A DNA stretch of 64,000 nt. Origin: Podarcis cretensis. Taxonomy: Eukaryota. The notes under the pieces were generated by a model. It worked only from the letters and a program-made list of their open reading frames with translations. It did not search any database and had not been told where the DNA came from. Position numbers and translations under genes: made by a program. The stretch spans positions 97,898,001 through 97,962,000 of the forward strand of contig OX638149.1 in NCBI GenBank assembly GCA_951804945.1, in the 5' to 3' direction. Positions 1 through 64,000 of this stretch are shown here, one piece after another; within the stretch, counting starts at the first letter, position 1; every line of letters begins with the position of its first letter.

Positions 1-1699
1 TTGTGCCGATATCCTGTTCACTAGGTGGTCAATCTGCACAAACCTGCTTTCATGTGCAGAACTGGGCCAGAATGCTCGTTTTCAAACACAGATGGCATAA
101 AAAAATATGCTTCATGCTTGCTATTCTTTGTGTTTTAGTGAAGTTCTTTAGAAGCTTATACTCTGTGCAGATGATTGTTTATTCAAATGCAAATACTACT
201 AGCAAAACTATTTTAAAAATCCAAGGGGTATCATCAATGGACTGCCTAGATAATATATTCTACCACTAAATATGAAGAACATTTCACTCAACATGACTCT
301 AATTTGCTAACCACATCAAGAAATCAAATGTAATTTTCATTATATATCTCACAACAATATCTAATTAGTGCATTCATGTTATGATCAGTGTTGATTTTGC
401 AGGGAGGTGAGAAGGAGAAGGAAGCCTATAGTCTACTATCTGAATCCACCACAACCCCCGTAAAATTAGCAATACAATAATATAATGGTTACCAATTAGT
501 CAAAGTTATTTACAGCATTTTAAGCAAATGAAAATCAAAGCTGGAAAATTTCCCATTAACAGAGAAAGTAATCAAGTGGGGGAGGGGAAACTATTCCAGG
601 GGAAAAACATTGCTTGCTTAAAAAAGAAAAGGTGGGGAATTGTTCTGTGAATATAAATAATATTAACTAATTTTATATTGGAATATAACTATGTTAGAAC
701 AAATTTTGTTTAAAAAATTGCCCTGCACATTTTCACCAACGTAAATTTTATTGGAATTTTCTGCAAAGTACAGAGAGGAGATACTAATAGAAGTTATTTT
801 AGCTGCCAGCAATTTCTGTCTATTGACTTCTACCCTCCTTTTGCCACAGGGTCATATATCCTTGTGTGACTCTTTTAGTATGGCTAATATGTGTAATTTA
901 GCTTTATCTCACTCTCTTGTTTTGTGTAACAGTGGTAACTAAAGTGTTGTTTGAGGTCTAATTTACAATCGCTAATGAAAGCGTAATTTTCCTATGCTAT
1001 ATTTAATACAATCCTTTCTTTTTTCATCACACCCACTGCATTTTTTTCTAATTGACCAAATTCAATTAGATTTCAATCATTGCCAGTTTATTAAGCCATT
1101 TCACTGTTAAATTAAAGAACATATTCCTCTGAGATACCAATGTGCAAGTAGGCTTCCACTTCAACAGCTGTGCTTTCAAGTAAGACCAACAGCTCATCAG
1201 ATCCGGAAAAAGTGCTTGCCTTAGCTCATTCATAATGTGTAAATAAACTCACAGTGCCATCCAGATGGCATTAAAAGTGATAATGGAGCTTAGCTGAAAG
1301 TTTTATCAGTAAATTCCACTGCAACTGGAGCATAGCAGGAAACTGTCTCGGTTGTCACAAGAGCAACCTAAATTGTTTAACTTAACAGTAGCTATAATCT
1401 CTTTGGTAACAGCCAACGCTATAAAGCATCGCTGGCAATGCCTGGACACCTCTACGGGAGAGCAGCTGAGGAGCAAAGAAGGCAGAGGAAGGATATGCAT
1501 TGCCCAGTTTCGTCTGGATGGTGGTGGCACATCATCAGTTGATACTGGTGCATGCATTTATACGATTCTGCATGGCTGCAGGGGGCTCCACAAGTGTGCC
1601 ATATGAGGTTCCACACACATGTAAAGCTAAAGATATGCTTATAGCGCTACCAGGAGGACTTCTGAATGTGATTACCCTGGAAGCTCAGTTGCCTGTTTA

Positions 1700-1800
1700 T
1701 GAACATCAGAAGCCGCCATGTACCAAATCAGAACACTGTTCCATTTGGCTCAGTATTGTCTACACAGACTGGCAGCAGTTCTCCAAGTTTTCAAACAGGA
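1700..1800 (-). mobile_element. Degraded 3' part of a tRNA-Ala-derived SINE (same family as 30338-30528)
   Basis: Shares the ctcagtattgtctacacagactggcagcagttctcca body with the copy at 30338-30528. Confidence 0.5.
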
Positions 1801-3047
1801 GCTTTTATACCTACAGTAAAAAATGATTTGGATGGTTGTTCCCTGGTGCCTATCTTCTCCAGCATAAGGCTATAGAGAGACCACATCAGAAATTACCCAT
1901 TTTCCATCATTCAACTGGCATAGGACAGATGGTGAACCTTCAAAAGGATGTCATATTTTTGAGGATGACAAACTAAGGCAGTTAGCTCATGTGGGTATGC
2001 ATTCACTTTTGAGTTCCGCCTTCCCAAATTAGGTTGGCATAACAGGATTCTAAATAAACTTCACTATCCAATAGGTATCAGGTTGTAATCTGCTGCCAGC
2101 AACTACCCAGTTATTGACTGTCGTGACAGAAAAGACTCCACCTGTTTCTGGATCCTCTCTCTGGGATTTTGTGCACACAAACCTCATCCATTTGTGCCCT
2201 CAACCAAGAGTTGTACCTCACCATTTGATAGCCAAGGAGAGAAAAATAAGATTAAGCTCTTAACAGTATTCATAGTACTATAGCCTCGTTACTTACATCT
2301 GAACAGCCTCTGTCGTTAAACAGTCTTGGGTTTCCACTGGTGACGACAAATATATTCAGGGAATAATGTGAAGTCCAAAAAGACATGTAGCAAGACTGCT
2401 GTTGTGGAGCTGATTTGAATGGCTATTAGATCACCCTCAGAGGATAAGTGAACTGAATAAATGTTGTCTACTATGGAAGCTGTAAACATTCCACAAATCT
2501 GCATTTATGAGATCAGTCCTTTCATACTGAAGAATTTACACCACTGGTATTTATTTCTTCCCATAAAGTGGGTCTTTATTGTCCTAATACTCTGTAGTTT
2601 TATGTGTCATGAATAATAAATAATCAACATCTCTTTCTCGAGAGGCGGCTAGTTTGCAGTCCTGTATTTCAAATGCTTTAGGTGGCACACACAAATTATC
2701 ACAATTGTCTTATAGCTTTGTGATAAATAAAACAACTAATAAACAAGAAGCTCAACTGCAGCAGCAAGGCTTACCAGAAGCTGATGGTGACACAGTCCTC
2801 AAGTTCTGCTTTATAAATTTGTGATATAATAGCAAGCTATCCTCGCTAAGGAAGCCCGCTGCATTAAACATCAGGAGTCAAGAGACGAGAAACTATGTTC
2901 ACGGAGAACAAATTATGCCATTCCACATCGCTTATTATAATTCAACGTCTACCACAGATGCTCAATCAAGTAAGTGTACTGCAAGCATTGCACATACTGT
3001 ACAACCAAGAGATGCAGAGGTGCAATGTTGGACTCTGTTGGTCACAC

Positions 3048-3231
3048 TGAGAGCTAGTGCTGTGTGGTGGATAGAAGGCTTGACTAGGACAGGGAAACTC
3101 AGGTTCAAGTCTACACTTAGCCATGAAGTTCAAGTAGGGTGACCTTGGGCCAGTGACTGTCTCTTAGGGTCATTATGAGGATAGAATAGGGAGGAACAAC
3201 AGACCCCTTGGAAGAAAGGTGGGATATAAAT
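3048..3231 (+). mobile_element. MIR/Ther1-like CORE SINE (Squam3-like), old
   Basis: Degenerate tRNA-like head with B-box caggttcaagtc, core gccatgaagttc...ggtgaccttgggccagt, and tail aaggtgggatataaat. Confidence 0.65.
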
Positions 3232-3859
3232 GCCAGGAAGGAAAGAGTAAGGTTATATTTATTTGGAAATGTATAATATGCTTTTCTTTATAAATATAAA
3301 ATCAAACTGTCTTACAATAATTAAAAACATACCCCATTTAAAACTGGCTCTTTATCATCAGATTGATTTAGAGAATGTCTCCATCCCCACCCACCCCCAA
3401 TAAATAACCAGATGCATTCCAAATTGACAGGGTTTATATGAAAAAGAATATATTCTTATTCGATTTCTTTGTCACCTTTCACCATGAGATGCAAAGGTCA
3501 CACCAATTTAAAACTACAGTACTGAAACAGTTAAAACAGTTTACAATGAAGAGAATAGGGTAGGTCCTAAAAACTTTGTCTCAGGTGTCAAAGGCCAGAG
3601 CAAAAGAGATCTCTCTAAAGCTTGTACACAAAGAGTGGCTGAGCCATGGCCAGTAGTTTTATGTGTTCCTCCAAGCCCTCCCCAAATTTGTAAGTTTTTT
3701 TATTTATAAAATTTGACTCTCCTCTGGGGTTGCCCCCCAAATTGTCCCCCATGTGCCCCCAGATTTGTCCATTAAAAAAAAAATTAAATAATGACTGTCC
3801 TCATGGGTATGTCACTATGATGCCCAAGGTTTTCTGTGGCTCTATATCTAGCATCTAGC

Positions 3860-3861
<2 letters not shown>

Positions 3862-3894
<33 letters not shown>

Positions 3895-3986
3895 ACACTT
3901 CTTAAAAACTTTTTACTGACCACTCTAATGCGTCTCCTGATTCTGTGACAGCAAAAGGTTTTTCTGACCCCAACCTCCAAAACGTG

Positions 3987-4019
<33 letters not shown>
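3862..4019. repeat. (TATC)n and (TTA)n microsatellites
   Basis: Read directly at about 3862-3894 and 3988-4019. Confidence 0.9.
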
Positions 4020-4020
<1 letters not shown>

Positions 4021-5353
4021 ATGTACCACCCATTTTATGCTTTAGCCTCAGCCACTTTTACTGCCTAGAGGGCTGCCCATGGGTCAATGCAGTCCTTGGA
4101 CCAAATGAAAGGTTAGCCAAACCTGCTGCACACAGTAAGCGCTTGCCCTCTTCCCTTCCCTTCCTCAAACACAACCAACTGTAGGGATGGCCTTGTACAG
4201 AAGCTTCCACCAGAGGTCCTGAGAACTAGAAGCACTGGGAAGCACTGGGAATGCAATATAAGGCAACACCAGTGTCCCTAGAAGAAATGAAACACAAATC
4301 CAAAGCAGCACTATTTGTGCTCACAGCATTGCTCCTTGCAGAAAAGCAAGATGTGGGCTGGACTTCAGATTGTATCCACAGCTCCATGAGGATGGCTAGT
4401 ATTGCATGTTTATAGACGGGATTCTCCAGCCACTGCACACAATGAGAGATTCTCACTTTTTGCAAGAAGGAACATGGTTGGCTCTGTTTTGCTAATATGT
4501 ATTTGTGAATACAGTTAGTTAATTATGCACATCGTTCTACTAAAGCCTGCACAATTATTCATTTTGATCGGGAGGCAAGCTCATCTACCCACAAATGTAC
4601 TAAGATCTTGACAAGTCTGTATTCTAAATTCTAACCTTGTCTCTAACCTTGCTATAAAATCTATTTTTAAAAGTATACGGTTCTCATTTTCCTTTGATAT
4701 CGGCATTTCATTGCATTCCTACTTATTGCTGCCTTTTCTTTTTCTTCTTTTGCCAAATAAGGATTCAGTCTGCTTTTATCTAAATTAGGTTTTAGAGCAA
4801 AGCATTATATGGAAATATCAGAGCCTTTGGTCTTTTTACAAACCTAGTTAGGATTCTCTTGCTACAGTTTTATTTCTCATAATACACTCTGAAACTAAAT
4901 CACCACCTGAAATAATAAAAAGCAGCTTTAAAAAGGGGATTAAGCAACCACCCTGGCATCTAAGGGTATGTATTTTTCAGTTTTGTTCTAATGAAGTCCT
5001 ACACATGGCTTATGCCTTCTTTGTCTGTTTCACAAGCTTATAAAGCTGAAATAATAGTTAATATGAGGAACAAGTCTGAAATTTTCTATTAAAATCCTGT
5101 GTAAGGCTTCCTTTAGATTGTTTAAATTAGCATAAAGCAGACACCAAATAGAGAGGAGAGGAATATGTAAGGATGGTTTTTATTGGACAGAACTTTCACA
5201 TTTACCTTCAACTCATTTAGCTTCAAATGCTTTAATGAATGGAAGTAAGATTATACCACCATACCAATGGCTTTACCACAACTGAGCAATGCTGAGCATG
5301 TTTTTTACAAGTTTGGCTGGCAACAAAATGTTGCATCATAGAGGACTCCTGTC

Positions 5354-5679
5354 TGTTGGTTTCTGCTCTCTTCACTGTGCAGCGAAAGGCTTGTCACAAG
5401 ACAATGTTTACATTCCACAGACAGCATTGCTGTTATGTTTCCCACGGGAAAGGGGAGGCTGGATGTGACGTACACTGGTTTCCTGTTTTTCACTGTTCTT
5501 TGCAGTTCAGTGTGATTCTCTCTGTGCTTCAGAGGAGAGAGGATGCCTTTTTCTGCTTCGGCAGAGGAAAGATGCATTTCTGTAATCTACCAGCTTTGAA
5601 ATGTAAATAAAGCAATATAGAGCATGTTGGCACGTATTCCTCATCATTCCGCTGTGCACTTGGATGCTACAAATCAACA
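5354..5679 (+). repeat. 5' LTR of Copia element
   Basis: Starts TGTTGG and ends TCAACA. Direct repeat of 10144-10469 (offset 4790). AATAAA at 5606-5611. Confidence 0.97.
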
Positions 5680-5683
5680 TTAT

Positions 5684-5697
5684 GGTTATGGGCCCAG
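5684..5697 (+). promoter_or_regulatory. Primer-binding site complementary to the anticodon stem-loop of initiator tRNA-Met (half-tRNA priming)
   Basis: GGTTATGGGCCCAG is the reverse complement of CTGGGCCCATAACC in tRNAiMet. This is the PBS type of Drosophila copia and yeast Ty5. Confidence 0.93.
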
Positions 5698-6067
5698 AAG
5701 ACGCAGTCATTGGAATTCCGGAAAAAGGATCGGAATGCAGAGGGACGGATCGGACGGTATCTGCGCGTCAAGATGATTGATGAGGTATGTGCTACTGCTC
5801 CGGGCAGCCTGCCAGCTTCTATTTAATGGCTTTATGGCTGGACTTTGAACTTTTATGTCCGTTTGCCGGCTACAGGCAGCGGCTATGCCTATGCTGGGGA
5901 AATCGAAAGTAACTTTTAAAAGTGCTTTTGGGCTGAAGCAGCTGCTGATAACAGTGACGCAGCATGATTTAGGGCAGAGAGAAAGCTGTTTTGAACTTGC
6001 CTTTGGAATGAGGCTTGAAGCAGCAGAGAAGCAGCTTGTATAAAGCAGCTTGTTTAAAGCAGCAGAT

Positions 6068-9000
6068 ATGATGCAGAAGGCTAATGCCAGAGACATGATG
6101 GCCCTTCAGGATGCTTGTGGGATTCCCAAGCTCAATAAGAAAAATTATACGGACTGGGTTATCTATGCAGAGGCTATTCTGCGGAAAGAGGGTCTGTTTG
6201 AAGTTATTACAGACACCCCCCCAGCTCCAGTTACAGATGCATGGAAAGCTAAAGATTCCAAAGCAAGGGGGACTCTTACATTGATAGTATCCCCAGAAGA
6301 GCTCTGTCTATTGCGTGATAAGACCTCAGCCAGAGAAATTTGGGACGCTTTGAGGGAGGCACACTTGAGGACAGAAGCTGGGTCTACTATGTTTTATTTT
6401 AACAAGCTGCATAATATGGCTCTTGCTGAAGGTGGAGATGTGCGTACACATCTGATGGAGATGCAGAATCTGAGACATGAGCTGCAACAGAGAGGACTCA
6501 ACTTTCCAGAGGCTGTGTATTCCTTCATGATACTACAATCTTTGGGTTCAGGTTGGGAGTCTGTTGCGACTCAGATTGCTGTACAGCCTACCGCTCAGCT
6601 GACAGTGGATTATGTTACTGCCGTGATTCAAAATGAAGCAGATCGCCGGGGTGCTGGCTGCATGGGAAAGGGGGAGACTTCACAGACGTCATCCCAGAGT
6701 GCAGTGGAACCACCAGATGGCGCCAAAGCTTTGAAGGCAGTGAAATGCTACTCGTGTGGACGTCTAGGCCATATGAAGAGGGAATGCAGATATCCCAGGG
6801 CCAAGACAGAGCAGCGCAGCGAAAGCTCATCGCGTGGAAAAGGCCAAAGCAGAGGCAAAGGTCCGGTGTCCAGGACAACGCAGCCCAAAGCAATGGTCTC
6901 ACGCTTCACTCCAAAAGTTGCAGAGGTCCAGAAGACGTCTAGATCTTTCTTCGTTGTTGATTCAGCGGCAACGCACCACATGTGCAACGATAAGCGACTG
7001 TTCGTGTCTTTTACACCGCAGGAAGGTGCGATTCACCAGGCGGATGACCACACAATTCCCAGTAAAGGCTACGGAACTGTTGTTCTTCACAGTTTGGACT
7101 TATCGATACAGAATGTACTTTATGTTCCAGATGCCAAACATAATTTGCTCAGCGTTGGACAGCTGAATGAGCGGAACATTGACGTTTCCTTTAAGAACAA
7201 AAGGTGCATCATCACAAAGAAAAATGATTATGTATTGTATGCTGAATATGTTGATCGTTTGTATGTTTTGTATTATGATGATGTTGTGCAGGATGACACT
7301 TGTTGCATTGCAGGTTCTAACAAATGTTTGCATGCAGAATGTATTCATGATTTTCATCGAAAATTTGGTCATTTGGGTTTTGAGGCAGTATCTAAAATGC
7401 CTGCCTTGGTTGAAGGTATGACTATTAAACCCTGCAGGTACCACATGAAGTGCAAGGCATGCGCAGCAAACAAGGTGAAAATGGCTGCGAAAGGTAAGGT
7501 GTCTAGTAGGCAAGCTACAGAACCATACCAAATTGTTCATGCTGATTTGGTTGGACCACTAGCGCCCTCTTTGGGTGGTAATAGGTACTTCATGGTTCTC
7601 ATTGATGCATTTTCCAGATATATTTATGTGTACAATCTCAAGCAGAAATCAGAGGCTTTTCCTAGGTTCAAGGAATTCTGTGCTTGGTTGGAAAATGTGC
7701 ATGGTAAGAAGGTAAAAACTCTTTTCAGTGATCGCGGAGGGGAATTCACTTCTCAGCAGTTTGAAGCTTTTCTGTCTGAGAAAGGAATTCAACACGATTT
7801 GTCTAGTCCTCGCTCGCCATGGCAGAATGGACTTGCAGAACGAGCAAATCAGACATTGCTTCAAGGGTTAAAAACCTTGCTGCATGATGCAAATCTTCCA
7901 GAGAGTTATTGGGCCGAAGCTCTCTCATGTTTCACTTACAGTTATAATCGCAGGTTATCTTCAGCGATTGGTTGTACCCCCTATGAGAAGATGTTTGGCA
8001 AGAAGCCATACATCAAACACATGAAAATTTTTGGTTCTGACATGTGGGTTCACTCACCACAAAACTCCAAGTTAGACAAGCGTGGTTTGCATGGTATCTT
8101 TCTAGGTTATGAGAAAGGTTCTTACAGAATAAGGATGACTGACTCTAAGACCATTAAGCTCACAAGAAGTGTTGAGTACAATGCCAAGTGGGGGGAGAAT
8201 GTGGGAATTTTCCAATGTTATCCTGATGACAGTGATGAGACTGAGGATAGTCAAAAGCAACCACAGCAACCCACACCCACTGATGAAAGTTCTGATTCTG
8301 AGTCTGAAACTGAATCAGGTGATTCAGAGGATTTCAAGAGTGCAAAAGCCTCTATGCGACCCTCTGAAAGCTCTGATCAAGAATTGGAGGAACCATTGTT
8401 CACAATAGGTCGTTTTTCTCCTAAGAAGGAAGAGGAGAGTGTTGAAGACCTAAGGCTAATTCGCAGGTCACAAAGAGCCACAAAAGGTAGACCTCCAAAG
8501 AGATTTGCTGATGAGTTTGCTAAGATAGCAGTAACAGCTGTTAAAAGCTCCAAGAAGGTATTTGAACCTTCAAGTTTCCAAGAAATCCAGGATTTGGATT
8601 CAAAGGAAGCTGAGCCATGGTTAAATGCCATGAAGGCTGAGCTTGATTCCTTGGAAAGGAACAAAACATGGGAACTTGTTCCAGTAGTTCCAGGAATGAA
8701 ACTGCTTGGAAGCAAATGGGTCTTCAAAGCGAAGACTGATCAAAATGGCAAGATAGTCAGACACAAAGCCAGATTGGTAGCCAGAGGTTTTGCACAGGTA
8801 CCAGGTGAAGACTATCACGAGACCTACTCACCCACAGTGAGGTATGAGAGCATTAGGCTTATGCTCAAGCTAGCTGCAGAGGAGAATTTACACATTAGTC
8901 ACCATGATGTGAATACAGCTTTTCTGTACGGATCTCTAAATGAATCACTTTATATGCTTCCACCTGATGGCGTACAGGTAAAACAGGGATTTGTTTGTGC

Positions 9001-10096
9001 TCTGAAAAAGTCCCTTTATGGTCTCAAACAAAGTGCACGGTGTTGGCACACAAAACTCACTGAAGTATTGTTTTCTCTAGGTTTTAAGCAAGGGAAAGCT
9101 GATCCATGTGTATTTGTCAAAGAGGAGGGGCAAAAGAAACTGTATTGCTTGTTTTATGTTGATGATTTATTATTCTTTTGGGATGATGTCACAATGTACA
9201 ATAACGCCCTAGCTCAACTGAAAGAGCACTTTGACATGAAAGACCTTGGTGAGGTAAACAACTACCTATCTCTGGAAATAGAGAGAGATCAAGATGGTAA
9301 CATTCTAGTACACCAGTCATGGAAAATTGCTGATGTGTTAGGCAAACTAAACCTGATGGATGCTAACCCTGTAGACACACCGATGATAACAGGTTATCAG
9401 GTAGATGACACTGAAGAAGCATTTTCTGACACTACACTGTACAGAAGTGTGCTAGGCAAGCTAAACTTCATTGCCAGATGTTCAAGACCAGACATTGCTG
9501 TTAGCTGTAATTTGCTAAGCAGACAAGTCAACAATCCTACTGTTAAGGATTGGAAAGCTCTGAAACGCATAGCGCGGTATTTGAAAGGCACTATGCATTA
9601 CAGACTGAGATTTAACAATCAGAAGTCTGGTGGTCTTGAGATATTTGCAGATGCAAGTTTTGGAGGTGACACAACAGACAGGAAAAGCACGTCTGGAGTT
9701 TGCTATATGTACAATCAGGGTCTATTTGATTGGTCATGCAAGAAGCAAACAACAGTTAGCTTAAGTACTTGTGAAGCTGAACTGAATGCACTGTCTTATT
9801 CACTCAAAGATTGTGAATGGTTGTTACAATTGTGCAAAGACATGAAAATTCCTGTCAAATGTCCAATCCAGGTTTACCAGGACAACAAAGCATGTTTGGC
9901 TTTGCTGAATTCTGAAGGTTGTAAGCAAAGCACGAAGCACTTGCAATTGAAGTTGCAACATGCTAGGGAACGTATTCAGAAGGGACTCGTAACGGTGTCC
10001 TATATGCCAGGTAATGAAATTCCTGCTGATGTATTGTCCAAGATTGTATCAAGGGATCAACACTGTACCTATGTGCAGAAGTTGGGTTTGTACTGA
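6068..10096 (+). CDS. Copia Gag-Pol polyprotein, 1342 aa from the first ATG (the ORF track starts at TTG 6050)
   Basis: Gag start IPKLNKKNYTDW; zinc knuckle CYSCGRLGHMKREC; protease VVDSAATHHM; integrase HHCC (HRKFGH...CKAC) and DDE (HADLVGP, SDRGGEF, NGLAERAN); RT (KWVFKAK, KARLVARGF, DVNTAFL, SLYGLKQS, YVDDLL); RNase H (ADASF, DRKSTSG, STCEAE, DNKA, ADVLSK). No stops or frameshifts. Confidence 0.97.
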   Translation: MMQKANARDMMALQDACGIPKLNKKNYTDWVIYAEAILRKEGLFEVITDTPPAPVTDAWKAKDSKARGTLTLIVSPEELCLLRDKTSAREIWDALREAHLRTEAGSTMFYFNKLHNMALAEGGDVRTHLMEMQNLRHELQQRGLNFPEAVYSFMILQSLGSGWESVATQIAVQPTAQLTVDYVTAVIQNEADRRGAGCMGKGETSQTSSQSAVEPPDGAKALKAVKCYSCGRLGHMKRECRYPRAKTEQRSESSSRGKGQSRGKGPVSRTTQPKAMVSRFTPKVAEVQKTSRSFFVVDSAATHHMCNDKRLFVSFTPQEGAIHQADDHTIPSKGYGTVVLHSLDLSIQNVLYVPDAKHNLLSVGQLNERNIDVSFKNKRCIITKKNDYVLYAEYVDRLYVLYYDDVVQDDTCCIAGSNKCLHAECIHDFHRKFGHLGFEAVSKMPALVEGMTIKPCRYHMKCKACAANKVKMAAKGKVSSRQATEPYQIVHADLVGPLAPSLGGNRYFMVLIDAFSRYIYVYNLKQKSEAFPRFKEFCAWLENVHGKKVKTLFSDRGGEFTSQQFEAFLSEKGIQHDLSSPRSPWQNGLAERANQTLLQGLKTLLHDANLPESYWAEALSCFTYSYNRRLSSAIGCTPYEKMFGKKPYIKHMKIFGSDMWVHSPQNSKLDKRGLHGIFLGYEKGSYRIRMTDSKTIKLTRSVEYNAKWGENVGIFQCYPDDSDETEDSQKQPQQPTPTDESSDSESETESGDSEDFKSAKASMRPSESSDQELEEPLFTIGRFSPKKEEESVEDLRLIRRSQRATKGRPPKRFADEFAKIAVTAVKSSKKVFEPSSFQEIQDLDSKEAEPWLNAMKAELDSLERNKTWELVPVVPGMKLLGSKWVFKAKTDQNGKIVRHKARLVARGFAQVPGEDYHETYSPTVRYESIRLMLKLAAEENLHISHHDVNTAFLYGSLNESLYMLPPDGVQVKQGFVCALKKSLYGLKQSARCWHTKLTEVLFSLGFKQGKADPCVFVKEEGQKKLYCLFYVDDLLFFWDDVTMYNNALAQLKEHFDMKDLGEVNNYLSLEIERDQDGNILVHQSWKIADVLGKLNLMDANPVDTPMITGYQVDDTEEAFSDTTLYRSVLGKLNFIARCSRPDIAVSCNLLSRQVNNPTVKDWKALKRIARYLKGTMHYRLRFNNQKSGGLEIFADASFGGDTTDRKSTSGVCYMYNQGLFDWSCKKQTTVSLSTCEAELNALSYSLKDCEWLLQLCKDMKIPVKCPIQVYQDNKACLALLNSEGCKQSTKHLQLKLQHARERIQKGLVTVSYMPGNEIPADVLSKIVSRDQHCTYVQKLGLY

Positions 10097-10129
10097 TATT
10101 GTACGAACACGCTGCCCAGTGGTGTTCAC

Positions 10130-10143
10130 AGAAAGGGGGAGGA
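10130..10143 (+). promoter_or_regulatory. Polypurine tract (plus-strand primer)
   Basis: AGAAAGGGGGAGGA directly abuts the 3' LTR. Confidence 0.9.
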
Positions 10144-10469
10144 TGTTGGTTTCTGCTCTCTTCACTGTGCAGCGAAAGGCTTGTCACAAGACAATGTTTA
10201 CATTCCACAGACAGCATTGCTGTTATGTTTCCCACGGGAAAGGGGAGGCTGGATGTGACGTACACTGGTTTCCTGTTTTTCACTGTTCTTTGCAGTTCAG
10301 TGTGATTCTCTCTGTGCTTCAGAGGAGAGAGGATGCCTTTTTCTGCTTCGGCAGAGGAAAGATGCATTTCTGTAATCTACCAGCTTTGAAATGTAAATAA
10401 AGCAATATAGAGCATGTTGGCACGTATTCCTCATCATTCCGCTGTGCACTTGGATGCTACAAATCAACA
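10144..10469 (+). repeat. 3' LTR of Copia element
   Basis: Identical to 5354-5679 and followed by the TSD CTGTC. Confidence 0.97.
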
Positions 10470-11803
10470 CTGTCCACTGCTCAAGCCAGCCAGCCATGGG
10501 GACCTCCTGCATCAAAGTCCATTCTGTTACTCATTTTTCGTTTCCTCTCCAATAGTTACTGAGCATCCTCTGTCCACTGAACAGACTGAGGCCACGTTCA
10601 CACCATACATTTAAAGTACTTATCACACCCCTTTATTCAGCCATGCCTTCCTCTCAAGATTATAGGAGCTGTAGTTAAGGGAACTGAGCATTGTTCGGAG
10701 ACCCTCTAGTCCCCTCTCAAAGTTACAATTCCCAGAGTGGTTTAACAATCAAGGATTTGTATAATGGAAGAAAGGACACTCACAAACACTTCACAGCCAA
10801 CTCTAAAATAAAGTAAATGCATAAAAAGAAAGTCTGCACCCACCCATGATAATTTCATTCCCTTCTCTTGTTTTACTCCTGGTCACTCTTTGGCTATCGA
10901 AGTCTCATGGCGAGGGGGTTTTGGTGCACTCTTCACCAAGAAGCAAGACATTGAAATGTGTGAGGGACCAGTTCTATTTCTGAAGCATGACAAAACTTTC
11001 CAGAACAGTGGGCAATATTTGAGGGGAGAAATTAGCCTAGAGTAATAAAGCCTGTGTGCTTACTACCAGAAAGTCCCACATTTCTTCCAGAAAAGAAAAT
11101 GAGAAGAGTCAAAACAGAAGCTGCCAAAACATGGAGGGGTTGTTTTTATTTTTATGCAACTAATTGGAAAAGCAACCTATGTTTTGAAGATAAGCAGATC
11201 TGTGGGTTACCTAAAATATTAAAATGTCTAGGCTGGACACATTAGTGCAATGCTTTTGAGAATATATGGCAACTGCTGACTGTAAGAAATACCTAAGTCA
11301 CTTTTAGCTGATGTGAATATCTTCCTTTGATCATATTGATGTCAGAATATGAGGAGGCTTTTGGTACTATGAATATTATTATCTCTCCAGTAAGAAAGTC
11401 AGTATTACCGGTGACAGCATCTTGTCTGATGAGCTAGCTGTGTAGACATTAAAAGTGCAACATCAGCCACCACCATCCGCCATGATTGGCAGGCAGTATG
11501 AAGCCTCTGAAAAGGCCTGAAAGTTATCAGAAACCCACAATCTGCCTGCTGCACTTCAGATGCCAGCTCAAATCTTCACACTGCTTGCAGCTCCTGCAGT
11601 TTTCCTCAAGAGCCATGAACCAGGTCTGGATATGAATAGAGTCACCCATGACCCTAGCCAGGTTCCAGTGAACACTCTTTGAAGGACATAGCAACTCCAT
11701 GCTAAGGGACGGTAACAAAAGCTAGTTACAGAACTCAATGGCATTAACATGAAATAAAGGGATAAGGTATAAACCCTTACTGGACTTATTTTCAAAAGGT
11801 CTT

Positions 11804-12450
11804 AATCATAGAATCATAGAATCATAGAATCATAGAATCATAGAGTTGGAAGAGACCACAAGGGCCATCGAGTCCAAGCCCCTGCCAAGCAGGAAACACC
11901 ATCAGAGCACTCCTGACATATGGTTGTCAAGCCTCTGCTTAAAGACCTCCAAAGAAGGAGACTCCACCACACTCCTTGGCAGCAAATTCCACTGTCAAAC
12001 AGCTCTTACTGTCAGGAAGTTCTTCCTAATGTTTAGGTGGAATCTTTTTTCTTGTAGTTTGGAACCATTGCTCCGTGTCCGCTTCTCTGGAGCAGCAGAA
12101 AACAACCTTTCTCCCTCCTCTATGTGACATCCTTTTATATATTTGAACATGGCTATCATATCACCCCTACACCTCCTCTTCTCCAGGCTAAACATGCCCA
12201 GCTCCCTTAGCCGTTCCTCATAAAGCATCGTTTCCAGGCCTTTGACCATTTTGGTTGCCCTCCTCTGGACACGTTCCAGTTTGTCAGTGTCCTTCTTGAA
12301 CTGTGGTGCCCAGAACTGGACACAGTACTCCAGGTGAGGTCTGACCAGAGCAGAATACAGTGGCACTATTACTTCCCTTGATCTAGATGCTATACTCCTA
12401 TTGATGCAGCCCAGAATTGCATTGGCTTTTTTAGCTGCCGCGTCACACTG
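11804..12450 (-). mobile_element. Young 5'-truncated CR1 LINE (end of ORF2, 3'UTR and octamer tail)
   Basis: ORF 11995-12366 reads [25 protein letters not shown]...[12 protein letters not shown]...TRSNGSKL, the typical CR1 RT C-terminus. Five AATCATAG units at 11804-11843 form the (ATTCTATG)n tail. Confidence 0.95.
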
Positions 12451-12845
12451 AAGTCACACCGCGTCACACTGAAGAACCACTCATTTAAAAATTTGATCCT
12501 CAAATTGGTCACTTTCAAAAATCACTATGCTTACAATTCCCAGCCTTGCCTTCCCATTAGTCTCCCACCCCCTTTTGGGGGGCCATAATGTAGAAAACTG
12601 GAGTAGGCGTTATATCCTCAATTATTTCATTATGTGATTAAGGCTGAAATCATACAAACATTTACCTGGGAGTAAGCCCCACCTAAATGAATGGACTTTA
12701 CTCAATGGGGTAGCAATACACTATTGGACTTCAGAGTTGCCTGCCTTATAATACTATTCTAATAGAAATTCAGCTTCATTTCAGAGGACGTGGAAATTCA
12801 AGGCGATATTTACATGGTGCATACTATCAGATATATATGCTTTAA

Positions 12846-12926
12846 AAAGGTAAAGGTAAAGGGACTCCTGACAGTTAAGTCCAGTCGCGAACGACTCTGG
12901 GGTTGCAGCACTCATTTCGCTTTACC
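12846..12926 (-). mobile_element. Sauria SINE 3' fragment (different subfamily from the two long copies)
   Basis: aaaggtaaaggtaaaggg is the (ACCTTT)n tail, followed by the agtc...gactctggggttg stem-loop region. Confidence 0.8.
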
Positions 12927-14212
12927 ACACCCCAAAGGCCTAATGTGAAGATTTCTAAAGTTTGTTTAAGCATTTCCTGTGCCAGATACTCAGCACTCTC
13001 TCCATCTGTTTGCTTCCTTTATAGAATAATGATTAATTCAGCATAGCATAGTGCACTGTAATGTATGCGGAAAGCATATAAAGCTAACATTACTACTTGC
13101 AAATTTCATAGACTGTTTGTACAACCTAGTGGGGAAAGCTGGCCAGTGCACCTTTTTACTTACATGTTCAGTGCATGCAGTTTACTCATTAGCATTCAAA
13201 AGTAGACTTCTGCAGACACCATATGGGAGCTACGTTTTCCATTATAGTAAATAATGAATTCATTTGAAGAATATTTCTGTACACAATTGCACAGATTAGA
13301 ACTTCTCATATCCAAAGACCAATACGGGGTTTAATATAAACAAACCCTTACACACCATAGATTTAAAGCAAAATATTACCAAAAGACACAAGCTACTTGC
13401 TGTTAAAAGAGAAGCAATAGGGGAGTGAGTTTAACTCCTATTTCTCCTGGAATTGGGGAATCTGTTCTTGGTGATTCTGGTCTGGGAAGTGACCATATTC
13501 ACCCTCTTAATCTGCTTCCTTCAGACGCTACCAGACCAGTGTAAGAACAGCTATGTCGGGACTTGCATTCCTTGATGTGACTTGCTTTGTTGGGAATAGG
13601 ATCATCTTTATCCTAAATTTAATAATTACCAGAGGTGGAAAGACCACTGCTATTGAGGGTCCCAGAAACCACAGGCATGCTGCAACCAGAAGCACTTTTG
13701 CAAGTCATTTCCTCAAATATAATGCATTTTTATGTGCATTCTCCTTAAAATAAGGCACTTTCATAGACATTATTTGGTTGAAGACCTGCACTGCAAAATT
13801 CAGAGAAGTGAAATTTCAAAGGCTAATCATGATTCAGTTCAAACATTGGTTATATAAGTGTGAATTAGGCAGCTTCTTATTAAAATGCAAACGGAATTGA
13901 AATTCTTCCCCCTCCTCACAGACATGATCACCTAAATAACTAATCGGTACTGTCAAAGGTGGCAGTGCTAACCAGTTGAAAATCCATTACTGAATCCCCG
14001 TTGCTGCACACAATGATCCCCAGGAACTATGCATGCACTGCCATTTTTGTACACAGGTCCACATCTACCAGGGAATGACTTTGCAGATGACTGTTTCCAC
14101 ATTCACATCATTCTTCCCTAGCTCAAGGTCAGCTATTTTTATTTTCATAGTAAATCAATAAAAATATTAACTCATCAGGTGTGGGGGGGCATCTTGTAAT
14201 CATAAATTCAGA

Positions 14213-14450
14213 AGCAGCTCACCAGGTGGGGCAGAGCCACTACAGTAACTTGATGGCAGATAGATCACTGTTACTTACTGGGAGGGAGGTTGAGGTGGTG
14301 CAAACACAGCAGCAAGAGCACCAGATTGGCTTTGACACGGTGTTTGCACCATGCTGACCTCACTGCTGCCTCTCCCTCCATGTAATCAACAGAGACCCAC
14401 CTACCAGGAAGCTAGCATAGCAGCTCTGCTGTAGCTGACAAGCCACTTCA
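14213..14450. mobile_element. Old palindromic MITE-like element (related sequences near 15590-15780 and 38390-38627)
   Basis: Imperfect long inverted repeat (ggtgcaaacac...gtgtttgcacc core, gggagggagg/cctctccctcc arms). Similar sequence occurs at the other two loci. Confidence 0.45.
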
Positions 14451-16943
14451 GCATGTACCGGTAAATATGTATGCTAATTAATCTATTCTTGCAGTTCACA
14501 AGCAATGCATGGCAAAAAGGGTTTTAATATAAATGCTTTGATAGTATTTCTCCCCTTTCTCTTTTTCCAACATCTGGTGGTAGACATATTTCTAAATGCT
14601 CTCAACAGTGATAAATCTGCATCATATATGTCTCATAAGGTAATGGTCTAAATATTTTTTCTTTTCTTTAACAAGACAGCCTCTTAGGTTCTATGCTTCT
14701 AGTTACTGAAATTTTACACTATAAAATAATGGTGCCATTTGTTTACATTAGAATCAAGGTTCCATTTTGAAACTTAATACTGTCATCAATTCTCAAAATA
14801 AAAGTGTGCCAACAGTGTGGAACAAGGCAAATTAGAACTATATTTTACTGATGTATGGTGTCTTGAAGTTTTGACAGCAGCTTCACAGAATTTACAAAGC
14901 AGAAAATAAGAATGTGACATTTAAGACTTGAATAAGTTCTATTTTAAAAAACATAGAGACTGTTATTAAGTTTCATGCAGACTAATTCTATGCATGTTTA
15001 CTCAGACGTAAGGCCTACTATGCTCTGTGGACTTAACTGTTCAAAGAATTGCAGCCGTAGAAAAATACACATACAGGGACAGTCACTCAATTAGAAATAC
15101 AGAGCTGGAGAAGGTCTTGCAGACTATCTAGCTCAGCCTCTGCTCAGTGCATGAAATCTAGAGCTAAAGCATCTTCAACAGAGGGATATTCTCCATCTTT
15201 TCCCTAAAGACTTGGTTTTGTGCAAGACTCAGTTGGATTTAACGTATTCCATCACTTGGAACTCTGTTTCAGTATTTTAATCCCTGAAATTAATGTGGAA
15301 ATCAGAACTTAGATATCCACTAGATTTTTGCATGTATTCAAATGTTGCAATAAATTTTGTCAAAATATGGAGAAAATATATATGTTTAAATATGTATTAA
15401 CTTATGAACTAAAATATGATTTTGGAGAGGGCATGGACATCAATAGGCAACTTCCTTAGAGACCCCTTAAAACCTCTGGAATCCTTAAGTCTCATAGATA
15501 TGATCATCTTAGTTGCTCTGTCACCTTTAAGTACCTGACCAACTCAGCTAGAAACATAGAATATATTATGATAAAATATGAGCATTAACAGCTTATCAGG
15601 TGGGATAGACCATTACAATAGCTTCCCAGCAGATGGGTCACTATTGTTTATCAGGAGGAAGAAGGGACAGAAGTGGGGAGGTCAGCACTGTGCAAATGCA
15701 ACAAGGAGCAACAGGAAGCAATAGTATCCCTCCTGCTAGGAAGCATGCATTGTGTCTCCACTCCACCTGGTGATATGCTTCCGTATATGAGTACTGATAG
15801 TTAGCTTTTACAAGGGTTTTTGTTTGTTTATTTTTTAGAGGGGGGGACTAAATAATGAACTAGTAAGGCAAGAATACAAACACACACACACAAAGAAGAT
15901 GATCTAAAAATTTGGGTTGGAACATATTAGAAGTGATGATGGTGGTAGTGATTTTGCTAGTCTAGATTTTAATTGAATTTTTGTTAATATTTTATCAAAA
16001 AAAGTTGTAAGGCAATAAACTGAAATGACCAAAAAACCCCAACATTTTAAAACTCCAGAAGAAGTTTGAAATGGAGAATTATGCAGTAATGGTACAATTA
16101 ATAATACAGAAGAAATCTTTGGAATAGAATACCCATTACTGATAACTCGAGAGCTAGGGCAGAGTACAAAACTTTTATCTTGGTTTTCATGAATATGATA
16201 TGCGGATACATTTTGTTAAAGTGATTTTGATTTTACTGAATGCAGCTATGTCTTAAAGCAATTGAAGATATCATTTTAAAAGATTACTATTTTAAAAAAA
16301 TTGAACATGCTATCCTTAAAAAAATACATAAAAGAGATGAATACTACATATTACAATCTTTGATAATGACAAAGAAAATGAAAATGTAGAAAATTGTGCT
16401 TTAAATCTTAAAAAGGACAATTTTTTTGGTGCAGCAATGTGATGAGAAATGAAGAGAGGACTATTTACATAGCAGATGTCTGGAAAATTTGTTTTGACAT
16501 TTTAGATATGTGGTGTTCATCAGGAGACAAAAGTTATCATGTAAGGTGTCTGCTTTGTCATCTAATTCTTCAGCAAAATTAAATCATTTCAATTTTAGCA
16601 AGTCCCAATCATTAGTATCCTCTGGCAAAGAGATATACTAAGACTTTATGACTCCAGACCCAGAGCTCTAAGCACTATCCCTGTATTTAGCCTTCCCAAG
16701 CCTAGTGGCCTCCAGGTGTGTTGGACTACAACTACCACCATCCCTGACCACTCTACCTGGGGCTGAAGGGAGCTGCACTCCCAGATATCAGGAATGCTGC
16801 TCTAGTTACTTATTTTCCTTTACCTCGGGATGGACTTCTTTGCTCAACCCAACCTGATATCCCCTCTCCCACAGGCCAGGACCACTTGTAGGGCAGGTGG
16901 CTATGGCATAGCCAAAATGGCACAGTCCTGCTAGTTGCTCCTG

Positions 16944-17035
16944 CATATTCATGCAGAATTTTCAGGACCCTTTAAACACCACATAGTTTCAGTTGTGATA
17001 GATGCCCATTTGAAATGTCTGGATGGTTTTCAAAA
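16944..17035 (+). pseudogene. Relic of a Gypsy/Ty3 integrase core
   Basis: Translates as HIHAEFSGPFKHHIVSVVIDAHLKCLDGF, matching the Gypsy motif RIHIDFAGPF....LVVVDAHSKWLEVF. Confidence 0.6.
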
Positions 17036-19202
17036 TGAACTTGTTAGTTTCCTGTGAATTTGCTTTTAAAGCCAGATGCAGAACAGTAAGTAATGTTATA
17101 TAAGCAGAAACAGAAATAACTCCTTTATCTGGTTGGAAAAGACACTTAGGAACCAACCCTAACTTAACTTTGACAAACCTTTCCCACAGTGCATTTAAGG
17201 GTCATCGGACATGTAAATTTGCCAGTAAATTTATACTGTACTGAACTGGCAGGGAGTGAGATTACAATAATCTCTGATAATGACAGAAGATAGTGTAACA
17301 ATTTAGGGTCTCAGTAATTCTGCCATAAGAGCATCACACATTTAGACATTTAATTCAGGGGCAAAAACATGTCATGATGAAGTTCAGTTTGACTGATTAA
17401 TTTTAACTGTGCAGTTCTTCACTTGGGAAAGAAGAAGGATGACTATGATAAATTGTTATATTACCTTTTTGATTAATGGTTACTTTCCATTTCATATAAT
17501 TATCAAGTAATAGTTTCAATGGAAGATGCTGGGAAATGAAACTCCACTCTAGATAACAATATCCCTGTCTGGCAAGAAAAATGGGTCTCCATTTTCTACA
17601 CATTGCTGTGCAGCAAGACCAACAGAGAGAAAACCTACGGTTTGTGAATTTTGAAGGATAAGATGGATTTGCGAAAGCACCTGTCCAAATGAAGTTGCAA
17701 GTAGGGTGGGCCAACATGGATTCCATGGCCACTATAGAAATAAAGTAGAAGTTTAAGCCAAACATTTCTGAGATAAAGATTCAGAGAATACTATAGATAC
17801 TGTGGTGCATATCTCCAGCTATACAACAGCTACTATATAAGGCAAGTGTGAAAGAGCTTTCTACCTGCCAATTCTCTCTGGCTGTGACATTAGGATTAGA
17901 TCAGCTCTAAACAGTCGCCTGACCTGCAGAAACCAGCAGTGAAAATTTTCACACCCTAGAGATAAACATTCATTAGGGATAGGCAAATCAGCCGGTTTAC
18001 ATTCCATGTAGGTTCTGCAAGTGTTCAGTTCACACAAGGACCTGCGCTTGCAGAACAGAACTTCCCCTTCTTTTCCTCCCTCTGCATGTCCCCTAGCAAA
18101 ATATCTGCTCTAGGGGTTCCTCAACTTGCAGGAACAGATTTTTTTTTTGGGGGGGGGGAAGTCAGGGATAGGAGATGGAGGGGAAGTTCCATTGAACAAA
18201 TGGGACTTCTTTGGAAACAACACATGTTATATGTTATTCCTTTTTTAAAAATTCCATACTGACATGATGATTTTTACATGTATGGATAATGAGCTGTATA
18301 TGTACTTTGGTTTCCTCCACACACACACCCCTTAAATTACTGGTATTGGATTTATTGCATATTTATATACCTGGATTCTTTCTTTTTTAAAATATAAGGC
18401 GCTTTGAGACATATTGATAGTTAAGTGGTCTATAGTTAAGTGACTTTTATGATTGTTTTTGCAGATTAAAACCAACCATAAATTGCAATTTAAGTGCATA
18501 TATCTTTTATGCATCTTGAACTTATTATTCCCCTAAAATATGTATTTTTTTCATTTTTGCAACTTTTTGGATTAACTGTTTTTACCAAAACTGCATTACA
18601 AAACTTGAGGTATGTAATCCAACTAGTTGCTGCATTATAATCTGTTTGTGACTGCAACCAATTAACTCAGTTCACTTTGAAATGCAGACCAACTGTTTTT
18701 TTCTTCTTCTAATATCTGCAAATCAAACTGTTCTTAAAGGCATAGGAGGAAAGCTACTGAGCATACCAGGACACCCTACTTTGCACAGATGTAGGGAGTT
18801 ATGGCTATGGACTTTATAAATCAGTGATAGACATCTATACTCCTTCCAGATTGTTCCTGTTCCCCCAAAAAGTCATATAGAATTTTTTTATATATATATA
18901 ATGCACTTGAACTATAATAAAGATAATTGCTGTTACTGCTGCCCAGAGCTAAATCCCATGCTTGCTAGTGGATTTTCAACACTTTAATTATTTTCACGAG
19001 CTATTAAAAAATCTCATTCCAACTCTCTCTCAATTCACTGTGCAAACATCCTGTGAGAAAGTTACTTCCACTCTCAATTTTAGTTTTGCTGAGTTAATTG
19101 ACAGCCTATTGATTGGTACACAAATATTATAGCCTCAATTAAATACATCTGATACTATATTCATAATGCACTTTGATCATGTATTTCTCCTTTATTTTCA
19201 AT

Positions 19203-19481
19203 TAGTCTTGCCATACGTCAGGAAAATTCCCGACATGTCCTAGTTTTCAGGTGTAAAAATGGTGTTAGGAGGGATTTTTGCTGAAGCGGCAAAGTGTCAT
19301 GGAAAACCCAGATGTATGGCAACATGATGGGAAAAGCAGTGAAAACAGCTCTAAAAGCTTAAAACCACTATTTCTGATGGAGGCTCCCCCCCCCCAAAGC
19401 TGAATAATTTTGGTGGTTTCCTTTAAAAAGCTCAACAATTGTGCGAGTGTATATTTTACATTCTGAAATATGGCAACCCTA
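19203..19481. mobile_element. Non-autonomous hAT-like DNA transposon
   Basis: Degenerate TIRs TAGTCTTGCCA...TGGCAACCCTA, flanked by a repeated TTTCAAT (degenerate ~8-bp TSD). Confidence 0.6.
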
Positions 19482-19577
19482 TTTCAATGACCTCCCTCCC
19501 CAAAGCATGATCATCATTTTACATTCTATCTCTGAATTTCAAGAGAGGGTGTCCACCATTATGCAAACAAAGTGGCA

Positions 19578-19578
<1 letters not shown>

Positions 19579-19611
<33 letters not shown>
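19579..19611. repeat. (CA)n microsatellite
   Basis: Read directly. Confidence 0.95.
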
Positions 19612-19613
<2 letters not shown>

Positions 19614-22600
19614 ATTTGGGTGAACCCCTGAGGTTTGCATGAGTTTACATGGGAAATTTTAAAAGGGAAACCTCAAAAACAACCCTCTAAGTGTTCAGTG
19701 GCACAGAATGCTGGGAAACTGTGAAGAGGGGAAATAGCCAAAGGGAGAGGGAAAGATATTGGAAAGGCTGCAAAGGGGTCATATTGATATAAGAAAAGTG
19801 CCCACATATTGTATGGGCAGGCCATTTCCTGTTCTACACTAAAGAAGCATTTTTAAATGTTCCCAGGGATATAAGGGAAAGCTCCATTCCCATAAGCATT
19901 TGTTGATTTATTTATTTAATTTATTTATTTCATAAAATGTATATACCATTTGCTTGCAAAGAAACTCAAAGTGGTTTACAAAGTATATGTGATTAACATA
20001 TGCTCACATTTAATATTTGTTGCTGGCCTTCCCTCTGTCGTTTTTGTCCACTGTTGTGATTACATTAATAAACCAGCAGTGGAAGTGTCTGTTTCTATTT
20101 TGGGCTGTCTTCAATGCAGCACTAAATTAAAGTCACTTAGTGGTACATACTGTATATGTATTGGTTGGCAAACTGTTTTGTGCAACACTGTTGTGCAAGG
20201 GAATAAGCAAGCAGGTTGCTTGCAACTTTGTTGCAATCTGTTGCACAATTACAGTACCTTTGCTAAGGCAACTGTTGCTTTGGAGTCTGATGTGCAACAT
20301 TAAAACTCATCTAGCACAGGCCAACCTAACTTTCGTTTAGTGCAGCACAGAAGTTTTTTTTAAAAAAAGTCTGAGGGTGAGCAAAGTAGCTCCAAGTCCT
20401 TCTCTTGAAACTTTTGCATGGTTCCTGCAAGCGATAGTTTGGGTTACTGTGGCATGCGGACAAGGGCATTGGGATAATTTTTATTGGTGAACATGATACA
20501 AGATTTTAAATTTAGCAAAGCCCTCTCCCATGAATGTGGATGTTGAAAAGGTATCACTGGGCCTATTTTACCATGTCTAATCTCATGTAAGAGTTTATGT
20601 ATCCAGGCAATTTCTAATGTATTTAATTTCATAACAATTACCTGACTGAATGACTTTAGCCAATGGATTTTTAAACAATTAAAAACCCAAGCAAGCATAT
20701 TTTTGGCACAAATTCAAATGGTTGAACACTACAAAACCATACTAGGCTAGAAGAGGTACTTTAGCTTCCCCTGAGATAATTATTTTTGCATATAAATATT
20801 CATGCTGAACAGGAAATAATTAGTTTTTGGTGCATGTCCTTAGTCTAATTTGTGGATAAAAGCACATTTTTTTCCAAAAAAGGAAGGCAGAGAAAAGGAT
20901 GTGAGATTTGTGGATTTAAAATATTTTGGATATGATAGAAGGCTGCTAATAATATAATTTCTTCTGTTACAAATCAAAGGAAACTTCAGGAAGACTAAAT
21001 AGTGTTTAAAATCATACATAAAGAATTACTAGTAATGTATGGCTCCATCCAGCTAGGGCTCTCCCATGAAGATATACTTGGTGACTGAACCACCCATAAG
21101 CCTGGGTGTTTTATACGTAAAATAAGCTGCAACCATACTGATCAGGAATTGAGAGGGTAAGTGGCAGACTAGATTTAGTTCCTCCTGCGTACCCTGTCCC
21201 CAAAAGTGATTGGTGTAACTGAACGTCATTCTGCAGACATCAACATATGCAGGTCCAACATGCTGTTGGATCAGGGCTGCTGATGTGCATCAAAATATAC
21301 ACATCATTTGGAAGAAGAAAAATATGGGTTTCATTCACTTCACTTTGAAGCACCTGAATGCAGAGGTATGTTCACAGAGCATAACAAAGCACTTGATGCA
21401 CTGGTTGTTTATGGGGAATTGGGGGCTTCTGTGTCCCTCCCCTATCCATGTTCAGCTCTCTCCTTTCTCCACAACAATTGTGGCCTTGATCAAATGGACA
21501 GAGTAGCATGTGGGACAAACAAATGGCCTCAAGTGATGCTTATGCATGTACTGCAGGGGAGTGGGGGGATGCCTGTAAAGATGCTTCTGCTCTTGATGAA
21601 CTGGAGTGTGTCTCATATGTTTGATTACTAGCTCACTGTGCCACACCACTGGTGATATAACAAACATTAGTAATGTCTGAGAAGAAGATTATTTTCTGTA
21701 TGAGGAAACTGTGGTTTAATTCTCCATTCATTCTGCCGGAGTAAAGAATTTCTATCTATACCCATATGCCAAGTTGCGATGCATAAACTATAGCTATTTA
21801 TTACAGCACTGTGTCATTTGTCACTTTTATAGAATTCACCATATTTTCCAGGCTATAAAATGAAATAAAATTATGCAGCAATGATGTATGCCATCATTAC
21901 TTCTCATTTCCAGTGTTTGGATTATATTCAGCTTCACAAAACAAGCTTGATTTATAAAGTGAATAAATAACAATAGCCTTCAACTCTATATATCTACTGA
22001 GGCTTCATTAGTGGCCATAAGATTCTGCAACATTATTCAAAGAACACTCTTGGATCAAATTAAATCCAGCCTCCTACAAGTAAGAAATTTAAATGAAGGG
22101 GCAGTATCAAATGTAGTCTGATAGACTAATGGCTAATCTGCCTCTCTGCATGTCTGCATTTGCTTTTTGTTTTGTTGGGGGTGGGGGTGGGGTGGAAGGT
22201 GCTTAAAAAAACTATACAAAGAAAATACTGCAACCAAAGTGCCTTAGGATGAAATGCAACTCACCAGGCGAAGTACAATGCACTAAAGCATGAATGGAAA
22301 TGAAAGTAGCAGCTAACAAGATTAGAATGAGATAGAAAATGGGGAAGGAAATAAGGTAAGACAGAATTAGATTAGATTTTTGGTAATATTTCCCAGCAAA
22401 GGTATATTATCTTAAAGGTTTCAGTACAGCTTATATCACGGTGTACCAGGAAGCAAAGGGAGGAAAGGATTTCATGTTTCACTCAAAAACAATTTTGAGC
22501 ATTACTAATGATTTTTTTAAAAATGGCAAAATGCTCAAGACACTTTTCTGCATTATATTACTGCTGAATAATTTCTAGCAAATAACCTCTCTGTAAGCAT

Positions 22601-23764
22601 TTTGAGCCATCATATGTCCTAATTTGTAAGGATTCTCAGAGTAGCAGATTGGATCTTTCTAAGTTGCATGGACTGGCTTGTTTTTACTCCCCAGTCACCT
22701 CTGGATAGCAGCCAAAGCTTTATTTTTGCCTCTGTGGGTTCATGTTTACACACAGCTTTTTGGGAAAGATTATTACGATGTTTGATTTAGGTTTTCAATC
22801 TACCACCTGCTTCTCCCTGATAGGTCTAAAGGGGAGTAGCAAGGGAGGATGAAAAAGTAGGAGACCATCTGGAAACTGTCAAAGAAGCAAAGATATCACA
22901 GCCTCAGGAAGGTCGCCTTTACAATGCTTTATTTGTCAACTTTGTCAGGAACATTCCCCCACCAACTCACTGGAACTTCTTTAGCATAGTGCTAAGCACT
23001 TTGTCCTTCACAGTGAGCCTTGAACATTATCAGTCAGGTACAGCATCTGAAGAAAACTATTCAATATCCCTAAGAAAAGAATCTATCTTTGTGGTCCGTT
23101 CCATGGGATAATTTCTCATGGGATAAAATAATTATAATTCTTTGCTGTTATTCATTAGACTTGCTAGCAGCTTGTTATTCAAAAGCATCCAAGCAATTTA
23201 CAACACATTTCAAAACATAAACACAAATCCATTAAAGAAGAAATGCATACCCAAAGGCAAAGGCCTGGCCAGGGCGGTTGTCCTCTTATATACCTGCTGG
23301 GATTGACAAGGCATCTGACCCTCACCTGAATCTCATAACTCTCCTGACAGGTGATCTGGTCTGCAGCCACAGTTTGGAAATAAAGGATGAGATTGCCCAC
23401 TGGATATCACTCTACTATTCAAATTAGCCCCCAGTGTTTTTGTTACAATCCCCTCCTCAATTAAGTAATCAATTTTAATCTAGAATTTAAATTCTCAAAA
23501 CTTTCTTATTTGTTAATTCAAGCAAGTACGCTACTGCTCTCACTTCATTACAAGCAGTATTTCTACCTGCAACACACTTGAGCAAACCTGTTCCTCTTCC
23601 TTTCACATATATATTTTGTTGCCATTTGCAACTGTAGCTGTCTCTGATTAGTTATCATTTAACTCTTTGGGAAAATAATTAGCATCACACATCATGTGCA
23701 TGGAAGTTGCTGAACCAATTAACCAACTAGAAGGATTACTGTTAATAGCACCAGTTTTCCTATA

Positions 23765-23962
23765 CAGTGGTACATTGGGTTAAGTACTTAATTCGTTCTG
23801 GAGGTCCTTACTTAACCTGAAGCACCACTTTAGCTAATGGGGCCTCCTGCTGCCGGAGCACAATTTCTGTTCTCATCCTGAAGCAAAGTTCTTAACCTGA
23901 AGCAGTATTTTTAGGTTAGCGGAGTCTGTAACCTGAAGTGTATGTAACCCGAGGTACCACTG
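23765..23962. mobile_element. Tc1/mariner-pogo (Tigger-like) MITE
   Basis: TIRs CAGTGGTAC...GTACCACTG, TA duplication at 23763-64 and 23963-64, and internal TAACCTGA repeats. A second copy lies at about 60655-60855. Confidence 0.85.
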
Positions 23963-25109
23963 TAACTTGATATTGCTGGATAGTTTTGATGAACTGCAAA
24001 AGCATTTTTATTTTGCTTTTTGTTGCCACCCTGGAACTTGTCTTTATTAGTGCCACTTTGTTTCGTACGATTCCTTGCAAATGAAGGAAAACAACTTTTC
24101 TGCTTGTATATGTTGATAATATAGTTTTGGTTACTGAGAATGAACAAGATTGTACAAAAACAAGACTGGGCATAGGCCTGGCTAGGACATAGGTGTCCTG
24201 ACTGTGACAAAGGTGACCTGTGTGCTTGCTTGCTTGCTTGCTTGCTTGAGTAACAGCTGTTGGGAACTTCAAGGTCCCTGCTCTCCCTTCTTATGGTCTT
24301 TGTACTGGACCTGGAGATTCCAATAGAGAGCATTCCATGTCAAGAAGGAGGGCAAGTGGGCACCCTATCAAATGACAGTGCAGGAGCTACCTTTTCACTG
24401 GTGGTGACCATTGTATGCCTCGTTATTCCCAGACCTGTTCTCTTTGGGGCTGTATTTTAGAGCTTTATAATTTAGGAAGGCTTTGGAAGAACTGGTTGAC
24501 AAGTCTTATCAGTCGCTGACGTATGAGTGGATTTTCTTTGCTGCTATTCTGGGCTTCTGGTGCACCAGGGTTTACACCAGTGTAATAGAGTTAGCCAGGA
24601 TGCCAGAAGGGATACAATTTGCGAGCTTTCTCCATTATCTGCACAGCAGGGGGTGTTCAGTCAACAGTTCAAAGGCAGAGCTGAAGGGTTACCTGCTGGT
24701 TACCTGCTTTCAGCAATAGGGGTCGCTGTTTGGTAGTACCCAATTGGTTAGCTGTCAGATTCTAGAGCTCCCTATTGGTAGCTCTTAGGTAATTCACAAA
24801 ATACAGACTCCATTCATAAAACACAGTGTTCATTCATAAAGCAGTAACATAAATCTCCATTGCTACATATTGGGTGTATATTTCAGCAGTTGAACGTACA
24901 GGTTTATGGCCATGCTGTAGTGTAGTGCTTATGCGACTGTGAATAAAAGGTGGCTGGGTTCATTGTCTCAGGGTTTTTTTTCGGGGGGGGGGGTGACAAA
25001 ACTGATTTCCTTCATTTCCATAACAAGTCCTTGAGTCTGTACTCTGAATAGTGACACCAGGGACCTAGAAGGTGCAGGGCTTGTCAGTCCAACCCCTGCA
25101 CAGTCTCAT

Positions 25110-25463
25110 CAGGACTGACCTTAAGGCAATTGGAGCAATTTGGCCAAATTGGGCCCCGCGTGTTGCTCCTAAGTGAGCCCCCACACCAGGGCAATCTAGA
25201 TGGAGTCTCATAGTTGTTAGGCCTGAGTAGCCCTACCCTTGCATGAAGTCTTGGGTTTGCAATTTTGGAAGAGGGGAGGTTGCCTGCTGGGGAGCAGGTA
25301 GGCTGGCAAGGCCCCCTAGATTTAGAGGCCCAAGTTGCCCTGCCCTCGCATGAAATCTTGGGTTTCTAGTTTTGGAAGAGGGGAGACTGCCTGCTGGGGA
25401 GGCCCCCTAGATTTAGAGGCCCTAGGCTTCAGCCTGCTTAGCCTATACATAAATCTGGCACTG
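25110..25463. mobile_element. Probable old non-autonomous DNA element with an internal ~90-100-bp duplication
   Basis: The unit gcatgaa.tcttgggttt...ttttggaagagggg...ggccccctagatttagaggccc occurs twice (about 25231-25331 and 25338-25421). GC-rich island with CAG...CTG ends. Confidence 0.4.
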
Positions 25464-25467
25464 ATGA

Positions 25468-25720
25468 TGGCTGCCAATTTACGTGGCTTCAAAAGAGTAT
25501 TGGATTGATTAATGTAGCATAAGATTATCAATGGGTACCAATCATAATCAAGTGATATGCTCTCTCCAGGCTCAGAGCAAGGCATGTACCTCTGGATTGC
25601 AGTTTCTGGGAAACAACCCAGGGAAAGAGTTATATTGCCCTTGTATTCTGTTTGTGACATCTGGTTGGACACTATTAAAAGCTGGACTACAGCTGGACCC
25701 TTTTTAATCTCATTATGCTG
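25468..25720 (+). mobile_element. Old CR1-type LINE 3' fragment
   Basis: atggctgccaatttacgtggcttcaaaagagtattggat...atcaatgggtac...gctggacta resembles the 3'UTR shared with the other copies in the window. Confidence 0.5.
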
Positions 25721-26489
25721 CAGGAGTTAATGAGAAAACCCTCAAAGTTGCATGAACAGCTATAAAGAATTCTCTTTTAGACACCCAGCTTTTAGTGACA
25801 ACAATGGCAGCTTGCTTCCTCAGCCCAATCTTAAATTTAAGGAATTGTTATATTATTATAACAATTGTTATATTGTTATATTGTTAAAGTGGAAAACTTG
25901 TTAATGAATATTAGATTTCATTTTTCTTATTGTTGCTGGTAACCCTGTGATCATTGGATGGAAGCATGTTTTTAACAGTAATTGCTTTGAAAATGTTTTG
26001 AACTGAAACTGCTTTTAGATACTTTTAATTCTAATTGTTTTCAAAATGTTTCAACTGTTTTAGAGTGTACTTGTTTTAAGTTGTTTATCTGTTTGCTGCC
26101 CTAGGCTCCTTGGGGAGGAAGGATGGGGTATAAATTCAATAAATTGAAAGAGAGGAGGGAGTTGGCTTTTTCCAGCACTGTCCCCACATAACTAGCTTCG
26201 CTTACGTGTTTGGCATTCCTATTTTGCCCCCTAGACCTGCCTCTTACAAACATACCAACACCTATTTCCAAAAGAGATGGGGAAATGGGGATGGGGAATA
26301 TGTGCCTTGTAAACTGTCTGAATGAAAACCAACAGAAAAGAAACAAGAAAAACTATGAAAAGGTGTGTCAGTAGGGGTGCTCTTTTGGTGTTGCAGTGAT
26401 GACTTTTTCTGTATTTCATATTATATTAGTACTTGTTTCAGCATGTCTAATGTGGTGGTAGTGTCCACATTATTGTTTAGGATAAGGCT

Positions 26490-26654
26490 GTGTGCCTCTG
26501 AATATCACTTGCTGGGAACTGCAGGTGCTGAGAGTGCTGCTGCCCTCAGGTTGTGGGCTTCCATTTGGGGTACCTGGATGGCCACAGTGAGAGAAGGCTG
26601 CTGGACTAGATGAGTGTTTGACTTGATCCAGTGGGACATTTCTTATGTTCTTAT
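26490..26654 (+). mobile_element. Old CR1-type LINE 3' tail
   Basis: ggccacagtgagagaaggctgctggactagatg...tgatccag...ttcttatgttctta. Similar copies lie at 29830-30008, 37425-37575 and 48642-48710. Confidence 0.65.
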
Positions 26655-28319
26655 TAAACCCCATTTAAACAGAGAGAGTACTTTTTAAAGTGGTAGCCCA
26701 GAAAGTAAGAATGACACAGAGCAGATGATATATACCAATTCCTTCAGACCATTTTTCCTGTAGTCTAGAACATAGGGACAGCAGAGCATTCTGCCACTCT
26801 ACAAGTGTACTGTATGAAGTGGTTTTATCGTAACGATCAGTATTTTATTCACTTTCAGAAATGACAGGGAGTTCCCAACAGAGCACGGTTCAGTTCTTTT
26901 CTTCTTGAGAGGTTTGTTTTCTTGTGTGATCTGACAAGAAGCAGTCAAGAGAAGCCAAGAAATCCTCTTCAAAGCCTTATTTTCTGTATGTAATGCTTGA
27001 AATAAATACAGTAATTGATTTGCTCAGCCTCAGATCACAGAACTGGAAGAATTTTTTTAAGTTATTTTAAAAAGAAAGAAGAAATCACCTGGATATGTAT
27101 TTAGAATTAAAGAATGTGTGTTCTCACAATGGTAGAATGGGAAAATACAACACACTGTCTAGCCACTAGGACTGGGCATCATTTACTGAGCACCAAAGTT
27201 GCAAACCCCAAGGCCCTCTCAACCACTCAACACACAGATATCATGAACAAACAAACAAAGCAAACAAACAAACAAACACTCAGCAACTTTTCTCCTGGCC
27301 TTTTCCTTCCTCAATTGAGGGCTTTGGTGCCATCTTGCCCAAGTGCAGGGCAGGGTTCTTGCCTATCTATGATAAGATCCAACTAAGTACCCCACCCAAT
27401 CAACCTCCTCATGCTACAATGTACATCCTTGGAGAGTACCTTGCTTTTCAAACTTGAAAAACCAAGAGCAATTGACTGTTCAGAACTGTAACTTGTTCTG
27501 TTATTTGCATTCCCATTTTCAAAAATTCTAGCACAAAACTCAACCACAGTTTCACTGAGATCAAAGGGTATCATCAACATTACATGGAAAATGCTTCAGC
27601 AATAGCTGGAGCTTTTAGTGCTTAGTATGATAAATACAGCTCATGAAGGCACACCACTGGCACACATAAAACCCACAACAGTCTCAGTTTAAATTGTGAG
27701 CAGAGGAAGAATTTAGGGAAATGGAGCTCTCCATGAAATACACCCATGCCTTATGAACAGGATGGAAAAAACCTCAAACAGCTGTTATTTTAGAACTTCA
27801 GTGGCATCACTGCAATCTTAGCAACTGCTCTTCAGCTCAGAAAAGCTTTGCTATTTTTTCAATATGATTCAGTAAATTCTAAGGGAAGAATTCAATGCTG
27901 CATTAAATTAAAGTCCTTTAGTGCTATACTAGTTGTGCTAGGGAATGATTTTCACTAACAAAATTCTCACACTAGTGCCCCAGCCCCAGCACTAACAGTC
28001 AGAGAATATTGAATCTGGGCTTAAGTCTCTTTCAATTGTAACAGAAGACCTATCTGTTTAGGATATATTTATGGACCAGTTTTCTGTTGGGAGATATATA
28101 ATGTATCTTTAAATGTATATTATTTGATTTTCTTGTTATGTTTACGTATTTAAATTAAATTTTAGACCATGTTTCCATGAGCCTGTAGCTACTCTCATCC
28201 CATGCCTCTTATTCCCAGTTCATGTCAGGGATCAGCCCTAAAATAACCCAGTGAAAGGGTGGCAGGAGTCAACCATACTGAATTTACAAGCTAACCCAGA
28301 CCCAGTGTTCATCGTCCAA

Positions 28320-28640
28320 GGTCCTCCTCTGAGGGAGATCCAAAGGGTGTCAGCATGAGGACAGGCCTTTTCGATAGTGTCTCCCTACTTATAGAATGCC
28401 CCCCCCCCCGGAGACATGCCAGGAGCTATCACTGGCTACTTTTAAGCACCAGGCAAAAACATTTCCATTCAACTGGGCTTTAGGCCTTTAGAAACTGTGG
28501 CCTCTCTTGGTGAGTGAGATTTGTTTTTTTATGCACTAATATTTTAAGCTTTTATTGTTTTAGATTTATATCAGTTTTAATTTTAGTATTATATTGTAAA
28601 TTACTTTGAGTTTACATTTCATTCAAAAAGTGACTAATAA
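28320..28640 (+). mobile_element. Decayed L2 LINE 3' end
   Basis: Degenerate RAFS.V.P.L.NA.P...F..QAKT..F...AF C-terminal motif, followed by a T-rich 3'UTR. Confidence 0.5.
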
Positions 28641-29829
28641 GTCCAAATAACTACAACTGCAACTACAACTCAATGCATTGTTAACTCTGTTGAAATTCTC
28701 ATAATTTTTTGAAAGCAGTTTGCAGTGTTGCACTTCCATCTCCTGTTCTGAAATCAAATACAGAATGTAATTAAGTGCCCATTCGATTTCACTCATGGTC
28801 ACATGAGAACTGCTTCAGAATGTTGCTATTCCACATAGCTGCAGAGCTGTATGAATATTGCAACCACATAGGTGAAGCAATTTGAGTGGGAAAGACCCAC
28901 CTGATTGGTTCCAGCCATGAGGCTTGGTATGCACTTAAATACCGCAGCTGCATGATGCAAGTACACTGTGAAGCAGATACCATGCAGCTGGATGAATGTG
29001 CAGAAAGTCTTAATTTTGCCATCTAGATCAGGGTAGCCATGCAGAAATTGTGTACTACAGCTCTCATCAACCCAGACCATTGGCTACACAAACTGTGGCT
29101 GATGGGAATTTTAGTCCAATATGTGTAGTACCTCTATTTCTGATCATGCTTTTACAGCACAGTCTTCTCAAAAGTAAAACCCATTGAGTCCAGCAGGTAT
29201 TACTCCCAGCTAAGGGGGTGTATAATTGCAGCTTTGGCTTTGTTTTATACATTTAAATAAATGGCAAGGGGAGAAGGTTGCTTAACCTGCTTTCCATTTT
29301 TCTATAACAAGCTGCATGCAAGAGCAGCCACTTTTAAATTTCCTCAAGTGAAAACGAAAGCAAACTTTCCAGCATGATGGATAGCAGATGACTGAAATCA
29401 TTCTAGCCTCTCTGTAGCAATGAGTTTTAAAGCCCTTGGGAACAAACTGAGAAGTATTGTCTTTAGAGGAACAAGATTGCTTCTTCAGAATGAAATGACA
29501 AGACAGCAAACACACTTAGAGACCCAAGTAGGAAAGCTAAATTTCAAGTTTGAATTACTTTCTAAAGCAGGACATTATACACAGCTATCAAACAGGGCCC
29601 ATGGTTTCCATTGTGCTCATAGGCCTTTCACTCTGTAATTATGTTTAAAGTTTCTTCTCTGTAATTATGTTTAAAATTTCATCTCCAAAGAAGTTGCATG
29701 GTCGTAAGTAACTACAGCAATAGGGCAATAAATAAGACCAGTACCTGAGCTTATGGGGCTCTTAGATGAAGTCTAGCTCTGTATGGCTACTAGGAAGATG
29801 AGGTTATTGATGGCTCTGCCTACATTGCT

Positions 29830-30008
29830 AAAGGCAGTAATGCTTCTGAGTACCAGTAGTTCTGAATACCAGTAGGAGGGGAGAGTGCTCTTGTGCTCAG
29901 AACCTGCTTGTGGGCTTTTCCACCGGCATCTGGATGGCCACTGTGAGAACAGGATGCTGACTAGACGGTCCTTTGGTCCAACCCAGCCGGCTCATCTTGT
30001 GTTCTAAC
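29830..30008 (+). mobile_element. Old CR1-type LINE 3' tail
   Basis: tggccactgtgagaacaggatgctgactagacggtcctttggtc...cttgtgttcta. Confidence 0.65.
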
Positions 30009-30337
30009 AATCTGTGCATCCTTAGCTTCATCACTTGCATACTCTGGTGCTCTCTGCTTCCTACCTGCTTGCTGCATTACTCTGACATCTGTATCCCAGA
30101 TCACTGAGACTGCCACATAATATTCAGGGTTCTTTACAGATATTGCTACCTCCCTCCCCACCACCAATAAAGATTTAATCCTTTCGTTATAAGGATTATA
30201 ACCTCCTAATCATTTTCTGCTGCAATCCTATACCCATTAACATGGGATTAAGTCTGGCTGAAATTAACAGGGCTTACTTCTGTGTAGAGATGCACAGGAT
30301 TGGAAAGTTAGTCTTTCTCTTCTGTGACATCTTGGGA

Positions 30338-30528
30338 TATAGGGAAAGCTGCTCATGCAGACTTTTGGTCCACCAGTATTGTCCAGCTCAATATTGCCTA
30401 TACTGATTGGCAGGAGTTCTTCTGGACTCCAGACAATAGCTTCACTCAGCCTTACCTCGAGATGCTGGAGATGGAACCTGGGACCTTTTGCATGCAACAC
30501 AGAAGCTCTACCACTGAGCTTCAGCCCT
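30338..30528 (-). mobile_element. tRNA-Ala-derived SINE (Squam2-like)
   Basis: The minus strand begins agggctgaagctcagtggtagagc...ttgcatgcaaaaggtcccaggttccatctccagcatctc (A and B boxes, TGC anticodon loop), followed by a non-tRNA body. Confidence 0.75.
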
Positions 30529-30562
30529 TCCACTTTTGCATTTTTCAGGAACTTCAGCGTAT

Positions 30563-30567
<5 letters not shown>

Positions 30568-30608
<41 letters not shown>
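30568..30608. repeat. (CA)n microsatellite
   Basis: Read directly. Confidence 0.95.
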
Positions 30609-30610
<2 letters not shown>

Positions 30611-31199
30611 ACAACTAGAATTACAACCAATTTTCTTAAATGTAGAGAGAGTAGAGACTTGGGTAATAGCATTTGACATTTTGTTTCTAATTCCTTTTCC
30701 TATTCATTCTTAACACTCTGTTTGCTCTGCTGATTGTACCAGATAAAAAATGTATCTCTTCCTGATCCAGCCCTTCCACATGGAACAAAGAGCACCTGCC
30801 CTTTGCAGTCACTAATGATTCTTGCACCAGTTCTGACATTGCTAAACATCCGTGCAAAGCCATAACTCTTCAGTACACACCACACATTGGCCCAGATCAT
30901 GTGACTGATTTTCCATATTCTGTTCAATAGATCAGCTATGCAAAATCAGTCTGCACACCTTGGGTTGTGGCCAACTAAATCACTGTGCGTGCAGAATGGC
31001 TTCTATGAGTACAGACGCTCCAAGTGTGAGTTAGCCCCCATTGAATCAATGCAACTGTAGCCATATTCATGTATTATAAGCCTTACTTATTAGCAGAGGG
31101 CAGGCCCTGCCCTGCAACCAACACCCTAGTGCTAAATAATGTGCACACATGCACACACAGTGTCCACAGGTACAGTGTGAATGCTTGCATTTTAGTGTA

Positions 31200-31316
31200 T
31201 TTTTGGTCTCTGTTGGAAGCCGCCCAGAGTGGCTGGGGAAATCCAGGCAGATGGGTGGGGTACAAATCTATTATTATTATTATTATTATTATTAATTAAT
31301 TAATTAATTAATTAAT
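31200..31316 (+). mobile_element. L2-type 3' terminus with (TTA)n/(TAAT)n tail
   Basis: ttggaagccgcccagagtggctgggg...gatgggtggggtacaaat followed by a compound microsatellite. Confidence 0.6.
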
Positions 31317-31675
31317 TGTGAGAACTGCCAGGCATCCAACTGAATAGGACTTCAGAATCAACCTATCAGGCCTATCAAGCAAATATGATGCAATTCTGTG
31401 TGTTGTTTTTTTAAAAAAAGGAACTACAAAGTTATGGATTTCTAGTCTGGCCCTTAGTAATTTATTATAAGGGAACGAACAGACATTTTTAATTCACTCA
31501 GAAACAGTTATTTGGCAGAATGATTTGAAATGTAGCAATTTCTGTTTACAGAAAGACTTCTGTCAAGACTTCTTAATTGAATAAATACATCAACAATGCA
31601 TTTATACATTCACTTCCCCAGCTGGCATCAGTTTCTAGCTGTCTGGAGTATATTTTCAATCTTTTTTTCTCCCAG

Positions 31676-31762
31676 GCATGCCTGTGGAACTTAACAAGGT
31701 CGACACGCGTATATTTATTCACTGTGTAGAAAGCGTGAGACTCATTCCGATGACGGGAAATT
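31676..31762 (+). other. Candidate 87-nt exon of an unidentified host transcript
   Basis: Acceptor tctttttttctcccag|G and donor ATT|GTAAGT. Length is a multiple of 3. One open frame (MPVELNKVDTRIFIHCVESVRLIPMTGN). Six CpGs in a CpG-poor background. Confidence 0.3.
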
Positions 31763-32547
31763 GTAAGTTTTCTGAGAGACATGCTATTCAGAAATGATTA
31801 ATGAATGCATAATACATACATAAAACCTATTATCCTGCAAGGCTTTTAAATCCTGCTTTTAAACTAGTGTATGCTTTGGCTGACCAAGGACTTTTTGAAA
31901 AGGGGGCAGAGCTAAGAAGTGCCTTCCCTTCCACAACTGCCCATGGGAAGCCCTTTGAAAAGTGGGAGGAGAAATTATTTCTTGTTCACAGAGACATTAA
32001 AAGGGGAGGAGAAGCACAAGGGGTTGTTTGCCTCCTCTTTGCTTTGCTGTGTGCTAGACTTGTGGAGCAAGCAGAAGGCAGCTGCTCTGGTAATGGAAGA
32101 GTCCTTTGAAAGTATGTGGGTGCACTGGTGGAGGGAGAAGCATAGGATCCATCCATTTGCTGCTCTATGTCTTTTGTTTTGCAGCCTGCCAGACACATGG
32201 GGTAGCAGGCAGGCAGCTACTTAAAAAAAAAGTGAGGGGGGATAATAATAGTAATCACACATCAGTCATTTTCTACCAGTCATCCACATGGCTGGCAGCT
32301 GCATGAGGGACTTTTTTTAAATGCAGGAGAGGAGGGCTTGGAGGGAGAAACAGGGGACTCATTGCCTTGCTGCTGTGCTTGTTTTGCTGCCTGCTGGCAC
32401 TTGGAGCAGGCAGCTGGCATGAGAAGGATCTCAGTTGAATTTAAGGGGAGGATATGGCAACTCTTGTTTCTGCTGCATGTCATACAGCAGAGATTGTTCC
32501 AAAGCTGTTTGGGGGGGGTGCAGTCCAGTGCAGAAGTGGCGTCGGCG

Positions 32548-32582
<35 letters not shown>
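32548..32582. repeat. (TCA)n microsatellite
   Basis: Read directly. Confidence 0.95.
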
Positions 32583-34009
32583 TCCTCTTTTCTTGTTCCC
32601 CAATTGCTTTTGGTGGGGTGAGGGCGCAGTGCTGAAGTGTTACATTATTATTATTGCACCAGGGGCCATAGAGTGGTGTATCATCCTGTTGTTTTTTGCT
32701 ATTTATCATTTGTTTACAGATCCATCACTTCTCATAGTGGTGCCGGTCATGCTTTTGTCATATTCAGAGTACATGTCCCGACAGATGACAGGATTATCTT
32801 GTGCTCCATGTATCCAAAAACAAGAGACCAATATATTCTGCCCAGCAGACAAAGATAACCGACTCTATGTGAGAATGTGAAAAATGTTGCACTGCATAGC
32901 ACATTTTTCATCCCACCTGCAGACTAATTACAATGAATTTGCCCACTTTTGCTGCTATATTATCTATTCAGTTTATAGTAACTTTGAATACATGGTTTAA
33001 CCACCAGGAGGCACCATCTGTTTTACAGAATAAATCTACTTGCTTCACTGCTTTGCAATGCTTCCCCAGGTAGTCAGATTTAATAAGAGTGCCATTAGAA
33101 CACACTTTCAATTTTGTTCCATCCAGAGATTGGGGAGGGGGATTAATACACCAAATTGGTTACTAAATTTCTCATTTCTATTAGCACTGAACTATAAACT
33201 TAATCTGCCATTCTGCTTAGGCTTCTGGGCTGCTGTGTAGCCCTGAGCTAAGATCTAAGTCCAGTAGGTAAAAGAACAACAACAAAAAGATTTCTGCTTT
33301 AAGCGCTGGATTAAATGACTCCGAAAAGATGAAGGCTGCTGATCACTTGTGAAAGACTAAAGAAAATTGTCATAAAATTTTGTGCAGATTAATCAAAACG
33401 TTGAGGACATTATATGGAAAAGAGAAGGAAAATTATTCAACAGGAAAGAATTGAAAGGTTTATTATTACAGCTATTACTAATAACGATTTTGAACTTTTG
33501 ATGCTGATTAGGAAGAGCTAAATTGTGTTCGAATCAACCATCCATGTGTCTGTATGATAATGATTTTCAACCACACTATGCAGTTACCTGTAAAAATAAA
33601 AAGAGATTTGCCTGCTTTTTATTTCAATTGCCAGTGACAGATGGCAACATTGCAGTTTGGTGCTGGCTTACAGATGTAGCCAAACCACTGGCTAGCTGGT
33701 TAAGAAACATTGCTAGATCAAGAATGGCAAGAGACTGAGTTTGTAGAACCCAAACACAGGGCCAAACGACACGTTGCACTAAATTTTACATTACATTAAA
33801 CTTTCATTAAAAAAAACAAGAAAATTGGAGTTCCCAATTTTGATCGCAATCATAGCACATGGGCTGCAGATCGGGACAAAAATCCTTCCAATACAGCTAA
33901 CAGACATAGGAAAAAAATGTTTTCACTGATGCCAATGGGAATATTTTTAAGCCTTTTAGCTATGTTGCAGGATAACCTTTGTACAGTTCACATTAATTAA
34001 TTAATTAAT

Positions 34010-34229
34010 TAAATTTATATTCCATCTTTCCTTCAAAGAGCTCAAGGTGGTGCACATGGTTCTCACTCTTCCCATCTAATTCTCACAACAATTCTAGGAC
34101 GTAGGTTAGGCTGTAAGATATAATAACTGACCTAATGCCACCCAGTGAGCTTCATGGCCAACTTGGGATTTGAACTCAGGGCTCCCAGGTCCTAATCTTA
34201 CACTCCAACCACTATAGCACATGGGCTCA
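34010..34229 (-). mobile_element. MIR/Ther1-like CORE SINE (Squam3-like)
   Basis: cccagtgagcttcatggcc...gggatttgaactcagggctcccaggtcc...accactata is the reverse of the tRNA head and core. (TAAT)n lies at the tail. Confidence 0.7.
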
Positions 34230-37200
34230 TTGGTTGGGGAGGAAAGGGATACACTTTCCCTTACAAAATACTGTGGTCTAAAAATCAGAATTGGGGATAC
34301 CACCATGCCTGTAATTTATTAGGAAAATTCTAAATGTAGCTTCATACAATACATTTAGCATATTTTCCATTTGGCCCTAAGGCGAAAGATATGAAACACC
34401 ACAAGACAGCATGCGCCAAAAACACATTCTAACACACATGTGGGCTTTTTCACCGGTAGCACCTGTGTTGCAGAATGTGCTTCCTGATGGAATATGAGGC
34501 CCCATCAGTATTGGCATTCCACTGGATCTTGTATATACATCTGTTTAGACAAGCATTCCCCTGATCTCCTAACCTGAACCTCCTGAACTAGTTGCTTTAA
34601 TTGCTGTTATGCTGTTTTAATGTGTTTGTTTTATTGTACATTGTAACTACATATTAATTTTTTTGATGAAATCGCTTTACTGAGTATTTTACTTAGGTGT
34701 GGATATTTTCCTATGATTGCTTTTACATTTGTGAACTGCTTAGAAGCCATTTTCACAAGCAACCAGTATATGAATATAACAAAACAGGTCAGCAACAGCA
34801 ACAATATTGCACACATATTTCTCTCCTCCAACAGAGGGGATTAGCTTGGGAATTTAGAAAGAACAACAAAGCGGGGGCGGCTGCTCCCAGCATTTGCCAC
34901 TGAGGTGGTTGCCTCACTTTGCCTAATGGTAGAGCCAGCCTCAGTAGTACAGGCTGCAATCCTACACACACTTCCCTAGAGGTAAACTCCACAGTGGAAT
35001 TTACTTCTGAGTACGCACATATAGAAGTGAACTGAGATCCACAGGGATTAAAAGAAGAAGAAACATATTGCAGAGTAAAGGTGGTTGGTTTTAAAGTTTG
35101 AGCAAAGCTGTGGGTATATTTTCAGGGATTTACACACAAAACATGAAGGCTTATAAGCCAGCTTGCTTTAAAAATATGGTGGTTCCTCAGGCTTTTCATG
35201 AAGCCACCATATTCGGCTGGAAATAACCTGATTCCATTGTTTGATATCCCTTATTATACTTCAATATGCTTGTGTAGTCAGAGGTGCAGCTGCCCTAAAT
35301 CCACCACAAATGGATGCAGACTTCATCTACAACATTGTTTCTTTGCAGAGAAAAGCTGGAAATACTGTATAGTGCTGCGCCTTAAGGCCTCATTTCTTTT
35401 CTTTTCATAACTCCATAAAGTTTGCACAAAGAACAAATTTCCCCTAAGGAGGCAGGTGACGACACAGATGAAATGAGAAGTCACATCACTTGGCAAATTT
35501 AAAATTAGACTAGAAAGGCAGTCAAACAATCCTGGCCGGAAAGAGACAGACTAGATGAACTAATTGGTCATTTCCATCCCTCACTCCTCTTCTGCTTGTT
35601 ATTAATGTGCCCAAAGCCTTAGCTCATCACAATACATCATGGAAAAAATACCTGAGACATCAAGGCAATTTATACACTTAATTGTCCAATATTCCCTTAA
35701 ATGTAAAATCAATTTTGATCTGCAATTTACAAATGAATTGATTTTGCATAGCAGACAGTCATTATTTATTAATATCCACCGACCTTGTAGTAGAGTTATA
35801 GTAAACAAAGCAATGCTCACACATCACCTAAGATTATTTTTCACATATTTAACCATAATTTTGCAATAGGAACACAGTTTTGTGCAGGGATGCGAACATT
35901 TTAAAGCCCACTGATATCAATGTGACTTAGCACTATGCTGGGTTGCTCTTTAGGGCACTTTCCAAGATGCTATGTGTTCAGTGCACAGGTGAGCCAAAAG
36001 CATATATTGTTAACTTCTGACAACTGCAAGTGGGAGGAGAAAAGGATAGAGAACTGGGACTCTACATGTAATATTTTTCACTTGGTTAGGGCACATAGTG
36101 TAGTGTACTACTGTTCCACTGTCATCCATAAAGATTAGCGATCACACTGGGTGAAGTTGATCGCTGTAAAGCTATTTACCCCAGTAAAATGATATGTACA
36201 CAGTGCTTTTCAAAATGTATCATTTCTCTCTCCTGTGAATATAAAGATCCTGCTTGGAGAATCAGAATAATTGATCCAAGCATTTCATGGTTTGGTGAGT
36301 GTGTTTTTTTACACTTTGAATACAGCATACTCCCTGTAGGTAAATGGGGAAAGACGCATTCGAAATAAGAACACATACTTATTTCCCTCCAAGTACTTTT
36401 TGCTCTACACCCACACACTGCTTCTGGTACATATTTTCTTCCCTGCTCAGCTTCACTGCTAGTACAAACCTCTGATTTATCTTTCATATCTCTAACGTTT
36501 TAAATGGGGGGGGGGGAATCACATTCAGATATAACGACAGCGTTTATGCACACTGGGCACTATGGTCTTGATAGGAGAAAATAATGAATGCAATCACTCT
36601 CTTTCCTTCCTCTACTTTTTCTTTTCTTTTCATCTTTAGGAATTACATACATTAGTGTTTTTTCTAATGCATTCTCCATAAACCAAGACTTCTGCTGGGG
36701 TAAGCAGATAAGTGCTTGACAATGAGTTCATCATCCCAATTTTTGTTATTTCATATGCCCACTCTTTCACAAAACTGTGCTCGATGTGTCTCACAACATC
36801 TCAAATAGCTTACAGCTGAAAATGATTAGAAGCAATTATAAATACTATCAACAAATACCCCAAAAGCCCACCAATATATACAACACAGTGTATATAAAAC
36901 AATGCAAATAAGCAAACCAAACTTAACAGCTTCAGTTCCATGATAAGCAAGCCAAATGAGTTAATGATATTGCCATGACTTCCTATCAAGGCTTATGGTA
37001 GGTGGTTGAGTGCTTACAGGCACCTGCGCACAATCAGCATTTGCGCTCCCACTGATACACATGCCAAAAGGGGGGGGGCGGAACGGGTCAGAGGTGGAGT
37101 AGAATGGAGGAATCCCCATTTGTGTGTGTCCAACCCAGAACACAAGGATTCCCTTGTACTTTGCTGTGAAACATTCAAATACTTTCCAACCTCCAAACAT

Positions 37201-37327
37201 ATGCCCCCATAGGAAGTCATTACACAGTTATTCATATCTAAACATCCCACCCTTAATTAAAAGTCCCAGGGTGGGGGCTTTTGCAACACTAAAACAATCC
37301 ATAAATGTATGCTTCAAAGTGTGCCTC

Positions 37328-37394
37328 TCATAGAATCATAGAGTTGGAAGAGACCACAAGGGCCATCGAGTCCAACCCCCTGCCAAGCAGGAAA
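37328..37394 (-). mobile_element. Very short CR1 3' stub (same subfamily as 11804-12450)
   Basis: tcatagaatcatagagttggaagagaccacaagggccatcgagtccaaccccctgccaagcaggaaa is nearly identical to 11830-11896. Confidence 0.85.
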
Positions 37395-37578
37395 ACAAAT
37401 TGCTCAAAACCATGCTCTCAAAACAAATTGCTGGGAACCACAAGTAGGGAGTGTGCAGACACTCTCAAGTCCTGCTTGTGGGCTTTTCACAGCATCCAGC
37501 TGGCCACTGTGAGAACAGGTGCCTGGACTGGATAGGCCTTTGGCCTGATTCAACAGGGCTCTTTTTATGTTCTTATAT

Positions 37579-37714
37579 CAATGATGGCGAAACTTGGCCC
37601 TCCAGCTGTTTTGGGACTACAATTCCCATCATCCCTGACCACTGGTCCTGTTAGCTAGGGATGATGGGAGTTGTAGTCCCAAATCAGCTGAAGGGCCAAT
37701 TTTGGCCATCACTG
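37579..37714. mobile_element. hAT-type palindromic MITE (136 bp)
   Basis: About 58-bp near-perfect inverted arms and a perfect 8-bp TSD TCTTATAT (37571-78 and 37715-22). Older relatives lie near 16690-16790 and 57500-57630. Confidence 0.9.
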
Positions 37715-39534
37715 TCTTATATGAATGTGATGGCAACCTGACTCATACACGTGGGTCTAAAATCACAATAAGGAATTTTGTCCTCAGATCCTTCAAGCTA
37801 TATTTTTAAGAAAACAATGACAGAATATTAAAAAAATATCCCTGGGTATACTGTATGCCAATTTAAATACTTGCCTTTTTAAGGCAAAAGGTAAAGTGAC
37901 AACATATTTCACCATAAAGAAGTGTGACCATGCTTATTTACATTGGTGTGCATCCCATGAAGCCCAGAAAACACACCACTGTCACAGGTTACTGAAAACA
38001 AAATGCCTGCAGTTTACTGATAGCAAATGGTGTGTATTAGAAAATAAATTTTCTTTTGATCTGAGTAAAAGAAAATAGCAAATATTTTACTTACTGCCAG
38101 GGAAATTCAAATAGTGAGCTACTCTTTTAAAGTAGGCTATTTTTGTGGTATGTGCTTTTATTTTTATGCCCATCAGCAGCAGCTTTGATGTCTGTTCAAA
38201 GAGCTAGTGAGCAAGTGATAATATGGTTCTTCCTGCCCACTTCGTATGCTAGAAGAGAGGAGGTATGGAAACATCCCATGTTCCAAGGTATAGAAAGAAA
38301 ATCTCTGCTATCAGTGGAATGGGATTATCATATTTTTAAAAATAAAATCTTGTTCTAAGGTCTCATCATTGAAACAAACACCAATGTTAATAGCAGATGG
38401 CGTGGTGGGACACGGGTGTTTACCTGACCTTCCAGTAGGTTAACTACTGCTGATTACTGGGAAAGAATGGGGCACAGAGGTGGGGGGGGTAGCACAGTGT
38501 GAAAATGAATCAGAAGAGACAATCCCTGCACCACAGCCCTTCCCTACTTTCTTCTGGTGAACAGCAGTGATTCACAGGCCAGGAAGTCAGGTAAGTTTAT
38601 CTGCCCCACCATGCTGTCCACTACTGACCTACATGTGAACTAACTGGACAAAATAAAGGAACTCAGCTGTCGTTACTGGTATTGTTAAGATCACCATCTA
38701 CGAAGTTTTCTAACTTCCATATTGAAGTGCACAATACAACCTGCTGCTCTCACCTTTAAACCCTTATTCGATTCAGAACATAGGATTTTTTTTGAATCAT
38801 TTTGGAGAACTTTTGAGATAAAATTTGTAAACCCCACCCTTGGAGAGTTGCTCCACAACCTGATCCCTTTCCTTCCAGTCTCCCTCTTCCTACTTTCCTA
38901 AACTTGGCAAGCTATAAGGAGGTTTGGTGACACTGTCTTAAACTGTAACTTGAGGGACCCATTGCAAAAAAAAGCTCACTGCTGATAATAAGCATGGTTA
39001 CATTACACAAACAGGTCATGTGATACATCTAGCCCCCTGAGGAACTGGTTCCTCATAAATTCCTGACAAATTTAGAGAATAGCCATTCCTACCCCTGCCC
39101 TCTCCCCAACTCACAAACATATGCCCAGTTGCTGAACATTTAATATTTAGCTCACCACTTCACTAGACCAGCCATCAATAAAGTTAGTACAGCAACACAG
39201 GCAGTGGTAATGGAGTAAGTGGTCATCTGTTTACACACTCAGATTGTATGGAATGAGCCATGAATGCTTAGCAGGTCTTTCTGCAAGCCATTCTCCCTGG
39301 ATTGTACCATAGCTTGCACCAGCAGTGGTGTATGGTGCCGATTCAAACTGGTGGGGTGTAAAATAGGAGGCTAGGAGTAGGTTCAGCCAGAGCCAGTTTT
39401 GGCCCATCCTCCTCCCTGCTGAATTCTACAAGGGCAACCCTGAGACTAAGAACGAGAAAGCTAACTGGCAGTGCCTCTCTCTGGCCCAGTTGTAAGAAGG
39501 CAGGTAGGTGGGGTTGGCTGAAGGCAGACTGAGG

Positions 39535-40107
39535 CATAGCTGTCAAGTGTCCCTTATTTGAAGGGACAGTCCCTTATTCCAGCGTCATGTCCCGCTGCTG
39601 TCCCTTACTGATGGATGTCCCTTAAATGGTGTCCCTTAAATTTCAAAGGAAGCAGCTCCTCTCCCTCCCCCCCTGCCGGCCAGGGAGGAGGGAGGCTCCA
39701 ACTGTGTTGCTTGGCTGTGTTGCTCACCCAATAAGAAGTCTAAGAACGACTGGGGGGTGGAGCTTGCATGCCTTGTGTGTGGCTAGTTAATGCAAGCTGA
39801 GGAGGGTTTTGAATGCTGGATGCCGTTTTGTTGCATGTGCCGCTGCAAACTTTGCAGTGCAAAGCCAGGCCGGGGAGCCATCTTAAGTTGAGGCTGCATA
39901 GGCCTTGTGGTGCATGTGATTCAGATTCTATTCAGTTGAACCTCTGGTTACAAAGTTGGTTGGACAGTGTTCATGAAGCTACCCAGCATGAGTTTGACCA
40001 GACTGCAGGAGGACAGGAAGACTGGAGTGCCTGGAACAGGTGAGGCTGCAGGTCCCTTATTTTGGCTGCTGGTCCCTTATTTTTAAATCTGTAAGTTGAC
40101 AGCTATG
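39535..40107. mobile_element. Non-autonomous hAT DNA transposon (573 bp)
   Basis: 12-bp TIR CATAGCTGTCAA/TTGACAGCTATG, perfect 8-bp TSD GACTGAGG (39527-34 and 40108-15), and subterminal GTCCCTTA repeats at both ends. Confidence 0.92.
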
Positions 40108-40277
40108 GACTGAGGTTGATGGGGCAGTGCCTCATTTGCCACAATGAACCAGCTACCACAGACTCAACAAACCAAATTTTCGCTTCTTGTCTGGAAATGT
40201 CAAAAGAGGGAAGTTATCAAGCACCCAATGCGTTTCCTGATTCATTTATTCTTTTGTGAACGAAAAGTGACACATAC

Positions 40278-42328
40278 GACTTCCGGGTTAGCGCCATCGA
40301 CTAATGGCGGATTCCCTCCGAGCTCCGGAGGGAATCGGCTCCGCAGGATCGGGTCTTGTCCGTGGCGGCGACACGGGGACCCTTAAAAATCACAGGCCCA
40401 GGTGCCTGTGAACCTGGTGACTCGGCGGGCACCATTTGCGCCCCCCCAAACTGCGAAGGAGCCTCTTTAAAGGCTCCGGAACGGGGACGGGGTGCGGCGC
40501 GGTGTTGAGAGTACATTGCTCCTCCTGCGGAGTGAAGCCGCAAGCCATTGTCGGAGAACGCTGACTTTTTCCTTGGAACGATTGGACTTTAAAGCAACAA
40601 CCCGTGAGTAATAAGGAAATTGGAATTTAAAGAAAACTTTCTTGAATTAGGAACGAGCGGGGAAGGGTTAAAAAGGAAGTCCGCCCCCCCTCTTCGTAAA
40701 TAATCTAAAGCAAAGGACCTGTCATCTAAGGTCAAGAGAATTCTTTTTTTTTTTTTAAAGACTTTAACTTTCACGGTTTGATATTATAAGAAATTTTACT
40801 GGAGGATAAAAGATTAACTTTGGAGCTGAAGTTTCACCCCCCAGACCCGGGAGCGTCCCGCGAGAGAGCCTGTTGATGAAGTATTCAAGAGCTTGACAGC
40901 TGTCAAGCTAGCTGTCAGAAGGATAAAGAGAACTTTGTTCTGTTGCTGCTGGTGGTTATATTTGTTACAATTCTGTGAAAATAAGAAAGGGTGGATACAA
41001 ACTAACTTGATTTTTGGACTTTGAGCTGAAAGGTACATTAAGGAACTAAAATCCCCCTAGAGGGGGTTTAGGGACATTACAATGGCTGGAGGAGGGAAAA
41101 TCCAGGCTGAGTTGGACAGAACATTTGTTCTCTTGGGAAAGTTACAAGGCCAAGTCGATGCTTTGGCTAGAAGCGTCATAACTCTGGACTTAAAAGTAAA
41201 CAATGTGGTTGAACCTGATAAGGATTTGAAGCAGGAAGCCTATTCAATTGGACAATTAGAGAAACTTGAGAGCTCTCAGTTACCAGAGAGCCATGAGAGC
41301 ATGGAGGAGACATATGTTCCCCCTGAAGAAAAGGAAGGAGGAGCTGTAATTTTGCAGATGTTAAAGGAGAGTTACAACTTGTGATCTGACATGATAGCAA
41401 CAAAGGAAAATAAAAATTTGATGTGGAAAGCCTGGCCTGAATTGGAGTGTGGAAAACTGAGAGATCCCCTTATGTGGAGATCTGAAGACCGAAGGATTAC
41501 AAACTTGAACAAGGTGGAAGCTGGAGCTTTGGGGATACTTGGACTTGAAAGGAGTATGAAACAAGATTTGGAGTACCCCATAGGTCTTGCTTTTAAATAT
41601 GGAGGTCTGGCTGGAAGAAACATGGATTCTGTTGGGCCGGAGCCTCTCCGAGATTTGGGACTTAATATTAAGGACTATCAAAAAGACCGGCAGAGAGGAA
41701 TTGAAAGAGATTTAAGAGCCTCAGATGTGAGATCTCCAGGCTAAACAGTATATTGAGACAGATGGACACTTGTTGGGGACTGAAACCGGGAAAGGGGTGG
41801 GAAAGGAGTCTGGGAATCCAAAGGGTATATAATTATAACTTGTTTTGTTTTTATTGTCTTTTACTATCTGCATGGAAATTGGGAAAGCCGTGGAAGGGAA
41901 ATATTGGTCGACTTTAGGAAAATGTTCAAGAATGAGGAACGAGGTATAAGTATTTATGTTTAAGATTGGACAAGTTAAAATCGGCTCTCAAAATGGTTTA
42001 AATTAAATGAAAATAAGGTTTGTAAAAATAAATTGAGGAAATGGAAGAGGAGGAAAAATAAAATAACAATATGTTAAAATAAATTATTAAGCTAAAGTTG
42101 AGAAATAAGTAATAAGGACTTGCTGAGTTAACAATTTAAATTGGAATACAAGAAGGGGAGGTGTGAGGAGGTCTGAGAAATAAGTTAAATGAAAATAAGT
42201 AATTGAAATTTTATGTGTTTTCTAAGTGTTTTTTTTAAGTTTTGTATTTTTGTATTTTTGTTATTGTATTTTTGTCTATTTTTGTTCTCTTTCGAAAATG
42301 CCAATAAATATTTAATAAAAAAAGAAAA
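40278..42328 (+). mobile_element. Non-autonomous L1-like retroelement lacking ORF2 (~2.05 kb)
   Basis: 16-bp TSD GAAAAGTGACACATAC (40262-77 and 42329-44). CpG-rich 5' end starting GACTTCCGG. T-rich 3' tract, AATAAA at 42303-08 and an A-rich tail. No EN or RT motifs. Confidence 0.8.
41082..41744 (+). pseudogene. ~220-codon ORF1-like frame of the L1-like element, with one in-frame TGA
   Basis: Track ORFs 41082-41384 and 41391-41744 share a frame, separated by TGA at 41382-84. Good Kozak context (ACAATGG). Heptad-like N-terminus. EYPIGLAFKYGG resembles, from recall, the L1 ORF1p C-terminal domain. Confidence 0.55.
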
Positions 42329-43449
42329 GAAAAGTGACACATACATTAAAAAAAATATATACCCTGGAAAAAGCAGAGACTACAAATTCTGCAGAAGCCT
42401 CAGCTGGATAAAACGTACTGTACTAAATATCTTTAATTTGACTGTATATTTTATACTTGTAAGCAACCTTAAAAAATAATAATTCAAGGACACCACAATT
42501 ATTTTTCTTCAAACTTGGAAACCAAGAAGTTGTGATACACACAGGTCCATCTTTTGAAATCCACCAATGATCCCGGAGTCCAGACACATTATTTGTGGGC
42601 CACACTCCCACTAGTCATTTCATGCTAGAGAACATTTGTACATTATCAACAAACCTCAGCAATTGATAAGCGACTTGCATTAGTGCTCCTGTCCCCACTC
42701 AATAGCCACTCAATATTCTATTAAAGCAAACATGTTGCTTTCATCTGTCACACTAATCTCTTCATTATGCTTCTCCTTGGTGGCACATATATTATGTGGT
42801 GCAATAATTTGCCACCATAGGTTATTAAAAACCATTAGCCTGCTTCATTTTTAAATGGCAAGACTATCTGTCTAAATAACAAGCAGTGACAACTCTACAA
42901 AAGGGCGGGGAAGATGCGGTACCTGTCATGAATGCAGAAAAATATAATGCTTCATCACTAGCATATTCTTGGAGTCTAGAGTGCTGAAATGGGCTTCTAA
43001 CAGCAATGAAACCCAATAACTGATAAAGTACCTTTTGCCTTCTCATTGTCACCATGACCCTTATTTCTGCCTAGACAACTTATTCAATTATTTGCAGATT
43101 TGAGGGCTGTCACCAAAGTCTACTAATACTGAAACTCTGGTCAGAATGGCTATGTGGCCCAAGGCAAATCTCAATTAAAAACAACAATAACAAGCAAAGA
43201 CTTAAGGTTCTCATATGGCTGGATCTCTACTAGCACCCTTCCATGAATGGAAGAGCTACTTCTTTTTGCATTGAGACCGAGACCCAGTGGCAACTCCCAT
43301 TCAAGGACTTGGGAAACCAATTTTTGCCAATTCCCATCTCTTACGTTGCTCCATCCCCCAGCTCTATAGGGAATACAGGTGACTGCAGGGATATTTTCCT
43401 TTTAAAGTGAGAGGTATTTGCAGTGTCAGTGGAAAGAGATGAAGGTTTT

Positions 43450-44260
43450 TGTTTTTTTAAAAGAAACCAAAATTTAAAACAAAATGATAGTACATAGAAT
43501 GCTATACAAATGAAACAACAACAAAAACAAAATCCAGTTTAAACTTCACTTGTGGAAAAACATTCTTTAAAAAATAACTCCAAACAAGGAAACCAAACAC
43601 ATGCACTAATAGTGGCGAAAACATTAATGAAGGAAAAGCAAAAAAAAGGAAAGAAAGGGAAACTAAATTCACAGAATGATGCTATAATTGTATTTATTTA
43701 AAAAAAACCAAGGAGGCTTAACACATCTTAAAATCACAGCACAGATTCAATCAACAAAGCATCAGTATTAACAATTATTTAAAAGCACAGACCAGTTAAG
43801 GGATAAAATGATATAAATCTGAGCAGTAATTTTAAAAACTGTACATTTAAAAAAGTATTTACAGAGCTTTTCAAACAGCAGTCTATTGATGCCCCTTGAA
43901 AAACCTCTTTAGTAACTAAGAGAAGTTTCCAGTGCAGTTTGTTATACTGGACTGGGCTCCATTTTTCCATTAAATGAAGTCAAAAATTTATTTGGAGAAG
44001 CCTAAAGTTCCTGCTTCAAACAAAGCCATTATGTTTGAAGCAGCTGAGCGAAATTAATCTCACTGTTGGAAAAAGTAACCTGTGGAGGAGCCTATAAGTC
44101 ACACCTTAAAAGATAAAATTTTCTCAATCCTCTAATTTTAAATCTGCTGAAAGGAAGGTCTGAAGCCATCTAAACATGTATTTCCATATAGTGCATTGCT
44201 TGCCGTTGCAGATCTTTCCATTCATATCCTATTGAGAATGATGATCTGCTGACAAAGCTA
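43450..44260 (-). mobile_element. Possible highly decayed L1 ORF2 and 3'UTR relic
   Basis: The minus strand has degenerate WKD...YMFRWLQT.P-like remnants, then T-rich 3'UTR-like sequence. Confidence 0.3.
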
Positions 44261-45124
44261 CAGAGCTTGGGGAGTGGTCTTTAAAAGCCTTTAAAATGTA
44301 GCACACAGAACTAAATAATTCAACAGTTTCTTGAGTGCTCCTTACAAGGCAATTTATGACTTGATTATTTTCTGGAATGCTCACCTGTACCACAAGCTGA
44401 GCTCCTTGCACTGTGCATTCCCTACACACATGCACTTCTCTCCACACCACCACACTATTCCAGAAGTTCCCTCCAGACCAGATTTTTCTAGAGTTACAGG
44501 GGGCTGCAGAAGGGAAAAATGGAATTTGTAGAAATTGCCTTCCCACTTTCTTTTCAGTGGGAACATGCAGTGCATGGGGTGCCATGTGCAGAAATTTTGG
44601 ATCCAACAAAACATCCACACTGTAGTGAGGCTTTGACAATCACCTGCTGTGGTTGGCTGCCACAACAAACTCTAGGTGGGTAGGCAGAGAATTTTCATGC
44701 ATGAGAAGAACTGTAATGTATATTCCAGGAATTATCTTAATAGACCAGTTTTTCCTCAAGGGGATCAAAGTTGCAAGGTCTTCTGTTTTTCCTTGCCTCT
44801 GTGCTGACTCAGGAACACTTGCTGGTTTTTCATTGATATACAAGTCTTATACCAAGTGCTGCCTATTGATAAGAGTCAGCAACAAAAACTATGAAAGAAA
44901 TCTTGGAGGAACAGAACTCCCCATATTAATTAAAAAGGTCACCATTCTGCTAGTAAAGGCGTGATCCACTTTGACCTCAGTTTTACTGTGTCCTCCCAGT
45001 TTATAAGACAGAACATAAACCCATCTGTGTAGAAAGCACCAGTGGAGTGACTAGATTTTTGTACGAAGAACAGTATACAGGTTGAAGGTGAACTGCTAAC
45101 TTTTATTACTGGTCCCTCATAAAT

Positions 45125-48100
45125 TGTTGTTGTTGTTTAGTCGTTTAGTCGTGTCCGACTCTTCGTGACCCCATGGACCAGAGAACACCAGGCACTCCTG
45201 TCCTCCACTGCCCCCCGCAGCTTGGTCAGACTCATGCTGGTAACCTCGAAAACACTATCCAACCATCTCGTCCTCTGTCGCCCCCTTCTCCTTGTGCCCT
45301 CCATCTTCCCAACATCAGGGTCTTCTCCAGGGAGTCTTCTCTTCTCATGAGGTGGCCAAAGTACTGGAGCCTCAGCTTCACAATCTGTCCTTCCAGTGAG
45401 CACTCAGGGCTGATTTCCTTCAGAATGGAGAGGTTTGATCTTCTTGCAGTCCATGGGACTCTCAAGAGTCTCCTCCAGCACCATAATTCAAAAGCATCAA
45501 TTCTTCGGCGATCAGCCTTCTTTATGGTCCAGCTCTCACTTCCATGCATCACTACTGGGAAAACCGTAGCTTTAACTATACGGACCTTTGTTGGCAAGGT
45601 GATGTCTCTACTTCTCAAGATGCTGTCTAGGCCTGTCATTGCCCTTCTCCCAAGAAGCAGGCGTCTTTTAATTTCGTGGCTGCTGTCACCATCTGCAGTG
45701 ATCATGGAGCCCAAGAAAGTAAAATCTCTCACTGCCTCCATTTCTTCCCCTTCTATTTGCCAGGAGGTGATGGGACCAGTAGCCATGATCTTCGTTTTTT
45801 TGATGTTGAGCTTCAGACCATATTTTGCACTCTCCTCTTTCACCCTCAATAAAAGGTTCTTTAATTCCTCCTCACTTTCTGCCATCAAGGTTGTGTCATC
45901 TGCATATCTGAGGTTGTTGATATTTCTTCCGGCAATCTTAATTCCGGCTAAGGATTCATCCAGCCCAGCCTTTCGCATGATGAATTCTGCATATAAGTTA
46001 AATAAGCAGGGAGACAAAATGCAGCCTTGTCGTACTCCTTTCCCAATTTTGAACCAGTCAGTTGTTCCATATCCAGTTCTAACTGTAGCTTCTTGTCCCA
46101 CATAGAGATTTCTCAGGAGATAGATGAGGTGATCAGGCACTCCCATTTCTTTAAGAACTTGCCATAGTTTGCCATGGTCGACACAGTCAAAGGCTTTTGC
46201 ATAGTCAATGAAGCAGAAGTAAATGTCTTTCTGGAACTCTCTAGCTTTCTCCATAATCCAGCGCATGTTTGCAATTTGGTCTCTGGTTCCTCTGCCTCTT
46301 CTAAATCCAGCTTGCACTTCTGGGAGTTCTCGGTCCACATACTGCTTGAGCCTTCCTTGTAGAATTTTAAGCATAACCTTGCTAGCGTGAGAAATTAGTG
46401 CAATTGTGCGATAGTTGGAGCATTCTTTGGCACTGCCCTTCTTTGGGATTGGGATGTAGACTGATCTTCTCCAATCTTCTGGCCACTGCTGAGTTTTCCA
46501 AACTTGCTGGCATATTGAGTGTAGCACCTTAACAGCATCATCTTTTAAAATTTTAAATAGTTCAGCTGGAATACCATCACTTCCACTGGCCTTGTTATTT
46601 GCAGTGCTTTCTAAGGCCCATTTGACTTCACTCTCCAGGATGTCTGGCTCAAGGTCAGCAACCACACTACCTGGGGTATATGAGACATCCGTTTCTTTCT
46701 GGTATAATTCCTCTGTGTATTCTTGCCACCTCTTCTTGATGTCTTCTGCTTCTGTTAGGTCCTTTCCACTTTTGTCCTTTATTATGGAAATCTTTGTACG
46801 AAATGTTCCTTTCATATCTCCAATTTTCTTGAACAGATCTCTGGTTCTTCCCATTCTATTGCTTTCCTCTATTTCTTTGCATTGCTTGTTTAAGAAGGTC
46901 TTCTTGTCTCTCCTTGCTATTCTTTGGAAATCTGCATTCAATTTCCTGTATGTTTCACAATCTCCCTTGCATTTTGCTTGCCTTCTCTCCCCCGCTATTT
47001 GTAAGGCCTCATTGGACAGCCACTTTGCTTTCTTGCATTTCCTTTTCATTGGGATGGTTTTCGTTGCTGCCTCCTGTATAATGTTACGAGCCTCCATCCA
47101 TAGTTCTTCAGGCACTCTGTCCACCAAATCTAAATCCTTAAACCTGTTCCTCACTTCCACTGTGTATTCATAAGGGATTTGACTTAGATTGTATCTTACC
47201 GGCCCAGTGGTTTTTCCTACTTTCTTCAGTTTAAGCTTGAATTTTGCTATAAGAAGCTGATGATCTGAGCCACAGTCAGCTCCAGGTCTTGTTTTTGCTG
47301 ACTGTATAGAGCTTCTCCATCTTTGGCTGCAGAGAATATAATCAATCTGATTTCGATGCTGCCCATCTGGTGATGTCCATGTGTAGAGTCGTCTCTTGTG
47401 TTGTTGGAAAAGCGTGTTTGTGATGACCAGCTTGTTCTCTTGACAGAACTCTATTAGCCTTTGCCCTGCTTCGTTTTGATCTCCAAGGCCAAACTTGCCA
47501 GTTGTTCCTTTTATCTCTTGACTCCCTACTTTAGCATTCCAATCCCCTATAATGAGAAGAACATCCTTCTTTGGTGTCACTTCTATAAGGTGTTGTAAGT
47601 CTTCATAGAATTGGTCAATTTCAGTTTCTTCAGCACCAGTAGTTGGTGCATAAACTTGGATTACTGTGATGTTAAAAGGTCTGCCTTGGATTCGTATCGA
47701 GATCATTCTATCATTTTTGAGATTGCATCCCAGTACAGCTTTTGCCACTCTTTTGTTGACTATGAGGGCCACTCCATTTCTTTTACGGGTTTCTTGCCCA
47801 CAGTAGTAGATATGATGGTCAACCGAATTGAATTCACCCATTCCCGTCCATTTTAGTTCACTGATGCCCAGGATGTCAATATTTATTCTTGCCATCTCAT
47901 TTTTGACCACCTCCAACTTACCCATGTTCATGGTTCTTACATTCCAGGTTCCTATGCAATATTTTTCTTTACAGCATTGGACTTTCCTTTCGCTCCAGGC
48001 ATATCCGCAACTGAGCGTCCTTTCGGCTTTGGCCCAGCCGCTTCATCAGCTCTGGATCTACTTGTACTTGCCCTCCGCTCTTCCCCAGTAGCATGTTGGA

Positions 48101-48346
48101 CGCCTTCCGACCTGAGGGGCTCATCTTCCAGCGTCATAACTTTTATATGCCTGTTGTCTTTGTCCATGGAGTTTTCTTGGCAGGGATACTGGAGTGGCTT
48201 GCCGGTTCCTCCTCCAGGTGGATCACGTTTGGTCAAAACTCTCCACTATGACCTGTTCATCTTGGGTGCCCTGCTCGGCATAGTTCATAGCTTCTCTGAG
48301 TTCTTCAAGCCCCTTCGCCACGGCAAGGCAGTGATCCATGAAGGGG
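45125..48346 (-). mobile_element. Full-length BovB (RTE clade) LINE, 3222 bp
   Basis: 11-bp TSD CCCTCATAAAT (45114-24 and 48347-57). (CAA)n tail after ...GAGTCGGACACGACTAAACGACTAAAC. RTE-type 5'UTR. EN plus RT ORF. Confidence 0.96.
45137..48167 (-). pseudogene. BovB ORF (APE endonuclease and reverse transcriptase); ~1010 aa when two -1 frameshifts (about 47994 and 45306) are corrected
   Basis: Motifs IGTWNVRTM, DILGISELKW, QVYAPT, GDWNAK, NQIDYI, GSDH, PIPKKG, FIDYAKAFD, GVRQGCILSP, LRYADD. The C-terminus GKMEGTRRRGRQRTRWLD...KSRTRLND continues in the 45137-45403 frame. The central 899-aa track ORF has no internal stops. Confidence 0.9.
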
Positions 48347-49642
48347 CCCTCATAAATACCAAGAGATATTAGATGTCAGAATATTGGCAACACCAAACTG
48401 CAACTAGGGATAGGTGAATCTGTCGATTTTGGTTTCTCACGTTTTCATTTTCTTTTCCCCAGTCTTAAGTTCATTTCTCCACATTTCCACATTATTAATT
48501 TTTTTAAGTCATCATCAATAAAATGCATAAACTGAGATTAACCTGGCTGCAACCTTGCTTTGAACAGAGCTTGAGTACCCAGCACTAAAAAAAAATATTT
48601 TTGTGCAATCTTCTAAGATCTATACATCAAGGTAGAATGATGGTTGGCCACCGAGAGGACAGGATGCTGGACTAGATGGGCCATTGACCTGATCCAGCAG
48701 GCTCTTCTTAAACTTCATAATCTAAAGGCTATTCCCTTTCATCTATAAAGTCACTGAAAAAAGTATTAGTATATTCATTTGAAAGTTCATTTGCATCTGA
48801 GGTGTGTGTGACTTTCAAGCTTTCCCCACAGCAACATGGATGTAATTAGATTTAAGAATGAATTCAGTAGTTTCTTAATTAGCCAAACGATGGAGCATTC
48901 TAATTGTTTGTGCATGTAGGCACTGGGATGAAAAGAAATTGCTTTTTCATAAGAACTGGTAGTAAAGATATGGCTCTGTGGGGAACACATCATTCAACAG
49001 TGGGAGGGGGGAACACAGAGAACAAATGCAATGCCTGTGTTTCAACAATGTACAAGCTTAACAAAAAGATAAAAGGACCCAATCCAGAGAAGCAGTAGAA
49101 AGTGGTGTACCCAAGTAGAATCTGGGAACATAGGCAGTGAGAGGAGGACACTGACAAGATAAATAGCCATTCACATCTGATCCCAGCATTGAATTGAAAG
49201 CTATAGTGCACTCAGTTTAAATCTAATAACCTACACAAGTACTGTTCCTTCTGCGTGCACAACACCTTGTGATTTACATGTAGAACATTAGATGGGATCT
49301 ATCCTATATGTCCTGCTTTCCAACCGCCTGCTACCCTTCCCTATATGACCAAGTTTCTTTCTTTTTTGAAAATGCATATTAGGTAGAGAAGGACAGCTCC
49401 AGGGTAGACACCACTGATGGGATCCCCACCGACCTGGCACTGGTCTGCCGATATCAGGTGTTTGCATCAGTACTGATGTACAGTGCAAAACTGCAATTTC
49501 AGCCAAAAGTTAGACCAGGTCCAAGAAAGAACTAAGGTATCGGTTTAGACAGCTAGTAGGATTGCCTTGGCAAGCCTTCACTTTGGCTCACAACTGTGTT
49601 GGCATGACCAAAGTTGCATTAGGGGTACCTACCTCTCAATTA

Positions 49643-50005
49643 GGGACGCAGGTGGCGCTGTGGGTTAAAGCCTCAGCGCCTAGGACTTGCCGATCGAAAG
49701 GTCGGCGGTTCGAATCCCTGCGGCGGGGTGCGCTCCCGCTGCTCGGTCCCAGCGCCTGCCAACCTAGCAGTTCGAAAGCACCTCCGGGTGCAAGTAGATA
49801 AATAGGGACCGCTTACCAGCGGGAAGGTAAACGGCATTTCCGTGTGCGGCTCTGGCTCGCCAGAGCAGCGATGTCACGCTGGCCACGTGACCCGGAAGTG
49901 TCTCAGGACAGCGCTGGCCCCTGGCCTCTTAAGTGAGATGGGCGCACAACCCCAGAGTCTGTCAAGACTGGCCCGTACGGGCAGGGGTACCTTTACCTTT
50001 ACCTT
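49643..50005 (+). mobile_element. Full-length young Sauria (Squam1) SINE
   Basis: GGGACGC start, A box (ggtggcgctgtggg), B box (ggttcgaatccc), (ACCTTT)n tail, TSD TACCTCTCAATTA (49630-42 and 50006-18), CpGs retained. Confidence 0.95.
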
Positions 50006-53000
50006 TACCTCTCAATTATCTTCTTTTCTGAACTTTTACATTACCTGTTGGACAGACCTGGGAAAACTGGGTTGTAACAATGAGAATAATGTGACTATTT
50101 GAGTGTCAAAAGAATGTTAAATGCACACACTATATGTAACTGATCTACAGGCGTGGGGTTCACTTTAGACAGGAATCTCACCTAGGTGTAAATTGAAAGG
50201 ATGAGCAAAACAACAGGTGTTCATTTCAGGTATCCTGTCAGACCAGGAAACTATATGCTGAACCTTCGTTTACAAGTAGATGATGTATTCAAGGGGCTAT
50301 TTCAGAAATAAAATCCTCTCAACGTACATGCTGTCATGACCTTTCAGATATAAACTAGATTTTCCCACCTAAAAACTACATTTTTCCACTTGGTTCTGTC
50401 TTCTTTTTTGAGCCCATCTACTTATGCATCACCAAACCCTTCATTTGACATCTTTAGACTCCTTCTTAGTTTCCTACACATCTGCAAAATTTTAAGATCA
50501 GTTTTTTGCAATGTTTAGCTAGCTCCAGTCATTTCCTGCTCCTGCTCTCAAGAACCAGTCCTATCATCTTCCATTGTGCTAGGATTGCTCTATTGAGAGC
50601 CAGCATAAGTAAAACTTTGCTCCTATCACTATACTCTTGGGTTTCCATGATGAAGTGGTTCTCAAACCACTTTGTTTCCTTTTGTTGATTAGGGCTCTAA
50701 TTCATTTAGATTTAGGTGTATATGAATGTATTAGTTATAAATGCTGCCTGCATATCTCCATAAGGTCAATTCACATTAGTTAATCCCGTGGTTAGTTCTG
50801 TTATTCTTTTCTTCTAATAAACCTATCTGTGTGAGGCTGTGTTTGTTGAATATATAATGATTTGATCAGGGACACATTTGGAAGAGTGCAAGGTTTGACT
50901 CCACACACAAGATGTTGTTGCTCCCAAAAAATTGTGCATTAGGTATTGTGGGGGAGGGGGTGGACACACAGAGGGGTTTCCCATGTACATGTGCAACAAC
51001 TTGTATATAGCACAGCAATGTTGTAGGTTCAAGGGTCAGGGGGATGCAATGTGGGGGGGGGGAGCTTAGCATGCTCCTCCCCACTCTCCCTTCTCATGTG
51101 TAGCTTTTACATGCAAGCAGGACACCCATTATCAGAGACTGGTTTGGTGACCTGATTTCTATTCTCACCAAGAGAATTTTCCCAGAACATTAATGCATCC
51201 TTACAACTATTCTCATGCTTTAGCGAACTTGTGCTTGCAAAGTTTATGACTGCCTCAGGCTTACATTATGTGTGTATATACACACATACATAAATGCAAT
51301 GCATATATGCTTTTCTTCAGAAGCTATTCAGTTCAGCTTCTTCTGCAAATTTAGATAGGGCCAAATGCATTTCCAAGAGCACTGTTTCTTGAGATTCGTC
51401 CACATTTGTATTTATTTTAAACATTCTTCATGAGGCAATATTCTATACATACACCAAGAAATGCTATGTGTATTTGTTCTGGTTTTTACTTTTGCTTAGC
51501 TGTTGTGTATTTTCATTTACAGGCTAAAGAACTTTTGGTCCATTTCTGTCTCAGTGTTGTGGACATTTGTATTCCAAAGAGCTAATTACAGAGGTGACCT
51601 GAGGCTCTTGAAATGCATTATTAATGCATTTTCTTAGTGATGGAGAAACACTAATGTGAACCACTTCTTAGATGTTTGTTTGCCATGCTTCCTAGAGTGA
51701 ATTAATTTGAGGGGGAAGGGGGGGGAGGGAGAGTCAAAGAACCCTCTTCTACCATCACTCTATAGGACATGCAGCATCCAAGCAGCAATTCAGGGTCCTT
51801 ATAGACCAACATCAGTCTCATCTATAGAAGCAGCTTGTAGAAGTTGTTGCAGTTGTTACCAGAGAAGAAGGGCAAGGTTTTGAGTAGATCACCGCAGTGT
51901 AAATATGTTGGCAGGAGCACCAAATTGGCTCCACTGGTGCCTTTGCATCATACCAACCTCACCAGTGCCTCATCTCTCCCCTTCTTCATTCTGGTAGCTG
52001 CCATGAGTAAGTCAGAGGGAGGAAAGGTTATCAGGGTAGCCCCACCAAACAAGTACTGTTTGAATTGCAAAAAACAAAATAACAAAAAAGCTTTGGCGAG
52101 GATGATTTAAAAAAAAAAAAAATCATGACTGTCGTAGGGAAAGGAAGATTGCAACTCCACAACCCTACCACCATACTGCCAAGACTGTCCGATGGTTACT
52201 GTTTACATAACAACAACAAAAATGTGCACACTAATTGCATTCATGGAATTACCATCAAATCTGGTTTGGACCTGTGATAATACTGATGCCAGTTCATACA
52301 ACATTTCCAAGTGTTCACCACTGGATGATTGCAGCAGCAAGTGATGCTTTTAGTGTTCGAGTGACCCATCACAGCTAGAAATCCAAGCGGAGTTGATACA
52401 TCATTGAAATGCAAAGGCTTTCTAATGGTGCTCATTTACAGATTCAATTCATAGGACACACATATTCATCAAATGCTGTACATATGTGTGAAGTGTAGCA
52501 CAGTCGGAGAAGACTGATACAGAAGTGTGCGTGACTCTTCAAAAATAGCCACTAAATGACAAGTCCTCTAAAAAAACTACAAAACTTTGTGTGCCCTATC
52601 TTTCTGGATTGTGACCCTGCAGGAAAAGATCATCGTAGTGCTGGCTTTTGTAAGCCACTCTGAGAGCCTTTCTGGCAGAAAGGGAAGTGTATAAATGCCT
52701 AAAATAATTAAATATATAAATAACACTCTGGTTAATGCTTACATATGCCCTTCTTGTTTACTTATTTAAAAATTTTATATGCTGCCATTTGTCAGAAAGG
52801 CCACAGGGTGTTTTACAACACAGTTTCATAATAACATAATATATGCACATAACGTAAGATTCATAAAATACAAAAAATATTAGAACATAAGCAATACATT
52901 ATACATAACAGACAGCACTGCCAAATTATTCACAGTGTCAACTCAGCAATAAACTGCACCTTAAATTGTACATAGCCTTCTCATGATTGCATAGAATAGC

Positions 53001-54119
53001 CTGCTAGAAAATAAGTCCCCAAGTACTCAACTAGAATATCTTGCTGTATCAGAATATCATCATTCCGACTCACAGGTGCTGAAAACGGTCACTGAGTTGG
53101 TAATTCACCTTGATTCTATTTGACTTTCAGTCCTCATGTACCTAAATTCTAGGCTCTTATTCTTCTCATGTATTCCCTTGTAATTCTTACTAACCTCCTA
53201 TCATTGTAGCTAAACGTATGTGCGCCTCTGAAGTGGTTATACAAGGTTTGAAATTTCAAAACCTTATATTTGGGGCATCCAAAACCTGCGGCAAACACTT
53301 GACCTTTGACCTGAAAGTCAAATATATGCAGTAAGCTATTGTACAGGTTTTAGTTCCTGCAGAAAATAAGTAGAGATTATGCAGAGAAATAGATAACCAG
53401 CCTGCGGGAAAATTCCCATTGAGTCAGGCTTGGAACCTAGCTGAAAGATCCAAAGCATTTTCATTAGAACTCGGAGAATAGCTTTTACTTATTTCAAGTC
53501 CAGTTCTGAAACAAATCAAACTCTGTTCCACCCTCAATGATATCACTGTGAGTGCATCAGAGTCTGATCCCTTTGCCAATTCCCGGCCCTCAAACCCTCT
53601 CCCACTCATTCACTTACATAGCTAGCAGTGCAATGGAGTAAATATGGAGTCATTCTCCCCCCCAACACCCACTGATGCCTGACATGCTGTTCCAGAGCCA
53701 GCTCATCACAGACTCCATTTTGCAGAGCTCCCTTCCTCCCCTCCATTGCCAGGGCTGCAAGGGAGGTAAGTGGGTGTGTGGGCTGATGGATAGAACGAAA
53801 GGAGGAGGGCAGATGAAATGGAGGAAGGAAGGTGGGAGGAAAGAAGGAATATTTACATAGTTTATGTGGATGAGATTTTATTCTAAACTTGAGAAGAACT
53901 CAGCTGCTCATGTTGTATTTGAGGCGAGCATTATGAGCCAGTAAACATGAAAATTTCTATAGATAAAAAAAATACTAACAGTATTCAGTGCCCTCCTCAG
54001 TAATGTTCTGCTATACAATCCAGGAAGAATTACTGAAAGATAGGAAGAGAAAAAGAAGCTGCTGTGTCTTTTTGCTCTGTTCAACTGATGTCTTGTACTT
54101 GGAGGTGATGCTGGATTGG

Positions 54120-54560
54120 GGTTGGGCCAAGAAGCTGGATTCTCAATAGACAGATGTGTTGTGTATCCCAAGTTCTCATGTCTGGGAGGTGAGGACTGCT
54201 CTCCCCTGGAAGAAACAGTCCCATACTTTGGGGGTGCTCCTGGATTCAACACTGTCATGCCTCCAGCTGGTTTGCCATCTCTGTTGGACAGAGTTCATAG
54301 GGCATTCTCTGTGGCAGCCTCTAAGTTGTACCACTCCATCCCACGCAGTTGTATACCTAGTGCCTTCATTATACAACTTTTGGCAAATGCTGAAAACAAC
54401 CTGTTCACCTTGGCTTTTGACACTGAGATGCATATTTTTAGGACTTCCCTGAATTTTGAAATTTTAAATTGCTTTAAACTGTTTTGAAACTATTTTAAAT
54501 ATTGTGTGATCTTGTGCTTTATTAATAATATTGAGTTAGGGTGAAGGGTGAGTGATAAAT
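54120..54560 (+). mobile_element. Decayed, internally deleted L2 LINE fragment
   Basis: Remnants LPWKKQSHTLGVLLDSTLS and RAFSVAASKLYHSIP...LKT..F..AF, then a T-rich tail. Confidence 0.6.
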
Positions 54561-57067
54561 TGCAATCATAAAAGGGTGGTGGCACTGACTGAAAAGTGAC
54601 AATAAATGTGGCAGCCTTCTTCTGTGCGAGCAGTCCCTCCTTTCAGCAACAGCACACTATCCAAAAGAAGAATGCAATAAAATGAACTCCTTCCATTTCT
54701 GGTGCTTACTAGCAAGGGCTCACTGCAAGAGAAGTTTCATCTATCGATTAAAAAGTAGAATGGAATCTTCAAATACTGTGTGAACTAGTGCAGAACAAAT
54801 AGTAGAACCATAGTGTCATTGTACAGTATAGCCAGCCAATTTATTTGTTTCATGTCCTAAATGCAAAACAAAGTCTACATTCACATAGCTATTATCCGTT
54901 ATTTATTAATTATGCATCACACCTTCAATACATTTCAACAATTACTCCAGCTTTAAAAGATGATGCTATCTATATTTGATAAGAGTGGGACCAAAGCTTA
55001 CATTAATCGTATTTGTATCATTCTTCTAATTCCTTCAGCGTTAAAAACACCCTCAAGGATGTTATTAGTCAAATCTATTATTGTCAAATCTAAGAACACA
55101 AAGATCTGACAGAGTTATTGTTTCACTAGCTTGCCTTTGATACCATCTACCCCCCTGAAGAAATGAATTTAGAACAAAGGATTTATAATTTAGCAGTATT
55201 CATAACTTCAAAAGAGTTCTTTTTTAATGACAGTCTAAGAACTGCATGGGCCAAGGTGACTGATAATCCATGCAGTCAACAGGGACCTGATATTTAGTGG
55301 AGTGGAGAAAAATTCACTTTTGGGGTGGGGTGGGGACTTCATTGCCCAGGTTCCAGTCTGTTGGAGAAACAACACATTTACCAGCTTCCCGCAAGACCAC
55401 GTCTGTTACATGTCATGAACAGTTTGTTTGTGGTTTAATTGTCTATTGCCTTGAACAGTTTGTTGCAAAGGGGACACAGAAGCTTTATGAACAAACAGAT
55501 TATCATATTTATACCAACCTAAAACCATGCAGTTTCAAAAGAAACACAGCGCCAAGTGCATCAGCACAATAGCCCACATCGGAACTGGGTAAATAGGTTT
55601 TGTCTAGCTTTGGATGGTGCACTAGTTGTGCCTATTTCAGGTACAACTGGGCTTGGCCAAGTTGCATCTTTGACTACTGGGGCACCATTTATGTGGGCTG
55701 CCATTGAAAACCACTCATAAACTTCAGCTGGTGTTAATGCCACTACTAAAATTATGAGTAGGGCATATAAAATAATTCCATTAGATGCCTTATTTTTCTC
55801 TTTACTCCTTCTTATTTTGTTTTTCACTCAAGACCAAAGAGTACTGCAAATTATCCAGATCATCTGCACATATTTTTGCACCAGTTGTATTTTTACACAC
55901 AAGAACTAACTCTTGCCCTCAAAACTGATAATGATAAGCTAACATTTTAGACATGTGAAAAAAGCTTTGGTGATAAATATTGCCACTGTCATTTTTCTTT
56001 GGCAATGCTAAATGTCAGTATCAGATTAAAAAATATTGTGGCAGGGGAGGGGAGAGTGTGAGTCATACAGGGAAGTATAATGTGAAACAATTTGTTTGCT
56101 ACGCAACATGCCATTACTGATCTGCAACATTTTGCATTGGCTCAGATTTGGAATAAGGCATGATGTGACCTGAGTTATGAAGGCACTTCCAATTTCTGTC
56201 ACACCATGGCTTAAATTAGGGTATCTGCAAAAATGTCCCACATGGCTCAAAGTGTACTATAATAAAGACTTTTAAGCCTAAAGTGCTATCCCCATCACCC
56301 CATGGCTATTTTCATTCACAGAATCACCTGCTGGTGGAATTTGCTTAGTGGCTCAGTGCTCTCTGTGTTATCATTCTCTGACAAACCCACAAGAAAACCC
56401 ACATGGGAAATTAAAGCTAAACGCAGCTCATGCGTTTCCATTCCACTCTGCCAAATGACCTCCACTGTGAAGGGAGTAGGCAGCATGCACGAGTGGGAGA
56501 GATATTGACAGACAGGGCTACGCAAGGAACACATGGGCCTAGGGGTCACTTGCATGGTGCCACAGCACCAGAAGAATGTGTGGGCTATAAGCCTCTAGAG
56601 AGGGAAGCTCTAGAGTTCCTCCACAGAGAGCTGACCACAAGTTTGGCAATATTATTTTTACTGGAGGCAAACTTTCAGTTTTGAAAGCACTTGCCTTTCG
56701 CAAAGAAACAGAGGCCAATGCATTCAACCCCAACTGAACAAAGGGTGCATTAAACAATCAAGCATTTCTGAACCTCTCCTGTTTCCATGCACATATAAAA
56801 TCATATGCCTCACTAAAAGGTGTATTATTCATTCACCCTGGAGGAGTTTCCAGCTCTATGGGAAATGCATCTTTCCCACTCTCCGGCTTCATGTTGTAGA
56901 TGAGGTGCTGCTACCTCCCTGAATGAATGAATGAATGAATGAATGTACAATGGGAACTAGCACAAAGCTGCTCCTGAGAAAATCAGAGAAATGAGTCAAG
57001 CTAAGCTTATCCATCACTAAGTATTGGGGTTTAAAAGTTTCGTAGCAGTTATAAATGTTAGCATATT

Positions 57068-57417
57068 AAAGGTAAAGGTACCCCTGCCCGTACGGGCCAG
57101 TCTTGACAGACTCTGGGGTTGTGCGCCCATCTCACTTAAGAGGCCAGGGGCCAGCGCTGTCCGGAGACACTTCCGGGTCACGTGGCCAGCGTGACATCGC
57201 TGCTCTGGCGAGCCAGAGCCGCACACGGAAACGCCGTTTACCTTCCCGCTGGTAAGCGGTCCCTATTTATCTACTTGCACCTGGAGGTGCTTTCGAACTG
57301 CTAGGTTGGCAGGCGCTGGGACCGAGCAGCGGGAGCGTACCCCGCCGCAGGGATTCGAACCGCCGACCTTTCGATCGGCAAGTCCTAGGCACTGAGGCTT
57401 TAACCCACAGCGCCACC
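57068..57417 (-). mobile_element. Young Sauria (Squam1) SINE missing ~9 nt at the 5' end
   Basis: Reverse complement of 49652-50000 with about 5 substitutions. aaaggtaaaggt tail. Confidence 0.95.
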
Positions 57418-58545
57418 ATGTCAGACACTAATCCAGCAGCTGCAGAAATTTAAAAGAAGGAAAATGGGATGAGCACTGAAAGGAGGCATGGTTCTCTAGT
57501 AAATCAGGAATGGCTCACCAGATGCTGTAGTTAAAACTCCTCTCAGCCTCAGCTAGCACAACCAGTGATCAGGAATGATAGGAAGTGGAGTCCAACAATT
57601 TCTACAGGGCTGCAGGTTTCCCCACCCCTGTAATAAATTAATCAGGAGCAACAAGAAGTACCAGGAGTAGCCAGCATGCTTGGATGGTCCCATGCAGCGA
57701 CCCTTCCAACAGTGGTCTCATTGCCACTTACTTGGGAGGTGTGGAGGGTAGGGTGTGGTTGGAGGTGTGTGGGCACAGTGTTGGGAAATTGGCTTCACCA
57801 GTGTGGCCATGTAGCCCTGACCTCACTGCTACCTTCCCCTGATAAGCGGCAGTGACACTACTATTGGAATGGTGGATCTGCCGCACTGCTCTGCTACCCC
57901 AGGTTCTATTGAAACTACACTTCCCCAAGAAGCCAATGAAGGCTCCAACGATGCTCAGAAATCTCAGAGTGAGGAACAGTTTAAAGCAGGATTTTTTTCT
58001 GTCACAGTATTCACCGGCGCAAACTACCAGCACCTCCCCGCCCCCTCGCCCCCAGCAACTATTTGCACTGATACCCACAGCACTTCTATCAATCTATGAG
58101 TGTCAGCACATCTTTCTTTTTTACATAGAAAAAAACCCACCCTCACTGGTTTAAAGACTAAAACTGTAGTGTTATTTTTAAAAATACATTACTCCTTCTT
58201 GTGAACAATGAATCAGATTTTACTTTGTCAATGTCTAAATGACTTTAAAGTAGCCCTCCATTTTAAGCTTGGCTGAAATTTTTCCACCTCTGCCCTCACT
58301 TCCCCTCCCCAGAGAAGCTGGTAAATTTGGGAAATGTAAGGGGAGAGAACTTGGCAGATGGGTGGGCTTGCTCTGAGCCTTTTGCAAGCCAAGGAGAGAA
58401 TTAATTTAGAAGAGTGTTGGGTCAGCTCATAATTGCTCTGGGATTTCTCAACTGTGATAATTCATCTGCAGCCCCACTTTCCTGCAAGTCTTGTCCATCT
58501 CAATGAAGCTAAAGCGAATATTCCAGTTGTGACTTTCTCCTTTGT

Positions 58546-58546
58546 C

Positions 58547-58592
<46 letters not shown>
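58546..58592. repeat. (TGTC)n/(TATC)n microsatellite
   Basis: Read directly. Confidence 0.9.
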
Positions 58593-58594
<2 letters not shown>

Positions 58595-59393
58595 AATCTC
58601 CCATGCAGAAATGGTGCAGTTATTATGCTGTGGCCCTTAGTCACACAGCAAAATGTCCCAGATGAACAAGTGCCAAGTGTACAAGCCTATTTTTTCCTTT
58701 GATTCAAAACTGAACAAGAATTAACAGTACAAATTATGTGCAGAGGTAGTACACAAGTACCTTTCCTTACTGATGCAATTTCCTTCCTCTCTTTTACTTT
58801 GTGAAAGGCACTATTCTGTGGAGACCTTAGAGACAGCACCCTGCTAGAACTAATGAACAAATTCATGGAATGCAGACGTCTATTTCAGCAAGCCACTGAA
58901 GTGGAGAACAGTAATGATCAAGTTTGAATCCTGCTTATAACACATCCTTTGAAATTTACAATAGACCGGATGGCTAATTTTGGCTTAGCTTTACATGATT
59001 TGAAAAAGGGGATAAAGGTATATAATTGCTTGCCTGTCCACCTGCTACGTACTCCAGATGCATGCCGTGAGGGTTCAATCAATTTGTTAATGTTTATAAT
59101 GTCCTCTAAAAATTATGCTGCAAACTGTGCAGCCAAATCTACTGTGCAGCCCTATCTCAATGGCTCTGTTTAAGTCTCAAGACCTCCACAGTGTGGCCCA
59201 CTGAGTTGAGTACAGCCCACCAACCACATGTAGTGGTGTGCTGGTGCTTCCGATTGCCCCCGTTTTGGCAGTTTCACAAAAGCATCATCATCATCATCAA
59301 CAACAACAGAATAGGCACCTGGTAGCCCCAATTATGTGGTTGGAAGTCTATGCTTGGTTTGTTCAATCATATGTGGTGCAAGCTATCTCAAAT

Positions 59394-59537
59394 AAGAGAC
59401 AGTGTGGTGTAGTTTTAAGACCATGAAGACCTAGATTCAAATCCCCACTCAGCTATGATGAAGCTCACTGGATGACCGTGGGCACATCTCTGAATGTCGG
59501 CCTTGCCTACCTCACAGGGCTGTTGTGAGGATAAAAT

Positions 59538-59578
<41 letters not shown>

Positions 59579-59625
59579 CATATGTGCTGCCTTGAGGTCC
59601 TTGGAGAAACGATGGGATATGAATG
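59394..59625 (+). mobile_element. MIR/Ther1-like CORE SINE with an internal (GA)n expansion
   Basis: cagtgtggtgtagt...gattcaaatccccactcagctatg...aagctcactggatgacc...cctacctcacagggctgttgtgaggataaa, with (GA)n at 59542-59576. Confidence 0.75.
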
Positions 59626-60349
59626 TAGTATCATAAACAAAATTGCTATTAAATTAAATGTTAATTATCTTGATTTAAAAGCATGCAAATGTTATGCAAA
59701 GAGCTTATGTTTTGTAATTTACAAAAGAATAAGATTGGGTTCATATGTCACTTGGCTTGTTTAACGCTCCTTACTGTATTCTAAATCGAGCACACTTGTA
59801 GGATACACAGTGCTGGATTCTGATGAACATCTGTGGAGAGAGTGATCAATAGTTTTAGCTAAAATCTTTATTTGTGTCAGTCACAAGCCATAGCAAAGGA
59901 CTCAAATACAATAAAATACAGATGTAGCTAGATGGTTGCTACTCAAAATGGGTTCTGAAAGTTTACAACTATAAAAATCAAAGAGCTAATATACAAATTA
60001 AAAAACTAATACAAATAAATATATAAATAAAAGAGTCAACTCTAATAAAGGCCTCTTATGATAAGGACACTTGCTTTTTCTGGCGCACAATATCAGGTTT
60101 TCTAGAGAGTGCATATAATGCCCCCCACCCCACCCCGTGCACTATCGGACCCAAGGAATGGATGCAATATTACTACTCACTTTACTTTGTTCACGATGAT
60201 GAGGCCAATCAAATAACAGAATATTCACCACACTGACCTCTTGTTTCCATAACCCAAGCCAAGAACCTCATCTCACAGTTAAAAAGTAATAAAAAGTAAT
60301 AAAGCACCAGGCAGAGACTACCTGCTCCCAGACCTACTAAAATCTCACA

Positions 60350-60930
60350 CCAACTGGTGGGCTGTCCTGTTGGCAGTTATTTTCATTAATTGACTAGTCG
60401 GGAATAATGCCTGATGTCTAGGTCACAGCTATAATTATCCCTATATTTAAAAGGGGTTCAACATCTGACCCAGCTAACTATCATCGAATCAGTCTGCTAT
60501 CTACAATTAGCGAATTATATGCAAAACAGCTCCATAATAGGTTGGTGGGCTGGTTAACTGATGAAGCTATCTGTGCCGACGAGCAGCCAGAATTTAGACA
60601 AGGTAGATCCACCATAGACCACTGTTTTGTACTAGCCCATCTAATATGCTAAGAAACCTGGTGGTTAATTCGTTCTGGAGGTCTGTTCCTAACCTGAGGT
60701 ACCACTTTAGCTAATGGGGCCTCCCGCTGCCGCTGCGTGATTTCTGTTATCATTCTGAAGCAAAGTTCTTAACCCAAGGTACTATTTCTGGGTTAGCGGA
60801 GTCTGTAACCTGAAGCGTCTGTAACCTGAAGTGTCTGTAACCCGAGGTAACGCTGCATGCATGTTTCATTGATGTGAAAGCTGCATTCAATTCAATTTCT
60901 CAAGGAAGACTGTGGGACAAATTGAATTCT
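60350..60930 (+). pseudogene. Relic LINE reverse transcriptase (possibly RTE-X-like), split by a MITE
   Basis: TAIIIPIFKRGSTSDPANYHRISLLSTISELYAKQL...EQPEFRQGRSTIDHCFVLAHL (from 60425) resumes after the MITE as HACFIDVKAAFNSISQGRLWDKL. Confidence 0.8.
60655..60855. mobile_element. Second copy of the Tigger-like MITE, with degenerate ends
   Basis: Shares ttaattcgttctggaggtc...ccactttagctaatggggcctcc...ggttagcggagtctgtaacctgaag...taacccgaggta with 23765-23962. Confidence 0.85.
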
Positions 60931-63900
60931 TCAGCTGACAATGACTTGTGCCAGCCCTCTCAAATGCCACTTTTCCTTCTTTGCCAAGCTCCATAGGCTT
61001 GCAAAAGGTTGCTTTTCACATGCATGTTCAGTATTTTACTGTTTTGAGAGAATTCAGATTAACCATTATATGACTTAATCAGCCAAATTTCTGGGGGTGG
61101 ATGTTCACTCTATTAGGCATAAAGCCATTTGGGTCTTCTCCAAAGTTGCCATTTAAGGAAAAGTCCAACATACATTATCTAATATCTAATGGTGACACTG
61201 GGAAATGCAAAGGCAGTTAGGCATCCCAGCTAAAAAATTTTTTTTAGTTGCAGTATTTGTAAAAGTGTCATGTATAGATTTTAGATATATTATCAGAACT
61301 ACATAAATAATTGGATGGATGCTACTTATAACCAAGCATACTCTTATATAAGCATATACACACTTAAACATGAAATGATGTGCATATATGCTAACGTTTT
61401 CCCCCTTACAGAGTTAAAATAAGCTGGGAAAGTGTTTTATTTTTAATAAATGACATGCAATATCTTTCCTCATAATACAAGCATCTCCTTGCTGTGCTCA
61501 TTTCAAAAAACCTTCTACTTTTTGCCTGCAGCCGTCAATCAGCTTGTTCACTGATTTTAAAGTTTTTGACATGCTTCATTCTGGATTTGGTCTTTAGTTC
61601 AGTTTATCACTGTCCCTAGATCTGCACGGTTTTGTTTATTTGATGTGTCTCTCAAGTACTAATGTTACTGGGATCATTTCCCCTTTGGCAAGTAGTCACA
61701 CACTTTGGCACACTCTGACCAGGCCCAAGCAGTGGGGGTGGGCAGCCAGATGCACTTGCCCTGGGCCTTGGAGGGCTAAGTTGCTTAGGGCCCCCCGCCA
61801 GCACTTATGCTGTCATGCTAAGAACAAGACTCCCACCCGGGGCCTCACACAGGCCTGAATATGACCAAAGTGAGTTGAATGGTAGAGTTAATGCACAAGT
61901 GTAAATTCGTCCCACTGATGTCAGTGGGACTTAACTTTGCCTGAACTTTGCCCATTATGGTTCCACAATTTCAGATTCACCTTGTTGAGCAAAACATATG
62001 AAGCATAGCTAGTATCTCCTCACCTGGTATGGATTTGAAAGCTGAATTAATTTCTCTCAGTTAAATGGTATTGCTCTTTGGTTTCATAAATCTAGGCTAG
62101 TAAAAGACAACAGACCAATTTCCATCATGATTGCTTTTTTAATGTAAGGAGCTTCCATAGATGTGGCAATGACAAAGGTCTCTGCACTGTACCTATGAGA
62201 TCTAAACATTGGGTATGGGGATTCCAGTAAACCTCCAGATGCTATGCCAGATATGGATATCTGAGATTTACTAGTCACATCCTTGAAATGAAACCTGCTT
62301 CAATTTTTAACAGTAGCAGAATAAAAGAAAAGAGTAGATAATAATGGAGGTGCAGTACTATTTTCTAGAGCAGTTAAGCTTTCTAGATGGGCTGTTTGAA
62401 AAATGTGTTTTTAAACAACAAAACCACCAACTGCACCATTTTTAAAAGTCCAAAAATACTGCAGTGTTTGCAGGAACATTTCCAATATCTTGTGAGACAG
62501 GTTTTCTGCAGTGAGTGCAACATTAATCAAATGAGAGCATAAAGTGCTTCCTGGGTCTCACAGTTTAACAGTGAAACATGAACTTCTAGACTCTCAAATG
62601 TGCCTTTTATTTTCTCAATTAAGCATCCCTTTCTGTTCATTTTGCATATCATCCACAGGGTTTGGGAACCACTGCTCTAGAATATCAAGTGTGGGTCAAA
62701 TAAAGAGCACTAAGGAAAAAAAGAAGGCACACTTGGGTCTAAGAGTAAGAAAAGGACAGTTTTACAATTTTCTACAGTTAAACCTCTAACTTTCCAACTT
62801 TTCATGGCAATCCTATTGTTTCTCTTTCTGAATAAATATCCCACCCATGTACCGTACTCTGCCCCTTCTGTGCCCCCTCCCAATAATTTTCAAGGTGTGC
62901 TGCTACCTTCTGTGTACAAAGGAAAAATGAATCTCATTTCCATGGCAAGCACATTCCCTTGTACTATTTCAGCCTCTTATGTTTATCTTCTACCTTCATT
63001 TCATCCTCACCCACCCTCCGCCAAGGAGTGCTACTATACTTTGCCCCCAGCCTTGAGCTCCAAGTATTCTCCTCACAACTTACATTGTGCACTTTAGAGA
63101 GAGAGAGAGATTACTGCACAGCATCAGGTCCTAAATTAAACTGCCTGCTGAATCAGGTGTAAGAGTCAGTCTAGAGGAGGCCAGCTAATTGCGGGAGCTC
63201 TATTCTGGCTGTTGTGATCAATACTACCAGGACCTGAGTGCATTAGAAATAGATAGCGTGCTCTAGACAGCCCCACCTCACTGTCAAATAGGTCAGGCTC
63301 CTAGACAGCTAAAAGTTCTTGAGCCTCTTGGCAGAGACTTAATGTTCAAAGATATAAATGGGCTAAGTCTTAAATGACCATGACAAATGCCACCTACCTT
63401 TGCAGTAGATGGTTTAAGTTGACTCATAAATAGTTTCTAAGACTGGCTATGTACTTCCCAAAGCAACAGCAATAGCAGCACCCCTGCACACATTTTGATG
63501 GGAGTTTTGTGGCAATCATAAAATGTAGAACCATTACCAAGGTTTTCCAAGGAAAGTTTGGCTCTTATATATATAAAAAAAGGTTGAATTTGTTGTTGTT
63601 GTTTGTTTAACTGCCCCACACAACTGAAGGCATGAAACGAGAAAGCAAATAAAAAATAGCCTCCTGGTGTAATTATTTGTAAAAAAAATACTAAGAAAAC
63701 TGAAGCAAACATCCATAACCAATTCCATACATAGAATTCATATGAACTGCAGATTGGCACTGTGCAAACTGTATTATAGAGAAATGGCAATTCCTTTTAA
63801 TAAAGGAATACTTTTTTATCATGCATAAGTCGGGGGAGGGGGGTTTGCATCGTGGAGCCATTTCCTCTCATGGGAGAAAAAGACTATAACAGCTTGTGGC

Positions 63901-64000
63901 CTGCACTCTCGCTATGCCACCCATCTGTGGTTCAATAAAATTTTGGCCTGTTATTTTAAACTAGTGCATGCCTGATTTCAGTGATGGTCCAAAATGCTGG

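Follow-up and report, generated by a model that had tools for sequence, protein, structure and literature searches.

An apparently recent insertion of a full-length Ty1/Copia retrotransposon with a predicted half-tRNA primer-binding site in Podarcis cretensis

Organisation of the element and its surroundings

A 64,000-nt stretch of the Podarcis cretensis assembly, called here the window, contains a Copia element in which two LTRs enclose a single long gag-pol frame (Table 1). The LTRs agree at 326 of 326 positions, as found by exact extension, the matching stopping at both ends; both have the form TG...CA, and eight of their nine outermost bases form a terminal inverted repeat. No TATA consensus was found in the LTR sequence (5354-5679). 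The element is flanked on both sides by CTGTC, a 5-mer match expected by chance with a probability of about 0.001. A preliminary description of this DNA had reported an intact Ty1/Copia provirus with identical 326-bp LTRs, a perfect 5-bp target-site duplication and an uninterrupted 1342-aa gag-pol carrying all catalytic motifs. These points were confirmed, the LTRs by alignment, the duplication by its two copies, the gag-pol by frame, motifs and Pfam matches, and the provirus as a whole by its LTRs, duplication, domain order, primer-binding site (PBS) and polypurine tract (PPT), the last two being parts of the element that had been overlooked.

Table 1. Coordinates of the Copia element, its parts and other features of the window
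Feature	Position	Strand	Details
Left target-site duplication	5349..5353	.	CTGTC
5' LTR	5354..5679	+	326 bp; AATAAA at 5606
Leader	5680..6067	+	388 nt; 13 upstream ATGs, none with a frame that continues into gag-pol
PBS, predicted	5684..5697	+	14-nt exact complement of initiator tRNA-Met nt 26-39
gag-pol ORF, single frame	6068..10096	+	ATG at 6068, stop ends at 10096; 1342 aa
Gag capsid and CCHC zinc knuckle	6170..6787	+	PF14223 (E 1.3e-28), PF00098
Aspartic protease (DSAA)	6950..7177	+	PF22936 (E 2.5e-20); motif
Integrase: HHCC, D,D(35)E core, SH3-like domain	7256..8179	+	PF13976, PF00665, PF25597
Reverse transcriptase	8660..9388	+	YVDD at 9155; PF07727 (E 2.4e-69)
RNase H	9635..10093	+	Motifs; 69-77% identity to two close relatives
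PPT	10130..10143	+	14 purines, adjoins 3' LTR
3' LTR	10144..10469	+	Same sequence as 5' LTR; AATAAA at 10396
Right target-site duplication	10470..10474	.	CTGTC
LINE 3' fragment	11806-12453	-	8-nt tandem tail, 152-aa frame; no Pfam match
Sauria SINE 3' fragment	12846-12905
Candidate exon	44385-44503	-	119 nt; strongest splice signals in window; two open frames
Bov-B LINE, full length	45125-48345	-	(CAA)n tail; target duplication of about 10 bp
Sauria SINEs, two	49651-50006 and 57067-57417	inverted orientation	(ACCTTT)n tails

The LTR identity was judged from the assembled sequence, in which two similar LTRs might have been collapsed or polished alike. We regard such an artefact as extremely improbable: each LTR has its proper inner junction, with the PBS or the PPT, and a unique outer flank with a matching duplication, while the internal frame is independently open over 4026 nt and the window contains no N.

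Within gag-pol, the active sites of protease, integrase, reverse transcriptase (RT) and RNase H were located by motif patterns characteristic of these enzymes. The zinc knuckle lies at residues 227-240, the protease DSAA at 298, the integrase HHCC at 430-465 and its catalytic residues at D493, D555 and E591 with D,D(35)E spacing, the YVDD of RT at 1030, and the acidic motifs of RNase H near 1195, 1238, 1272 and 1321. Pfam matches follow each other in Copia order (gag_2, zf-CCHC, Pol_BBD, GAG-pre-integrase, rve, SH3, RVT_2), that of GAG-pre-integrase falling below its curated cut-off; the Pfam scan of gag-pol gave no RNase H match. In a PDB search the capsid matched the Drosophila Copia VLP protein 8vvw (E 1.2e-8), and the top match of the integrase was the integrase chain 7z0h (E 2.3e-16). 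An acidic, serine-rich linker at 8220-8420, between integrase and RT, is partly kept in one relative (P0001, see below).

The element was compared with the ICTV definition of the Pseudoviridae (PMC8515867). It has two LTRs around a genome in the 4-9 kb range with PBS and PPT, a Pol in the order PR-IN-RT-RH with a Copia-type RT (RVT_2), and a Gag with capsid and nucleocapsid; there is no env, which is found only in Sirevirus. An env gene or an extra ORF is ruled out, since the 47 nt between the stop codon and the 3' LTR leave no room for it, and the domain order rules out a Gypsy or ERV identity.

The rest of the window has neither a second copy nor a solo LTR of the element, and gave no Rfam match and no ARAGORN tRNA. 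Its Bov-B LINE has a 936-codon open stretch with endonuclease and RT, and one frameshift near the 3' end. The two complete Sauria SINEs are 98.6% identical over 351 nt, with a CpG observed/expected ratio of 0.86, and represent another young family. Sauria-type SINE tails and the Bov-B LINE support the squamate host proposed beforehand: among reptiles, Bov-B is known from squamates only (PMC13295347, in part, which also lists the SINE and LINE tail types). Sauria SINEs number two, with one further fragment, in these 64 kb, a density closer to that of Podarcis (77,228 hits in 1511 Mb; PMC13295347, in part) than to that of Pogona, Varanus or snakes. The (CAA)n tail of the Bov-B rules out Anolis, and the host is probably a lacertid.

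Several smaller features were recorded. A rough splice-site scan for host exons gave 89 candidates, with no Pfam match among the 40 that were scanned; one frame of the candidate exon in Table 1 had no PDB match, and the other a weak one (E 0.034) that is probably due to chance. The LINE 3' fragment is presumably CR1. A short MITE-like element with 58-nt inverted arms lies at 37579-37714, a dispersed 168-nt pair (85%) at 23788-23955 and 60665-60832, and a three-copy 76-nt family at 26579, 37501 and 48645.

Leader and predicted primer-binding site

Of the upstream ATGs in the leader, two lie within or next to the PBS; the leader also has a 14-nt tandem repeat, at 6029-6063. The predicted fold of 5590-5800 is modestly better than that of shuffled sequences (z -2.29; 4 of 200 shuffles).

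The PBS starts 4 nt past the 5' LTR. It was identified by eye against a published antisense probe for tRNA-iMet (PMC5648532, in part; the same oligonucleotide in PMC6508675, in part), so that the comparator is a mammalian tRNA and not the host's own. The match is 14 of 14 nt, with a mismatch at the next base on each side (by eye), and the 14-mer occurs once in the window, both strands counted. It would pair with the anticodon arm of the tRNA, which makes it a PBS of the half-tRNA type. Its end corresponds to linear nucleotide 39 of the tRNA, or standard position 40, and position 40 is where hemivirus cDNA begins (PMC1181622, in part). The ICTV sets Hemivirus apart by the use of a short tRNA segment as primer (PMC8515867); PBS complementarity in our element likewise lies in the anticodon arm of tRNA-iMet, up to position 40, rather than at the 3' end. 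As a side observation, the base before the PBS, at 5683, would pair with an A added to the tRNA half, the end of which would then read CCA; this is speculation.

Half-tRNAs are used by about 2% of plant elements (PMC6317226, in part), and certain RT residues have been proposed as markers of half-tRNA users (PMC1181622, in part). At the site that we guessed to be the alanine marker, four residues after YVDD, the element and P0001 both have F, and A is present in 167 of 376 rows, plants included. The guessed column thus has no discriminating power; provided that the guess is correct, the element lacks the marker.

A search of titles and abstract openings, with subscription papers and repeat databases outside its scope, returned no account of half-tRNA priming in a vertebrate Copia. 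PBSs of the half-tRNA type are common in animal Copia entries, and for this reason we do not claim the present one as unreported. The main text of Klai et al. (PMC11889832) does not contain the words PBS, primer or tRNA, and that of Zhang et al. 2020 does not contain copia or squamate. The primer type appears to be the less usual trait of the element, and is the one point that may be worth following.

Relatives, age and origin

The preliminary description had presented Copia as a rarity in amniotes. The absence from birds and mammals stands, as does that from turtles and crocodilians (PMC11889832, in part), whereas the surprise at finding it in a squamate does not: 23 of 24 squamates carry Copia, with 66% of the 49,920 copies from 263 animal genomes, and the highest copy numbers recorded in animals are theirs (Klai et al. 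2025, PMC11889832, in part). Podarcis muralis has 1004 copies and Zootoca vivipara 304, and all 750 lepidosaur Copia analysed belong to the Mtanga clade, in seven subclades (PMC11889832, in part). A Mtanga-like element is especially abundant in the tuatara (PMC7116210, in part), and frogs also carry Mtanga-like Copia (PMC4131045 and PMC12822217, both in part). In the corn snake, a 5832-bp Copia has given rise to two colour alleles (OCA2, CLCN2); the inserts differ by one base, and the assembly has 85 similar copies (PMC11948899 and PMC4657000, in part). Our element is a new member of this known, abundant squamate radiation, and adds little on the distribution of Copia.

Relatives were collected by three word-based searches, two of which scored about 8000 candidates, and one exhaustive HMMER search, giving 506 proteins. 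By identity and trees, the lineage of the element holds five of these. P0001 is 56% identical over its full length, P0121 80% over 285 aa and P0392 87% over 134 aa; the Podarcis muralis protein LOC144324910 (P0387) is 48% identical over residues 171-597, with 72% over 173 aa of integrase. Beyond P0121, no close relative was present among the best 150 matches of 50%-identity representatives.

Of the 386 proteins in which 430 or more residues were covered, 374 went into the RT-RH tree, along with P0121, which was added manually, and the element (479 of 677 columns, FastTree support, midpoint root). The element, P0001 and P0121 formed a clade (support 1.0) on a stem of 0.90 substitutions per site. 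This was nested in a clade of 94 members (support 1.0) containing four of the 13 named proteins, two from Trichuris muris and one each from Araneus and Lasius; three other insects, three plants, two fungi and one oomycete fell outside. In the integrase tree (375 of 506 proteins, 217 of 324 columns), the element, P0387 and P0001 were joined at 0.999, and the deeper nodes had supports of 0.198, 0.796 and 0.424.

For the host groups of Trichuris, Araneus and Lasius, Klai et al. 2025 list Mtanga, and other clades too (PMC11889832, in part). The placement fits Mtanga, in trees built without Mtanga reference sequences, and the element most likely belongs to that clade. A second squamate Copia lineage outside Mtanga, from an invasion separate from that of the corn-snake type, would agree with the long stem branch and with a primer type that differs, by eye, from that of the corn-snake element. 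We hold it to be very unlikely, given that none of the 750 lepidosaur elements, including 22 Podarcis muralis and 16 Zootoca clusters, fell outside Mtanga, and that seven subclades are described within Mtanga (PMC11889832, in part).

Dating used a rate of 1.3e-9 substitutions per site per year, under which the LTRs are expected to differ for the first time after 1.2 My on average, with a 95% bound of about 3.5 My; adding the open frame brings the age bound to 2-2.7 My. A neutral copy would keep both identical LTRs and an open frame with a probability of 0.48-0.58 at 0.5 My and 0.23-0.33 at 1 My. The insertion is therefore geologically recent, as had been claimed; the further claim of a currently mobile family, possibly polymorphic here, overstated the case, since identical LTRs allow up to about 3.5 My. 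Mobility of the family within the last 2-3 My, that is, recent family activity, is well supported; its mobility at present is plausible on these data, and the family may still be moving.

A different reading is that the copy is a well-preserved fixed relic, the copy or its family being no longer mobile. A neutral copy of 0.5 My looks pristine about half the time, and 64 kb without a second copy fits a relic as well. The conserved columns (those conserved in at least 90% of RT-RH rows) were also inspected: the element departs from 6 of 70 in RT-RH and from 2 of 23 in integrase. Four of the eight departures are common to close relatives, two (874 and 429) are at lineage-variable sites, and that at residue 602 is conservative in kind but absent from such relatives as could be compared. 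At residue 1288, in RNase H, the element departs from a 90%-conserved column at which P0001 and P0121 both keep the majority residue, and this again favours a relic. Nevertheless all catalytic motifs and cis signals are intact, and squamate Copia can be active now, as the 85 near-identical copies and two mutagenic alleles of the corn snake show. We judge the relic to be rather unlikely.

Acquisition by horizontal transfer, recent in particular, had also been suggested. The lineage has a long branch placed among those of invertebrate Copia, its PBS type is that of Drosophila copia and 1731, and Klai et al. raise a horizontal origin for tetrapod Mtanga (PMC11889832, in part). However, the closest named relative is the wall-lizard protein, so that a diverged relative is present in Podarcis muralis, and all named non-squamate proteins have an RT-RH identity to the element of at most about 42% (invertebrates about 41%). 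The missing donor is weak evidence, because the protein sets hold few vertebrate transposon proteins. CpG is also strongly depleted: 20 CpGs were observed across codon junctions versus 69.2 expected (0.29), none of 500 synonymous shuffles was as low, and NCG codons number 24 of 291. This depletion points to long residence in a methylating genome, short of proving it. Counting against that argument, it is weaker than in the neighbouring Bov-B (6 observed versus 53.5 expected) and is not unique to vertebrate residence. The claim is thus unsupported, and a recent arrival from an invertebrate or other non-squamate donor is highly improbable; that the Mtanga clade as a whole entered tetrapods by an ancient transfer is a separate, published hypothesis (PMC11889832, in part).

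Comparison with known elements and a possible replication cycle

The squamate Mtanga Copia (PMC11889832 and PMC7116210, both in part) share with our element the superfamily, the host group and full-length copies with similar LTRs, and in the integrase tree the element falls beside a Copia protein of Podarcis muralis; the family of the element has no match to a named entry. That protein, P0387, is a 733-aa gene model of another family, lacking an RT-RH for comparison. The corn-snake Copia (PMC4657000 and PMC11948899, in part) is likewise from a squamate, with near-identical LTRs and a 5-bp duplication (by eye). It differs in its length, 5832 bp versus 5116 bp, in its LTR and in its PBS, which by eye matches the 3' end of tRNA-iMet with one extra base after a 3-nt gap. 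Over a 56-residue RT stretch the two are roughly 40-45% alike, a hand reading and not a computed value, and the half-tRNA motif is absent as a string from the corn-snake supplement (PMC4657000). Activity of the corn-snake element is demonstrated by alleles, whereas for ours present activity is no more than plausible. In the OCA2 insertion, by eye, the two LTRs have at least one difference, and gag is preceded by a long stretch that may be coding (PMC4657000, in part).

With Hemivirus (Drosophila copia, 1731, Ty5, Osser; PMC8515867, and PMC1181622 in part), the element shares the single gag-pol frame, the PR-IN-RT-RH order and the PBS against the tRNA-iMet anticodon arm ending at position 40, and its capsid matched the VLP protein of Drosophila copia. 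It differs by its amniote host and its 4-nt gap between LTR and PBS, and its primer use is predicted. The likeness is functional, hemiviruses not being one clade.

Taken together, we consider it highly probable that the locus contains a full-length Ty1/Copia copy that was inserted recently, from an autonomous family with a long residence in squamates that most likely belongs to the Mtanga clade. The cis parts, the enzyme motifs and an integrase-type insertion with a 5-bp duplication are all present in the copy. By analogy with the Pseudoviridae cycle, a Pol II transcript would begin at the 5' LTR and extend to the AATAAA of the 3' LTR, one polyprotein would be cut by its own protease, and intracellular particles would form. 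Initiator tRNA-Met, cleaved in its anticodon stem, would supply a 5' half as primer of the minus strand, and the plus strand would be primed at the PPT, before integration. This scheme accounts neither for the 4-nt gap that separates LTR and PBS nor for the 13 upstream ATGs, and both count against it.

Drosophila copia makes its excess of Gag by splicing. One donor-like site near 7494 is a candidate of relevance to how an excess of Gag could be obtained from a single frame.

A bolder proposal has a lizard Copia family still transposing, with the 5' half of a cleaved initiator tRNA-Met as its primer, where the active Copia of the corn snake relies on an intact tRNA 3' end. We advance it tentatively, leaning somewhat against it. 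If true, squamates would contain both priming modes, through two invasions or a primer switch within Mtanga. Cleavage of tRNA-iMet within the anticodon stem would then be required of amniote germ cells, or else of enzymes encoded by the element. More speculatively, a half-tRNA PBS would escape silencing by 3' tRNA fragments. The element is a clean reference copy of a lizard family that has few close proteins in the sets searched. Its half-tRNA site would make it possible to ask, in an amniote, what cuts tRNA-iMet and how often the primer type of vertebrate Copia has switched; and if the family is active, it would cause insertion mutations of the kind seen in the corn-snake colour alleles.

Follow-up and report, generated by a model that had tools for sequence, protein, structure and literature searches.

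A young lizard copia retrotransposon with a primer-binding site complementary to the anticodon arm of initiator tRNA, four bases away from its LTR

In copia-like retrotransposons of the Hemivirus type, cDNA starts at the 3'-OH of nucleotide 40 of a tRNA. Such half-tRNA priming has been reported for copia, 1731, Ty5 and Osser, and the Hemivirus group is stated to be non-monophyletic (PMC1181622; this and the following papers are cited from their available portions). In plants, it is described for Osser, Bryco, part of Gymco-II and Bianca (PMC6317226), and in rust fungi for Copia and Helenus elements, with a statement that it is not known how copia elements come to change their type of primer (PMC10886601). 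Among vertebrates, copia elements are common in squamates, where all are assigned to Mtanga (over 100 clusters, 90% of them squamate), the only copia clade reported in Lepidosauria (PMC11889832), abundant in tuatara (PMC7116210) and present in frogs (PMC4131045). For the copia element in corn-snake OCA2, the junctions read by eye in the available supplement are CA-AAT-TGG at its primer-binding site (PBS) and G-run-ATT-TG at its polypurine tract (PPT), and these 3-nt spacers at the two ends form a perfect inverted repeat (PMC4657000).

No account of the type of primer used by vertebrate Mtanga-like or squamate copia elements was found in the searchable literature, a scope outside which most subscription journals, Repbase Reports and GyDB fall, and the available parts of PMC3212995, PMC3587641, PMC7773854 and PMC9751208 contain nothing on the primer type of vertebrate copia. 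A literature search with a 12-nt string of the PBS described below gave no retrotransposon paper by title among the matches listed, and the available supplementary files on metazoan copia elements, tuatara and frogs contained no PBS string. Curated consensus libraries probably show the PBS.

Anatomy of the element and its primer-binding site

The window analysed here, a 64-kb stretch of Podarcis cretensis DNA, carries an element at positions 5354-10469 with a 5-bp target-site duplication (TSD) (Table 1). Direct TG...CA LTRs, the short TSD and the order Gag-PR-IN-RT-RH are those of the Ty1/copia superfamily (Pseudoviridae). The single ORF follows the copia arrangement from Gag and a zinc knuckle through protease and integrase to RT and RNase H, with Pfam matches to Retrotran_gag_2, zf-CCHC, Pol_BBD, rve, SH3_retrovirus and RVT_2. 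In the numbering of a 1350-aa frame, rve (492-592) precedes RVT_2 (873-1115, E 2e-69), and the RT is of the copia type. Catalytic motifs were found in an alignment against 27 relatives, and the PDB matches comprised the Ty1 integrase-like chain 7z0h_W and the Copia VLP protein. The protease motif reads DSAA (ORF residues 298-301), as in at least two of the 27 relatives, while the first RNase H motif, DASF (residues 1195-1198), is common to the element and its relative P0001.

Table 1. Features of the lizard copia element (positions in the window)
Feature	Positions	Strand	Basis or remark
Left TSD, CTGTC	5349..5353	+	same five bases 3' of 3' LTR
5' LTR, 326 bp, TG...CA	5354..5679	+	326/326 identity with 3' LTR
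Spacer TTAT, LTR to PBS	5680..5683	+	not present 3' of 3' LTR
PBS, 14 nt, GGTTATGGGCCCAG	5684..5697	+	pairs with nucleotides 27-40 of tRNAiMet, in its anticodon arm
Single gag-pol ORF, 1342 aa	6068..10096	+	Pfam domains, catalytic motifs, PDB matches
PPT, AGAAAGGGGGAGGA, adjoins 3' LTR	10130..10143	+	sequence
3' LTR, ends at CA, 0 spacer bases	10144..10469	+	paired with 5' LTR
Right TSD, CTGTC	10470..10474	+	same as left copy

If 1e-9 to 5e-9 substitutions per site and year are assumed, the lack of any difference between the LTRs gives an upper age limit of 4.6 to 0.9 million years. Judged by its sequence, this is apparently a competent, very young, recently inserted and autonomous Ty1/copia retrotransposon; no further copies or solo LTRs were found within the 64-kb window. 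Regarding the leader, the spacer supplies an additional ATG (5682) in the same frame as the one inside the PBS (5688), and opens a 32-codon upstream ORF (5682-5780, plus strand) that could affect gag translation. Further downstream, in the region 5849-6063 (plus strand), an open stretch of 64 codons in the gag frame is closed by a stop (6041-6043) that falls within 2.5 tandem copies of a 14-bp repeat (6029-6063), directly 5' of the gag ATG. Elsewhere in the window, a LINE on the minus strand (45232-48042), which we take to be of the BovB/RTE type, contains a 936-aa open frame with endonuclease and RT. Its ORF at 45235-47964 shares 95% identity with proteins of Podarcis muralis, 92% with those of Zootoca vivipara, 72-78% with Varanus and 70% with Anolis, which marks the host as a vertebrate and a lacertid lizard; identity of the LINE to bovid sequences is 76-80%. 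A further repeat has two 351-nt copies that face opposite ways and match at 99% (49651-50001 and 57067-57417), as well as an older partial copy at 12846-12905; these are presumably young squamate SINEs.

The end of the 5' LTR is fixed at 5679 (CAACA), as the second LTR diverges directly after CAACA. The offset of TTAT from the LTR that the first-pass annotation had described is thus confirmed, as is its reading of 5683-5697 as TGGTTATGGGCCCAG, i.e., T5683 followed by the PBS. That annotation had also paired the PBS with the anticodon arm of tRNAiMet and not with its 3' CCA end, and our analysis revealed an exact complement of nucleotides 27-40 (bases 26-39 of the human tRNA, counted by eye on a published primer). 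An antisense primer to human tRNAiMet contains all 14 PBS bases (PMC1797187) and a zebrafish anti-iMet probe 13 of the 14 (10.1101/2024.01.30.575011). Pairing stops on both sides, since the tRNA would want G at 5683, where T is present, and C at 5698, where A is present. The PBS occurs once at zero mismatches in the window; the chance of an exact 14-mer at most six positions from the LTR end is 8e-9, or 2e-5 when any of an assumed 3000 tRNA 14-mers counts. The site therefore has the Hemivirus-type composition, in that it complements the anticodon stem-loop of tRNAiMet and stops at nucleotide 40. It lacks the Pseudovirus-type complement of CCA, acceptor stem and T stem, as it departs from the tRNAiMet 3'-end PBS (PMC1797187) after TGGT and has no T-arm signature. 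Given the identity of the PBS with the Drosophila copia site, half-tRNA priming by a 5' fragment of tRNAiMet is highly probable. The tRNAiMet 5' half proposed in the first-pass annotation is likewise judged a likely primer, on account of the shared 14-mer and of pairing that ends at nucleotide 40, and the likely form of that primer is a fragment ending at this nucleotide.

The LTR-PBS junction among other copia elements

For comparison, copia contigs contaminating prokaryotic assemblies were collected (165 confirmed stretches, from which 79 loci were kept). A half-tRNA PBS, called at no more than one mismatch in 12 bases, was present in 22 of the 79 loci, and neither PBS type in 51, many of which are short. 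The 3'-end PBS motif occurred at 10 places, and the six with an LTR-like CA upstream were retained, all having a spacer of 1-3 nt; a spacer is thus ordinary for copia elements primed by a tRNA 3' end. The 14-mer of the lizard element was identical in seven of the 79 loci, Drosophila copia (L017) among them. This locus (NZ_POYJ01000027.1) is a near-whole Drosophila copia inside an Aquimarina assembly, recognized as such by its match to the Copia VLP protein 8vvw_A (521.8 bits over 241 residues). Another contig of the set, CBDBCZ010000018.1 (2.77 Mb), is labelled Nitrospirales and harbors two full copia elements (L001 and L056); it is probably eukaryotic. A plasmid search with the copia polyprotein returned, besides IS481 matches, three copia-like records filed as plasmids (NZ_CP115302.1, NZ_CP115454.1 and NC_015657.1; 4.6-5.4 kb), which match over 53-74% of the polyprotein length and are probably contaminant retrotransposon circles. 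No tRNA genes were found within the 64-kb window or in the 11 of the 79 copia loci that were scanned.

The two bases before the half-type PBS were CA in 19 of the 22 loci, TA in two and AA in one, and wherever two LTRs were available (4/4) the shared LTR sequence stopped exactly at the PBS, with no spacer. Neither a T before the PBS nor a 4-nt gap was seen in any of the 22. The first-pass annotation was thus right to call the TTAT offset odd, and also in stating that the PBS of Drosophila copia abuts the LTR, as CAACA is flush with the site in L017. Fungal Helenus consensus sequences also start with the PBS, except for one with an odd boundary (7 of about 50 occurrences, in the available part of the PMC10886601 supplement). 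A flush PBS is typical of Hemivirus members, without being a formal criterion, and the spacer of the lizard element is a real departure from this layout, known from one copy. It has no firm parallel among the comparison loci, which are distant from the element (36-43% identity in the RT core). Spacers of 3 nt before the same half-tRNA PBS occur in curated insect copia families, which would make the offset layout less novel. At L003:4484-4507, where one LTR copy is available, CAACAATA stands before a half-type PBS and allows two readings, CAATA flush with the site or CAACA followed by a spacer of 3 nt.

Concerning the opposite end, the PPT junction of the lizard element, GGGGGAG-GA-TG, has two bases beyond GGGGGAG that most half-type relatives are without. 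GAG was flush with TG in 11 of 15 candidate PPT junctions of half-type loci, which were picked by eye from several regex candidates per locus and are ambiguous in register. Behind the PBS, short stretches of the lizard element are, by eye, candidates for pairing with the tRNA D arm. In the 80 nt behind the PBS of 21 half-type loci, the top 5-mer was shared by five loci and equalled in 182 of 200 shuffles, and there is no sign of conserved secondary tRNA contacts in these loci. An RNA structure at 5620-5800 (fold z -2.8) was also considered and rejected, since six other boundaries gave +0.6 to -1.4 and 5 of 42 windows along the element were equally low.

Closer relatives of the element were P0001, with 56% identity over the whole protein, and P0121, with 80% over 285 aa. 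In an RT tree of 58 rows, from which two proteins were excluded as too short, the element paired with P0001 (SH-aLRT 100) within a 17-row clade (SH-aLRT 96) that also holds elements of Lasius, Trichuris, Trichinella and Cordylochernes (ant, nematode and pseudoscorpion). None of the 28 PBS-typed loci fell inside this clade, the nearest being three flush half-type loci (support 81), and Drosophila copia did not group with the element. Given that the Hemivirus group is non-monophyletic, the element may be said to work like a Hemivirus without any claim of clade membership.

Priming, end trimming and the origin of the spacer

Under the standard scheme of LTR replication, the right end of the cDNA takes up all bases lying between the primer terminus and the LTR. 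If TTAT was in the parent RNA, the 3' LTR flush at CA means that four terminal bases (or three, had the primer been A-extended) were removed, and 3' processing by integrase would be the simplest way. Starting from the anatomy, the complementarity, the identity with the copia PBS and the flush 3' end that we observed, we infer the primer, its length, the trimming and the inheritance of the spacer as follows. The 5' part of initiator tRNA, as a fragment reaching to nucleotide 40, would anneal to 5684-5697, and reverse transcriptase would extend its 3'-OH through the four spacer bases and then into the LTR. The linear cDNA would bear four extra bases past the terminal CA, which integrase would remove before joining, leaving a flush CA and the 5-bp TSD. 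The spacer would be an inherited feature of the family, with no pairing role for the primer. Taken as a whole, this account of a half-tRNA-primed lacertid copia, in which TTAT is inherited, copied into cDNA and cut off by integrase, is the one we favor by a modest degree.

The offset layout suggests end trimming and not repair of a tRNA tail. Against this, retroviral integrases usually trim two bases, and a trim of four is longer. In the corn-snake copia, the 3-nt spacers at both PBS and PPT imply end trimming in a squamate copia element, and the PPT side of the lizard element also looks extended, with GA before TG. The two ends need not match, as locus L032 has a 3-nt PBS spacer yet a flush PPT. 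In Ty1, the PBS is stated to be inherited from the RNA and not from the primer (available text of PMC7472051), and with inheritance of this kind the spacer would stay stable.

As far as the origin of the spacer is concerned, TTAT and the next two bases match PBS bases 3-8, which makes a perfect tandem, TTATGG-TTATGG (5680-5691). The spacer itself duplicates PBS bases 3-6 and looks like a replication scar; a perfect tandem, with a period of 4-8, would arise from only 2 of 256 possible spacers. This speaks for a rival view, according to which the spacer is a lesion of this copy, caused by mis-annealing at the second strand transfer with the outer end untouched, or an assembly error. The family would then be flush and the element an ordinary Hemivirus-type copia with no unusual trimming. 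The flush junctions of the four two-LTR loci, of the 19 CA-preceded half-type loci and, in the available supplement, of the Helenus consensus sequences (PMC10886601) point the same way. However, with one slip onto the second GG the junction would grow by six bases and four are observed, so that the duplication needs two steps. Moreover, no other lesion appears in the 652 LTR bases or the ORF, and the PPT side is likewise two bases longer than in most relatives. A change after insertion is itself unlikely, given LTRs identical at 326 of 326 positions and an unbroken 4-kb ORF. We thus regard a copy-specific spacer as unlikely, although it is the strongest competitor of the inherited, trimmed spacer.

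Besides the TTATGG duplication, a second origin fits without CCA addition, namely a relic of a CA-NNN-TGG layout after a primer switch. The junction can be read as CA-TTA-TGGT, the corn-snake layout, and could remain from a change in which end of one and the same tRNA was used; the 3'-end and anticodon-arm sites of tRNAiMet overlap in GGT. The weak sister group of flush half-type loci (support 81) speaks mildly against a 3'-end-primed ancestor. In its fullest version, this idea envisages a copia family of lizards with both half-tRNAiMet priming and the trimming of three or four end bases, in which CA-TTA-TGG is the scar of a switch between 3' end and anticodon arm and an A-extended half possibly serves as primer. 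We offer it as a speculation with a small, though real, chance of being true.

The A-extended half was put forward in the first-pass annotation as a CCA-like extension. A fragment ending in ...AACC would receive an A from the CCA-adding enzyme or a terminal adenylyltransferase and pair with T5683, and TTA would be trimmed. The added A would indeed pair with T5683, and the spacer would shrink to 3 nt with a CA-NNN-TGG junction as in the corn-snake copia. Nevertheless, the proposal hinges on one base, expected in one of three cases among non-G bases, and leaves TTA unexplained. The CCA enzyme fixes the acceptor stem (available text of PMC10275265), which a 5' half on its own does not possess. 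At 5682, an A tail of greater length would meet a mismatch, a T before the PBS was seen in none of the 22 half-type loci, and T5683 has other explanations, either from a relic or from the tandem. We thus consider the extension improbable and do not retain that claim. Even less credible is another primer altogether, that is, the 3' end of a mature tRNA or tRNA-like RNA pairing from T5683, or self-priming by the 5' end of the element. Read from T5683, the site does open with TGG, like 3'-end PBSs. C61 of the tRNA T stem is conserved, so that a 3'-end PBS would carry G there and then a T-loop complement; position 16 (5698) is A instead, and no T-loop complement follows. Rfam yielded no match at the gathering threshold and nine below it (E 2-9), none of them a tRNA, and the 14-nt identity with the copia PBS would have to be a coincidence. 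Self-priming was rejected, because within the LTR no complement of 5676-5705 exceeds 6 nt, and the one of that length sits at the end of the LTR itself and not at the PBS.

Relation to known systems

The first-pass annotation saw here a link between tRNA fragments and retrotransposition in a vertebrate. This claim was overstated, as copia elements are abundant in squamates (available text of PMC11889832 and PMC7116210) and half-tRNA priming is widespread in the superfamily; the lizard case thus extends a known mechanism. If the layout holds across copies, lizards would supply a tRNAiMet fragment with a 3'-OH, cut in the anticodon stem, unlike the loop-cut stress halves, and a copia integrase would trim more bases than half-tRNA-primed relatives need. 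If, on the other hand, the spacer is specific to this copy, the element is an ordinary young copia. Should the junction be the scar of a primer switch, it would offer an active vertebrate system for studying the nuclease acting at nucleotide 40 and the change of primer. Silencing by 3'-tRFs has been described for mammalian elements (available text of PMC7472051), and a half-tRNA PBS would presumably escape it. Such a site is also overlooked by annotation limited to tRNA 3' ends.

Among the systems described, Drosophila melanogaster copia, the type of Hemivirus priming, shares with the lizard element the 14-nt PBS, TG...CA LTRs, a single ORF with integrase before RT and a G-rich PPT. It differs in that its PBS is flush after CAACA, four bases closer than in the lizard, and the two belong to separate clades with 38% identity in the RT core. 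Yeast Ty5, 1731, Osser, plant Bryco and Gymco-II and the rust-fungus elements likewise combine an anticodon-arm PBS for tRNAiMet with a 5-bp TSD. Unlike the lizard element, these other half-tRNAiMet copia elements have non-vertebrate hosts and a layout that is flush, or nearly always so in the 22 loci. The Mtanga clade has squamate hosts and is a terrestrial clade including insects and nematodes, which is in line with the neighbors of the element in our RT tree (SH-aLRT 96), a tree without a Mtanga reference. Finally, the corn-snake OCA2 (amel) copia is, according to the available parts of PMC4657000, also a recent squamate insertion with a 5-bp TSD, an LTR-PBS spacer and a CA-NNN-TGGT junction. 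Its PBS corresponds to the 3' end of tRNAiMet with one extra base, its spacer is 3 nt and its length 5832 bp, whereas the lizard element uses the anticodon arm, has a 4-nt spacer and is shorter. It seems from these two sequences that squamate copia elements may use both ends of tRNAiMet, with similar junctions.

Follow-up and report, generated by a model that had tools for sequence, protein, structure and literature searches.

The window considered here (the whole stretch of DNA analysed, 64 kb) contains a 2-kb insertion with the ends of an L1 retrotransposon and, between them, a single short reading frame. This raises the questions of how such an element was mobilized, whether it stands for a family and what its protein might do. 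We think it fairly probable that it represents a family of non-autonomous elements that would descend from a lizard clade-1 L1 through loss of ORF2, with a protein that would serve as an adaptor in cis. The element and the marks of its insertion, in coordinates of the window, are:

40278..42328, + strand: whole element, 2051 nt, an ORF2-less L1 derivative delimited by flanking target-site duplications (TSDs), frame scan and ends
40262..40277, + strand: 5' TSD, 16 bp, same letters as 42329-42344
42329..42344, + strand: 3' TSD, 16 bp, same letters as 40262-40277
41745..42328, + strand: 3' UTR, 584 nt, with a G-rich start, an A-rich middle, a T-rich tract (about 42195-42293), two AATAAA and an A tail

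The two copies of the TSD, GAAAAGTGACACATAC, are identical at 16 of 16 positions, and this 16-mer occurs twice in the 64-kb window, both times flanking the element. The bottom strand at the 5' TSD junction reads TTTTC/G (pyrimidine/purine), which we take to be a junction of the L1-endonuclease type. Two AATAAA hexamers lie at 42303 and 42314. The element closes with a short A tail of 12 nt, one of them G (42317-42328); given four further AATAAA upstream inside the element, AATAAA alone is weak evidence for a 3' end. The marks of target-primed reverse transcription (TPRT) in the L1 clade, namely a TSD with an A-rich 5' end, a polyadenylation signal and an A tail, are all present.

Missing is the ORF2 with APE endonuclease (EN) plus reverse transcriptase (RT) that makes an L1 autonomous. 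None of the six read-through frames of the element (X at stops) gave a match to any Pfam family, EN and RT included, at E ≤ 1, and the same scan, applied to the RTE and Copia ORFs of the window as positive controls, returned RT and endonuclease/integrase matches. That is, the window copy has both L1 ends and no ORF2, as expected of a HAL1 element. No second copy was found within the 64-kb window, and Rfam gave no match at E ≤ 1 for the element (from 40,278) with its flanks (39800-42800). Because it has a TSD and a tail and no ORF2, we infer trans-mobilization by L1 ORF2p: on established knowledge, the RNA would very probably be made from the internal CpG promoter described below, polyadenylated and inserted by TPRT with the ORF2p of an autonomous L1.

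Other mobile sequences lie in the same window. Its Copia LTR retrotransposon (5354-10469) is intact-looking, with 326-nt LTRs at 5354-5679 and 10144-10469 (TG...CA); its gag-pol frame (6047-10093) is open over 1349 aa and contains gag, zinc knuckle, integrase and RVT_2 domains. Since the LTRs are identical, the insertion is very recent, and Copia elements are uncommon in amniotes. On the minus strand, a LINE that we take to be of the RTE/BovB type (about 45100-48370) has a 936-codon open stretch with endonuclease and RT domains, and a 152-codon open stretch without a significant Pfam match (about 11995-12453) is presumably the end of a CR1-type ORF2. Two 351-nt copies of a repeat that we assume to be Sauria-SINE-like lie in opposite orientation (49651-50001 and 57067-57417) and are 99% identical, with shorter related pieces near 12846-12905. 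The RTE/BovB-type LINE and these SINE-like copies, together with a Podarcis lilfordi member of the protein family described below, make a lacertid lizard the probable host. Closer by, 170 nt upstream of the element, is a hAT-like non-autonomous DNA transposon (39535-40107) with 12-bp terminal inverted repeats and an 8-bp TSD (39527 and 40108).

The parentage of the element can be read mainly from its 5' end, which has these features:

40278..41081, + strand: 5' UTR and internal promoter, 804 nt (Anolis clade-1 L1 range 792-1465 nt; PMC5381506 Table 2)
40278..40309, + strand: 5' terminus GACTTCCGG-N17-ATGGCG, plus an inverted CGCCAT at 40292
40310..40336, + strand: perfect 11-bp hairpin with loop AGCTC, directly after ATGGCG
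40278..40700, + strand: CpG island, observed/expected (o/e) 1.01
40890..40909, no strand: 20-bp palindrome containing TGACAGCTGTCA, unique in the window

According to Boissinot and Sookdeo, writing on Anolis, the 5' consensus of lizard clade-1 L1 is GACTTCCGGTG-N8-ATGGCG, at the head of a 5' UTR of 792-1465 nt with two CpG islands (PMC5381506). An (A)GCTC hairpin with differing stems can be seen by eye after ATGGCG in six of the seven Anolis clade-1 5' ends displayed there, the seventh (L1_AC9) having another 5' UTR, described as a new promoter (PMC5381506). In the element, folding of 40278-40520 gave a z of -3.7, and the CpG o/e is 1.01 over the first 423 nt (40278-40700), against 0.22 for the window and 0.21 for the ORF, with a second, small CpG cluster at 40848-40862. 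The 3' UTRs of lizard L1s are T-rich (PMC5381506 section 13), and that of the element agrees. The terminal motifs, the hairpin, the CpG island and length of the 5' UTR and the type of the 3' UTR, matched by eye and without alignment, together indicate that the ends are those of a lizard clade-1 L1.

An earlier note, made from the sequence of this DNA, had described an L1-like unit that retrotransposed whole, with a perfect A-rich 16-bp TSD, a CpG-rich 5' end, AATAAA and an A tail, and with no EN or RT sequence. This description of an L1-derived, ORF2-less unit inserted by TPRT stands; the two copies of the TSD are indeed identical, with A-richness confined to the 5' end of the duplication (8 A in 16).

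Some smaller features of the 5' UTR may be recorded here. The 20-bp palindrome, which we assume could be a TALE-homeodomain-type site, has a core that also occurs in the terminal repeat of the adjoining DNA transposon (39535-40107). An upstream ORF of 35 codons (40304-40411) starts at the ATG within ATGGCG; Pfam gave no match for it at E ≤ 10. A splice-donor-like GTGAGT lies 326 nt into the 5' UTR (40604-40609), and GTAAG is seen by eye at comparable depth in Anolis clade-1 5' UTRs (PMC5381506 supplement); a 5' UTR intron conserved between the element and Anolis clade-1 L1 is possible. Just upstream of the main ATG, the stretch 41046-41081 appears to be conserved, because 12-residue N-terminal extensions of three distant homologues of the protein (P0011, P0013 and P0015) align there; a small hairpin in this stretch is not significant (z 0.1).

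Downstream of the 5' UTR lies the only substantial frame of the element:

41082..41744, + strand: mini-ORF, 220 codons, with one in-frame TGA (X at the break)
41382..41384, + strand: premature TGA inactivating the window copy, Arg in the closest homologues

The mini-ORF begins at ATG 41082 in a strong Kozak context (ACAATGG), is interrupted at 41382-41384 and ends with TAA at 41742-41744. Only 4 of 1000 shuffles of local composition yielded a frame this long with one stop allowed, and across this interval 16 and 17 stops interrupt the remaining two forward frames. The two closest full-length homologues (62% and 46% identity) have Arg at the position of the TGA, as does P0004 by eye; taken with the CpG depletion of the ORF (o/e 0.21), this is consistent with CpG decay. 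The window copy is thus a dead yet complete element, killed by a nonsense codon.

These homologues, of 215 and 212 aa and both open over their full length, came from a first protein search, in which nothing more than 62% identical to the window protein was found. A profile search of 1.84 billion representative proteins (no length limit, E ≤ 0.001) gave 13 matches, 12 of them of 129-215 aa and one a retroviral env protein (P0012), and there was no full-length ORF1p, ORF1-ORF2 fusion or ORF2 domain among them. Three more were added by a further search, for a total of 15 homologous ORFs of 129-215 aa, one of them from Podarcis lilfordi, plus the env-fused fragment; these are known from proteins alone, whose contigs, where given, measure 1.0-1.2 kb. 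A terminal motif, SD[VIL]xxPG-stop, ends 12 of the 15 homologous ORFs (13 of 16 counting the window protein), the exceptions being P0004 and P0014, which diverge abruptly as if frameshifted, and P0010, which ends early. In P0012, the tail (residues 442-503) is a family fragment 55% identical to residues 21-75 of the window protein, which suggests that a 5'-truncated copy was inserted into an endogenous retrovirus, or else that the contig is chimeric. Alignment A3 and its counts left out P0004 (frameshifted), P0012 (env fusion) and P0014 (fragment).

A tree of 14 rows has at least three groups, and the three subfamilies so defined, whose identity to the window protein ranges from 25 to 64%, have start and stop in common. 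In a neutral simulation that ignored indels, 6 of 1000 runs kept an open frame at 64% identity, 2 of 1000 at 46% and none of 1000 at 30%. Protein databases favour open frames, so this survival argument is inflated; common start and stop positions at 25-30% identity are nonetheless hard to get by ascertainment. From the common start and stop, the open frames and the Arg at the TGA site, all of them protein-level data, the ORF has been held open by selection across several diverged subfamilies. The single frame of about 220 codons that had been singled out earlier, with its strong Kozak context and a TGA read as decay of this one copy, is in this way confirmed, as a member of a family whose frames are open well beyond neutral expectation (0-6 in 1000).

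Two alternatives can be weighed at this point. One is that the short frame is the ORF1 of an autonomous lizard L1 and that a single internal deletion, at the time of insertion or later, removed ORF2 from this copy. L1 internal deletions do occur, and a single copy of the element is known at the DNA level, the contigs of its homologues being as short as given above. We consider such a deletion quite improbable, however, since no ORF2 remnant is found in any frame, the 584 nt after the stop resemble a single 3' UTR, close to normal in size (Anolis clade 1: 194-570 nt; PMC5381506), and an ORF1 without an RRM or C-terminal domain (CTD) contradicts the CCD-RRM-CTD plan of 55 out of 55 vertebrate L1 consensuses (PMC5381506 section 10). 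The other is that the protein serves the host as a dominant-negative inhibitor of L1. A coiled coil that lacks RNA-binding domains might poison the trimers of ORF1p, as may be inferred from PMC10588031, but the window copy, flanked by TSDs, is an insertion that carries a nonsense codon, and the frameshifted or env-inserted P0004, P0012 and P0014 speak for a mobile family and not one conserved gene, all of which makes a host-serving role highly improbable.

The protein of this presumed non-autonomous family can be divided as follows:

41100..41228, + strand: residues 7-49, heptad-repeat amphipathic helix, coiled-coil-like
41229..41366, + strand: residues ~50-95, acidic linker of variable length
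41574..41591, + strand: YPIGLA, residues 165-170, earlier called a CTD-like motif, not significant
41700..41744, + strand: conserved C-terminal 14 residues ending in SD[VIL]xxPG-stop, the most conserved part of the family

Residues 7-49 have a spectral peak at period 3.5 that 12 of 20000 shuffles reach, a p-value that is optimistic in that this stretch was picked by eye. The a and d positions stay hydrophobic while the residues change (mean hydropathy +2.4 vs -1.1), and AlphaFold gives residues 1-40 of the homologue P0002 a pLDDT of 79-92; the coiled-coil-like N-terminus proposed in the earlier note therefore holds. The helix comprises about six heptads and lacks a basic N-terminus (0-2 K/R in the first 10 residues), and a three-copy complex prediction for residues 1-62 scored 0.17 (mark 0.32). 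Averaged over pairs, identity reaches 59% in the last 20 residues and 39% in the first 20, but falls to 21-33% between them, a part from which 25-40 residues are missing in several members. Substitutions in the terminal motif are conservative (V/L/I, R/K, D/E), and the C-terminal peptide had no match outside the family. AlphaFold2 on 14 rows reached a mean pLDDT of 49.8, was confident in the N-terminal helix only and produced no strands; the C-terminal half modelled alone likewise had a pLDDT of 50 and no strands, and Foldseek with this poor AlphaFold2 model returned nothing at E ≤ 0.001.

Is this protein an ORF1p? It had been read earlier as a truncated ORF1p with a CTD motif, a reading to which no sequence, profile or structure test lent support. 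Pfam gave no match at E ≤ 10 for any of four queries (the whole ORF, each of its halves and the upstream ORF of 35 codons), none for three aligned members and sub-threshold noise for 11 further ones, bar the env domain of P0012; ORF1p was thus matched by none of the 14 family proteins scanned. Searches of PDB sequences (one protein, two profiles and one fragment) returned chance coiled-coil matches only, and the ESM Atlas held no usable match for P0002 or P0016. RRM and CTD were not detected by Pfam, PDB-sequence, AlphaFold or Foldseek comparison, all of them run without a squamate ORF1p control, and these blanks may reflect mammal-biased models. The likeness of YPIGLA to the human ORF1p motif YPAKLS (PMC2951350) was rejected as evidence for a CTD: it extends to 3 of 6 positions, which is chance level (reached by 63% of 2000 shuffles), and the exact YPxxL pattern, found in 686 of 20000 shuffles, is present in 1 of the 16 family proteins. 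Conservation is moreover the reverse of that in vertebrate L1 ORF1p, where RRM and CTD are the conserved part (PMC5381506 section 10), the mini-protein keeping its ends and being least constrained in the RRM/CTD region. The mini-ORF, at 33% A and 43% GC, is also less A-rich than lizard L1 ORF1 (37% GC; PMC5381506).

One might then suppose that the ORF does not come from ORF1 at all and that a coding sequence either unrelated or newly formed was captured by L1 ends, a supposition compatible with the rest of the best explanation and favoured by the lack of ORF1p matches in Pfam, PDB sequences, the ESM Atlas and (with a poor model) Foldseek. We regard such a capture as unlikely. Family columns 160-174, with the pattern K-[QY]-x-[LW]...[LF]-x-[FL]-x-Y-G, bear a possible resemblance to the C-terminal domains of squamate ORF1p, and the blanks were obtained without a squamate ORF1p as positive control. 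HAL1 ORF1 is known to persist without ORF2 (PMC3627910). Descent from ORF1 is the likeliest origin because the ORF sits in the ORF1 position, after an 804-nt L1 5' UTR, and begins with heptads, and on these grounds we hold that the mini-ORF probably descends from ORF1.

If so, the protein of about 200 aa would be a much-reduced ORF1p descendant, and we put at about even the chance that it acts as a cis adaptor that docks its own RNA onto L1 particles. Such a protein would no longer package RNA via RRM and CTD. Its N-terminal heptads would, while translation is under way, become entangled with L1 ORF1p coiled coils, the entanglement would bring the element's own mRNA into L1 particles, and the poly(A) of that mRNA would compete for ORF2p. 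The conserved C-terminal peptide would be a second functional part, either slowing termination and so holding the nascent chain on the mRNA that encodes it, or binding a partner. Some link in cis is required, since selection on a mobile element can act only if the RNA that encodes the protein benefits, and no RNA-binding domain is evident in that protein.

Co-assembly of the mini-protein with L1 particles is plausible by analogy. The proteins of ORF1-only elements were proposed by Kojima to multimerise with those of the helper (PMC5786205), and an engineered ORF1-only mRNA depended on a functional ORF1p supplied in cis, with ORF2p provided in trans (PMC11260458). Distinct human ORF1p coiled coils formed mixed trimers only upon co-expression (PMC10588031), and the N-terminal heptads of human ORF1p can open, linking trimers (PMC5940361 section 19); human ORF1p also requires a basic N-terminus (PMC5940361), which the mini-protein lacks. 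Against an adaptor, coiled coils were not seen to assemble co-translationally in trans in a proteome-wide study that PMC10588031 cites, and for retention of the protein on its own mRNA the C-terminal peptide is the candidate. Just as well, that peptide might serve in binding, or an RNA signal might lie hidden behind it.

The same family could also do without an L1 partner, selection acting merely for a translatable frame (through ribosome association, mRNA stability or self-oligomerisation) and the 3' end of the ORF being an RNA signal. This would suit the middle of the protein, with its low identity, its 25-40-residue indels and its lack of an AlphaFold fold, and the sequence flanking the ATG and the stop, which looks conserved in frameshifted read-throughs of distant members; ribosome association is, moreover, a model for the capture of ORF2p by SINEs (PMC11260458). 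Yet the substitutions in the terminal motif are conservative, heptad hydrophobicity is kept and folding of the RNA at the stop is poorer than in shuffles (z +2.1), and we give this alternative little credence. A special form of the adaptor, which we think distinctly doubtful, is a two-ended tether, in which the SD[VIL]xxPG-stop peptide would arrest or slow the ribosome while the coiled coil, on a flexible spacer of 150 residues, hooks L1 ORF1p. Such a tether would be a protein-coded counterpart of the ribosome-binding strategy by which Alu steals ORF2p, and it would give direct access to the means by which non-autonomous RNAs overcome the cis preference of L1.

How RNAs of polymerase II such as HAL1 and SVA capture ORF2p is stated in PMC11260458 to be unresolved. 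A family that dropped ORF2 and apparently the RNA-binding half of ORF1p, and kept a heptad helix and a terminal peptide at 25% identity, would mark the minimal parts for ORF2p capture. If the protein were merely a decayed, recognisable ORF1p, the family would be another independent HAL1 origin, mainly of interest for repeat libraries. We found no description of a squamate ORF1-only L1 in the literature outside subscription journals, Repbase Reports and bioRxiv supplements; automated lacertid repeat libraries may well hold an unannotated consensus of the family.

Among known systems, the 2A/StopGo peptides of non-LTR retrotransposons share with the terminal motif a conserved end in PG, often NPG, with D-V/I just upstream, but in the family motif the Glu is absent, the length is one residue less and a stop takes the place of the Pro that follows (PMC3708506). 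Membership in that group (GD[V/I]ExNPG, then P) was rejected, D[VI]ExNPG being matched by 0 of 16 proteins. HeT-A (Jockey clade) and Ag-Sponge (CR1 clade) are likewise non-autonomous LINEs that encode a protein, one proposed to multimerise with that of the helper (PMC5786205). They differ in belonging to other LINE clades and other hosts. The ORF1 proteins of both remain recognisable.

With lizard clade-1 L1 (Anolis L1_AC1-AC14) the element shares the GACTTCCGG...ATGGCG terminus, the hairpin that follows, a long CpG-rich 5' UTR, a T-rich 3' UTR and AATAAA with an A tail (PMC5381506). It is, however, 2.05 kb long and without ORF2 where these L1s have 6.4 kb, its ORF measures 663 nt against 1,066 ± 21 for ORF1, the spacer in its 5' motif is 17 nt instead of 10, and conservation lies in the two ends of its protein where that of the L1s lies in RRM and CTD (PMC5381506).

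The closest likeness, as the earlier note had it, is with HAL1 (human, rat, guinea pig and the bat HAL1_ML), described as having arisen repeatedly and independently, with ends derived from L1, a single ORF where ORF1 would be, no ORF2 and a coding capacity long held (PMC5753468, PMC3627910, PMC5786205); the comparison fits in the L1 ends, the missing ORF2 and the single ORF kept by selection. As to amplification, the family is represented by 15 homologous ORFs and an env-fused fragment, known as proteins, and by one copy in the window. HAL1 is described in these sources as encoding ORF1p, whereas the protein here has heptads and, in comparisons without a squamate control, no detectable RRM or CTD, its best-conserved part being a C-terminal peptide without match elsewhere. 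The element differs further in its squamate host and lizard clade-1 L1 ends, and it would extend ORF1-only L1 parasites from mammals to lizards.
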